Shown in pieces: positions 1-64,000 of a stretch of 64,000 bases of DNA (positions are counted from its first letter, which is position 1; every line of letters begins with the position of its first letter). The notes under the pieces were generated by a model. That model saw nothing but the letters and a program-made list of their open reading frames with translations, was not told where the DNA came from and ran no database searches. The stretch comes from Polymyxa betae A26-41 (Eukaryota > Protista > Endomyxa: Phytomyxea): positions 62,001 to 126,000 of the forward strand of contig RBZT01000373.1 of assembly GCA_003693705.1 (NCBI GenBank), in the 5' to 3' direction. The translations under genes and the position numbers were made by a program.

Positions 1-68
1 GGACGTTACCCCTTTCTAGGCAGGATAGCGGTCGGCGTCAGCCTCTGCACGATCAGCAGCGACGACAT
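1..68 (-). CDS. DUT: Probable dUTPase, first exon only (gene runs off the window start)
   Basis: Minus strand from ATG at 68 reads MSSLLIVQRLTPTAILPRKG, then a GT donor at 9-8. This resembles the dUTPase N-terminus (L.V.+L...A.LP.+GS). Only 20 codons are visible. Not in the ORF track. Confidence 0.55.
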
Positions 69-195
69 CTTTTCAATGACGAGGGGGTGACCCCTTCATG
101 GCGGGTTGCTCTGCCCCTCTCTCAATGAAGGGTTGCGCCGAGAGGTTGCGCCCGCTTTCAAGCTTCAACGCTGAATCCCGGCTGTTAATCTCAAG

Positions 196-625
196 ATGAT
201 CCTTGGTTATCTCAAAGACCGTCTTATATTGAGCTAACATAGATTGCTCACAATTACATGCTCTTACAGTTTCGAATTTGTTGTCATTGACGATCCGATT
301 TGGAGAAATTGTAGCTTCCGATTCCAGTCCTGTTATGGTAGATGTCAAGGGAATCGACTGCTGTAACAGTTCTACCGTGGCTCGATTATTTTTCAAAGAT
401 CCAGCAGCCAAGAAGGAATTGGTCGATTCATGGCAATTACAGCTCAAGAAATTCTGTTTGTGCCGCACAGATCACATTCGATTTGCTAACGAAGACAGTC
501 TAAAGCTTGTCAACCAGTATTGATATTGCTGCAACTACAAGATAAATTAATTAATTGGGTACCTTAATAGTATTGCAAATATCAGGGAATATACTGTAAT
601 CATGCACGCCCAAACTGGAAGTTGA
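196..625 (+). CDS. Possible small spliced hypothetical protein
   Basis: ATG at 196 can be spliced (GT 221 to AG 269) in frame onto ORF 278-523, with a possible third exon ending at TGA 625. No recognisable family. Confidence 0.25.
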
Positions 626-746
626 GTGGCTCAGAAGACGGGAGATGGACCTGATTGCACGTTGGTTCGGCCGCCGGCGAAATTAGTCTTGATAGAGCTG
701 TCCATCAAACACAACCTTTGAGAGCGTTCTACGATTAGCATTTTTT

Positions 747-1567
747 TTATTCAATATCCAGCCCAAAAGATTTTCTCTTTCTGTTTTCACTCAGATGCGC
801 AGCATAAATTCCCTGGAATTAAAAGAATGTTATTGCTCATTTAGAACTGGAATCGATACGTTGCTGCCGAATAATGAATAACCAGGTTTCTACCAAAAGT
901 ATTCCGACAGCACAGACTAAACCGCACACAGCCGCCTATTCATCAGCATTAGTACAATACGCTTGACGTATTGACTTTTTTTTGTCTACCAATGTTTTCG
1001 ATGAGAAGGCAGAAGACCCCAAGAACAGCCCGAAGATAAAGGCGGTCGCCATTGAAAACACCAGATTCAGACCGATTGACAGCGACTGCCGAATTTCACC
1101 GACATCAGAGTCTAGCACATTTGCTGGTTTAATCACATTCGTCATCTGGTCATATCGTCTCTGGTCTAATCGTTTCTGAATTTCTGATAACCTTGCAACA
1201 AGTTCTGGGTCCTAATAACATATGCACTAAACAACTGAGATTCATAATTCGAAAATTGAGGCAAATATGAAAATGAAGGAGAGTGCCTCGGTTATGAAGT
1301 TTCAATCTAGAAAGCTGAAAAGACCTTTGGTCTCAGCTGGATTTCGAATTCAGGCACAGGCTCTGAATTGCTGACAATTGTATGGACGAATGAGCGATGG
1401 TCGCGCTCCATTCCTGGCAGACGCCGATGCTGTCCTGTCAGCAGGACCAGGTCATCAATAGAAACACGTTTGACTTCTCCATTGGCCAACAAACGCCATT
1501 TAGGCGATTTCGCAGCGAGGCTGGCGGCCGCTGATTTGATCAAAGGCGATACCGTGACATAAACCAT
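747..1567 (-). CDS. Vma12/TMEM199-like V-ATPase assembly factor (4 exons)
   Basis: Spliced product contains PELVARLSEIQKRLDQRRYDQM, then two TM segments (SIGLNLVFSMATAFIFG; AVCGLVCAVGILLVETWLFII), the Vma12 layout. Confidence 0.75.
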
Positions 1568-1655
1568 ATCGCACAAAGTTTCAAATTCAAAATTAAACAA
1601 TACAGATAATTACAGCTTAGTCGCATCGTTTATACATTTCAGCCATTAACATCTT

Positions 1656-4600
1656 CTAAGCCAAATAGCGAGCACCCAATGAATGAGCGATAAAAGCAAA
1701 TACGTCTGAGTGCTCCTTGATGATCTTTCCTAAAGGTTTGCCAGCACCATGACCGGCTTTCCGATCAATCCGGATTAGCAGTGGCGCAACTTGATTCTGA
1801 CGTTGGCCAACCGTATACTGTAATTCAGCCGCCAGTTTGAACGAATCTATGAAGTTTGTAAGAAAAACAGGCAAAATACGAACAGTGGAGCAAGTACGCA
1901 AAGGCACGACACGATCGTCATGATCAGCGGTGCATAACATAACAGCAGGGTATGGATCACTCTAATCGCGTTGAGAAAATCTGGATACGAAGCTGTGTGC
2001 GGGTGCCAACCTTAGTGCCGACATTATGGATAGGGGAATACTTGATGATCGCATTGAAATGCCTGTACATGACTGAATAATCGATGAAGGGAGATTAGTA
2101 ATTTTTACCCTGCATTTTCTTCAGCATTGCCATAATCGGAAGTCCTGAAAAATATAGAATAAAAAAGGTGTTAGTGAGGTTGTGAAACACAGACCAGGCA
2201 TAGCCGATGGTGAATTTGTGGAATCGAAGCATATCCATAACACCGACATGAGCAACAGCACAACCGAATAAATCCGGACGTTGGTTCAGACAGGCAGCGA
2301 CTAGCAGTCCTGACGATATCAATCAATATCAGGAAAATGCATATTAACAACTGAGATGCTTGCCTCCGTTAGAGCCTCCATTAATCGCCAGCTGTTTGCT
2401 GGTAGTATCGCCACGTTTGATCAGAAATTCACCGGCTGCAAGGAAGTCGTCGAAAACGTTCTGCTTGCTTAAAAAGAATCAGTAATGTGTGAGCGCAAGT
2501 AAAAAGGAGATATACCTCTCTTTGGTTCCTGCTTGATGCCATTTCTTTCCATATTCACCGCCACCGCGAAGATTAGCAACTGCATAAACGCCATCACATT
2601 GTTGGACCCAAACCAGTTTAAGAACGCTGTTTTACAGAGATGAATATCAAACACAATCTGTCACAACTGCACATAGACCTAAAGTACGGCGTCAATGAGA
2701 TATTGAATCCTCCATAGCCATATAAAATGCAAGGTTTGGGACTTGAGTCTGATCCTTTTCTGACAGAGCGTTAGAGCACTGTATCTTAAGAGAGACGAAA
2801 ACCAACTTTCGGATAACAAACATGGGAATCTTAGTGCCATCTTTGCTCGGGTAAAACACCTGTTCAGTACTGAATATTTCTGAATTGAGGCCTATATCAT
2901 ATTGGCATTGCTGTCTTTAAAACATTACGACATCTACCAGGAACTGTCATTTGATTCCAGATTTTACTTGAAAAATCAAGCGTGTTCAGATAGAAAACGA
3001 TTCCGGGATCGACGAACGAACTGAATTTGAAGTAGACATCAGTCGAGTCGTGACGAGCGCTCACTTCCTAACAAGAGAATTGACGATTAAAACAGAAACA
3101 CTGTTCCAATTAAACGTACTGTCACGGCTCCAACAGTAGGCAGGTTGATGCGATGAACGACATTGCCTTTTAAATCGGCAACCAGACAGAGAGCAGCCAC
3201 ATTATGAATGTACGACAATATCATGAGCTGATTGCCACAAGCTGCAACCGACTCCAACACATCTGTCGGCGACTCCGGGACGATCTCGATCTCGACAGTT
3301 GGTTGAGCGATATCGATGGAGATAATTCGGTAACGATCCGCATTTGAATTTGTTCGGAACAGGAATTTCGTGCCCACATTCGTAATATAATCATATTGGT
3401 TTTCCATCTTATCAATAACTGGTTTGAAGTTCCTGAATCAAGAATTATCAAACTTCTGAATGCATTGAGATGTTTAATCATGCTTCGACATCGATATTGA
3501 ATATTGAAATGAATAAACGAGGTAAAATGCTGAAAGCTTACAATTTCTTGCAGGAGCCTGCAAAGACCTCTGAAACATACACCTTGTTCTTCGGCTCGCA
3601 TGATTCGCTAATAGACAGGACAACGTATTTCCCACAATCTGTAACCTGAAAGCAGTATATGAAAAAACGATCTAATTGCATTCAATGATTCTGACCTCGA
3701 CAGAAAACATGTACTCTGGGTTAGACGCATCCGAATAGACAAGAATGTCCTCAGATTGTTCAGTGCCGAGCAGATGATAATACACTAGTTGATTCTTGGC
3801 TTCGTCGACTTCGGTACTGGAATAGAGGGTTAATAGGTTGTAAAAGCCAGATTCTTGAAAACTCACCCCAAAGCGTCACCTTGCGATGTCGGCTGAGGAT
3901 ATCGGCAATAGAAGAACCCCTTGCTGTCATGAGTCCAGCAGATCGATGAAAATTTCACCCCTACAGAATTGTAAGCAGCGTCGAAGCAATGGAATATCAC
4001 GTGCATTGAATAGTATCGGGTTTATCAGCTTTGTTGAGAATGTCCATAACATGAATCGTACGCCAATCAGAGCCTGATTTCGACAACGCATAGGCTAAGT
4101 ATGTTCCACATTCAGAAAAAGCAGTGCCCATCAGTGCAACCGTCCCTAAAGCAACCTTCATTAGATGTTGGAAAATGACGATGACATAATGTAATAACCG
4201 TCTGGAGAAAGAGTGTTAGGATCAAGAAGAATTGAAGCCTCAGAATCGGGTCCCTTTTCATACATATACAATACCGATTGATTCTGCAGGCCTGAGTTTC
4301 GATATTCAAACCATCTGTTGGGATTGAAATGATTTTTTTAAGAGAACGGTCATCAATGAATGTACCTAGTCCCATGCAGGAAGGGTGCAGAAAACCTCGG
4401 GTAATTCCACACATCGGTTAAGCGCTTCTCGAAACTCTGAATGAAACCGGAGTAGGAAGACGAATCCAAGTGCGATTTGGTAAGCTCCACTTGCGAGTTT
4501 ACCCTTTAAGACTTTTAATTTCCTCCATAAAAACAACGGTGGGCGTACCAGGATTCAGTCTCCGGCGAGTCAACGTCTTCCAGCCAGCGGTATGGATCAG

Positions 4601-4679
4601 GAGCCCTCTTGCCGTGATACTCCACATAAACATCCTGTCTGATAGCGGGTGGATAGCAACGTTCAGCTGGAACGGCCAT
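1656..4679 (-). CDS. PREP: Prolyl oligopeptidase (S9A), multi-exon
   Basis: N-terminal DPYRWLED; nucleophile motif [10 protein letters not shown]; [15 protein letters not shown]; ADHDDRVVP (catalytic Asp); KAGHGAGKP (catalytic His). Confidence 0.95.
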
Positions 4680-4915
4680 TGTCGTCAGTCTGATCCGACT
4701 AAATCGATAGAAAGAAGTTAGTCGCAGAATAATGATGATAGAAGTACAGTATGAGTGTCTCTGTCACATTAACAGCGAGGACCTGTCCCTTTCTCTGTCA
4801 ACTCGCTAGCCAGCTAATCACTTCTACGTTTAACGAATTCATTTCCATGCTCAACATTTGCCATATAAATAGTAGCTGTAAATATATTATCCTGGACTAA
4901 GCTGAATAAATAGAT

Positions 4916-7564
<2,649 letters not shown>

Positions 7565-8492
7565 CAGGTGGGCGCCCTGGCCGCCAGGATTAGAGACAGC
7601 GGTGATCGAAACCTGTACCCCAGGTTAGAGGCACTTCTGGAAATTTAGTCAAATTGAGAACCCTATCGTATCAAAAGACTCAGACGATTAGATCAGAATA
7701 TGGTGCTAGAGGCGGCGGCGAGCAGAAGGTCTCTGCGACGAAGACATAAACATCAGGTCACAGATCATTGCAGGCGAACTATCGAAGCCCAGGGACGCGC
7801 TTCTCATGCAGTCTAGATTCTTCTGGAGCGCCCGACAATGACAACGATGACGCGATTTGGCAGGCGATGTTTTACCCAATGACAACCAATTGAATGACGA
7901 CTCGTTTATTTAGAAGCCCTCTTTTTGAAAGAAACATAACTACTGACTTCGGGGTTTGACTGTCGCTGAGTGCCCTTACTAATCATGGCCTGTAAATGGG
8001 GCAATACCGAGATATTTTAAAACCAGTATATGATGTGAACTTCAACTGAAGCAGAAGTTGCTGCAACATCGGCCTTCCAGGCTTACTAAACGCTCTTAAT
8101 CCCTACTGAATCGAAGGGACTCATTCTATAAGCGAATAGCGCAAATTGGTTAAATGAAAACGAATTGCATAGCAGATTTGTGGGTAACCCAGTGACAGAT
8201 GAGTCTTCTCAGAGTCAGTATTTCCCACCAAGACCTGGAAGTGATTTTATCTAGCCCAAACTCACAGCGTCAAAGTCAGGTAAGTAACAACAAATCTGAT
8301 AGAACTGCCTTGTTCATGACGTATGTGTTCGGCAAACCATTTTACTCGAGCTCTTGCCGGTTTTTAAACATCACTCCGTTGATAAAACGACAGCAAAGAA
8401 TTGTGGACGTGTCATGACTCGGCCGTTGCCAACTTGGTTACGAATCGGTCCTCTTGACCCAAGGCCGATTCATCCCATATCATTTCCTAATC

Positions 8493-10392
8493 ATGACCAT
8501 CGGTCTCGGTAGTCTGCTGCTGTTTCTGGCATCTATTGCCATTGCCAGCACGAGCCGTGAATTCGACAACCGCTACCCTTCATGCTTCCTCGATCGGCTT
8601 CAGTATTGCAAGGACGTCCAAGGACTAGCAGGCACATTCCAATGCCTGGATAAGAAATTAGATCAGCTGTCTCCAGCGTGTAGGGCTTCGCTAGAAAAAT
8701 CACCAGCATTTCAATGCAGTCTTGATGCGCTTCTGCTCTGTCCTCTAGTCGACGACCACTATGATTTGATGTCGTGTTTATGGTACCATCGTGATAAATC
8801 TTTATCGTCTCGATGTATCGGATCGGGGTCCCGCCAGCTTGATTTCGAATCAGGCGGCAAATTCCACAAATGCAGCAAGGACAGAAAGAAATTTTGTTAT
8901 GGCATGCACGGATTTCCTCGAGTCATGGCATGCCTTGCAGATCACCAAAATGATCTCTCTAATGAATGCAAATCGGCAGTTGGGGACTGTCCAGCATTCA
9001 GATGTGCACACGACGCTGAGCATTACTGTCCAAATGCTAAAAGTCATCACGATGTTCTTAAGTGCATCTGGGCTCATAAAGGGGATGTGTCGGAAGATTG
9101 CAAACAGGTAAAACCCAGCATAAAAGGTTTGCAGAAATACCTAATCTAACTAGGTGCTCTCGCCTCCGTCCTCGCCATGGCTAAGTCATCATGAGCATGA
9201 AAGACATCACGGCAAACAGGACCGTGGTAAGCATCATGGGAAACATCATCGCCATGAGCATGAGAGGCATCATGGGAAACATCATGGGCATGGGCATAAG
9301 GGACACCATGGGCATGAGCATGAGCATGGTGGTCATCATGGGCATGAGCATGAGCATGGTGGTCATCACGGGCATGAGCATGGTGGACATCATGGGCATG
9401 AGCATGAGCATGGTGGACATCATGGGAAAGATCGCGGCAAGCATCACAACGAGCATCATAAACATCATCACGAAGGGCACCTCCCTGAACTGAAAACGCA
9501 CGGAAAAGAACATCACGGGCATCTCAACAAACATCACCATCGTCACCGACATCACGAACACCGAAGGCATTTTCGAGCTTGTAAATTTGATGTTCGCCGC
9601 TTCTGCTATGACGTTGACGGATTTGTCGACAAGATGGCCTGTCTTGCTCACCACGAAGATGAACTATCAAATTCGTGCCACTTCGTATTGAAACACTGTC
9701 CTGCATTCCATTGCGCAGAGGACGTTCAGAAATTTTGTCCTGGAACCAAAAGCAAGCACGAATTTGTCGAGTGTCTTTGGGAGCATCGTCACGAACTTTC
9801 TGATAAATGTTGGAACCAAGATCAAGATGGCGATAATCACAACCACCACATGCATGCAAATGACAAGTGCCGCCATGAGCGTGAGCAATTCTGTCCAAAA
9901 GGTATGCCGTTGCAAGAAGGTTGCAATCAATTACCTTACTGACTGGTTGTCTTAAGAGCAAAAGGAATCGCCAACGCATGATATCGAATGTCTTGGAAGC
10001 CACGACAAGACTGGACTGTCTGAACAATGTCGCATGTCTCTTGAAATGCGACTTGCATGCAAAGATGAAGTTAAGAAATTCTGCAGCAGCGATGACAGTT
10101 ATCCTTTGAAATGCCTGAAACAGCACGAAGAAGAACTAAATAGTACTTGCAAGGCTGCCTTACCACAGCACCAATTGATGGTGATGTCCAAAATGGATTC
10201 AGCACTATGTTATAGCAACCGTACGACATTTGCGAGATAGATTTAAGAGTTCTGACGCCATATACAGGTCCTGTAATTATAGCATTCTCTGCTATTTTCC
10301 TCGTCTTCTCTTTGTTCATAATGACAGCAGCTGTTATTTGGCGCAAAGCTGATCATGGTCAACGAACTGATATTCAGTATCAACGGATATGA
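8493..10392 (+). CDS. Type I membrane protein with 8 GLG1-like Cys-rich repeats and a central His-rich tract
   Basis: Signal peptide MTIGLGSLLLFLASIAIA; repeats of C-x2-D-x3-[FY]-C-x~11-C-L-x2-H-x3-L-S-x2-C; ORFs 8454, 9154 and 10034 join through GT-AG introns; last exon gives a TM helix and the tail ...DIQYQRI*. The last intron boundary is uncertain. Confidence 0.8.
9187..9570 (+). repeat. Coding His/Gly/Glu low-complexity tract with tandem ~30-bp units (HHGHEHEHGG)
   Basis: Repeated CATCATGGGCATGAGCATGAGCATGGTGG(T/A)-like units at ~9304-9426. Confidence 0.9.
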
Positions 10393-10477
10393 AAGAGCGA
10401 ATCGATATTCTGATATTAATAGAACACTAAAAAGGTTAATCGATTTGTAAATTCTGTCAGTAGGAGAATAGAGCTCT

Positions 10478-11065
10478 TTATTCTCCATATGCGCCAACGT
10501 CTTCTTGCCAGTTGCTTGTTCTGGCCATAACAATGGCTCTTCCTATTGGAAAGCGTTCAATAATCGACTACCACAGTTAAGACCACCACCAACCTATTGC
10601 TCGGATCCACGCTAAGAGACAGCTCAGAATGTGCAGCGAAGAACTGTTCAATAGCTAGATTACCTTCTTTTGATTCCGCATTAGGAGCACAAAAGGAGAA
10701 TCCGTATTCGGTTGAATAAACGTCGAAAGAATACGCTCTCCGAGTCTGATCTTCTGAGCTCTGAATTTCAAGTGAGTAAAACCAACAAGCAGCATGGCAA
10801 TGAAAAAACCTTAACAGAAGAAAATATCGCCAAATCAATCACTTCTGTAGGATTATTATAATCTTTTTCATATTTAAAGGAGTAGATTTTTGAGTTTTCC
10901 AACACTACCCAGCGCTTCTTCCAAACTCGCAGCACTCTGCCTACAGACAGCATCAACGGCGACGAAGACATAGACCTCTATAAACCAACTCTGTTTCTCA
11001 AGCCATCCCTCTAGCGGTGGATTCTTAATCATGGGCTGAGTTGTGCCAATAGCAGTTGTGACCAT
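10478..11065 (-). CDS. Small stand-alone PH-domain protein
   Basis: LEGWLEKQS|RVLRVWKKRWVVL...EVIDL...FSFCAPNAESKE|EWIRAI is the PH consensus. Confidence 0.85.
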
Positions 11066-11385
11066 TTCTGCGTCTAAAAAGCTGTAGGACGATTACACGA
11101 GGTTAATATACCTTTATAATGCAGCAGCGATAGTGAGACTACACAAAGTGAACCTCCTCGAAATATTCGCAGTCCACGCCGGCCAACCCCCGAGCCCGAC
11201 CGTCTTTCGTTCGATTTTCCTTTACCGACGGCATACTCCATTGTCTTGTCGAGAATACTCCAGATACAAACTTAGAAGCAACTAGCCGATATACGATTCA
11301 ATTAAAAAGATAGAATAATTTATTCAAAATGGTTATGTACACATCATATTAATAACAAATCGTTATGCGCTAGCAAAGCATGAAT

Positions 11386-12425
11386 TTACGATTGATCGTA
11401 ATCATCGATCGCATCTAAATCGTCGTCATTATTATACGGATCGCTTAAGCAATCGTCGTCAGAATAGCCATAATCATCGTCGGAATCCGATTCGTCTTCC
11501 GGATACGAGAAATCTGGATTATCGGCTGCATTCGAATCTTCCGAATCATAGGCGCTATCAGCATACTCGTCGAAAACAAGGGCATCATGTAAGCCAGAAT
11601 TCAGGTCGATTCCTTCTCCAACATCTATGCATACTCTAGAAATCACATCAGAACACGATCTCTATACAACACCTTCACATACCGATCCGACGAGGTAGAT
11701 GTCAGCGTTTTTCCATTATATACAAATAAATCCCAGACGTATTCAGTGGCATCTTCCTATAAAAATGCTGTAAGAAATACACGATGGCAATCCAGCGTAA
11801 TAATACTTCATGGTTATCCAGCTGATAGCGCCTCATCAGCTGTTCGTATCTCGATTTTGAACCTGGGCCTTCAGATACAGGATCGATATCGAAAAATTGA
11901 AAACGCGAGTTATCGATTTCGTTAAGTCGATTGACCCGATCAGAGCTAGTGCATATGCTACGTTTGGTGGATGGATTCCGCCTTGCAATCTCCAAGCCGT
12001 CATTGTTTAGGGAGTTTATACGGTCCTGCAGAGGTCATTATCAGAAAATATCAAACGCTAGCGATTTAGGCGCACACGAAGTCTATCAGGCAGATCTAGT
12101 TCTTGAGCATTTTCGCATGATAGCGTGTCAACTCGTTGAAAAACTTTTTTGTAAATTCAGAGTTGAGACTCTGTAAGAACCGATAGTCTTACCTTGTGAG
12201 ATCATATTCGGTCCAGCGTTTTCATTCATTGAGAACCGAGACAAACATTCTGAAGCGCCCCTGACACCAGATAAAGCTCTTCTCTTACACTGGCCCTTAA
12301 CCACTACATTGCATCAGACACAACGCGAAAAGCAGTGCAAAACGCCGACCGAGATCGTCAATAGGCGATGCATTTCGAGGGCGTTTAACCCTTAGGACAA
12401 CAATCGAATGCTGGTCCGATCCCAT
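11386..12425 (-). CDS. IWR1: IWR1/SLC7A6OS-like RNA polymerase II nuclear import factor
   Basis: First exon MGSDQHSIVVLRVKRPRNASPIDDL; C-terminal DSEDSNAADNPDFSYPEDE followed by an acidic tail. Confidence 0.75.
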
Positions 12426-12691
12426 ATTTGGCATTATTTTATCCAGATTGGAGATCAAACTGGCCTGAAATGGCACTGAAGAAATAGCTCAATACGCATT
12501 ATTTTTAAGATTTATGCAAATTCTTGATTGATGATTAATCACTTCTTCCGAGATCCGGATCCCATCCGGAGTTTTTACGCTATCTTCAGATTTTCATTGC
12601 CTTTCACATGCTTCATTTTGGGTCGCTGTAGCAAAGCGCTCTTCATCGAGTTTCAAACCTGTTGTTTGATTTGATACAACAGCATGAATCT

Positions 12692-13257
12692 CTAAAAATA
12701 GCGCTTCAGGTTCAGGTTTTTGGCGACATCAAGAACCTACGAATTGGTCTGTGAATGATGTGATGGCCTCGTTGGACTGTTACCTCCAATGTCATGCTGG
12801 ATCGATAAGCGTCAGCCAGACAAGCCATTCCATAATTTCCAATCGAACAGTCGTACAGGGAAAGCGATACCAAAGTTGTATTGGCCAGAATCATGAGCGA
12901 TAATGCTTCGGCTCCAATATCGCCAATTAAATTCTGTTTTAGATCCAAAACTGCTAAAGTCTTATTGCTTTTCAGTGCTGAGGCGATATCGATGGCGGTT
13001 CTATCGCCGAGCATATTCTGTCCGAGATCTAACTGTCGCATAGCTGTATTGGTCTTCAATGCTCGAGACAGCATACGTCCCATGATATCGTCCAGGCTGC
13101 ATCCTGATAGTCTCAGGATTTTGATAGTGGTATTTGTCATAAGGCAGTTCGACAGGCATCGTAGGAACGATGGCATCAGCCTGCATTGAATTTGAAGTCG
13201 GTCAACATGATCAATGTTTTCTATGACTTTACGTTCGCCAGCGATATCTAAAGCCAT
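12692..13257 (-). CDS. Ribonuclease-inhibitor-like leucine-rich repeat protein
   Basis: 28-residue repeats such as ALKTNTAMRQLDLGQNMLGD and ALKSNKTLAVLDLKQNLIGD. One intron near the 3' end. Start is uncertain. Confidence 0.75.
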
Positions 13258-13297
13258 ACAGGAAGATTTTTTTTGTGGCAAATGCTTTTCTGATACT

Positions 13298-14763
13298 TTA
13301 TGTTTTGGACAGAATCTGGCTTGAACAAATATCATACAACCTAGAAGCGACCTGTGCCCAGCGATCCCGTTCTTCGCTAATTTGAGACATGGCAACTTCC
13401 TGTGCCATTAACCGTGCTTGTCGTTCACTTTCTTCGTTGGCGACTGATTTAAGTTCCACTTGGTGCTCAGCGCGAACGTACTTCAAATGTGACAGTAATG
13501 CTCCAGGAATCGTAATATTAGTAGATCTTGATTCGTGTCCTAATACATTGCTGAGAATACACACAAGGAAAAATTTTGTGATGGCTTACTTTCTGGGAAT
13601 TTCTGCAACTGCTCGATTTGTTGTGCATTACAGAAGCCGCTAACGAGAACGCCGTTCACCAAGCTTTCCTTAGCAAACTGGAACATGACAAGGCGGTAAT
13701 GATTTCTTGGATGGCTGATATTTCGCAACGTATGAATACATTGGCAAGAAAATAAGTCCCAGATTTTAACGGAGTCGTTCAAATCAGCAGATGCCATTAA
13801 GCATGCGTCGAAATTTAGCGCTAGCGAGGTGATACTAGATGAATGAGCTGCAGAAGTGTCCAGCAGAGTGGTAATCTGGGAGGACTCGGAAAGCGACGCT
13901 GCTGAATGCAGAAGGCGTGTACGGTAGATTTGCCCATTGACAGTGCCGACACAGAAGAATGCTTCAGCAGGATCGACAATGATTGAAGTGATTCCGCTGT
14001 TATACTCGAATACGAAATCAGGCTCAGCCTTTCCTACAGACCACAGCCCTGGCAAAATGTTAGCATTTGCATAGCAATGTGGAGAATTAACAGGAGGGAA
14101 AAGCAGACCATGAAAACGCAAATGTTAATGAATAATACAAAAGTGGTAAAAAAGCAATGCCTTACTGCAGGTGCGATCCAGGGATCCAGTTAGAAAGCGA
14201 TTGGAAATAGGGAAGGCGGCGGCGACATTAACTGGAAGGTGGTGGCCGACACAACGCACCATAGGCTGCGAGATGCTGCCCAGGAGGCATGACAGGAGCA
14301 CGCCGACATCGTAGACAGCGACAATTGAATCAGCCGATGAAGTAATTAGCGAAAATCCATCAGCTGAAAACGTTAGCGATCGTATTTCCTTTAGATGAGG
14401 CTGAAAGGCAGCCAGCATTGAACCCGATTCTAAAGACCATACATGGACAAATCCGTTTTGAGATCCGACAGCGATTAATGTGCCATCTGGAGAAACAGCC
14501 AAAGAAGTCGGAGATTCCGGTAATGAGCAATGTAATAATTGTTTCATATTGGACAATTCAAGAATCACTAAAGAGCGACGACCTTCAGGACAAAGTGCAA
14601 CACATGGCTGAAAGGCATTCGTAACGAATGCTGCTACAAGGGATGCAGTCCATCCTGACCGTCCTTGACTCGACGGGGCTGACTTCGAATGTCGAAGGCT
14701 ACCAGAGGCTGAGTCCCACTGATCTAGGGCGCCACAAGACGCGATGGCCAAAACATTTTCCAT
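13298..14763 (-). CDS. WDR18: WDR18/Ipi3-like WD40 protein (Rix1 complex)
   Basis: WD40 repeats (LAVSPDGTLIAVGSQNGFVHVWSLESGSML..FQPH; HSSSITSL) and a C-terminal coiled coil EERDRWAQVASRLY. Confidence 0.75.
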
Positions 14764-14926
14764 TCTTGGACCACGAAAGAATATCGTCATTGCTGAAAAA
14801 TTCCCGTAGCGGACCCCGCAGATTTTTTTGAAAAAATTCGAAAGCTTTCGGAATTCGCTCAGATTCACGTCACATTTCTGTATAAAGCATATAATACAAT
14901 GAAGGTTTTTACTACATGGACTTGAT

Positions 14927-15822
14927 TTAATTGACCTTCTTTGCCTTCTGAACAGACTGTCGGCGGGATTTGGTGGCCGACAAGAAAATAACAGTGCTAA
15001 CAACCAACCCTGTAATAAACCTGCAAGTTTTGTCACATTGAGATTCACGGATGCTTAAAATTGGAAAATTACCCGGCAACCAGGATCGAAAGAGAAGCTA
15101 GTGAATGGTCGGTGAACAGTTTTTCGACGTCCAGCGCGAGAGCCTTGATTTCTAAACACATATTTAACTCATCAGCGGATACTACATGATCCCAAGCATA
15201 CCATCTTGGAAAGCATTAGCCACACCAGGCGGTTTAGGTGCCAAGTTCTTGGTCGCCTTCTTGTAGCCTCCATTGATAAATTTCTCAAATTCGACAACGG
15301 TTCGTGCGCCCATGTAATCATACATCATTCCCTTTTTGAAAAAAGTAATAGTTGGGTATCCCTTGACATCAAACCGCTTGCAAATATCTGAAAACAAGGA
15401 TTAGAGAACGAATGTCAAACTCCAGTGTACATTACCTCTGTGCTCATCGCAATTAACATTGCCGATATTGGCAACCGGAGACCCGATATCTCCTTTTGTC
15501 TTCGCGTCCAGTTGGCTTTGGGCCAAGTTTTCCCATTCCTAATAATGCATGATAAGCGCCCGGAATCGCAACAGCGCAAATCCACTGACTTGGGTCATTT
15601 TCTTGCAGTGGCCACACCAGGGAGCATAGAATCTGCATCATTTTTACTTAACAAATAGAAAATATATGGGCATAGACGGCAGTACCTAATGAGCCAGTCG
15701 CCCGTCGTCGCCCCGGTACCGATCTGGGTCTGAGACTCGAAGTTTTCAGACGTCAGTTCGACGACGTGGCCAGCGAAGGAGACAGCGACCAGACAGGCCA
15801 ACAGAGAAACCAATCGCATCAT
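14927..15822 (-). CDS. TMX-like ER membrane thioredoxin/PDI, copy A (WCGHC, 5 introns)
   Basis: Signal peptide; DWLIR|FYAPWCGHCKK; CKRFDVKGYPTITFF; C-terminal TM; ends KAKKVN* (KKxx ER retrieval signal). Confidence 0.9.
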
Positions 15823-16473
15823 CTTGAATATAGAATGAAGGTAGAAGAGGCCTATAGGGCTGAGCCAGTCGCCTCTCTTTGCATAAGTCGGTAACGTATC
15901 ACGGTGATCGACGCTCGGAAACGACCACAAGAGCGTGACCCTGGGCCCGCCTCTCTGCTGACGTGGCGATGCCAATCAACCCGATTTTGTCCCAACTTGC
16001 TACCTATCATAATTCGGCTGCAATTTTCAAGGCTGAAGAGACAACATTGACTGACCCGTTTTGGTTCAAATAATACTAATTTCCATAAAGAAATTGTTTT
16101 TTTTTTTGAAGCAAGTTTGGTACTAACTGCAAATGCAAGCGGACGTTTCAATTTCAAGGAATATGCTAACCCAATAATGTGTCTTACATCCTTTGAAAAT
16201 CGCTTGCTTCAAGTTGCATACTAAAACTTTTGATAGCAATGAAGGTAAGGGAAGTCTTAGAAATCTTGATTGACACGTGTGTTGTTGAGTTTTTCAAAAA
16301 GCTCACAAAGGATGGTGTATTGCTACGGGCAAAAGATCTCTGAAGAGAACAACCTGCTACAGTATCTGGTACATGCTAAACGTAACCAGGAAGTACAGAT
16401 GAGCTTTGTTGACAAAATTCTGTTGCCATTTTATGAGCCCTTGGGTATTCAGAAATTAACATGTTTCGCCATC

Positions 16474-16525
16474 AAACAACAATTTATGCTTTAGACATTA
16501 AACAACAATTTATATTTGAGATAAT
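16474..16525. repeat. Imperfect 26-bp tandem duplication
   Basis: AAACAACAATTTATGCTTTAGACATT followed by AAACAACAATTTATATTTGAGATAAT. Confidence 0.7.
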
Positions 16526-17054
16526 TCGGCTATCATCTGGCTGCAACGGTAGCCACGAGGAACCTCACATTAGCTAATGAATGGCCTTGGCTTAAATTGG
16601 TTATTTCTAATTCGTTGATTTTTATCAACAGGCGGCGCTGAATCTCAAACGCTTCGCCGATACTCAGGCATAGCCTCAGCGATGCTCCTACTCTTCCAGT
16701 TTCTGAGCGATGATTATTTCACCCATAATGGATGGCCTTGCTTGTCGAGCACTATCTCCAGGTCTGCACGACGAGGATAGCGGATTCATTGACGGCAGAA
16801 TTTACCTATCTGGCTGTGTCCATTGATGATTGGCGATTGTGATCGAACTTGACCACTTACGATGTGAGATGAGCAATCTTCTCCAAGTTGTAGATGAAGC
16901 GGCTGCGCTTTCAAGAACATCTCAGATCACCACTTCACCCTGTAACATTTGACAACGCGGCGATGCCTCTTGAGGGGTCTCTGTGACTTCATCATTTATT
17001 CTGATGTCTTGTTCTATCGCAAGTAGGGTTCTGACGTCATGATCAGATTAACCC

Positions 17055-18936
17055 ATGGGTTGTGGTTCGTCCAAGATTTCCCATCAAGATCTGCCCCATG
17101 ATGAGGTGCAGCAGGAGCCAATTCAGATTTCGCCATCTATGGCTGCAAAGCCTAGCTTCATTGCTGGTGAAGCAACGACCATACAACCCATCAACGAAAC
17201 CCGTCAGCTGGTTGACGAAACCCAGGGTATAACGGACCCAACTGTTAACAAGCCCGAAACACTGGAAACAGCAACCAAAGACTTGAATGACTTGGGCAAT
17301 ATGATGGTTGTGAAGATTTCCGATTTGGATCATCCTTTGGCTATAGTCATAAAGCATCTCTCGGCCAAGATCCCACTTGTTATTCAAAACAATTCTTCTG
17401 TTTCTCAACAGTACATTGCAGAGGTTAATGAAATAGGCCATGACATGGCCCTGATTAAGTATTTATGTGCACGTTGGCACGTTTCGTTATTACATCAAGG
17501 AGTTATCAATGCTGTTGTCGATGAATGGATTTGCGATACGATATTTCATTTCTTACCTGGTCTCAAGGCCATCAATCTGAAATGGACGCCAGCTACACCA
17601 GGATCTCTGCAGTATTCACGATGGTAATGGGGGATCAGCTTTCATTGTAGTACATCAATAAGCGTATGAATGATAGGAGATTAGGCAGCGCTGTAACCTT
17701 TATAACTTCATATATTGACAAAATTGCAAATGTATTACAAGAATCGTCGCATCTTTGCAATAGTGAAATCTCTCTTGCTGATTTATTAGCTGCTGCATGT
17801 GTAAAGCCCATAATACAACAGCGGTACATTTTCAATCGTTTGGGGCTGGATCGCTTGGATAGTTGGCTCGACAGTGTCAACATACTGCCTGACAACGGAA
17901 TGTGAGGAGCAATCATCAAAAATATTTGGCATCTTTATGATTGTGCTTAGTTGCAGATATGCTCTAGTATTATCTGATTCAGACCAAAGCAAAAGACTTT
18001 TTGATTGGGCTACTTTAAACCGACCAAATGCTTTATTCCTGTTTAACGATGTTTTCTCTGACCTAAGCGATATTTCGTTGAAACAGCTGCCAGCATTATT
18101 ATCATGCTCGGTTCGTGGCTCATTTGATTTCAAAAAGTCGTTATTGAGCCAACTTTCTTGCATAGGATGAAGGCAGAATAGACTCGATTCAAGATCTGAC
18201 AGAAATCCACTCGACATTACAAAAAAGTTGTTTTGAAACAGAAAGAGTTGGGAAGCCAAACAATCAACCTGAGTCGGCAGAGAATCGGGTGATCCTTTAC
18301 GTCTGCCCTATATGTAATTCTTTAGACTGTATAAGCCCTGATCAAGTCGCTTTAGTACTGTTTGAACCATATTTGGACATTCGAATTGATGCCCACTCAA
18401 ATGCAAGCAAGCAATTGGTGTATTTTCAAGATCAGCTCGTCAGTTTATCAGAAACGTATGATTAAATCGGATATCGAAGTTTACGTCTAACTGTCCTCAG
18501 GCCAGCTATTTTGAGGTATTTAACTGGAAGCCGAAACGAACCTGCGAGTTTGACCGCAATTGAAATGGCAATAATTGACGAAAACTTGACTCTAATTTCT
18601 CAACGAATTGTTCCGGTTGTGAACGACTTTATCCATGGCTCAAAGTCAGTGCTGTAAGAGACAATGTTAATGGCTTTACGAATGTTTGGCAGGGCGAACC
18701 GTCTGTTAGAACTCTCCTTGGAGAGCACCTTAGCGACTCTGCAGCCTATTCATGGCGCCATTCATAGAGCTGATCGTAATTACTTGGCAGCTATCTCATT
18801 TTGTTTGCGACGAAGTCAGAACATCCAGCAGTTAAGCTCAAGAATGCAGAATCTAATAGATGAATGGTTGGAGCCTGTACGACAAACGACAGCATCAAAT
18901 TTGCTAGCTTTATTATTTTGGCGAAATCCTCTTTAA
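17055..18936 (+). CDS. Dually acylated (MGCGSS) protein with a degenerate GST-like domain, multi-exon
   Basis: MGCGSSK N-terminus; HDMALIKYLCARW...AVVDEWI and SHLCNSEISLADLLAA...RLDSWLDSV resemble GST motifs. The 3' exon structure is approximate. Confidence 0.55.
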
Positions 18937-18946
18937 AATAATCCAC

Positions 18947-20394
18947 TCACTTAAGACAAACAACAGAACACTTGCTGAAGATATTCCTCAGATCGGCAGG
19001 TTTCTTTCCAAGTTTCATTTGCTGAAGCAAATGGCCAGCATAAACGTAAATAGTGAAAGATATGGTGGACATGGGCAATGAGAATTTCATCGAATTTTTG
19101 AAATCCCTACACACATATGTCAGCATATAACAGCATTAGACCACCAAATTATCCCATACTCGTTCAACAAGCACATTAAAATAATAGTTTGTGTGCTGTT
19201 TTTAGCAGCATTATACGACCGGCTGAACATAGCGCTTGCATAAGTAGTAATACCCATAGCAGAAAACACAGACAGCGACCGAACTAACACCAACGCCACA
19301 GCTATGACGAAGAAGGCGTATGTACCGTCATCGTAAAATCTAACAGCGATGGGCCCCCATTTTTGGGCTTCTGAATTGGATAAAGCCACAATAAGAACGA
19401 TCGGGAAGACGACCATACTTTGAAAAAAATTGGCTTCGGCCATGACGTCGATCGTTTCATTAGTATGCTTGACGTTAACCATTAGCTTCTGCTGCAGAAC
19501 ACCTAATAAGGCGACCAAGAAGCAGCTGCATAAAGTAAGTGAGTAACCAAGCATAAATTTGGAGAAATCATCTTTGCTCGAGTCCGACTGCTCAAATAAG
19601 GCACAGCCTACTGTCGATATAAGCATCAAGCCAACGGCAAGCCAATGCTCGAGCAGAAACATCTTCTTGACCACAATCTTCGACAGAAACACACTGAAAA
19701 TGATACCGGATCCTTTCAGAACATTGTAAATGCTTCCACTAAGTTCCTTCAAACTGAGCGATTGCAAGACAAGGTGCACAGCATCGATAGCACCGAGAAT
19801 CAGATAAGCGCGGAATCGCGGTCCAAATGGTTGCGAGCTACTGCCAACGCCTTTTCGACGCTTCCACCAGAGCGTTCCCATCCAGATACAGAAATTCAAG
19901 ATGAAAGACAAACCTTGCAATAACATCACGAGAAATGTGAATTTGCAATCCTCATGCTGAATTTTTTTGATACAAAATGTAGAGCTGGTACTGAGGACGA
20001 GACTCATCGAACAAAAGAAAACCAAGATCATTAAGCGTTTCAACCGATCAGCTTTGGTCGTATTTGACTTCTCAGTATCGAGGCGCAGAAGCAGGGCGTT
20101 ACAGGCTTCATTGAATTCGAACAAGAGTCGATCCAGAGTGGTATCCTTCTCATCGAGATACAGATTCGTATCGCCAGCAGATCCGACAGTATACGTGTCG
20201 ATTATCGCCACAAGCTGAGCGACTTGTTTTCGGTTTTGATGGACAAAATGGGTGAGATTGGACCGCTTATAACAAGCGATATCAACATCCCTCATCCAAT
20301 CGATGCATTGACGAATTGACGAGATCAGACCTTGAACAATATCATCGTAAGACGATGACTTGAGGGTGGTGGCGTCGATATGAGGAATTGGCAT
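18947..20394 (-). CDS. DMT-superfamily transporter resembling plant purine permeases (PUP), with an N-terminal soluble helical extension
   Basis: About 10 TMs; ELSGSIYNVLKGSGIIFSVFLSKIVVKK; LGYSLTLCSCFLVALL; SAMGITTYASAMFS; one intron near the 3' end. Confidence 0.7.
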
Positions 20395-20793
20395 TCTGAA
20401 CCAGGGAAAAAATCTGATTTTCAGAATGCTGATTGAGGAAACTCCAATCAGACATTTTTAGACCTGCAGGAAGTCCGTCACGGATTTCATGTTCCAATCA
20501 TGTCATGGACGTTTTCTTCTTTTGGAGATTTTTTTCAGGGCTGACGGGCGATGGCCCATATAAAAGTTTCATACGTTCGAAGTGTTATTTAAGAGCATGG
20601 ATTTATGACGGTATCATTTGAGTGCCAATATAATCTCTCCTTTGAATGGGGTGATTCGACATCAAATTGGTTTGATTCTTGATGCCTTTTATGACATTAC
20701 ATGCTGGGCATTTGCGGAATTGACTAGGATTTTAGATCCACTTGAGAATAAATAAAAAGAAATTATTAGTGATGCCAAAAGACGATAGACCAA

Positions 20794-22412
20794 TCAAAAA
20801 CTGAGTCCCGAAAGCCGAGCCTTGAGAGACTCTTCATATACTTCACGAGGAGGTGCAGACGCCGTGACAGTGGTAAGTGCAGCTCTATCTTGAATCATTT
20901 TGGAACCCCATGATCGTTCAGCATGAGCACAGACATCGCGAATATCCCGGCCCGTTAAATTATCGGATTTCAAAGCTAAATGATAGCGATCATCATCAGT
21001 CAGATGTTTGGCATAACGAGCAAATATTTTCGCTCTTTGAGTGACATCTGGGTCGTCAAACCGAACGACGACGTCAAAACGACTGAGTAAAGCTGGGTCC
21101 AAGTCCTTTTTCCTGTTCGTAGCAGCAATGATAAGACTATTCCTTTTGGTAGACTCCAACCCGTCTATTCTCTGCAACAGAACAGACAGAATACGTCGGG
21201 AGGCTTCATGAATGTCCCTTTCTCGTGATGGAGCGACACTGTCTATCTCATCCATAAAGATAACAGTATCTCCAAGCTTATCGACAGCGTCGAATATCTT
21301 GGCTAATGTCTTTTCACTCTCGCCGTAATACATCGACATAATACTCTGTAGCGGGATAAATACCATTGGAAGTGAGCTCTGACTAGCAATTATCTTCGCA
21401 GCGCTTGTTTTACCGGTTCCTTTGCCACAGCAATTAAATAAGCATACAAACAATTCGCAAAGAAAGATTTCTACCTGGATTGCCTTCAAACAGAACCGCT
21501 TTCGGTTTGTTGCTTTCAGGACGAACTCTGGTCAGTTTCATAATTTCATCAAACATGTCAGAGTGCAGAGTCGAGTCAATAACGGTAGTCTTTATCTCCT
21601 GGGCTATACCCTCGCAGCCAGCTAAATCCGACCAATCCATCTTGGAGTTGGGCTGGTAGATGCGAACTCCTAACTGGTCGAGTTCGGAAGAAGTTTTCAT
21701 CAATGGAACATACGTCAACTCATAGGCCATGCAAATCGCATTAACTTCATCCAGCCGCCATTTCCCTTAATTCTTATTTAAAACTCACTGTTATGAGGAC
21801 AGCTATCGAAACATACCACGCTTTCTCAAATACAAACTTGGTGAAGACCCATGCCGAACTAAAATGATTTCTAAATTTCTTTCGGGGATGCTAAACATCA
21901 GCACAGGCCTAAAACACAGTCAATGCCTCTTGTAGAAACAAGTCGTGATTTCACACTTTCCAGACTTGGAATCCAAACGAGCAGATTCAGTGACTAACTG
22001 GCCGCCCAAGGCATCCAGCAGTGTCGTCAATATATCACTGCTATCAACAGCGCTCCCTGTATTCCACCATACATCAATGGTGTCATCTGGAAGCGACCTC
22101 CAAGATATCTTCGGCCACGAGCAGTTGTTGAATTTCTCACGAAGCTTGGCAACACGTTGGCTAAGCTCATTCATTGCCGAATCCCCGTCAATCAAACTAG
22201 CACGATTCAGTATGCGGGTAATATTTAGCATGATAGCCGTTCAACCTCATGGGAGCCATAGGCGCATGAGCGTAAGAGATTGGTGATAATGCAATGGCAG
22301 CTGGTGGGACGAAGGCCGCCAATTTTAGAGCAGCAGCCATTTTAGGTGCGGCGAAGCCGAAAGTTCGAGGCGAGGCGCGCCGAACCAACGCCCTCCAAAG
22401 GCGCCTAAACAT
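20794..22412 (-). CDS. Single-domain AAA+ ATPase with a predicted mitochondrial presequence
   Basis: Walker A GNPG|TGKT; Walker B IFMDEID; SRH AATNRKKDLDPALLSRFD; Arg-rich N-terminus MFRRLWRALVRR. Confidence 0.85.
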
Positions 22413-22983
22413 GAAGCAGATAAATGGGAGTTATGAATGTGAAAAGAAGGGAGGCCGCGCCATATGAACCATCAACAATCCATCTTCAAACATCTCTGTC
22501 AATGTTATTCGAGTGATCTTATTCATCCATAAAGCTTGCATTCAGTTGACGCAGAACCACTGCCGACATTGATAGATATGGTTGAGCAAGTTCCTGTGTC
22601 TCGACCTGCTTTGGATAGAGAAGTCCAGAAAGCTGCTTAGTGCTTACAATTGTCCATTCTTGAATGCGAGTCTACGATTTAGGTGTGTTTTTGAATGCTC
22701 GTTCTATAAACAAGGGTTACCGTTTAAAACCAGCTCGTCGTAATCGGCATGTCGGTATGAATTTGGCAGTGGTAGGGATGTTGAATACTCCAAGCAAACT
22801 TTCCAGAACAGACCATCTTGACTGCACTTCTGAATAAATGAAAGGAGGATGTCACCCCAAGCCCATCCTTACTGTCCGAAGCCTGGTTATTAGATGTCGC
22901 TAATGCTTCAGTGGTCAATTGAGCTTCCTTACATTTCATTCCCAGCTTGTTGGTATCTTTAATTATTATTCATTCCCAACTGT

Positions 22984-24786
22984 CTATATTTGATTAGTTG
23001 TGGTTTCAGTCATGCCGGTTGCTGTGTTGGTCAACTCCTTATGCTCTGGAATAACTCTGCCTCCGATGATGTTCGCGTACATGCCATGCACCTGCCTCGA
23101 ATGTCGGTATTCGGTCCACAATCTGCTGTTGTTTGCCGCTGCTAAATATCTGGAAAACGGCCCATGTCTCAGGTTTATAAGCACTTCCTTCGTCGCAGCT
23201 ACGAAGACGTCGGTTTTCAGTGACTTTAATTTTACCGTTGTTTGCATTTTCTCGTTGACAACTTCGATTTTCATATGGCGAATGCTGCCGTCTTGCCCAT
23301 AGGTCATCTCTCTGTATCGCTGCTTTAAATCGTCCGATAACTGTATCTCCATCTGTGCAAAGTTATTCCTTAATTCCATCTTACTCTTCTAACATACCGG
23401 AGCATTCTTCGCCAAGAACATCTGCCCCAATGCTTTAGTTTTTGCTTATTTTTTGACTGTAATATGCTTACATTATAGATTTCTTTCTCTTTGTCCGCAA
23501 TATTCTTCTTGTCCTTCAGTTGTTTAAACTCCATAGTTGCCTTCCAGAATAGCAAATTTTCTAACGTCAGTCATTCAGATGTTTGCCAAATGCAAAGCCC
23601 TGGACTTACCAACGCAGAATTCCTTTTCGAGATGTGCTCGAAACGATGCAAAGCCAGCTTTAGTTTTTAAAAAACCTTCAAAGTCCTGATAATCATCGAG
23701 ATAATCGAGCCTGTAGCGCGATGGCTCCTTCTGTTTTCGCAAAGCTTCTACGACAGGGTGCGCAACAAGAATGTAGAAGTTGATCGGTGAGAACAACGCA
23801 ATCAACGCCAGCGCTGCCGGGTCCCATTGACGAAAGTCTGACTTTGCTACTGACGCTTGAATAACTGCCAACGAAACGAACATTGCGACAGAATATCTTA
23901 AAACGCGGCGAATGTTTCGTTTGAGACCAAATTCATCCACGACGACATCCATTCGATACGACATTATCATGCAAGCCACAAGGCATAGGGTGCATTTAAC
24001 CGTATGGATTAGTGCAAGTGTATAGCAAATTGGAACCTCAAAGAATCGGCATGATACAGCGTCAACAAGAAGCGACTCATTTGTAGCGGCGATAGCGATG
24101 ACAATTGCAATACTTACAACGATAAGATTGGCGGCGATCACTATTGAGGCGAACCTCATGGTAAGCAAGAATTTGCACCAATTGATCCATTTAACCAGTT
24201 GTGCGACAGCTTGTTCTTTTTCAGTTTCGTTAAGTTGTGCAGCATCTCCAATCTCCCCGATCCCAATCCGTCGCTTGTTAATACTGAAGATGGAGAATGA
24301 TGAAAATATGATTATGACGAAACACGATTGTAAGATATCTTCAAGAAGCAACCTCACAATGCTTTCCGTGATCCCAATCCAGCTGCCATTTTGAGGAAGA
24401 ATATGCAGAAAGCATTCACAGGACATATCCAACGCCACAACGACTCCGATAATCATTAGAATATCGGGACGGCGATACCTTACTGGATTTAGACGTCGCG
24501 TTCGTTGCAGGCCGATTAGACTGGGTATTATGTAAGCTAACGTCCAGATCCATAATATTGTATAGACCGCTTGAAAACTGTCCATACACTCTTTTGAATA
24601 TGATGGAATATCAACCAAGATCGTGTTTTCATAGGGCACCGTACTGTACCCATAGGCTCTTGAAATAGGTATAAAAGCCGTTTCTGCATAATTTGCATGA
24701 TCAACGTATTAACCACCTTTCACGCTTGCAGTCCTATTAACTTGAAAGAAGCTCTTCCAGTACAGCAATTTTCCAGTTTTGGTCAT
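22984..24786 (-). CDS. 7TM-RGS protein (AtRGS1-like architecture)
   Basis: Seven hydrophobic segments with RYRRP and VVDEFGLK linkers, then the RGS box GFASFRAHLEKEFCV|ENLLFWKA...EIYN|MFLAKNAP|MEIQLS...PFSRYL. Includes a 24-nt microexon. The start is inferred through one 5' intron. Confidence 0.85.
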
Positions 24787-25250
24787 CCAATATATTCCTG
24801 AATGCTAATACTCTTCAAGTCTTACAATCCATACAGAAACGCTATGATTGCTTATCGGAAAACACCCGACCCGAATATGACGGCCGTTATGGGTGCTGTC
24901 GTGCAAGGCTCTAAGATTGACTTTGACATTTTTCTGAATTAAAAATATACCTTTGAAAAGAGACTTTCAGCAATCATCTGCAAGCGATCCATATTGTTCA
25001 ACACGGGAAACAAATCAGAAGCGCATAGAAAGAAGACATCAATTTGCCAAACCTACGAGTGTTAAACAGCCAGGAAATATTTCGCAGAATCCTTTTTCTC
25101 CTCTGAATCGGAGTCTCAAAAAAAATACTCAACAAGAATCTACTCATGAGGAGACATTGAATACAGAAAGGTAAAGAAGAGCTAGAACTTTAACATGATA
25201 GTGCAGTAATATGCTGTATCGATTAAGCTACAATAATGCTTTGCAAGCAT

Positions 25251-27224
25251 TTAATCGACTTCCTCGATCTTGGGTCCTGGGCCAGAAGACTTGGCTTCGG
25301 AAGAGGCCTGGCCAAAGTCGGGCATTCCGCTCATGTCGGGCATTCCACCGGCACCGGCACCAGCAGACTGGTAGACCTTGGCGAGGATCGGGTTGCACAG
25401 CGACTCGAGTTCCTTCTGCTTAGCCTCGTACTCCTCGGCCTCGCTGTCCTGGTGAGCCTCAAGCCACTTGAGGACGTCGGCAAGGGCAGAGTCGATCTTG
25501 GACTTGTCGTCGGACGGAATCTTGTCCTTCATCTTCTCATCGTCAATCGAATTCCTCATGGAATAGGCGTAGTTCTCCAAGCCGTTCTTGGCCTCGACCT
25601 TCTTGCGGATCTGAGCATCCTCCTGCTTGTACTTCTCGGCATCGCGGATCATGGCTTCGATATCCTCTTTGCTGAGACGCCCCTTGTCGTTGGTGATAGT
25701 GATCTTCTGCTTCTTGCCGGTAGATTTCTCTTCAGCGCTGACGTTCAAGATACCGTTAGCATCGACATCGAAGGTAACCTCAATCTGAGGAACACCACGA
25801 GGAGCAGGGGGAATACCAGACAATTCGAATTTGCCGAGGATGTTGTTGTCCTTGGTACGAGTTCGTTCACCTTCGTACACCTGGATCAAAACACCGGGCT
25901 GATTGTCGGCATAGGTGGAGAAGATCTGCTGACTCTTGCATGGAACAGTTTTGTTACGAGGAATGAGGACAGTCATAACACCGCCGGCAGTCTCGATACC
26001 CAGGGACAGAGGAGCGACATCCAACAACAGGATCTTTGAAGTTTCCTCGCTGGAATCACCGCTCAAGATAGCAGCCTGGACGGCCGCACCATAAGCAACG
26101 GCTTCATCAGGGTTGATGGACTTGCATGGCTCCTTGCCACCGAAGAACTGTTTGATAAGCTCCTGAACTTTGGGGATACGGGTCGAACCACCGACAAGAA
26201 CGATTTCGTCGATGTCAGATTTGCTCAGCTTGGCGTCACGGAGGACGTGCTCAACGGGTTCCAGGGTCTTACGGAAGTAATCACCACAGAGAGCTTCGAA
26301 ACGAGCACGAGTGATGGTCGCGCTGAAATCAATACCGTCGAGAAGAGAGTCGATTTCGACGGAAGCCTGAGTGGCCGACGACAGGTTACGCTTGGCACGT
26401 TCGCACTGGGTACGAAGACGACGAAGAGCACGGTGGTTGCCGGTGACATCCTTCTTGGTCTTGCGCTTGAATTCCTCAGCGAAGTGCTGGACGAGACGGT
26501 TGTCGAAGTCTTCACCACCCAAGTGAGTGTCACCAGCGGTAGCCTTGACTTCAAAGATACCGTCTTCAATGGTCAGAATAGACACATCGAAGGTACCACC
26601 ACCCAGATCGAAAATCAGGGCGTTCATCTCGGACAATGGCTTCCTGTCGAGACCATAGGCGATAGCGGCGGCAGTTGGCTCGTTGATGATACGAAGAACA
26701 TTGAGACCGGCGATCATACCAGCATCCTTGGTGGCCTGACGCTGTGAGTCGTTGAAGTAGGCCGGGACGGTGATAACGGCGTTGTTAACAGCCTCGCCCA
26801 GGTAAGCTTCAGCGGTCTCCTTCATCTTGGTGAGAACCATTGATGAGACTTCTTCAGGGTAGAAGGTCTGGTCTTCGCCCTTGTAGTTGACCTGGATGGC
26901 AGGGCGGTCGGATTCCTTCTTGACGACCTTGAAGGGCCACAGCTTCATGTCATCTTGAACGATGGCATCGGTGAATTTGCGACCAATCAAACGCTTGGCA
27001 TCGAAGATGGTGTTCTCAGGGTTACGAGCGGCCTGGTTCTTGGCAGCCTCACCAATGAGTCGTTCGGAATCAGTGAAGGCGACGTAGGAGGGGGTAGTTC
27101 GGTTTCCCTGGTCGTTGGCAATGATTTCGACGGCATTGATGCTGCTCTTCCAGCAACCGACGCATGAGTACGTGGTGCCGAGATCGATACCGACGGCGGG
27201 CCCAGTGACCTTCTTATCAGACAT
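25251..27224 (-). CDS. HSP70: Cytosolic heat-shock protein 70, intronless
   Basis: 657-aa ORF; [12 protein letters not shown]; [12 protein letters not shown]; ends GPKIEEVD; strong C/G-ending codon bias. Confidence 0.99.
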
Positions 27225-27753
27225 GTTGCTGTGGAGATTGATTTCAAAATGACGGACTGCGGTTGCGCAGGATCAGGGGAGGCCTCACTGACTCGCTCAG
27301 CCTTGGAACGGAATGTGCGTTAGAATCTTCCAAGCCGCTCTTGTTAAGGCTGGGAAAGGCCGCAATCCAAGAACTGCGCAGTTCTCTATATACAGATGCG
27401 CGGCCTCCCTGTTCCGACCCGCTGTTGTGAGGAAGATTCGGGCCGCCTTCCTGGGCCTGGGCCGGGCGTCTCTCGTCTGCCACGACTGGTGTAATTTTGG
27501 GCAAAGCCTGCTCTCATGATTGTTTTCATTAACTTGATTCTTCAATTGATTGCATTCACTTTCATAATGGCAACGCTCGTGTGCACTAAGCAGGATTCAT
27601 ACGTCTTTTGATCATCTTTATTAAACGTCCATGATAAAAAACTGTTTCGATTCTTATAAACGTTTCCTGATCAAATCTCATTTTGTGGATCTGCTCGAGT
27701 ACAGTTTGATAAATGGGATCATTCGAGAATTTCTTTTTAACTCTCAGATATCT
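27225..27753. promoter_or_regulatory. Divergent promoter region between HSP70 and MscL
   Basis: TATATA at 27387-27392; two-unit heat-shock-element-like nGAAnnTTCn at 27322-27331 and 27431-27440; perfect 16-bp palindrome AGAACTGCGCAGTTCT at 27370-27385. Confidence 0.55.
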
Positions 27754-28526
27754 ATGCAGATGAGTGATGCCATACACAGGCGCCGAGGCAGCTCTGCTCC
27801 TTCGATTGTCGAAGGGCTCCGGCGTCTGATCGGGACCGGTAAAGTCTTCGACATGAGCATGGGTTTGGTCAGAAGCCTTTTTCCCAATGTCCAAGTTTGC
27901 TGACATTCCAACCCAGATCGTAGCCGGCTGCTTCTCCAACCTGGTCAGATCTCTAGCTGATAATATCGTAGCTCCTATAGTCTCCTTCCTATTACGTAAA
28001 CAGGAAGTTAAACGGCTGGTTTAGAATACTAAACGAGAACAGCTATAGAAGGAGCGTTAAAGAACATGTTCCATGTTCTACAATGTGGCTCTGGTTCTGA
28101 TGTATGCTCATATGATTCAGTCGAGCTAGGTTTATAACGTTACAACGTTCTCTTGTTCGCTCTTTGAGTGTTTTTAGCTTCAAAAGCGGGAGCTGTCACT
28201 CTGTATGTCATTGCTTAACGCTTGCCCCATTATGTGTGAGTTCATAATAGGAACTGGGGTGCTTTCATCCAGTCCTGGCTCAACGCCTTTGTACTAATTC
28301 TTGCAGTCTATATTGTGGTTAATGGTAACGATTTTCATTCCTTAAAAGCTTTCGCACTGAATCTATTTCAGTATACAATTCTACGTTTACGGAGCTCAGG
28401 TGGGAGGAACGCAAATGCCCATACTGTATCACAAAGATTTCGTCGGCTGCGTCCCGATGCCCAAATTGTACCTCAGAAATCGAGCCGGTTTCCGACGATC
28501 GTTTGGAATCGAAAAAATTGCCTTAA
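27754..28526 (+). CDS. mscL: Large-conductance mechanosensitive channel (MscL) with a C-terminal zinc ribbon, 6 exons
   Basis: Exons 27754-27867, 27917-27995, 28049-28129, 28178-28202, 28251-28324 and 28372-28526, with GT-AG introns of 47-53 nt and matching phases. Product (175 aa): ...SIVEGLRRLIGTGKVFDMSMGLIVAGCFSNLVRSLADNIVAPIVSFLL...SKAGAVTLNWGAFIQSWLNAFVLILAVYIVV...CPYCITKISSAASRCPNCTS. Not in the ORF track. Confidence 0.9.
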
Positions 28527-28784
28527 TATAATTATTCTATTTGCTTTTCGAATGCTGAGAGCTTTCAGCATCAATCTATAAGCTCCTGAAAACACGCGCC
28601 GCAGCCAAACGATCATTCATTTCTTTTCTGTTTACTTGATCTCGTATTGCATGTGAAGGAATGTTTAGATTCTTGATTCAAGCTGGAATCACAGAGAACG
28701 ATAAATGCTAACCAACTTGATAGCATTATCTGGTTGATAATTGTAATTTTCGATCAAGCAGAAGCAATGGTTGTAATAATGTAA

Positions 28785-29803
28785 TCATTGTAATGCCAGA
28801 TGCATTCCCAAACTACCCAATCGTGAAACTAGCCGAGCATTAGCTGGATTCATCTTACCAAGCAAGGATTGTGCAAAAGGTGATTCCTCAAACAGGGAGA
28901 CGTAGATTTTTGTGACGACGAACTGGCTGGATTTACCTAACACTGCCACACAGGCATCACTGATTTCGAGAAAATTTCCTGTCATCAAGCCCAAAGTTGT
29001 CATCTCCTCGAATCCTGATCTCTCAGCTTTGTTTGCACCTTGCCTGTAATAGCCTTAATCCGCTACGAGATATGAATATGTGCAGTTGATTGCAACATTT
29101 ACTGGTTGAAGGATAGGTTGCCTGGCAATATGGCTGTAGTAATGGCCATGGTTAAAGGCTGCTCTCAATGTCAATATGACAATCATGGCTGCGCTTACTT
29201 CCAAGATGGAATGTGGATTTGAAAGGCAGATCAGTTTACGATTGTCAGATGGGCAACTCGGGCTTAGTATCTGGTGAAAGCCACAAACCCTTTTCTGGAA
29301 ACATTCTGATTTCCGTCCTCCATTCCCCACCAAATTGCAGTTCTCTTCGTAACGAATATGGGACTGAAACAAAGTGAATTGACTGCAATGTGATCGCAGC
29401 TCCCAACTCGGTGCTTAATTATCAAGAACAAGGACAATCACGCTTTGAGAAACTGTGCGAAATCAGTAGACGAGGAGTCCACTGCGCCTTCATCAGCAGT
29501 TTTTAAGTTGTTCAAACCTCGCACTGAGCAGCATATATTCAATATTTCTTGGTAAGAGACAAACCGTTTCAACAAGTTGTTCTCATCGTGCAATAACAGA
29601 AGGGGTTGTTTGTAGTCCTCGTCGGTCTTTCTAACGCTGCATTACACAATCGTCGTTCTTGTGCCGAAAATCATCTTATATGCAAACAAGAATGGTATAA
29701 AACTCTCTAAATTCGAAGCGTTAAAGGCCATGTTCCATATACTCTGAAAACGTATGGCCCAGGCTCTGCTATATGCTTGCATTACGTTCTCGATGGCTGC
29801 CAT
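28785..29803 (-). other. Possible orphan multi-exon gene or decayed gene
   Basis: Several short minus-strand open stretches with candidate splice sites. No consistent model and no family recognised. Confidence 0.2.
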
Positions 29804-30281
29804 ATTACGTTGAGGTTCAAAGTTGATGGGACATTTTTCAAACTGTCGCTTTTATCACACTATGGTAACGAACGAGTCTCAAATCAATTCAATATCATGT
29901 GCATGATTCTTGTGGCAAGTCAGAATTGGTATTTTTGAAACAAACCCCAACGATGCTGTTGTTAATATAGCAAAGTCGCCATGGTGTATGAAGAATTTCA
30001 TTACCGCATACCAATGCCGATGCAGGCATCAGTGAATGCTTGAGCAACGGCCGACGTAACGTGAACTGCTAAAAGGCCTTAACAAAAAAAATTGCGCTGC
30101 TGTTTGGCGACTGAGCTGGTCTCTGCCACTGCGTGTGTGTGTATTGAATTGAACGGGGGCCGGCGGGCCACCATCTTGATCACGTTACACTTACGAGACC
30201 CCACCGCCCCAACACTGTTCAGTTACTCTCTCTTACATTGCAAGTTCTCTCTTCCATTCTGCTTTTATTCGCTTGCTTCAC

Positions 30282-30834
30282 ATGGCCCAAGCATCGTCGT
30301 CGCTGTCTTCACCGACTGTTTCGGATCATCCAAACTCACCTGCTGACACGAAGCTGCGCCGCTCTAGGAGGAAGAAGTCGCTGCCGACGACGAGGCGTTC
30401 GGATTCGTCGCAAATTGCCTCCAGTGAATTGCGACCGACAAAGCGAACGAAAGGGAAGCGAGAACCGAAGAGGCGGACCGCTGCTCCGGTCCCGGCTAGT
30501 AACCAATCAATGATGGATACAGCTGACACTCAAGACGCCGGTGGTGTTGCTATCATCCCCGAATCTGAACCAGTTAAGCAGTCGACGACTGACGAGCAGA
30601 AGCCAGATGGGACGTCCATCTACAGGCGAAACTATATGCGGCAATATCGCTTAATGTATAGTCGATTGCTTGAAAGTAAGAATGCTTGTTAACTTTTCCT
30701 GCAGGCAGCGTGAAAAGATCCTCTCTTTGCCAGAAGAAGACAGGCAAAGCAAACTCGAGCAGATACGTGCCGGCGTGCGAGAGCGCGTCCGGCGGTTTCG
30801 ATTGCGGAAATCGCTTGGTTCGCAGGCAACCTAA
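30282..30834 (+). CDS. Small basic, probably nuclear protein (2 exons)
   Basis: Disordered N-terminus with KLRRSRRKK. The preferred splice gives RRNYMRQYRLMQREKILSLPEEDRQSKLEQIRAGVRERVRRFRLRK. Confidence 0.55.
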
Positions 30835-31024
30835 ATATTCAGCTTCACGCTGTAAATAATCACCATGCCTAATTATAATTGTGGCCAAATCCTGGATGCA
30901 AAATCCCCGGGTTCGCTTCACATCATGAATAAATCTCCTAGTGTGCCTTAATGGTTAATAACGTCATGATTTGGGGTGGCGCCACGCTGCCAACATCATC
31001 ATATCGTCATAGAGCGCGGCCACA

Positions 31025-33158
31025 ATGAAATCGCCCGAGCACACCCAGGTCGAGGACGATGTCAAACCGCTGCCGCTTTCGGAGGTGATGACTCCCCCTC
31101 CTCATCTACAAACACCAATGTTTTTGGTAGAGAACGTCAGCATCGAACAAGATCTGGCTGCATGCCTGGGAGGATCCGGTAGCCAATTTGAACCTGAATC
31201 CGTTTTGCCTGTTATGCAGCGATCTAATGGGAGATGGTGATCACAAGATCATCGCCGGTTTGCCATCCCGCAAGCTGCGTGTCTATAAAGGCAAAGCCGT
31301 CGTCACCGAGATTGGGTTACTTGACGACCCAACTGCCATGGTCGCTCTGTACCCGGAGCTATCAACGCCGCAGACGCCGACCATCGCTGTGGCTTCTGGC
31401 TGTCATCTGTATATCTACAGGAATCTGAGGTCGAAACAGTCCCGTCTTGACGCTTAGTCGATACCGTCTGATGTTGATGTTAGACCGTTCTTCAAGTTCA
31501 CGGTACCGATTAGCGAAGTCTGTGCAGAAGAACAGGAACTCTGGCAAAAGATCAGGAACGACCCCGAAACGGTCGATGCCGCCATCACCGAATTAATGGC
31601 ATTACGTCAGGCCGGCAAGCCGTTGACAAATCGCAGCCGATGCCTGGTGTCGATTCAGAGCGCCGCCATACGAGCCTCATTCATCGAGTCGGTGCGTGAC
31701 AAACCGTTAGGAAATGTCGCCCCGATTACCTGCCTGGCGTCGTTGAACAAATCGTCCGAAGATGAACGTGCTGTCAGCTTGGCGGTACTGGGCATAGAAT
31801 CGGGCCAGATTCTCATCTTAAACCAAGCGGGCATGAAAGTCGCCAAACAGGTCTTTCAATGCTGCACTAATATTTAGAGATTTTCCGTTTACTCTTTGTG
31901 TCGTTGCCTTTGAAACGTTCCCTGAATGGGGCTTAAAGCTGACAATGAATGGTCTAGATAGAAATCGGATCAGCACCTGCATTCATCGATACCGGCGGTT
32001 TGTTCGACGTCAACTATCGAATTGTTGTCGGATGTCGAAATAATCGCGTCCTAACCATCAAAGTAAGCGTTCTAATTGAGGAGTTCCAGGAACTGAGCAG
32101 ATCCTGGAAGTAGAACGGAAAGGTGACCGGGAATCCGATTGAGACCATGACCGAGGTCTGTGGCGTACTGGTCCTCATCAAACATGTGATTATCGGCTGC
32201 ATTGGCAGCGTGTTCTATGGCTATCATGTCAAAGGGCATCAGTTGTTTTCAGTTCCATTGCCCGCTCCGATCAGCGCTATGACCAAGTTCCAGATCCGCC
32301 GCGCTTCCAATCTGCAGGGTTCGATGATCGCTTTACGGAATGGCGAAGTCAGCAAATCTGCGAGCTGTCATTATAATCAATGATTGATTTCGGTGCAGGT
32401 TCGCTTTTACGAGAGCAATCAGTTGCTGACCACAATCTGCTGTTCAACAGCAGTGATCTCCATGCGATTCGGGCAATTCGGGCGCGAAGACGCCAGCGCA
32501 GTTCTAATCCTTGAAACGGGAGCCATCGTGATTAAGATGTTGCAACGACAAGCGCAATTGGAAGCGAAGGCGCCAGCCAAGATCGGAACGGCCGCCGAGC
32601 AGGATGTGCCATTGCCAATCCCGAAACGCACTCAGCTGTATGTGGACCAGATGAATCGTGAACGCGACCAGGCCGTGCTAATGCATCGGGTCTTCCAGCG
32701 CGATCTGGCTCGATTGCGGCTGACGACAGCCCAGACTTTCATAAAAGTGATCGGTGATGGTCATGGGACGCTATCAAACGCGTTGGCGTCAAACCTGCGT
32801 TTGAACGCTCAGGTCGTCGTTTCATCACGATTTCACGCCTGATCGATTAACGTCTGCTCAGGTTCTTGGTATGGGCCCCAAATTTAAGATACGTTTGTCG
32901 TTAAAGAACAGCGGGTCGTCTGCCCTCATAAACATTATGGTGGCGCTCATGTTCGATGTTGATATGTACAATGTATCGCGGTCACTATTGCAGATCCCAG
33001 TGATCGTGCCGGCCATCAATTTTTACACAGATGTCGATGTTCAAACCTGCGATAAGAGCGCAGGGTCTCGCGAAATTCGCATCGCTGTATCCCATCAAAA
33101 CACATTGTCTTCGCCAATTATCAACGCTGTATTGGTAATGCCTCCTGTTCAATTCTGA
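31025..33158 (+). CDS. BBS1: Bardet-Biedl syndrome 1 protein (BBSome)
   Basis: WLHAWEDPVANL; DLMGDGDHK; LYIYRNLR|PFFKF; FGQFGRED; IPKRTQLYVDQMNRERD; MHRVFQRDLARLRL. Confidence 0.95.
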
Positions 33159-33193
33159 AATCGAAGCAATTGGAAAAAAACAATAAAATTCTG

Positions 33194-35264
33194 TTATTGA
33201 TAAACAGGCTCGAAATCGATATCATGGCCGTGGAGGATTGTCGGCTGCACTGCTGCAGCGCGCTCTTTCAGAGCTGCTTCGAGTCGCTCAATTCCGGCCA
33301 ATGCCGTTCTCGATTCTGGAGACATGCTCAACGCAGTATGATAGTGGATTAATGCTCTATCGATATTGCCGCTTTGAGCATAAACACCAGCAAGTTTTGT
33401 GTGCATCACATCCGATGGATTATGGGCGAGATGTTGTTCTAGCAGAGTGATCGCCTCGGAGAACTGTTTCTGGCCGATATACAGTTTGGACAATGCCAGG
33501 ACAGCGTCGACGCATTTGGGATCAATGGAGAGCGCCTTCTTGAACGCCTTCGCAGCTTTATCGCGACCTTCAGGCGATCGCGACAAAACGGTTCCGAACA
33601 AAGTCAGCGCCCTGGCATTCCTTGGCAATGCTTGAACAGCCGCTTTGGCAATATACAACGCATCGTTAAATTGAGGCAAAGCGAGATATGATTCAACGAG
33701 GCCAGCATAGGCATCTAACTCGCGCCGATCTATATGGAACGCTTGCTTATAGGCCTGAACAGCCACTTCTGCACAGCCCATCGCCAACGATATGAACCCT
33801 TTCACTAAATAAGACGGCATATGCCGAGGTGCCATTGCAACCGCTTTGTCCAAGAACTTGACCGCTATATGAAGCTTAAAACACGATGCCGAACAGCGAA
33901 CCATTACAAAGCACCTTTCTCCCGTTCACCTCGCTGATCGCAATACAAAGCGACCGCAATCCACGGTTGAGGACTGGTCTGATCCAGAGACAGTAAAGAT
34001 TGGGTTAGGACACCTGAGAAGCCCATAAATCCATGAAAGAAACTACAATTAAAAAACAATCACCAAGCTCTGAAGCTTTTCCTCTCATTCGCAGAACCCA
34101 GGCGTACATGTCCATATATTCGAGTGCAAATGGATCACATCGATGCGCCATCTCAAATGTAGCTCGGGCAGCATCTGCATCCGACAGATGCAGTTGGGTT
34201 CGAGCACGATGAACCAGAACGTGATGTGTATTAGGAAACTGGAGATTCAGATGGGAGAACGCAGCCAAAGCAGAGCGATGCTCATGTAGAGTAGCGCTTG
34301 AATGACCTGCTAATAGCTGAACGATCCAGGCATGGGTGGACTTCTTGTACAATGATGAAACTGCTGATGCATCACCACCCAACTACGTGCCATCTTTGTT
34401 AGAAAAATGAAGTTAAAAGAAAAAAGCATTTGCAAGCCAAGCCAACACCGCATATTATGAATTAAGATTAAATGTCCCTTTAGCTATAAATCATGTTATA
34501 AAAAATCAAAAGAAAACAGCTTCAAAGCCAAGAGATAAACCAGCAGTAAGATACCCGAATAATGGCTATAGCGGCACTGATCGCCATTGGATTTGCATCC
34601 AGAACCTTTTGATATGCAGCGCTGGCTGTTTTGACACGACCGAGGCGCTCATATAATGTTGCCATGAGATTCCAACAAGAAGCGCTTTTTTGTTGGATAG
34701 GTTCCAGCGCCTCCAGAGCAAGTTTTACAGAGTCAATATTGGACTGGTTGGTGGAAGTCGACTTTAAACGAACATACGCTTGAGCAATCTTCATACGTAT
34801 ACAATCGTCATTAGCGATGCGGGGATCAGCAGACGAATATCTTAGAAGTTGACTGGTTTGCAAAGCGTCTTCGTACTTGGAAATCGCGCGACGATATTCG
34901 CCTTTACCAGCGAACGCTTCTCCCAGCAGCACTAAAGAGTCTGGCAAAAAAAAATCAGAATTTGACTAGAAGAAAATGATTGAACAGGAAGGCCAGACTC
35001 GAAACTGACAGAGCAGTTTAAGCAAACAGAATTTGAAGGATTATAAAACAAGTTTACCTAACCGATGAGATCGAGTCGAGCGTCATCAGAGCCGGACGAC
35101 GATTGCTGACGGCGAGCTTCCGTGACAAGAAACTGGCCTAGAATGACAGAGCTGTCGTAGAGGCCCTGCTGGACCAGGTCGGTGACATGCGCCAGCAGGG
35201 CGAGGTTGGAGCCAGGCGACGCCCAGGACCCTGTATTGTTAGATGCCGGTGCTAATGCTGTCAT
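33194..35264 (-). CDS. ANAPC7: Anaphase-promoting complex subunit 7 (TPR)
   Basis: TPR array; GEYRRAISKY; DPFALEYMDMYAWVL; AKKAFKKAL-type repeat; ALIHYHTALSMSPESRTALAGIERLE at the C-terminus. Confidence 0.8.
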
Positions 35265-35577
35265 GAGCAAGACGATTCTGCGCTATTGTCATCACCTTGT
35301 ATGCGACAAAGCAACCTTCAACTTGAAACATAACATTTATCATCATGGAGATATCATAGTTGCTTCCACAGACGTCGAAAAAGTTTTCGGTTGTTGCTCA
35401 ATTTGGTGTCAAATTGAGATCTAACAGATATGGAATGGTAGTCAGAAGTAATGTTGAGGAAACATTTTTGGTTTAAGGTTGAGACTGAATCATGCAAACG
35501 AGATCCAAGGCGAGTCATGCATAGCAATTCGGGTTAAGATGGGCAGAGGCGACAGGTTATATAAGACAATATATTAA

Positions 35578-37649
35578 TTAACGAATGCTGAGCTTATGTA
35601 GCTTCTGCTCCAGCTTCGGTTCGTTTCTTTTGCTAGCGAACTTCGTGTTGGACTTGACAGTTTCGAACACCTTCCAGAATCGCAGAGTTTCGTCAGCGGC
35701 TGCAGAGCAAACGGTCGTGCCATCGTTTGAAACGGCAAGATGCAAGATACGAGCAGAGTGCCCCGTCAAGTCGGTAACTTTCGCTAAAGAAGGATATTTC
35801 CAAAGCGAAAGTTGATTTTTCGAGAACCCATGAGCAGAAAGTATTTCGTTCTCATGTGGATTCCAGACAAGACCGCAGACCTAAATCGATTACGTTCCAT
35901 TCAATATACGATAACATTCATCATTACCTGCGAATTCGTATCGATTGCATTTAAACAAGAGCCAGATGCTGTATTCCAAAACCGAATATGACGGTCAGAA
36001 GTACCACCTCCCGTAGCCAACAGATTCCGAGCATGAGGAGACCAAGCAATTGCCTGAAGCAGGACGTAATCAGAATTGTTTGATATAGATTTGCATTGAT
36101 GATATCATGAAAAAACAGCCCATAGTGACAGCATTACGAACCTTAACAGCAGCAGTGTGATGCGTCAAGGTATGCCTTGGTGATTGAGATTGATTCAGCT
36201 CCCAAATATTACAAATATTATCATTCCCACCAGAAGCCAGCTGGGTTCCATCCTGGCTCCACGACAAGCCACAGACCTAAAGGGAGGTTAAAGTTTCAAC
36301 CAACCCAATGCTATGTCTGCCAACCTCCAGTGAATGGCCTCGGAATGTCGATATGTGATGATCAGAAACTCGCACGTCGTGATTGATGATGGAACTATCA
36401 CGAGATCCGCTCGATAAGATATGCCTGAAATTCCAATTACTTCAATACAGCTGCAGCCAAACGGATTACTTATTCCATGCAAGAGAGCACACGCGACCTT
36501 GTTGTCCTCTCATCACACGAACCTTCCGCTGTCGTTCAACATCCCACAGTTGCACCTGCTTCGATGTCGTTCCAATTGCTAAATGGGTTCCGGAAGACAT
36601 CCACGATAATGATGTCAAGTAATCCTATCGTATGATGAATGCAAAACCCAAAACATGGAAATAAACTACTTCTGGATCAGAGGTCTCCATCAGTAGCTCA
36701 ATGTTTCCAGTTTTTGCATCCCAAAGATACAGTGATTGACCAAGACCGACAGCAAGGATGCCTTTCGCAGACCTAAAGATCAAGTTAAAAGTTACCACAA
36801 AGTAGATTGGAGAAAGCAAATAAGAAGAGACACAAGCTATGGGCAAAGCAGAATAAGTTAACCACGACAGAACAAACGTTCGAAGGTTGAAGGACTCAAT
36901 TACCAATCCAGCAGATTTACATAATAATCATCGAGCAAATCGGGCGCATCGAGCACTCGCTCTGCTGACGATGGTATAAACCGGTGCTTCTTTCCTGAGA
37001 GTTTTCTTCAGATACGTGAATCAACTTGGATTTCATCCCGGACCTTGGGTTTGATTTGAGCCGGGCATCATATACCGATTTTGAGTGTAAAGAACGCGAA
37101 GGTTGTTTTGATGGTGAATTGGCGGTGCCGGGGCCTTCTGGCGAAACGATAAAATTCTGACGCCAGGTGCATTATTGTTGCTCGAAGTTGAATTGGAATC
37201 TGAGAACAGAGATGCTGCAAGTTGGTTCTGAAACCTGTAAAACGTTTGAGAGACTAAAAGGACCTTCGAGACATTAGAATCTTTTGAGTACCAACAGCAT
37301 CGCCGTTTTGACAAACGACCAAAAAATTGCAGCAGAAGTTCATCAAATGCTGTAAAAAAACATCACCGTTCTTCTGAATCCACACTGCCGTCTAATAATG
37401 GCTGCCAGTTTTCCTTGATACCCTGAATCTGATTTAGATGAGACACAAACTTGCAATCAAAAATTTTTGAATAAATATATCACAGACTTTGGAAGGCTGC
37501 TGAATCGCATGAATCTGCAGATCCGGATCCAGATTGGAACGTATCGGAATAAAGCGATCGGAGCAGGGCGTCGCTGAAACCGCATTCGGCGTCTTGGGAC
37601 GGAATGGGGTTCGGTTCAAGTGTCGTCCAGGGGTGGCACCATTTTCCAT
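35578..37649 (-). CDS. CDC20: CDC20/Fizzy APC/C co-activator
   Basis: C-box DRFIPIR; KEN box; RILSF; [20 protein letters not shown]; LASGGNDN; AADETLRFW; IR tail (KLSIR*). Confidence 0.95.
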
Positions 37650-37929
37650 GATGTCGTAAGCTAGAGCAACTGAGAAATTTGACAGTCACAATGCAGATCA
37701 AGATGATATGACAATCCCAGAAGCTGCCAGATTGCCGATTAACCAGGAGATCGAAATGGGAAAGGGCAATGTTTGAGGATCCGAGATAAGGAGGCCGCAG
37801 TCCGACTGAGGCAGGTAACTCCTTTACCTCTCGAAGGCAAAAGCAAATCTGAACTATCTAGATAACCTACCTACACAGCTTAAAGACGCTAGAATATACA
37901 GCAACTAAATTAGGGTTTACTACATTTAA

Positions 37930-39767
37930 TTATTGACGGCTGCTCATTGAAGCGATGGCGGATTGCCACGAAGCAATCATCTAACAAGCAGATGACTCTG
38001 TTACTTATCGTTTAAAGCAGAACTCATACCTTTTGACTGTGGGCTATCTGGATTTGGGCGAATGATTGTGCTAAGCGTTTCAGCACGGTCTGCTCTTCAC
38101 TCTGAAACTGTTCACAATCTCGCTGGATTTCCTCAGTTACGCGTTGCAACATGGAGGCGAGCTCAGATCTAATCTGTTCTGCGCGGGACACTTCCTCTAA
38201 GTCTTCGTAAGTGCCCAGAGTGTTTCATCTCACAAAGGAATTTGTTTACCCTGTGCCTCCGACAGTTTATCGCTGGATAGCCCTTTTTTCTGAAGCTGAT
38301 CTAGTTTCATTTGCTTGTTTTTAACATCAAGGGTGGCTTGCTGTAGTGCACCCAAAGCATTTAAGCGCGCTAAAATGCTATCACGATGCAAGATATTCGC
38401 AAAATGGTAATCGTACCCTGAAGAGCCTCTTCAACCGATCGTAACTGGTCAATAAGGTCTCGAAGAGGTTGTTTAAACCCGGAATATTCCCTATCGAGAT
38501 GGTGGGAAACCAGAACAGATGTTCGATCAGCGCTGAGACCTGAAATGGAGTTCTTAGCAATCTCAATGTAGAAACCCTTGACATACCGATTTCGTTTACG
38601 AAAACGCTGGAATCGTGATGTTCTCGTTTAAGCTCATGATCTGAAAGCACCGTCAAAGACAGGCCAAAGTTTCCCCACCATTGGGCGGATTCTAAACTCC
38701 CCATTTAGAGTGTTGCTACAAAAACCATTTGAAAACCACCTTTATAAGAACCGGCTAATCCTTGATATGCACTCAAGCAATTATTAGCGAGAGTTAAAGA
38801 TTGAGATACGCTCTCAGCCATGCGTTCGAATTTCAGATCAACTTCAGATTTGACCGCAGTTGCCCCGGGTCCCAAAATCGACTCCTGAACCTACAAAACA
38901 CTTACGCCTTTAAAAGCACAGCTCGGATCAACACAAACCGATTGGAACTTCTGACTGAAGAAGTTGATTAAACCCGCAGAGGCCAAGGCCAGCGTCGGCT
39001 CTTGAATTGTTCGTTCTTGTTTTGCCAGCTCAAGGTCCTACATGAACTTAACAGAAGATGACTTAATGATTTACATCGCTTACACTGTTCTGAGCAGATA
39101 AAAAGACGTCAAGGGAAGTACAATGCCTCAGCCTAGGATGGGAAATAATCCGTTCCATAAAAAGATTTAAGCCGCGCTGACGTTTCTCGATGAAATTCGA
39201 TTGCATGGTGCCTGTTTTTGGTCAGCAAAGAAGTGAGAATAAAACGATAGTCGTACCAAGAACAGATTTTGTTGGTAAAAACGGAATTACACAACCAGGG
39301 AATGATCGCTGTAGCTCTTGCCTGAGCCAAACGAAGTCTGAGAATCGACGACGGACGCAGTCGTGTCGAACGCTGGCATTCGACGAGACCCGCTGTAAGA
39401 TCGGATTTAAAATATGATACATTATGTAATTCCTTTGACCTACTTTAGACTCAACTGCATAATATAGCACATTATTGCTGCCTTGTCGCTGTGGATCGAA
39501 GACCCGAACGCTTCGGATGCCAGTTTGATCGGCCTGTATTGTCAATAAATTTACGGTTAAGAAAGAGCAGGCAGGAGGGGTCAGTTTAAGCAACAAAACA
39601 ATCTAGTTCGAAATCCGAAATCACATAAATAGCGATGACAATTATACAGGCAAAGGCGATGATGTTTTTTGAACTGTCTGCTCGGAACGAAGATCAATTT
39701 CATGAGAAGGCGGAGCCGGAATATCATTATCAAGTTGAACACGAGTGAGCCGTGTAGGGTTTGACAT
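37930..39767 (-). CDS. PX-BAR sorting nexin (SNX1/Vps5-like)
   Basis: PX motif VRRRFSDFVWLRQELQRSFPGCVIPFLPTK, followed by helical BAR-like exons. Confidence 0.85.
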
Positions 39768-40147
39768 GGCGCGACGCGCGGCGACGATGATTTCTCCGAT
39801 CGGAGACCAATGAATGCCCAATAATACCTGATACTTCGCAGGGAAGCCTCAATTTGAACAGGAAAGCCTCGGTGGCCGATTTGCGATGTGGCCGATTTAG
39901 GATGTGAGGCCCAGGAAACTCCTTGGGTTGCCAATTACTGTTCATAATGACGTATGTATGAAGCGACGTGACTGTTCATGCCATACCATTAGGTAATGGT
40001 ATTTCAGGCCATTTTGTCATGGCCCCATGGCCTCAATAAGACAATACAGTTCATACCCATTAATACACACCACCACCCCTAGGACACAGCCGTTCCTATA
40101 TCTGTACACAGGCGGCGGATTTGCTATAACACTTTAAACATATTCGG

Positions 40148-43100
40148 CTAATTTATTGTAATGAGCGCTGCGAAATACATCCACAGTGAACCGACGCCAT
40201 TGGGATACGGGTATATATAAACCGCTCTTGCAAACGTCAAGTTCTGATTGTCATTGTCGTGAAATTTCATTTCGTGTAAAGCACGTATGATCGGATTGTT
40301 GATAGAGTTTTCTAGGATACAGTCGTCGCCCGCGTCTGGAAAACAAATCGGGAAGCCATACATGCCTGTGAAAAGAGATCGAATTTTGTCAATATCCTTG
40401 TTATCTGGCAGCGCAGATCTGCCTTGTGCGACAAATTCCAGGCTCTGCAATGTCTCTCTCAGAATCTGGCTCACACCCGAATCGAAGTAAGTAGGCAATG
40501 CTCGCCAAGATATAAACTGACGCTCGACGATTCTTTCCACAGCCTGTGCACGCTGAACGTAGTATGTATCTGGATATACTAAGTACACCGGCGGATTACG
40601 ATAAATTGATTCGGAGGCCTTCGATTCCGGAAATGAACGTGTGAAAAACGGTTTCCACAGAGAGGGATTGTCGAGCTGATAGGAGATCTTACCAGGCAAC
40701 GACTCTGACTGTATATTGGCCCATATATTACGATGGTTGAAAACGCATCCCACTGATACTAATGGACACAACGCATCTGAATAATCGTACTTATCGCCAG
40801 TAACAGCATTGATTAGTTGTGTCTCTTTGACGATTCCATGAAGACTTTTATTTCGCAACACCATGCAAGTCTGCCCTTCAGGAATAGCCATACCCATAAC
40901 GACATACGTGTGCCAAACAAAAACACCCGACTGATACAGAGCTTCACTAGCTAGGAAATAATTTGCCAGTAAGATTGCATGTTCTTCCCAATCACCAGCG
41001 AGCAGCTCGAGAAATTCGGATGAGCTACACCAAATGTCACGAGGAGAACTTTCAATGCCCAGGTGAATATCATGTAAGAAAGGTATACGCGATACGAAAC
41101 GAATATATTCCTCTTCAGTCAAAGATAGAGGGGGCGATAACGGTGTGACAAAATGGGGTATGAATGCAACATTACCTGTAATATCTTGCACAAGGGCTCT
41201 TATAAAACGATCTTTACATTGAGGTAGCGATTTGACGCTCGAAAGCCAGTCTGATGCATAACGGTAGAGACGAGCTTTCTGTACCCATTCGTGCGATACA
41301 AAAGGCTCCTGAGGCAACGACAATAACGGATCCAATGTAGCAAAGATGTACAATATCGTTGGTCTTGTAGGCTCAATAAACTCATATCCGAGATTCGTTA
41401 ACGGTATTTGCAGACGGAGATGGCCTTCGATTTTTTGATTAAGATAAATCGTAGTTAGCGGGATACTAACTCGGCCAAGCCATCGTCTTTCGACACGATG
41501 TATGCTCGTATTTGTCAGCCGAGAATCGTTTGCGCGTTCTTGTGACTTCACATGATCGAACAGGTTCAGCGTGATTTCGTCCCGCATCGAAAGAATCGAC
41601 GAAGGTGAAAAACTTCCATTAGGCGGATGTAAAGGCATAATGAGAGTCTCATTCCAGCTCGGATGAGGTCCCATTACAGTGTTTGTCGATTTCGTCTCCT
41701 GCTGGAAAGACACTTCGATCATTGCTTCAACCCTTTCGTTGAAGTCACTTATATCAACTCCATCCTTGTCGGCTTTCCAGTAATCACTCATCGCCACGCT
41801 TGGGCGCGACTTTCTATTAGGATCGAGACGAATCGGGACATTTTGCGCACGAATAGCCTGGATGATAATTGAACACGATGAAGGGTTTCCTGTTACAATT
41901 CGATGCTCTCTATCAGGCCGTAATTTCCTGCTGGGAATGCAAATGTTTTCAAAAAAGTTGCTGCTGACGGTCATTTGCGGGAGAGCATTCTCACGAACAA
42001 CTTCTGAGACATTGGTGACAAAGGACTCCTGACCTTCAATTCCAATATAGTCTGATTCGGTTTCAAACATATGTTCTGAGATGTGGTCGTCGATTAACGG
42101 CACCAAATCATCGAATAGATGAAGTTGATTACGTTTGGTAAGGATTTGACGACGTGCTGACGTGACAGCATATTGCGGATTTATCAACGATAACTCAGGG
42201 ATGAGCTTCCACGATTCGAAGAACTGGCTGCTTTGCTGAGCAGCGATGCGTCTATGCAACTCCAAAACAGGCAGATTTCGCGGATCGTTTGGGTCCAATT
42301 CTTTCACCCATTGGCCTCCTGCCACTTTATCAATGTTGAGACGGTGATTGGAAACATCGAAGCCCTTCTTTGGCTTTATCGTTATGTTTTCATCCCAAGT
42401 GATAGAAAGCACCAGGTCGCCTGCTGTAACCCTTGGCTCTGAAGCCGGTGGCCAAAATTCGCATTCGTCTTTCTCTGGAATGACTATTTTTGAGGAGCTT
42501 GCAAAGGCATATTCTGTGATAACAGAGGCAGCCTCTGGAACCGGTATACCAATAAAAGTAGTTGAGAGAACTGTCTGGCGTTTCATCATGCTATCTTGTC
42601 GATAAATCTTGATAGCAATATCCTCAGGAACACTTAGCACTTTAAGCTCGAAGGACTGATTAAACTGAACAAAGAACCCAGGAAATGCTGTAGGTTGAGC
42701 AGGAGTCTGGCAAACTTTTTTACCGTTTACAAACAGCTTCAGGGATATATGAGAACTTCGTATTCGATTCCGTCGAGATAGCTCCCAAACTGAACAGTCT
42801 TCGTCCGGCGTAACTTGATGCGACCGATCGAGTATCGGTTCATAATCGGGCTGCCCAGGTTTTCTTCGGTTGAGCCGCATCTGCTTACTTATAGATGTTC
42901 GAGCTTGTTCATAATCAAATTCTGGTATGGTTCCATCACCAGCGATCTGCGATCGAAGAATATGCAGGATAGCAAGATCCTCAATGGATTGCTCCAGATC
43001 GTTGTCCCATTCGCGCTGGTCAGAATCTTGGTCATGCGGTATTTCTTTAACATGCAATCTCAACTTTGTTCCAAAATACATTTGGCCTGGCTGCGATAAC

Positions 43101-44135
43101 TTGGATGGCGATAGCAGCATTGCGGAATATCGACGTCTCCATTCTTTTAAATTTTGCCAAACGTCGTAAATACGAGCGAATAAAAATCGTGTTTCGCCCT
43201 GCTCCAATTCACGATTCTTGGTCAACGACAGAATATTTTCAAGGATTGACACAAGCCTTTTGCGATGAGTACTTAGAGTAATTTGGTCAGAATTGGAACT
43301 GATGGCGTCCGATTCCTTCAGCGCCATCTGTCGGAGGAAGCGAATACGGTCTGAATGATAATTTTGAAGATTTACAACAGCTCGCTGGTGATATTGCTCC
43401 ATGAGACTTTCAAGTTCAGCTGAGAGAGCGTCTTCTTGGGTGAATAGGTCATGCATTTGAAAAACTATTCGATTTAGGTCGAGTTTAAGACTCAGCCAGT
43501 TGTCGCCGTCGCTGATTCGTACCGGTCGCACGATATGTACGGGCAAGCTGCCGTTAGCGTATTTCTCATCTTTAACAATTCGTAAGCGTAACGGCTGCAA
43601 TGGATCGGATTCGACGTTATCATAAAAGCTTTGTTCAGTTGCCTTTTCTCGACAAATTCTTCCAGTAACAATGTTGATATTCTGTCAGTATATCAGATTA
43701 ATTGGTATCCTCTACCAATTATTACCTCTTCTGTGATTTTAGGTTTTAATGAAGTATATAATCCTTCGGTCTGCCAATCAGAAGCCTTCGATTTATTGAG
43801 TAAAACCAAGGGTTGTGATGATTGCTCGTCATGGTGTTCGTTGATCACAGCACGCTGCAAGATGACCCGTTCGCTAAGTGATTGGTATTGTTTTGGTCTA
43901 TCTGAATTATTAGACTTGACTGCATCGCTGCTAGCACAACAAAACACCTGACAATCCAAAGTCGTTCGGGTTCGATCCAGAGCTCGGGTTCAGGCTCAGG
44001 CTCATTTATTGAGGGAGGGTCTGGCTCCGGCTGATCAATTGCATTGGTGTGATCGACCGGGACGAGATTGAGTTCATTGAGTAGGCGCAGGACACGCTCT
44101 TGGGCAGGTTCGAAGGAAAGTGTGACCATGGGCAT
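40148..44135 (-). CDS. CC2D2A: CC2D2A/MKS6 ciliary transition-zone protein
   Basis: EGLYTSLKPKITEE|NINIV; LDPNDPRN; PSRKLRPDR; C2 domains (GPHPSWNE, ERRWLG); DIWCSSSEFLELLAGDWEEHAILLANYF. The 5' end is uncertain. Confidence 0.9.
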
Positions 44136-44136
44136 G

Positions 44137-45725
44137 TCAGGAGACCAGTTCCATGATGAAAGATGCCTTTAAAGGACAGAGCAAACGAGAAGCACGTCAC
44201 GTTACATCTCCAGGAGGCTGCTGCAGTTCTGTCACGCTCATGATATCATCGAGGATCATTCGGTATTCAGCAATAACGACAGACTGAAGCAATCGATTGT
44301 AGTGGTCTACGACCACAGTCTCTCGTTCGTTATGTATAAAAGTATGTGCTCTAACCAAAGTATGGATCATGGGATCAATCATCTACATATCGTACTGGTG
44401 GTATCTGAACTTTACAAGCTCACACTCCTGGGTAACGTTTCCTATGAGTATTAATCGAGCAACTTCATTGTGATCTTCTAAATGTACTTGTGAAGCGAAT
44501 TTACATGATCCCTTCGCCAGTGACTTTTTTCGATGTCCCATCATGCCCTAAAAACCCAACTTTCAGGAAATCATGTTTCTTCTTTGCCATATAGGAGCCC
44601 GAGCATCAAACATCAAGAAAGATACATTACAGTTGTACTGGCTCATCCAGGAAGTCAAGTAAGATCTTATCGAGTCGCTCAGATGATTCTAAGCGATTAT
44701 CAGTGCAAATGAAGCAATACAACAATGCCCAGATTACCTGAAAACAAATGTCTTGATGCTCTATATGATCTATCTGTAGTAGAAGCACGCAGCCCTAAGC
44801 TTCTGCTTGTATCATTCTCCATCTTGTCATACTTAGGTCTATGGGTCATTATATTGTCGATAGCCCAAGGAGGATGTCTAATATCAGTTGGAATAGGGTC
44901 TTTCGGCGGCTTCATCAGCAGCGAGCGGATATTGAACCGCTTTGGAGAGTCTTCGTCGTCATCTTGATAAGGGTCGTGCGACTGACGCCAGAGGGATTCC
45001 GATTCGGATTTAATGTCTTTCTTCTGCCCAGCCTCATATTCAGCGATTAGACGCTCTTCCTTCATCCTGATCTGCTCGTTGAGATCTTCGACCATTTTTC
45101 GATGCAGGTCGGCTTGCGACAATTTGGTGTCGTGGATCACGTGCTCTCCAAGACGACGAAACAGGCCTGCATCGTATCCACCACCTTCTGTTTTCTTCTC
45201 TTGTAACCTTCGGTCCAGGACTGATTTCACCTGTGCATCTAACTGATACTTATAACGTCGTTGCCGCTCCCTGAGCTTCTCCTTTTCTGGACTATCAGGA
45301 TTACGTTGAAGTACGAGTGCAGTTTGGTTCTCTGGAGGATCGGTAGAAACAGCAGCGCCAAACAGGTGGGATTGTCGATGCTTTACAGTGATTTCTTCGA
45401 ATTTTTTCTCGATTGTCGCTTGCGATGATGGACTTGATGCATTTGAAGGCCAGGCAGCACGGCTCAATGGATCGGTCACTTTACTGGCAATCTCAAGCTT
45501 TCGCTTCCAGAAGCGATGTGTCTGGCGTTGGCCACGTAAATCTATTAGCAATCCCATATGGATAAAACAAGTACGACTGAAGCAAGTCGCACGAAGCCGC
45601 ATGGTCTCATAGAGCGTTGGCACGCGCATGCCAAGCCGTACTGGAGCACGAGCTCTGATGTAGTTTTGCCCTGCTTTTTCTTTCGATTGTATGCAAATAA
45701 GGATTGTTTTGACAGCGCAAGACAT
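44137..45725 (-). CDS. Coiled-coil protein of unknown function (may be the 5' part of CC2D2A)
   Basis: 341-aa ORF with two Y/M..L..Q[VI] coiled-coil repeats, plus small downstream exons. Boundaries are uncertain. Confidence 0.5.
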
Positions 45726-46089
45726 TTTGTTTGGCTCGCTCCAAGCCCATTAATGCAGATGCAATCAAAAAATCTGAAATCATGTTTCAGATCTGTTTTG
45801 GGCAAAATTCTTGCTCCTAGTTGAAGGTTAGTTATCAAGGTTAGTGCATTGTTGAGAATCAGCTAAATACATTGAATGTTTCAACGCCGCTGGGTAACAT
45901 GAGTAGGCAATACCTTCTATCAATTACGATTTAATTTCTATAAAAGCGACCAGCAGAATGAAATTGAAGCCTGTAACTGTAAAAGGGAATCGGCGATTGG
46001 TTTTAAAAAATCCTCTATCAGGGTGACCATTCGCGATCGTCATCATCCCGAATTTTCTCAGGTGTAGCGGTTTTCATCGTTCTGCGCTG

Positions 46090-46731
46090 TTGAGGGAAAA
46101 CTTCGCAAGCGTTGCAGGAGGCAGCCGACATTCTTGCGAACATTGCGCATTCGGACTACGGGCAGTCATCTGGGACGATTTTGCGAAAGTTTCCAAGCGG
46201 GATCCCTTTTGGTCATTGATTCTTTTGACCTCTGACCGTCGCCTTCTTCTGATTTTCACTTCGTGTGCGGGCCTGTTACATTTCAGGCCAATTCAATTGT
46301 ATGCATTGCTTTCTGTCTGTTTGATTTTTGGAATTTATTGGAGATCTGTAGGAATGATGCCTGGAATTCGAGGGCATGTCATGTATAACAGCCACATGCT
46401 CGCTCTAATGGCGATCACATACGTCTCGCAATGCATGCAAGGCAAATTGCAAAATACCCAGTTTTTGGCATTCGGCGCATTCCTAGTGTATCTGCTAGCC
46501 ATTGCTCTATCGTCATCAAGACCCTCATACAGACTCAAGCTGCTGTTATGGATCGCGTTTTATTTAATCGATTCTACAACGAACTTCTACATGAATGACC
46601 TTTACAGCGACGTGCAAAAGAGGTCTCTCTGTTTCGCAAGAAGTTTGGTGCCTAATCAGCTACCAGTGATAGAGAGGTATTGCCAGTCACTACAAATGGA
46701 TGTAGGAATGAAAGCGCTCGCTCATCAATAA
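46090..46731 (+). CDS. Hypothetical multi-pass membrane protein
   Basis: 213-aa open frame with about 5 hydrophobic segments. The true start probably lies in an upstream exon. Confidence 0.55.
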   Translation: MRENFASVAGGSRHSCEHCAFGLRAVIWDDFAKVSKRDPFWSLILLTSDRRLLLIFTSCAGLLHFRPIQLYALLSVCLIFGIYWRSVGMMPGIRGHVMYNSHMLALMAITYVSQCMQGKLQNTQFLAFGAFLVYLLAIALSSSRPSYRLKLLLWIAFYLIDSTTNFYMNDLYSDVQKRSLCFARSLVPNQLPVIERYCQSLQMDVGMKALAHQ

Positions 46732-47067
46732 AATCATTGACTGGCACAATAACATGTCACATCGAAGTTTAGCTTAAAGGTTCTCAGCTGTCGACAGTCA
46801 TGCTGCATGATAACGCGGGCAGACGTAAGCTCAGCTATTTGGCCTCATTGTAGGGCAAATGGCATTGCCTGTTGAATAACTGGCATTGAATCAGGAAATG
46901 CAGCACCTGATGAACCATGCCTCCTGTTCGGAAGATGTGCAGTTAATTGATATCGACTCTGTTTTACTCTTGACTTGAAAGGAGCAATGAACATCGCAAA
47001 CGCGATCGTGAGTCAACAAGTTTCCAGGTAGCCGCTCTTCCGTGTTGTGAGCGAAATCTCATAGGCA

Positions 47068-48214
47068 ATGCGTTTGAACAAAAATGGCAGCTTCGAGCTT
47101 ACCAACCGAGATATTCAAGCATTGGGGCTTTCATTTCTGTCCTCTATGACGACACTTGCGGGAGCGATTCTGGCTTTCGCCTTGAGTCGAAACGATCGCC
47201 GATTGATTGCTGGCGTCTTAGGCTTGGGGGCAGGGGTTATGGTTCGTAAACTTTGATTTTTGGTTTGATTCTCAGTGATGTCCATTCTTAAGATTTATGT
47301 CGCTTTCCTGGAGCTTTTGCGAGAATCTCGCAGCGACTTTCGTGAAAACAATACTATGTCAATGGCGCTGCTGCTGAGCAATGCTTTTTTCTTCGCTGGC
47401 ATTGCTTTCATCGGAGTCGTACAATGGATATGCAGCTATCTTCAACGACGCCATGAAAACAAAGAATGTCACGGGGAATGCAAAGATTGCCTTTGTGAAA
47501 GTCCCCACGCAGGCAGTTCGGAAACCGCCCGCTCTCACAAGAAGCTTCCACAGACCGTGCACAGCTCAGAAGCTGCTGACAGAGATGTCGCACACGTTGT
47601 CTTTAGCACAGAACCTGAACCTCATCGCAGAACACGGAAACTCCCAATTTCGATCATTCTCAAAACGCTGGCTGGAGCATGTCATAATATTCCTGAAGGA
47701 ATGAGCTTGTTTATCATTGCTGTTAAGGACCCAGCCCTTGGGGTGCCTATTGCTGTAAGCATCTGGATAATAGTTCACAATCTATACCCTTTGTTTAAAT
47801 GTGCCTTCAGTTAGCAATGGCTGTTCATAATATACCTGAAGGCCTTGTCACTGCAATACCTTTCCATTTTCATACTGGCAGCCGATGGAGAACACTTGTT
47901 TGGATGCTACCTTTCAGCATGGTGGAATTTTTCGGAGCATTAATCGCTTGGGCTTTCCCTTTCGACTCGTTCAACACTGATTTTCAGGGAGCGGTTTCAG
48001 CTGGTGAGACCGATTTCGTTCATGAGAGACGTATGCTAAATGCTGTTCAGTTACTGCTGGGATGATGATCCATGTAAGCATCACCGACGTTTTGGTGCAA
48101 ACCAGGAAGCACGACCCAAAGGACCATATTGGCCATGCCTGACTGTTCTTTGGCATGGGCATTATGGCTTGGTGTTTGATCTGCCTAGAATATATCAGAG
48201 AGCCTCACGAATAA
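47068..48214 (+). CDS. ZIP (ZupT/GufA-type) metal transporter with an in-frame TGA before TM8
   Basis: GLGAGVM|IYVAF; two HNIPEG motifs; AGMMIHVS; then IGHA[TGA 48140-48142]LFFGMGIMAWCL...TAA 48214. Confidence 0.85.
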
Positions 48215-48614
48215 GGATTCCCATCCTCACCTTTCTTATATCGATAAAAACTCTGTTAATTTACCATTACTTTCGGATTGCAGTACCCTAGCGTTTTCCA
48301 ATCGTCCCCGCTAACCACACGGTCAGACTAGAATAATGTTCGACTGAACATCGAGACCCTCATTAGATGCTGTTTGATAGAAATGATAAAGATGGAGGCT
48401 CCTCTCTACCTTGTCATCTACTGTAGGTGTGAACTGAGCGCTAAATGAAAAAGGAGCGGGAGAGCACACAGCAGGAATTCTTATAAAGAGAAAGATGATA
48501 GGAACTGACCTGCTTTAAGACTGTCATATTTGCGATATGGATTGCGCCCTACATTACATTATCACAATACAATTCTGTCCAAAGGATTATCAGGTTTGAG
48601 GCGATCTTATTGCA

Positions 48615-50500
48615 ATGCCCGATATTTCTGTGGCCATGGACTGCGACGATCCTGTAGTGTTGGCGCTGTCCATAAATTCGATTCAAGAGCTGGATCGCCT
48701 GTATCAGCAGCATATCGCAGAATTATGCTCGGGAGCGGAGAATCCAGGAGTCGATCGTCAGGTTCAGGCGGTTTTTTGTCTTGCAAGTCAGTTGAATATC
48801 GAAGCAAAAGAGCTCGCTAGAATTCTTGTCGGCATCGGCCGAATTCCAGTCGTCATTGCTGCTGTATCTGTTGTCCAAAGTGCTGAATTTGTTACATCTC
48901 TTGTTTTGAATGTATTGCAAAACCAGTTGCAAAATATGTTCAAGAGTCTTGCCTCAGCTTTCCGTCCACTAGGTATAACATCTTTTCTTTTGTTGCACTT
49001 TCTTGACACTCTATTCAGTTATTGACGCCTTACTACAATTACCGGATGATATCAAAGCATTGGCTGTAAATTATTGCGAATCATTGCTTTCAGAGCGACT
49101 GGCAAGATGTGTACCAGTATTACCCCAATTCTTTCTCTATTCCATATTCGAATCAGAGTCATGTTTCGAGATTATGCTTGAACGCCTATTTCAATCTGGG
49201 CATGACATTACAAAGTTCGCTGGAGAAGTGCTGGATTGGCTGTCAAAGGCTGACGAAAGCAACAACGAGCTTGACGAGAAAAAAGTCGTAGCAGCGTTCC
49301 CTTTACTCGTCAAATATGCCACACATGAAAACGCTGCTGAGTCCGCGTTCTCACAACTTTTGCTTGTAGAGATCGGCAAGACCAGTTGCTTCAGGGCACT
49401 TGAGGCTATCATAGCTCTAATCAAATATACACCATGTCATGACAAACAGAATCTAATCGTGGATGCCTTTCTGGAAACAAGAAGTAAGGGAAAAATCTCT
49501 CTTCATGCAATATTCTCTTCACGGTTATTTTCTCCTCTAAGTCCCTCTTCCCTCATTCTGTTAGTCTTAAAAATATTTTCTGCATATCTTCCGACCGTTT
49601 CTTCTCCCGACAGCGACAAACTCTGGATGTGTCTCATGTCCTTACTCTCTCGCAAGGATCCCGAAGTCTTAAACTCAGCTTTAAAAGCTCTATTTAAGCT
49701 GCCCATTCCAGCAGTATCTTTGATGAATTGGCCAGCAACGCTATCGTTACTGGATCTCCGAAAAGAGTTCGTCTTTGAATCTAAAACGAATGCGTTGCGA
49801 CTGCAAAATATTGCCATTATTGAAGCCATTGTGCTGAAGTTATGCTCAACGCCTGACGTGTTAATCCTTACTATCACAAAGGTTTTTGAACAAGTTGTCG
49901 ATCACGGCTCTGTTTCCACTTACAGTGGCTGCTATGATATCGACTTCCTGCAGAGGCTAATTTCTTCTAAAGGAGACCATGAGCAAAATATGGAATGTTT
50001 GTATAAATTAATCAAAAGACGCTTTCAAATCAGTTCAGGATTGATGTCGACATCCGATATCAACTCAGTTCTTAAGTACAATTTCACTCAGAGCGACGTT
50101 GATGTAATCACGTCTTTGGAACAAAATCCTTGGCTGCTTGACATATTCTGCTTCCTCCAGGATATGTCGCAGATCAGCGACCTTATTCGAGCAATTTTGG
50201 TTTTCCAGATTCGCAACTGGAGCCGCCCTTACAACATGAATCTGAATGTTCGCAGATCGCGAAGGATTCTTCGGTTGTTGAGCCGTTTGCATCAACAATC
50301 ACCACTCGTCATGCAGAAAATTGATTGCAGCCTTATCATCCCTTTTATTACACCTGCAGAAGCTATTTCTCTGTTGATCAAAATTTTAGAGAAAATTATC
50401 CGCGATTCACAATATGACGAATCGAAGGCAACCGATTTAGTTGAACGAATCCTCTTCAATAATATCCATCGAGGTCCTCTGGCAGAATTACTACGCAAAG

Positions 50501-50517
<17 letters not shown>
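48615..50517 (+). CDS. Leu-rich, probably alpha-solenoid protein of unknown function (2 exons)
   Basis: ORFs 48615 and 49003 join through a GT-AG intron (~48973-49018). Amphipathic-helix composition. No family recognised. Confidence 0.6.
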
Positions 50518-51831
<1,314 letters not shown>

Positions 51832-53040
51832 TGATGACAATCGCCTGGTGTGGAGAAGCTGTGCACTCTATGCACTTCTGCGGGCTACCGCTACGACATC
51901 CACTTCACGGCGTTTAGCAATGCTGGACGATCTGGAGTCGAATTGGACGATTGTGTATTGCAAAGTTCGATCTGTTGGTCAAGACACAATGGTGGCAATA
52001 ATAAGAAGATGCGGAAGACAATCTACTGTCTTCCTGACTCTGCATCGAAGGTGCTGTATTTCCGATTTATCGGATTTCGCGAGGCTAATTATACAAAGAC
52101 TATGATCATGCATGTTTATTCGTTTTTTGACACCGAGGCTTGGAATCAAGGAGCAAATGGATTTAAAAACGGTAAATCTAGTTCGGAACGTTCGGCTTCT
52201 CACTAATTAATTCCGAATCTACTGTTGTGAATCAATTCTGACTTCATGTGGGTTTCCAAACTTCAAGTCAAATACGACCAATTAGTACGCTGTCAATTCT
52301 CTCTGGAACTATGTTGAACTAAATGCAATGAAATCCGCATCCTGAAATCCGATATGAGTTGGTGCCCATGATGATTCATTTCTCAATACGCTTGTGGTTG
52401 GTCGTTGGTTTGTCCGTTACCATCTACTACAGCCTTATAGTAAAGCTCATCTGCCTGTTGAAATCCCTATTGTTTCGGCGTGGCCTGCAAGAATCACTAC
52501 TGTCATAATGAGTGAATGACACATGAGATGTATCGTTTCCCGATCAATGAAGGGTTCTCTTTTTCTGCTTTCTCATTCTTCAAGCGTTATATTGTCGATT
52601 GACCTGGCCATTGTTCTGCCCTGAAGCTCTCGTATCACTGCGGAACCTGACGATGAAATCCCCCATCTCCTTTTCGAGTTAAGTGTGGATTCGATCTGCC
52701 ATGGAAAACCTGGATGTAGAAGATGGGTTTATTCCTCGCATTACCAGGTCCCACGAAGACAAAAACGACTTGAGAGGCGTCGAATATCTACTTGATGAAG
52801 CGTGATTACCGTATAGATTCACTACCCTACTGCCGACCTGCAGAAACCGGCCAATGCTGACGAAGGGATCGGTTTCACCTAGGTCATGCAACGATGAAAC
52901 AATGCAATTTTGCCATGTCGTAAAGACCAAGAGCTCGACAACTCTGCACAGTCCTGCAAAGATTAGTTTAATCACAAATTGCTGGGTTTAACAGCATACG
53001 GCTTTATAGTTTATGTTTTGTTTCCGTTTTCGTCCTGCAT

Positions 53041-53646
53041 TTATTTCGACGCTTCCGTATTGAAGACGCCCAAGTCGACGTTCCGTGTCAGCAGATTTCG
53101 AAAGTCTTCAAGACCGATCTTGCCATCTCCGTCTGCGTCGGCTGTTTCGATGACGATCTTGATATCCTCATCGGTAATCTCACCGAAGCCCAGCTGCCCG
53201 AAGATGTTCTTTAGTACATCTATATTGACAAACCCGGTAGCCTTCGTATCATAGATCTTCAACATTCGTTAGCTGCTGCCAACGAAACAATCGTAACCGA
53301 CTTTGAATGCTTCCGCAACCGGGTCAAAATTGCTGATCATATTATCAGCCAACATCTCGTACAAATCGTTAAAGGTCAGCTCGTGTTTGTTATTCATCAA
53401 TAAACGTAATTCGCGATTCGGCAGGTTTTTATAGAAGATAGGCAGGCGCGCCTTCAGGTCGTCCATCGTCAGGTGCCCTTTCTTATTAGCATCGAAGAAA
53501 TCGAACGCCTGCTGTAATTCGGATTTGCTTACAGGGATTCCGGTCGTAGCGACAGGCGCTGTGGCATTCGCTCGCCGGGCCGATACCGGATGCACCGGTT
53601 TCTTTGTTTTCTTAGCAAGGCCACGTTCGCGAGCTGTTAACGACAT
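53041..53646 (-). CDS. Calmodulin/centrin-like EF-hand protein (2 exons)
   Basis: AFDFFDANKKGHLTMDDL; AFK|IYDTKATGFVNIDVL; ADADGDGKIGLEDF. Confidence 0.85.
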
Positions 53647-53882
53647 TAAGGTACCGATCGAATAGGGTCCTTAGCAGGATCTTTCTCAATTTTGTCAACA
53701 TTTGCCATCCAAGTCAAAATATCGCATTGCACTAAACGGAGCAGTTGTCATTTAATGCAGAGAGCATTTCTCATCTCATTGAACAGCGATGTTCCGGAGC
53801 CTCAGGAGACATGACTCATTTTAATTCCGCCTGAAAATCCGATGGCTGCCGGTTCAATATCGTTCAAATCTCAAAATTTGTG

Positions 53883-54092
53883 ATGTCTCGTTACCAAGCG
53901 TGGCTACTTATCGGCATCGTCGCCTTGCTCATGGCAATGATATCAGCCGGTACACCCCAGTATGAGGACGAAGATGACGACGTCACCGAGTTCGACCCGG
54001 GATATGCCGACAAGGTTTACATGTACGGGTGGTTCCGAGAAAGATACTACCGTCCAAACCCCAAAGATCGAACGCCGTCGGCGTCTCCATGA
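53883..54092 (+). CDS. Small secreted peptide (69 aa)
   Basis: Signal-peptide-like MSRYQAWLLIGIVALLMAMISA, then an acidic/aromatic mature region YEDEDDDVTEFDPGYADKVYMYGWFRERYYRP. Confidence 0.55.
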   Translation: MSRYQAWLLIGIVALLMAMISAGTPQYEDEDDDVTEFDPGYADKVYMYGWFRERYYRPNPKDRTPSASP

Positions 54093-54144
54093 CATTTCCC
54101 GTCGCCGTTGCGGTTGCCATATCAGTGGCCGTTTTGATGATTCA

Positions 54145-54900
54145 TTAAAAAGCAACAGGTTTAAACACTAGTTTTTGAGGAGGCTGTTGAAGGTTGTCTA
54201 TTGGAGCAATTTCCAACATGGCACTTGCTACCGGTGGCGAAGATCCCGGTTGTTCCGGTAACAAAGAGAAAACATCAGATGATGTCGTCTCGCTCATTGT
54301 GTCAATTTCTGCCTATGGCGGTGCAGTAGGATCTTCGTTAGCGATTGGTGCTGGCGAATTTTATGGCGCTGGAGCGATATCGGCAGGTGCTGACCAAGAT
54401 TCTGGGCTTAGACCAATTGTAGTGACGTCTCTTCTGGTCCAGCACTGGCTGGGCGAGACTACTTGTAGCGACCTTCAGGACTAGAGCTGGCTGGGCAATA
54501 CAATCATACAAATCTGTTCGAGGCATTTTCGTTTTTTGCCTGCCGCACACTGTAATCCTTTCTTGGTCAAAAAATTGATTGTTGGCCGAAAATTGGTCAA
54601 AAAAAGTGCTATCGTCACTGTCGTAGACTCGTAGTGTTGTTGACTTTGCGTTGTAACAGTGGTCTCTTCGATAGAACTGGGCTCGAGATCTGTTGAAGAT
54701 TCGGCTGGGCTCAGTTTTCTCTCGTCGAGCAATGCCACCGAAAAGGAAAAAGCTACACGATTGAGGCCAAGTTGGGTGTATGAGAAGGGGACCTCTGGCA
54801 AAGGGCTTTCTGCAATTGCCAAGGAGAATGTGCACGGCACGTAGAAATGGCGACGTCGAAACGTAGTTGGCAAAATTACAAGCAAAGTTGGTGGTTTCCA
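54145..54900 (-). pseudogene. Possible decayed Ser/Thr/Pro-rich gene
   Basis: One minus-strand frame reads as low-complexity protein (SPAESSTDLEPSSIEETT; SAPADIAPAP*NSPAPIANEDPTAPP*AEI) but is interrupted by stops. Confidence 0.3.
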
Positions 54901-55276
54901 TGCGATCGCTGCCAGAGATTCTGGACATCACTGATTAAACCTTTTTGGAAAACGTGAACAAAGTACTGCCGCTAACTGAGCTGGAACTTTATGCCGTCTC
55001 AATCAAAGAAAATTGGAATGTTTTATGTCCGAACCAGGATCTTTTTTCGTTTTTTCTACTCCAACATCAACAAAACATTCAGTTGATACAAATTAAACGG
55101 TTAATTTGGAGTCCTAATGCTGTCGTAGTTGTTAATTGAAGCAAAACTTACTAATTATACAATTTACTTATCATGCCGGTGTTTTATTTGAATAAAACAC
55201 GATGATTGTATTCTCAAAGTGATTATGCATTTGGATGTTTCAAGAACCTTTCAATTTACTGGAAAATCTAGAAAAT

Positions 55277-56073
55277 TCAATTAAAACACCATGGTGCTAT
55301 TTCGGTTAAGACGGTATCGGCAGGAGGGCTGGTCGTCACCGATGATGAGATGTCCTTGATTGCGATCCATTTCCTGACCAGCTGCTCGAGTTTGGGCGGG
55401 TTGGCGCCGCGTAACTCGTCGATCACGACACCGTTTCGGAAGAAGAGGTAATGTGGCGTCGGATGGTTAAAACCTGCATACTAAATCATGTCAGATTTCA
55501 GGCTAATAGCTGAAAAGCGTTTTCCAACAATTCAAAAAATGCAACTTCATTTGTTGAATGTTCCTCCAATGAAAGTTTCGAAATAGAAACAGTCTAAACC
55601 TTCTCTAGATAGGGTATTGTCATATCCAGCTGTTCTGATATCTCATGTTCATTATCAGGTTCTTGAGGCTCTTTGGCAGCCGAACCAGGTCCAGCGCTAT
55701 CGCCATCAGCACCACCAACGCCTTCTTCTTTCGGCTTCTCCCCAACTGCAAGCAATCAGGGCGCTGGCAAACCCCAGCCAACAGGTTAACCTTTGGTTTC
55801 CTGCTTCTTCAGGGCGTCTTCGGCATTCGCAGCCGTCTTTTCGTCCTCTAGTTTGGAGACGTTCACAATGGCCCAATGAACCTCATCGGCCTGGCCCTGA
55901 TTATCAAGATTGGTCGTGAGTTCATCGATAAACGGGAACATGTTCTCGCAGGGGCCGAAATGAGGTGCGAAGATCTCGGCTACAAGCAGGATGGGCTTGG
56001 CAACCGCCGCCGTCCATTCCTCGATATCCTTAATGTAGACCTGATTGTCGCGCTTCTTTCGCGCTTTCGACAT
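55277..56073 (-). CDS. NME8/outer-arm-dynein-type thioredoxin-like protein
   Basis: IKDIEEW...LLVAEIFAPHFGPC...VHWAIVN...IPYLEK...PHYLFFRNGVVIDELRGANPPKLEQL, with an acidic insertion. Confidence 0.7.
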
Positions 56074-56100
56074 CACGATCGAAATGTCGTACTACGATCA

Positions 56101-56160
56101 CCCAGCACAGCCAGGGGGGTCATGGGGTCATGGGGTCATGCTGCCCCCCCTCCCCCCGCC
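56101..56160. repeat. (GGGGTCAT)x3 plus C-tracts; possible DNA-transposon end relic
   Basis: CAGCACAGCCAGGGGGGTCATGGGGTCATGGGGTCATGCTGCCCCCCCTCCCCCC is compositionally unlike the rest of the window. Confidence 0.5.
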
Positions 56161-56238
56161 ATTTGGGATCTGGATTCATGACAGCACGGTCAGCATAGGG
56201 TTCGCATTCTGAGCTCGCAGTTGGTCTGCTGATTGACC

Positions 56239-57061
56239 ATGATACGATTGTTGATGGTCACCGGCCTGGTCGCTGTCGCTATCGCTGGCCACGTTGTCGA
56301 ACTGACCTCGGATAGTTTCGAGTCTCTGACACAGATCAGTACTGGAGCGACTACTGGTGATTGGCTCATTAAGTACTGCTGAATCTGTCAGTATTATATT
56401 GGGTGATAATACGAATGCAGATTCTATGCACCCTGGTGTGGACCCTGCAAGAAAATAGCACAAGTTATATCGAATTGCAAGTTTGAGAATCTCGTGCTTA
56501 AAAGTGCCAAAATCAGGAATGGGAGAATCTCGCTCAAAATCAGCATGATGCAAGAACAAGAGGAGACATTGGAGCTCCGGTCGCCAATATCGCCAATGTG
56601 AATTGTGATGATCATCCTGGTATTGCTTGACTTGAGTTTACCATTCGTGTTTCTGATCTTCATTTTGAGATGTTTGCAAGCGATTCGCTATCAAGGATTT
56701 CCCAACTTTTCTGTTCTTCCAGCAAGGATTGATGTACGAATATATGGGCGCACGAACTGTTGCTGATTTCGAGAGATTTATTGATGGCGGCTATAAAGAT
56801 GCAACAGGAATCTTGATACCGAATCCTCCGAGTATTTCCAATACTATTCAAGATGGTATGTTGGATTTCTCTTAGTTTTTCCAATCCCGATATCGAACGT
56901 CTCGTATAGGTCTAAAAGCGCTCTCGTTGCATTTAAGAGACTCGTTCACAAATCGCTCGCTCGCCTTTTTCATTCTTGTTTTAGTCGTTGTCAACATTGT
57001 GATTTTCCGGTCTTGCTTCAAATTCCGTCGCCACTCTATTCACGACAAGAAGGTCGATTAA
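56239..57061 (+). CDS. TMX-like ER membrane thioredoxin, copy B (WCGPC, 4 introns)
   Basis: MIRLLMVTGLVAVAIAGHVVELTSDSFESLTQISTGATTGDWLIK|FYAPWCGPCKK...YEYMGARTVADFERFIDGGYK...TM...DKKVD*. Colinear with 14927-15822. Not in the ORF track. Confidence 0.88.
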
Positions 57062-57489
57062 ACAAATCAGTGTATTAGACCATACTTTGAGAACTTGAAA
57101 GATTTCAAAACGTCTCCAGATCTGTTTCGTTTTGGGTTCTCTCTTGTAGTTGTTGCTTTGATTAATTGGCAACGAGGTGGAAGTTGATGGATCGTCAACG
57201 TGTTGTGCCTCAGGTAGCTTTCGGTATCCAATATCAGCAGTTTTGGTTTCAAATGCAGTCTGATTGTATTACCTCTCTTGTGATCCCGTTCATTAAGAAT
57301 TTCCTTCTAGTCCTCTATTTGCATTTAATAGAGTTCTTCCTCCATTATCCCACATCCATGCTGTAGTACTGGTATTTGAGCATGTCGGAAGACGAAGGAA
57401 TTGCTTAAATATGAAAATTTGTTTAAAAATTTGGATTTTCTCAGAAGCCATGATTTGACAATTTTTGAAACCACTTTAATAGGATGATT

Positions 57490-58429
57490 TTATCGTTTAA
57501 GGGCATTGAGTCGTTCTTCGAGCTCGTTATCGACCTGCTGTTCTTGAACAGCGGGCTGTTTCTGTGCAGTGACCAAAGACTGGTTAAGATTGATGCCGAT
57601 TTCGTCCAGAACCTGACCGACGATCGCCTCTTCTTCCTGCTCATCTTCCTGGTCGGCTAGCGTGTCATCTATGGCGTCAGTAAGCATCTCTTGCTTCATC
57701 TCCATCTGATCGGTCTGCTTGGCGAATTCCATCATGATTTTTTGCATTTGTGGTAGCTTGATCTGAACCGATTCAGGAGCTGTTCTCACAAAACAACCAG
57801 ATCTACCTGTTGGCTCATAACGTTCATACTTCTGGTGACTTTAGCCATGGATTCGGACAGCATCGCCGTCGATGACACCTCCGTCATCTGCAGCGAAATC
57901 GCCCGAAGCTGAGCGACCATGTTCAGAAATTTCTCTTGATGCTTGCGGATCCGAACGAGATCCTTTGCCATGATCCGGACTGATTTCTATAAAGTCGGCA
58001 CATGTTAGCATGTACAGCAACGATTTCATTTTAACAGATAAGAAAGCACAAAGAAGGTTTCCAGTAAATGCCATAAAAATGATTTCACACATTCCGAATT
58101 TCTGGAGTTCACCCAGATCTCAGATCAGTTAGAGCGAAAATAACTTTTTGGGTAAAAACAAAATAGAAATATCAAGAAACAAACAAAAATGATGCCAACA
58201 TCTTGGCGTTTCTTCGCCATATTCTTCATTTCCATAATCAGTTTCTGTTCTTGCCTTTCCATGGCGACACGCTCACGATCTAGACTGCGAATGGTTTTAT
58301 CAACAGCCCTTTTCTGCTCCCTGACGATCTCTAAAGCAGTCGCAGATCAGCCATCAACGAAACTGAGCGAACCCATGCTATATCCAGTAAACCTTTTGTT
58401 GTCTTCCGTTTCCCGAATAAGCCCATCAT
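57490..58429 (-). CDS. VPS2: ESCRT-III subunit Vps2/CHMP2A
   Basis: MGLFGKRKT; LDRERVAMERQEQKLI; VRIMAKDLVRIR; VGQVLDEIGI; MIM1-type ELEERLNALKR*. Confidence 0.93.
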
Positions 58430-58949
58430 AGTGACAGCAAATGCTTAAGACAGCAGCCAAAGCTATTATTGATGCTTTATCTAACCAGAGTATGATTGAT
58501 AACAGCCAGTGATCGTATTGAAGACCAAAGTTTCCCAACGTGGATAGGAATCAAGGAAGGCAGCTGTGATGAACACGCAGCGGAATTAAAACAAGTCGCA
58601 GCCCAACTGGCTGTTCAACTCTGGATGTTTCTTCTCAACTGAGCGAAACATCTCTGACCTCTGCGATATTATTATGATCACGCCAGAAGGAATGCCTTCT
58701 TACACATATCCTTGGTTTCGGATCCCATCTGTGTTTATTAAGCTTGTATGACAAACACATTTTACTTCGGAATTAATTGAAGTTTCGATTGCAACCGCCA
58801 GTGCAACCACCAGCGGTTTGAAATATCACCAATGCTCGGTTCCATATGGAATAGAGTGACTGTAAAGATAGATGTGCTTCTCAAAAGCCGATGTCGCAGG
58901 AGTTAGAATGTGCCAAATGTTATGATCAGTGAAGGTACTAGGATGCCAT

Positions 58950-60771
58950 TTATGCTCTAGTCGTGACATGTATGGCGTCAAGAATCTCTGGGAGTTGAGC
59001 TATATATGTATGATGACCTTCGACCACAGCTGATAAGTCCACGTTCTCAATCGTCTCTAAATCGACAGGCTGCAGGCCAGATACGGTTAGGCTTGGTGAT
59101 GCTGTTCGAAATATTAACTTCAGTACCTAAACAGTCCAACAATCAGATTTTAACTCTGAGTATTGCCGGACAGTTCTTCCAACCAGATCCGATTTGCTAT
59201 AACCGTTGACAAGCCGGCCAGCGACTACTGATTTCATTTGAAGCCATTTCTGAGGGTCCGCTGATGTTGGGGAGCCCAATAGAAAAGCATCCTGAACAAT
59301 ACCTTTACCATCTTCCCTGCGTTCCGATAATTCCAGCAAAGCTCTGTATATCATCCGGGCGCCAACTACAGACAAAATAAAAAAAAAAGCATTGTTGGAG
59401 TATATCGGTTTACCGCTATAGCCTATTAAAGTTACAGGGCGTCGCCCATGCGGTCGCGATAGCAATGCATCAGCAAGAATTATGCCAGCTTTATCAGCTC
59501 TAGATGTTGCGATAGACCATGGGTTGTCGATCAAATACGAAGCGGTGATGAACGCACTGGGCCATGCTAAAGCGCTCATCACGCCAATTAAAAGAGTTTG
59601 CTTCAGGGTTTCCTGGAAAACTGCCGAACCCAGTTGGTACTTGGCGAAATTCTCTTAAACAATTTCAGAGACAGAATAACTACAACGAAAATATGTTTAC
59701 TTATTCCATTTCCAGTATTGATGAGTGCTTCAGTTTCCCATTTGAGAATATACCTTTCACTAGAAAATTCTTGCTCAGATAAAGACGACCAGACGTCATG
59801 ATATTCTGCACTTTCCAGCATACCTAAAGAGTATTAGCAACAAACCTTCAAACGATTTTCTTGTAACCTGAGACGCAGATTGTCACCATCAGAGATGAGT
59901 GAGCATTATCGTTCTGAAACAGCGGCACGAATTCAAATTCGCGAATATCTCGAACCCGATTGTTCATTTTGTAGCCTGCCAGGCCGCCTCCTGTAGCTCC
60001 GAACAAAGCGGAAACCAACGCCGTTCCGGTGACAGAACTGACAAACGCTCCGACTCCAGTACCGGCACCTACCGCCATAAGTCCTGCTCCTAAAGCAGGC
60101 GCAGCGATCCCAGCAGTAACCATGAACAATGAAGACGATACTACGACAGCAGCGCCGATTTTGGCATACCGTTTGAATTTTGAGGAGCGTTTACTGGAGC
60201 TTGATAGATTCGCTGCTAGAGAATTACGTTCAATTGCCGAAATCAAAGCACCTTCTTCGGCCACCATCCACTTCCACGATAGACCAAAAAGGAAGCATAA
60301 CGACATCAGCATGACGCGAATACGAGCGTCGTATGCTTGAAATGTTGAAGCCGAAAACAGTAGCAGTGTGGCCAGAAGCCGGCATCGATCGTCGGTATTC
60401 AGTTCCATATCATCAAGAAAAGGTTTCGGATTGATTCGCCCTGACTGCAGCAAAGGTTCAAATTCGAAGACTTCAAGCTCAAGAAACGAGCTCAGCTCTG
60501 AGAAGAAACCCATCGAAAACTCAATATTGTCAGAATCGTTCGGTAATAGACACGCCACAATTGCAGCCAGACATCGCTTCTGCTCGACAGACAAAAACGT
60601 TCTTAGCCAAGCTATATCATACTCAAAACAGGCAGAAGTTGAGGCTGGTGATGAAGGCATGACAAGCGGCGCCGGTAGCGTTGCCAGACGCTGGCTGCGT
60701 CTGCGAGGCGGGGTCCATTCGCCAGTCTGTACCAGGGCAGCGGCATCTTCGGGGTCGATGTCGTCATTCAT
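58950..60771 (-). CDS. TMCO4: TMCO4/DUF726 alpha/beta-hydrolase-like membrane protein
   Basis: YDARIRVML; TAGIAAPALGAG; GGGLAGYKM; IDNPWSIATSRA; RPVTLIGYS|VGARMI; VVAGRLVNGYSKSD. Confidence 0.9.
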
Positions 60772-61638
60772 GTGCAACGCATGAGATCTGTACCAGAGAC
60801 GATCTTGGCAGAATCCACGAACAGGAATGAAATAAAACAATGAAAGAGAAATGAGCTCATCTGTGATCAGGATGTGGGGCACGATACGACATTAGTAACG
60901 AAACACAGTCATGTCTTAAGCCTTTTTTAAATTGGCTTTACATCATAGCTGAGCGATTCAAATGGGTATTGCCAGGGCTGTGAACGTCTCTGATTGGCCC
61001 AACAAGTTTCGATGTCATCTGGGTTGAGCCGGACGAAGCCTCAGAAACTGAGCTGGGTTTGTCGTCATGTAGAGTAGGAATGCCCTGGAGAAAACCGACT
61101 CACAATCTCTTGTCGTCAAAGTGGCTCCAAACACGGAATAGGCTGGACGTCACTCTTCTACCCTTCTTATCCGTTTAAGGTCGTTTGAACCACTTCGCCC
61201 GCTGTTAATCTCTTGCATCATAACATTGGTCTTCCCAAAACCATCGTCGGAGCGGGGGTTTCAATCATACATGCTGTTCTTAAAGATTAGGCGATTCTTA
61301 GCAGTATCAGGCCGAATTCCAGCGGTTGTTGATGTAGTACATGCTGCAGAGTTTCAGAAGGACTTGTGTTCATATCCCTGACAATGATGGTGCCAGTAAG
61401 TTGTGCGTTATTCACTCGTAAATCCTATTCTCGAGCAGGTAACTTTACTGACATGAGTGCATACATGACCGCTACGGTACAGTACGTAGAGATTGAGCAA
61501 ACGACAAACGAGCTTCAAATACCGTAGATTCTTTCAAAATTATTATCCTCGGTACCGTTCCGTTACTCCCTGTATTATTTATCAAGACTATATTAATAAT
61601 TTAAGACATTTCGCATATATCGTCGTCGTCCAGTGCAT

Positions 61639-64000
61639 CTAGTTGTCGCCAGTTCTGATGTCTTCAGAGAGAGGTTCAGATTTGGTGATTTTTTCCAAAG
61701 CCAAAATTGTCTGCTCTTCCATTTGCTTTTTGCGTATTTGAACCCATTTTGTACCGTTCGATATTTTCACAAAAATCAACAATTGCACAATTAGTAAGAC
61801 ATGCTCAACCAATGCTGCAATAAAAAGCCTTTGCTCCCAAGTAAAACACGCAGGATTGGGTCGGAAACGTTTATCGGTTTCGTAGGCCGGTTGGCAATCA
61901 GAAAAGAACGCCTAGGAGAAATTAAGTTTTCAATTAAGAATCCAAATGTTTTTACTTCAAGGTGTCCTGTTGACAGACATATTAATGCTGTATTCACGAC
62001 AGCGCTAATAACAGTTACGATCGTAAAGAACAAATCCCATTTGCCCAAGTTTGCAACCTTTCTTTGGACAGGACGCCTTGAGGCATAGCATAGTCTCATT
62101 AAATCGCCTTGTCACAAAATGTTATTTAAAGGAGTGCCCTAAGGTACAGCTTGGCATTTTTCAGTACCTCGAACTTCGTAAATATTATTGAAGAAGGCAC
62201 ACAACGGGATTAATGGCCAAACGACCGAGAACATCGTCACGTATCTAAAAACATTCCTATAAAATATATTGACTGAAGCTGTTAAATAACTGACCCGAAT
62301 TGCATGCACATATCATCCATATCGGAGAATGTGGAATAATGAGACTTCGAATGAACCCTGATCTACAATTCACTTAAAACCAAAACGCAGATGCTACATT
62401 TGTATAATACTATGTCAACAAAGTTAGCCTGAGGATCATCATCGGTTCCACATGAGTTGTACGCATGAAGACGGTAAGGGGCAGCATATTGAGAGAGTTC
62501 ATTGGCAAGTTGAATAGCTTGATCCTGAACCTGTTGGGTTGGAGGCAAATTCCTTCTCCGCATTCTCTTAAAATTTGTTATGCGGTCGATCAAGATCGGG
62601 ACAAAAGTTTCGATCAAGAAGTTTAACAGCTGCGTTACGATAAGAGCTTGACATCGATCAATTAAGGATCAGGGACAGAATTGCAGGCAAATTCTTACGT
62701 GTAATGAAGGCATCTTGTAACTCTATTTTTGTTGGGTCGATATTAACTTGCAAATTGAAATGCTCGTTAACGAACGCAGACCATTCATTGCCAAAAGGAA
62801 CATATAGAAATGCAAGAAACCAAAACCAAGCGTACCTGCATTCAAATTAGAAAACAGCTGAATCTCTAAACAGAATTCAGACATATTAAGCCAATCAAAG
62901 ATGAAGACTCTTCGCGTGTAAGCATCTTCAAATTGAGCTTCATATCTCAGGTTCATCTGAGTGGTAAACCATCGTGCCGTTGCTTTCAGCCATTCCCATT
63001 GGATAACCTATGTCATCGCCGTTAACGTTATGATCAAGTACAATATATTGTATTACGTCGACTAGCAAGCCAAGAGCCGCGCCTTGAGCTACGATAGCCA
63101 GCCATCTCGTGAATCCATTGAAACAAACGGCAGAAGAGTTGGCTTCAGGAGTAGAACATGCAGGGACAGACTTTAAATAGATGTACAAATGTACGAAGAA
63201 CCCTGAAGCACATTCAATGCTTACTGCTGTAATCGAGGCGCAAACGATGTCACCTGTGAGAGCAGCCATCAGCACAATTTGAGATATCGTGAATATTAGT
63301 AGAAGCAGAATCAACGGTAGCTTGCGTAGCATGCCGAGTCCTTGGTCATTCTCGATTTCATACTCATCAGAGTCTCGTTTGCTATTGACATCGGTGGCGT
63401 TGTTCTGATTCTTAATTCAAGTCAAGAATAATGAGATTGCAAATTACCTGAAGATTCTTTGATCTTCTATTTCGGCAGCAGCCTCGAAATTCAGGATCGT
63501 ATGATATCCATGGATAATCCCTTTCACTGCAGTTTGAAGTGCCCCAAATCTGCATCAGCACGTCAATCTCGAGCGAGATGAATATAGTATCACTTACAAG
63601 ATTGATTTCGTGATTCTTTCTTCTCCAGAATTTCATCATGAGAGGAGCCCATACAGCGCTAACTGCACAGCCAAAAAAAGCTAGAAGCCGGGTGTAGAAG
63701 GTTGTAGAGAAAATAAACTGTGTCAGATAAACAAGCACACCAATGATCACCGGAATTATTAGCCACCGCGAATAATGATCGACGAAAGCGAAATACAAAG
63801 CAATCTTTTCCCCGAAATGCATTCGAATCTCTAGAATAAAAAGCGTCACAACAAGTAGAGAAACATTGATGCAGCGCTTGCCATGAATGAAAAATTTGTT
63901 ATCTATTAGACCCAGGTCCTCCTCAGCAACAGACCGACGTTCAGACATTGGCATTTGTACTTCTGGCAGTCGAGGCATGACTGACATGTCGTTCTGCTTT
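61639..64000 (-). CDS. Anoctamin/TMEM16 family protein, 5'-truncated by the window end
   Basis: IRMHFGEKIALYFAF; DMCMQFG|YVTMFSVVWPLIPLCAFFNNIYEVR; RRPVQRKVANLGKW. Confidence 0.92.

Follow-up and report, generated by a model that had tools for sequence, protein, structure and literature searches.

A zinc-ribbon MscL gene with a divergent but conserved S1/TM1 gate in the plasmodiophorid Polymyxa betae

The window analysed here is a stretch of 64,000 nucleotides from the genome of Polymyxa betae A26-41, a parasite of beet roots. Positions 27754-28526 on its forward strand carry a gene of the MscL mechanosensitive channel family, made up of six exons and five GT-AG introns, which after joining give a single frame of 177 codons. 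The gene model was compared with transcript-derived contigs from four runs, of which X5 and X6 belong to one study and are identical in sequence to the window, while X2 comes from another study and a diverged strain; the fourth is X1. It was also compared with the orthologue in the clubroot parasite Plasmodiophora brassicae, PBRA_005338. The features are as follows, with residue positions numbered as in E. coli MscL.

27615-27753, forward strand: transcribed 5′ region; the X5 contig begins at 27615 and the X6 contig at 27633.
27754-27867, forward strand: exon 1, with the start ATG, an N-terminal extension, the S1 amphipathic helix, the G14 hinge, and TM1 up to position 23.
27868-27916, forward strand: intron 1, 49 nt, GT-AG, phase 0; joint found in X5, X6 and X2; same position in P. 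brassicae.
27917-27995, forward strand: exon 2, the remainder of TM1 (positions 24-43 and further); 20/26 residues identical to the orthologue.
27996-28042, forward strand: intron 2, 47 nt, phase 1; joint 27995-28043 found in X5, X6 and X2.
28043-28129, forward strand: exon 3, 87 nt, the outer loop with a Cys pair (codons at 28084 and 28105).
28130-28177, forward strand: intron 3, 48 nt, phase 1, donor GTTTAT; frequently retained.
28178-28202, forward strand: exon 4, a 25-nt micro-exon (also 25 nt in P. brassicae) with the loop motif KAGAVT.
28203-28250, forward strand: intron 4, 48 nt, phase 2; X5 and X6 also have it in retained form.
28251-28324, forward strand: exon 5, TM2, beginning NWGAF, hydropathy peak 2.2; 15/24 residues identical to the orthologue.
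28325-28371, forward strand: intron 5, 47 nt, phase 1; joint found in all four runs.
28372-28526, forward strand: exon 6, the end of TM2, a linker, a CxxC-x10-CxxC zinc ribbon (28416-28469), the tail and the stop.

An earlier note on this DNA, made from the letters alone, had proposed six exons, five introns and a 175-aa product, with RNA-seq as the check on the junctions. All five joints are present in the transcript contigs of X5 and X6. In the X2 contig introns 1, 2, 4 and 5 are spliced, and in the X1 contigs introns 4 and 5. The exon and intron count therefore stands, while the length of the product does not: the acceptor of intron 2 is at 28042 rather than 28048, and the 175-aa model is ruled out by the transcript joint 27995-28043 and by the 87-nt exon 3 of the orthologue. 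A mis-spliced model as such is ruled out by the spliced joints together with the conservation of the introns in P. brassicae. The start at 27754 is favoured, because the first residues of the orthologue are similar. A form longer by 41 residues, from an in-frame ATG at 27631 that lies within the X5 contig, is also possible; a further ATG at 27713 is out of frame. One low-depth X1 contig has 26 other letters in place of 260 bases at 27505-27766, which include the 5′ region and the start codon, and may represent a deletion in that strain, another species or a chimera.

The neighbours of the gene are an intronless cytosolic Hsp70, arranged head to head with it, and BBS1, about 2.7 kb downstream. 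Given these neighbours, the genomic context is eukaryotic and flagellate. A bacterial contaminant, which the earlier note had excluded from the introns, is ruled out by the spliced transcripts, the introns shared with P. brassicae and the Hsp70 and BBS1 neighbours, and the gene is host-encoded. There is no synteny with P. brassicae within 8 kb on each side of the MscL gene, and the head-to-head Hsp70 arrangement is absent there. The intergenic region between Hsp70 and MscL (27225-27753, about 530 bp) contains single GAAnnTTC/TTCnnGAA units at 27323, 27432 and 27722. On the other side, a spliced minus-strand transcript (28588-28900, CT..AC joint 28812-28859) converges on the MscL gene; its contigs extend to 28588 and the MscL contig of X2 to 28624, so that the 3′ ends may overlap. 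Two of its ORFs gave no Pfam match. Further away, a minus-strand ORF of 354 aa at 23575-24639 has several hydrophobic stretches and an end that resembles by eye the start of an RGS box (7TM-RGS-like), with no Pfam match at E 0.05.

Assignment to the MscL family was tested by searching the window gene exon by exon, and by using PBRA_005338 as a stand-in for profile, structure and tree tests on the whole protein; the joined window protein was translated for checks of its frame, hydropathy and codon changes. Exon 2 alone matches Pfam MscL (PF01741) with 17.5 bits and E 0.005, the exons being too short to reach the gathering cut-off; no other exon gave an MscL match in the Pfam search. Exon 6 matches zinc-ribbon models (DZR, E 0.0009). 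The orthologue scores 60.5 bits (E 2.6e-16) against PF01741, where the gathering cut-off is 27.4 bits, and its PDB search returned matches to MscL chains only. The match to MscL is not due to chance, since exon 2 reaches E 0.005 and five exons match the orthologue in order. Run on single exons and on the orthologue, the profile check bears out the claim of an MscL homologue in the earlier note. At 36.1 against 71 for TIGR00220 and 63.2 against 159 for PRK13952, the orthologue falls below both NCBIfam equivalog cut-offs. The protein is a member of the MscL homology family that lies outside the canonical bacterial equivalog.

The predicted fold is consistent with this. As modelled by AlphaFold (pLDDT 81.6, pTM 0.54), the orthologue has an N-terminal helix that breaks at the equivalent of G14, followed by TM1, a hairpin in the loop with one short helix, TM2 and the ribbon. 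Foldseek with this model gave MscL structures as its two best rows, although the E values of 0.017 and 0.075 are weak, and likened the C-terminus to zinc fingers of the NZF/RanBP2 type. VIA gave a Z of 6.3 to 3hzq, which is equal to that for unrelated helical proteins, and in the Atlas the orthologue has TM scores of 0.61/0.71 against a bacterial MscL cluster. The window protein itself has hydropathy peaks of 1.5 and 2.2, as for two TM helices, and keeps G14, giving the S1-hinge-TM1-loop-TM2 architecture. It has the AGAVTLNWGAFI motif, which spans intron 4; its loop ends in AGAV-x-x-N(Y/W)G, with CxxC-x10-CxxC about 44 residues beyond. It shares with E. coli MscL (PF01741, TIGR00220) the S1-TM1 region, the residues G14, D18, G22, F29 and P43, and the two TM helices. 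The match to residues 2-43 is ungapped, as had been aligned by eye, at an offset of 15 and with 14/42 residues identical.

The orthologue (PBRA_005338, CEO96734.1, UniRef A0A0G4INH9; P0043) was found by searching with an alignment of the separate exons. Five of its introns match those of the window gene in position and phase, its internal exons measure 79, 87, 25 and 74 nt, and exons 1-5 are 55-86% identical. It also shares the divergent gate, the Cys pair in the loop and the ribbon. It differs in its length of 191 aa, in one additional intron within the ribbon exon, and in a stronger donor for intron 3 (GTATGT, compared with GTTTAT in Polymyxa). Both UniRef and NCBI name it as MscL ('Large-conductance mechanosensitive channel'). 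It has this annotation only, and we found no paper on it; literature searches combining MscL with Plasmodiophora, plasmodiophorids, chytrids or zinc ribbon returned nothing relevant, in a search that leaves most subscription papers outside. The gene is therefore hidden, as first described, from the ORF track and not otherwise: its orthologue is annotated, and the P. betae genome holds three more MscL genes, all canonical, of which two are intronless (contig C462) and one has a single intron (C824). P. brassicae has at least four MscL genes. The divergent orthogroup coexists with canonical paralogues in all three plasmodiophorid genera (Polymyxa, Plasmodiophora and Spongospora), and a search for it gave plasmodiophorid matches only. 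Tandem pairs of intronless MscL genes occur in P. brassicae (L016 8001-9357) and on a metagenome contig (L014 2141-3531).

The zinc ribbon and the loop Cys pair, which the earlier note had singled out, are both present as described (the ribbon as CPYC-x10-CPNC), and neither is particular to this gene. The search that found the orthologue gave 4905 proteins. The named members of its top rows are bacterial, and 119 bacterial-type rows were scored: all carry the ribbon and 100/119 carry AGAV-x-x-N, while none has the two loop cysteines. The ribbon replaces the C-terminal helical bundle in 285/313 gathered homologues, a set biased to ribbon types by the queries. A eukaryotic innovation is rejected for the ribbon, which, like the AGAV-x-x-N(Y/W)G motif, comes from a large ribbon-type group widespread in bacteria. 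The bacterial members of that group (Anaerolineaceae, Caldatribacteriota, Novimethylophilus, Clostridiales) have the same long loop end, TM2, and a ribbon at an equal distance from TM2, and differ in having a canonical S1/TM1, no loop Cys pair and no introns. The loop Cys pair is not unique to the window gene either, as all three P. betae paralogues carry it along with the ribbon, and chytrid MscLs have it too; it marks a eukaryotic subset to which the chytrids belong.

Eukaryotic homologues, described as patchy in the earlier note, are less so than it says. Named members come from Batrachochytrium, Kappamyces, Borealophlyctis, Fimicolochytrium, Polychytrium, Quaeritorhiza, Linnemannia (Mortierellaceae), Calcarisporiella and the tardigrade Hypsibius, in addition to the plasmodiophorids, and Atlas clusters also include Ascomycota. 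The chytrid, Mortierellaceae and other eukaryotic MscLs (for example in Batrachochytrium, Kappamyces and Linnemannia) resemble the window gene in having the ribbon and in being often multi-copy. They differ in a near-canonical gate, with at most five departures at conserved positions, and the intron positions of the two examples checked (P0280 and P0203) are different from those of the window gene.

The unusual feature of the window gene is its S1/TM1 gate. The residues noted earlier were confirmed against the E. coli chain: G14, D18, G22, F29 and P43 are kept, and F7L, F10L, N15K, L19M, V23L and G26A are changed. To these we add R13T, A20S, A27G, A28C, V37A and D39N. L19M and V23L do not hold up as telling changes, being common states seen in 96/313 and 30/313 homologues respectively. 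Fifteen positions within residues 1-45 are near-invariant, defined as at least 85% invariant among the gathered homologues. The window gene departs at eight of them (F7L, F10L, N15K, A20S, G26A, A28C, V37A and D39N) and the orthologue at nine, whereas the next in line among about 306 homologues departs at five. F10L, R13T, A20S and A28C are seen in this orthogroup alone within the homologue set. The published S1 consensus is F-[KR]-x-F-[AIL]-x-[KR]-G (PMC4917966), where the window gene reads L-R-R-L-I-G-T-G, and the NhhD linker motif (PMC4569298) is replaced by K-V-F-D. The S1 leucines keep the hydrophobic face, and the changes in TM1 keep small residues, with Gly shifting from 26 to 27. K15 is also present in a solved archaeal MscL, in the PDB search alignment. 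The pore-face hydropathy is 6.3, against a family median of 9.0.

This divergent gate is strongly conserved between genera. Over positions 12-30, 18 of the 19 residues are identical in Polymyxa, Plasmodiophora and Spongospora, and the final 12 residues of exon 1 are identical in all three. Compared with P. brassicae, pN is 0.18 and pS 0.86, which is saturated. Compared with strain X2, nine codon changes are synonymous (about 132 sites) and six non-synonymous (about 399 sites), and all four changes in exon 1 are synonymous. The codon comparisons show that the gene is under purifying selection. The gate is not decaying: it changed in a burst and then came under strong constraint. The gene is older than the split of the three plasmodiophorid genera.

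Intron 3 is unusual in being often kept. X5 and X6 both have contigs with it spliced and contigs with it retained. In X2 one contig retains intron 3 with the other four spliced out, in X1 introns 2 and 3 are both retained, and the retained form is the only one found for intron 3 in these two runs. No retained form of introns 1 or 5 occurs in transcript contigs of the four runs. A sizeable share of transcripts keeps intron 3, contig depth being no measure of isoform level. Retention leads to an in-frame TAA at 28135-28137 and a frame of 95 aa that comprises S1 and TM1 together with most of the loop. In Spongospora the orthologue has a single record (P0336, 106 aa). This tracks the protein through exon 3 and then ends in Gly and a short unrelated tail, as would be expected from reading on into a phase-1 intron 3. 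The plain reading of the retention is slow splicing beside the micro-exon, or a substrate for decay.

The origin of the gene was examined with an IQ-TREE tree of 60 rows, many of them unlabelled and some given bacterial labels from length and source; Ascomycota, oomycetes, archaea and viruses were left out of the sampling. The labelled eukaryotic rows all fall on one side with respect to the bacterial rows (96/83). PBRA_005338 lies near the C824 paralogue, on a long branch (2.76, against a median of 0.86). Neither placing the orthologue beside bacteria (p-AU 0.45) nor a single plasmodiophorid clade (p-AU 0.13) is rejected, and we therefore name no donor. Ancestry from the ribbon-type bacterial group is likely, and domestication from bacteria, as the earlier note had it, is plausible.

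We consider that the product is probably a working tension-gated channel, or a subunit of one, with altered gating, and that it represents a plasmodiophorid-specific, gate-divergent paralogue within the ribbon-type MscL group (probability roughly 0.6). MscL is a pentamer in which force from the lipid passes through S1 and G14 into TM1, releasing solutes on swelling (PMC4917966, PMC13661626). By analogy, a pentamer of these subunits would sit in the plasma membrane or in that of an organelle. Tension in the bilayer, pulling on S1 and acting via G14, would tilt TM1 and open a non-selective pore, and solutes would be released on hypo-osmotic swelling, which would be most useful in wall-less zoospores or plasmodia. 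The ribbon, standing in place of the C-terminal bundle, is probably an assembly or tuning element; in Mycobacterium MscL the C-terminal domain tunes the threshold (PMC4917966, PMC13661626), so the ribbon may act likewise. Because the gate changes are mostly small-for-small or hydrophobic-for-hydrophobic (A20S, G26A with A27G, A28C, F7L, F10L), helix packing should survive them. Threshold, kinetics or conductance would differ from those of the three canonical paralogues, in a direction that is not predictable.

The spliced transcripts, shared introns, purifying selection, PF01741 score and MscL-like predicted fold all argue for such a channel. Against it are the departures from the S1 consensus and the NhhD linker, the orthologue being at 9/15 the most deviant of about 306 homologues, together with scores well under the NCBIfam cut-offs, weak Foldseek matches and a tied VIA Z of 6.3. 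The sizeable share of transcripts that keeps intron 3 also counts against it. The role of valve could moreover be filled by the three canonical paralogues and by about seven MscS-family (PF00924) loci in the P. betae genome (contigs C839, C70, C971, C616, C882 and C220), a number which makes graded valves plausible. Alternatively, the protein might make no working homopentamer and instead join the canonical paralogues and shift their gating, as a product limited to TM1 could also do. The loss of the S1 phenylalanines and R13, the strong conservation of a new TM1 face, and the coexistence with canonical paralogues in all three genera fit this, as do the retention of intron 3 in several samples and the similar ending of the Spongospora record. 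The retention, however, may be no more than slow splicing or a substrate for nonsense-mediated decay, the donor in P. brassicae is stronger, and contig depth does not measure isoforms; we regard a modulatory role as distinctly less probable than a channel.

Slightly less probable again is a repurposed MscL fold with a role other than osmotic rescue. In plasmodiophorids, swelling of a vacuole fires the Rohr/Stachel apparatus, and the protein might be a tension sensor or narrow pore of the cyst vacuole that drives penetration, or else a pore whose gating responds to redox state or metal via its Cys pair and ribbon. The restriction of the orthogroup to one lineage, its long branch, and a gate that is rewired yet frozen, with reduced pore-face hydropathy, are all in line with this. 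The ribbon and Cys pair, on the other hand, are ancestral to a far wider group, and hence no special adaptation of this gene. The many departures from consensus and the frequent intron retention could also be taken as signs of a decaying duplicate, a contaminant or a mis-spliced model. Such readings are highly improbable, with decay ruled out by purifying selection, spliced joints and shared introns, and the eukaryotic neighbours adding to the case against an artefact. A more speculative extension, on which we place little weight, is that plasmodiophorids have a second, specialised class of MscL subunit with a rewired S1/TM1 gate inside the broad eukaryotic ribbon group. This class might tune or partner the canonical channels, and its supply would be controlled by regulated intron 3 retention, which gives a TM1-only product.

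One review (PMC4204436) gives MscL as a single-copy gene in fungi and bacteria, and another (PMC3681921) finds none among pathogenic protozoa. P. betae, a rhizarian that parasitises roots, has four MscL genes, and the gate of one is non-canonical yet conserved, a natural experiment on the mechanosensitive gate that has been studied best. The gene also draws attention to a eukaryotic MscL group that has been overlooked, in organisms whose life cycle includes wall-less stages; the multi-copy, ribbon-bearing group as a whole (chytrids, Mortierellaceae, plasmodiophorids and a tardigrade) is undescribed in the searchable literature. The value of the finding is moderate, because an annotation of the orthologue existed beforehand and the traits that were most striking in the earlier note are family-wide.

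Some further homologues were noted in passing. The eukaryotic assembly GCA_025399215.1 has four MscL genes in tandem (L011 20-5322). In the tardigrade Hypsibius exemplaris (GCA_002082055.1; L015 4001-4780) a ribbon-type MscL with one 192-nt intron lies on a 373-kb contig, although animals have been described as having no reported MscL (PMC3681921). Viruses may have carried MscL from one eukaryote to another, and an MscL-like protein of the giant virus TetV-1 has been reported as packaged in the virion (PMC12126595).
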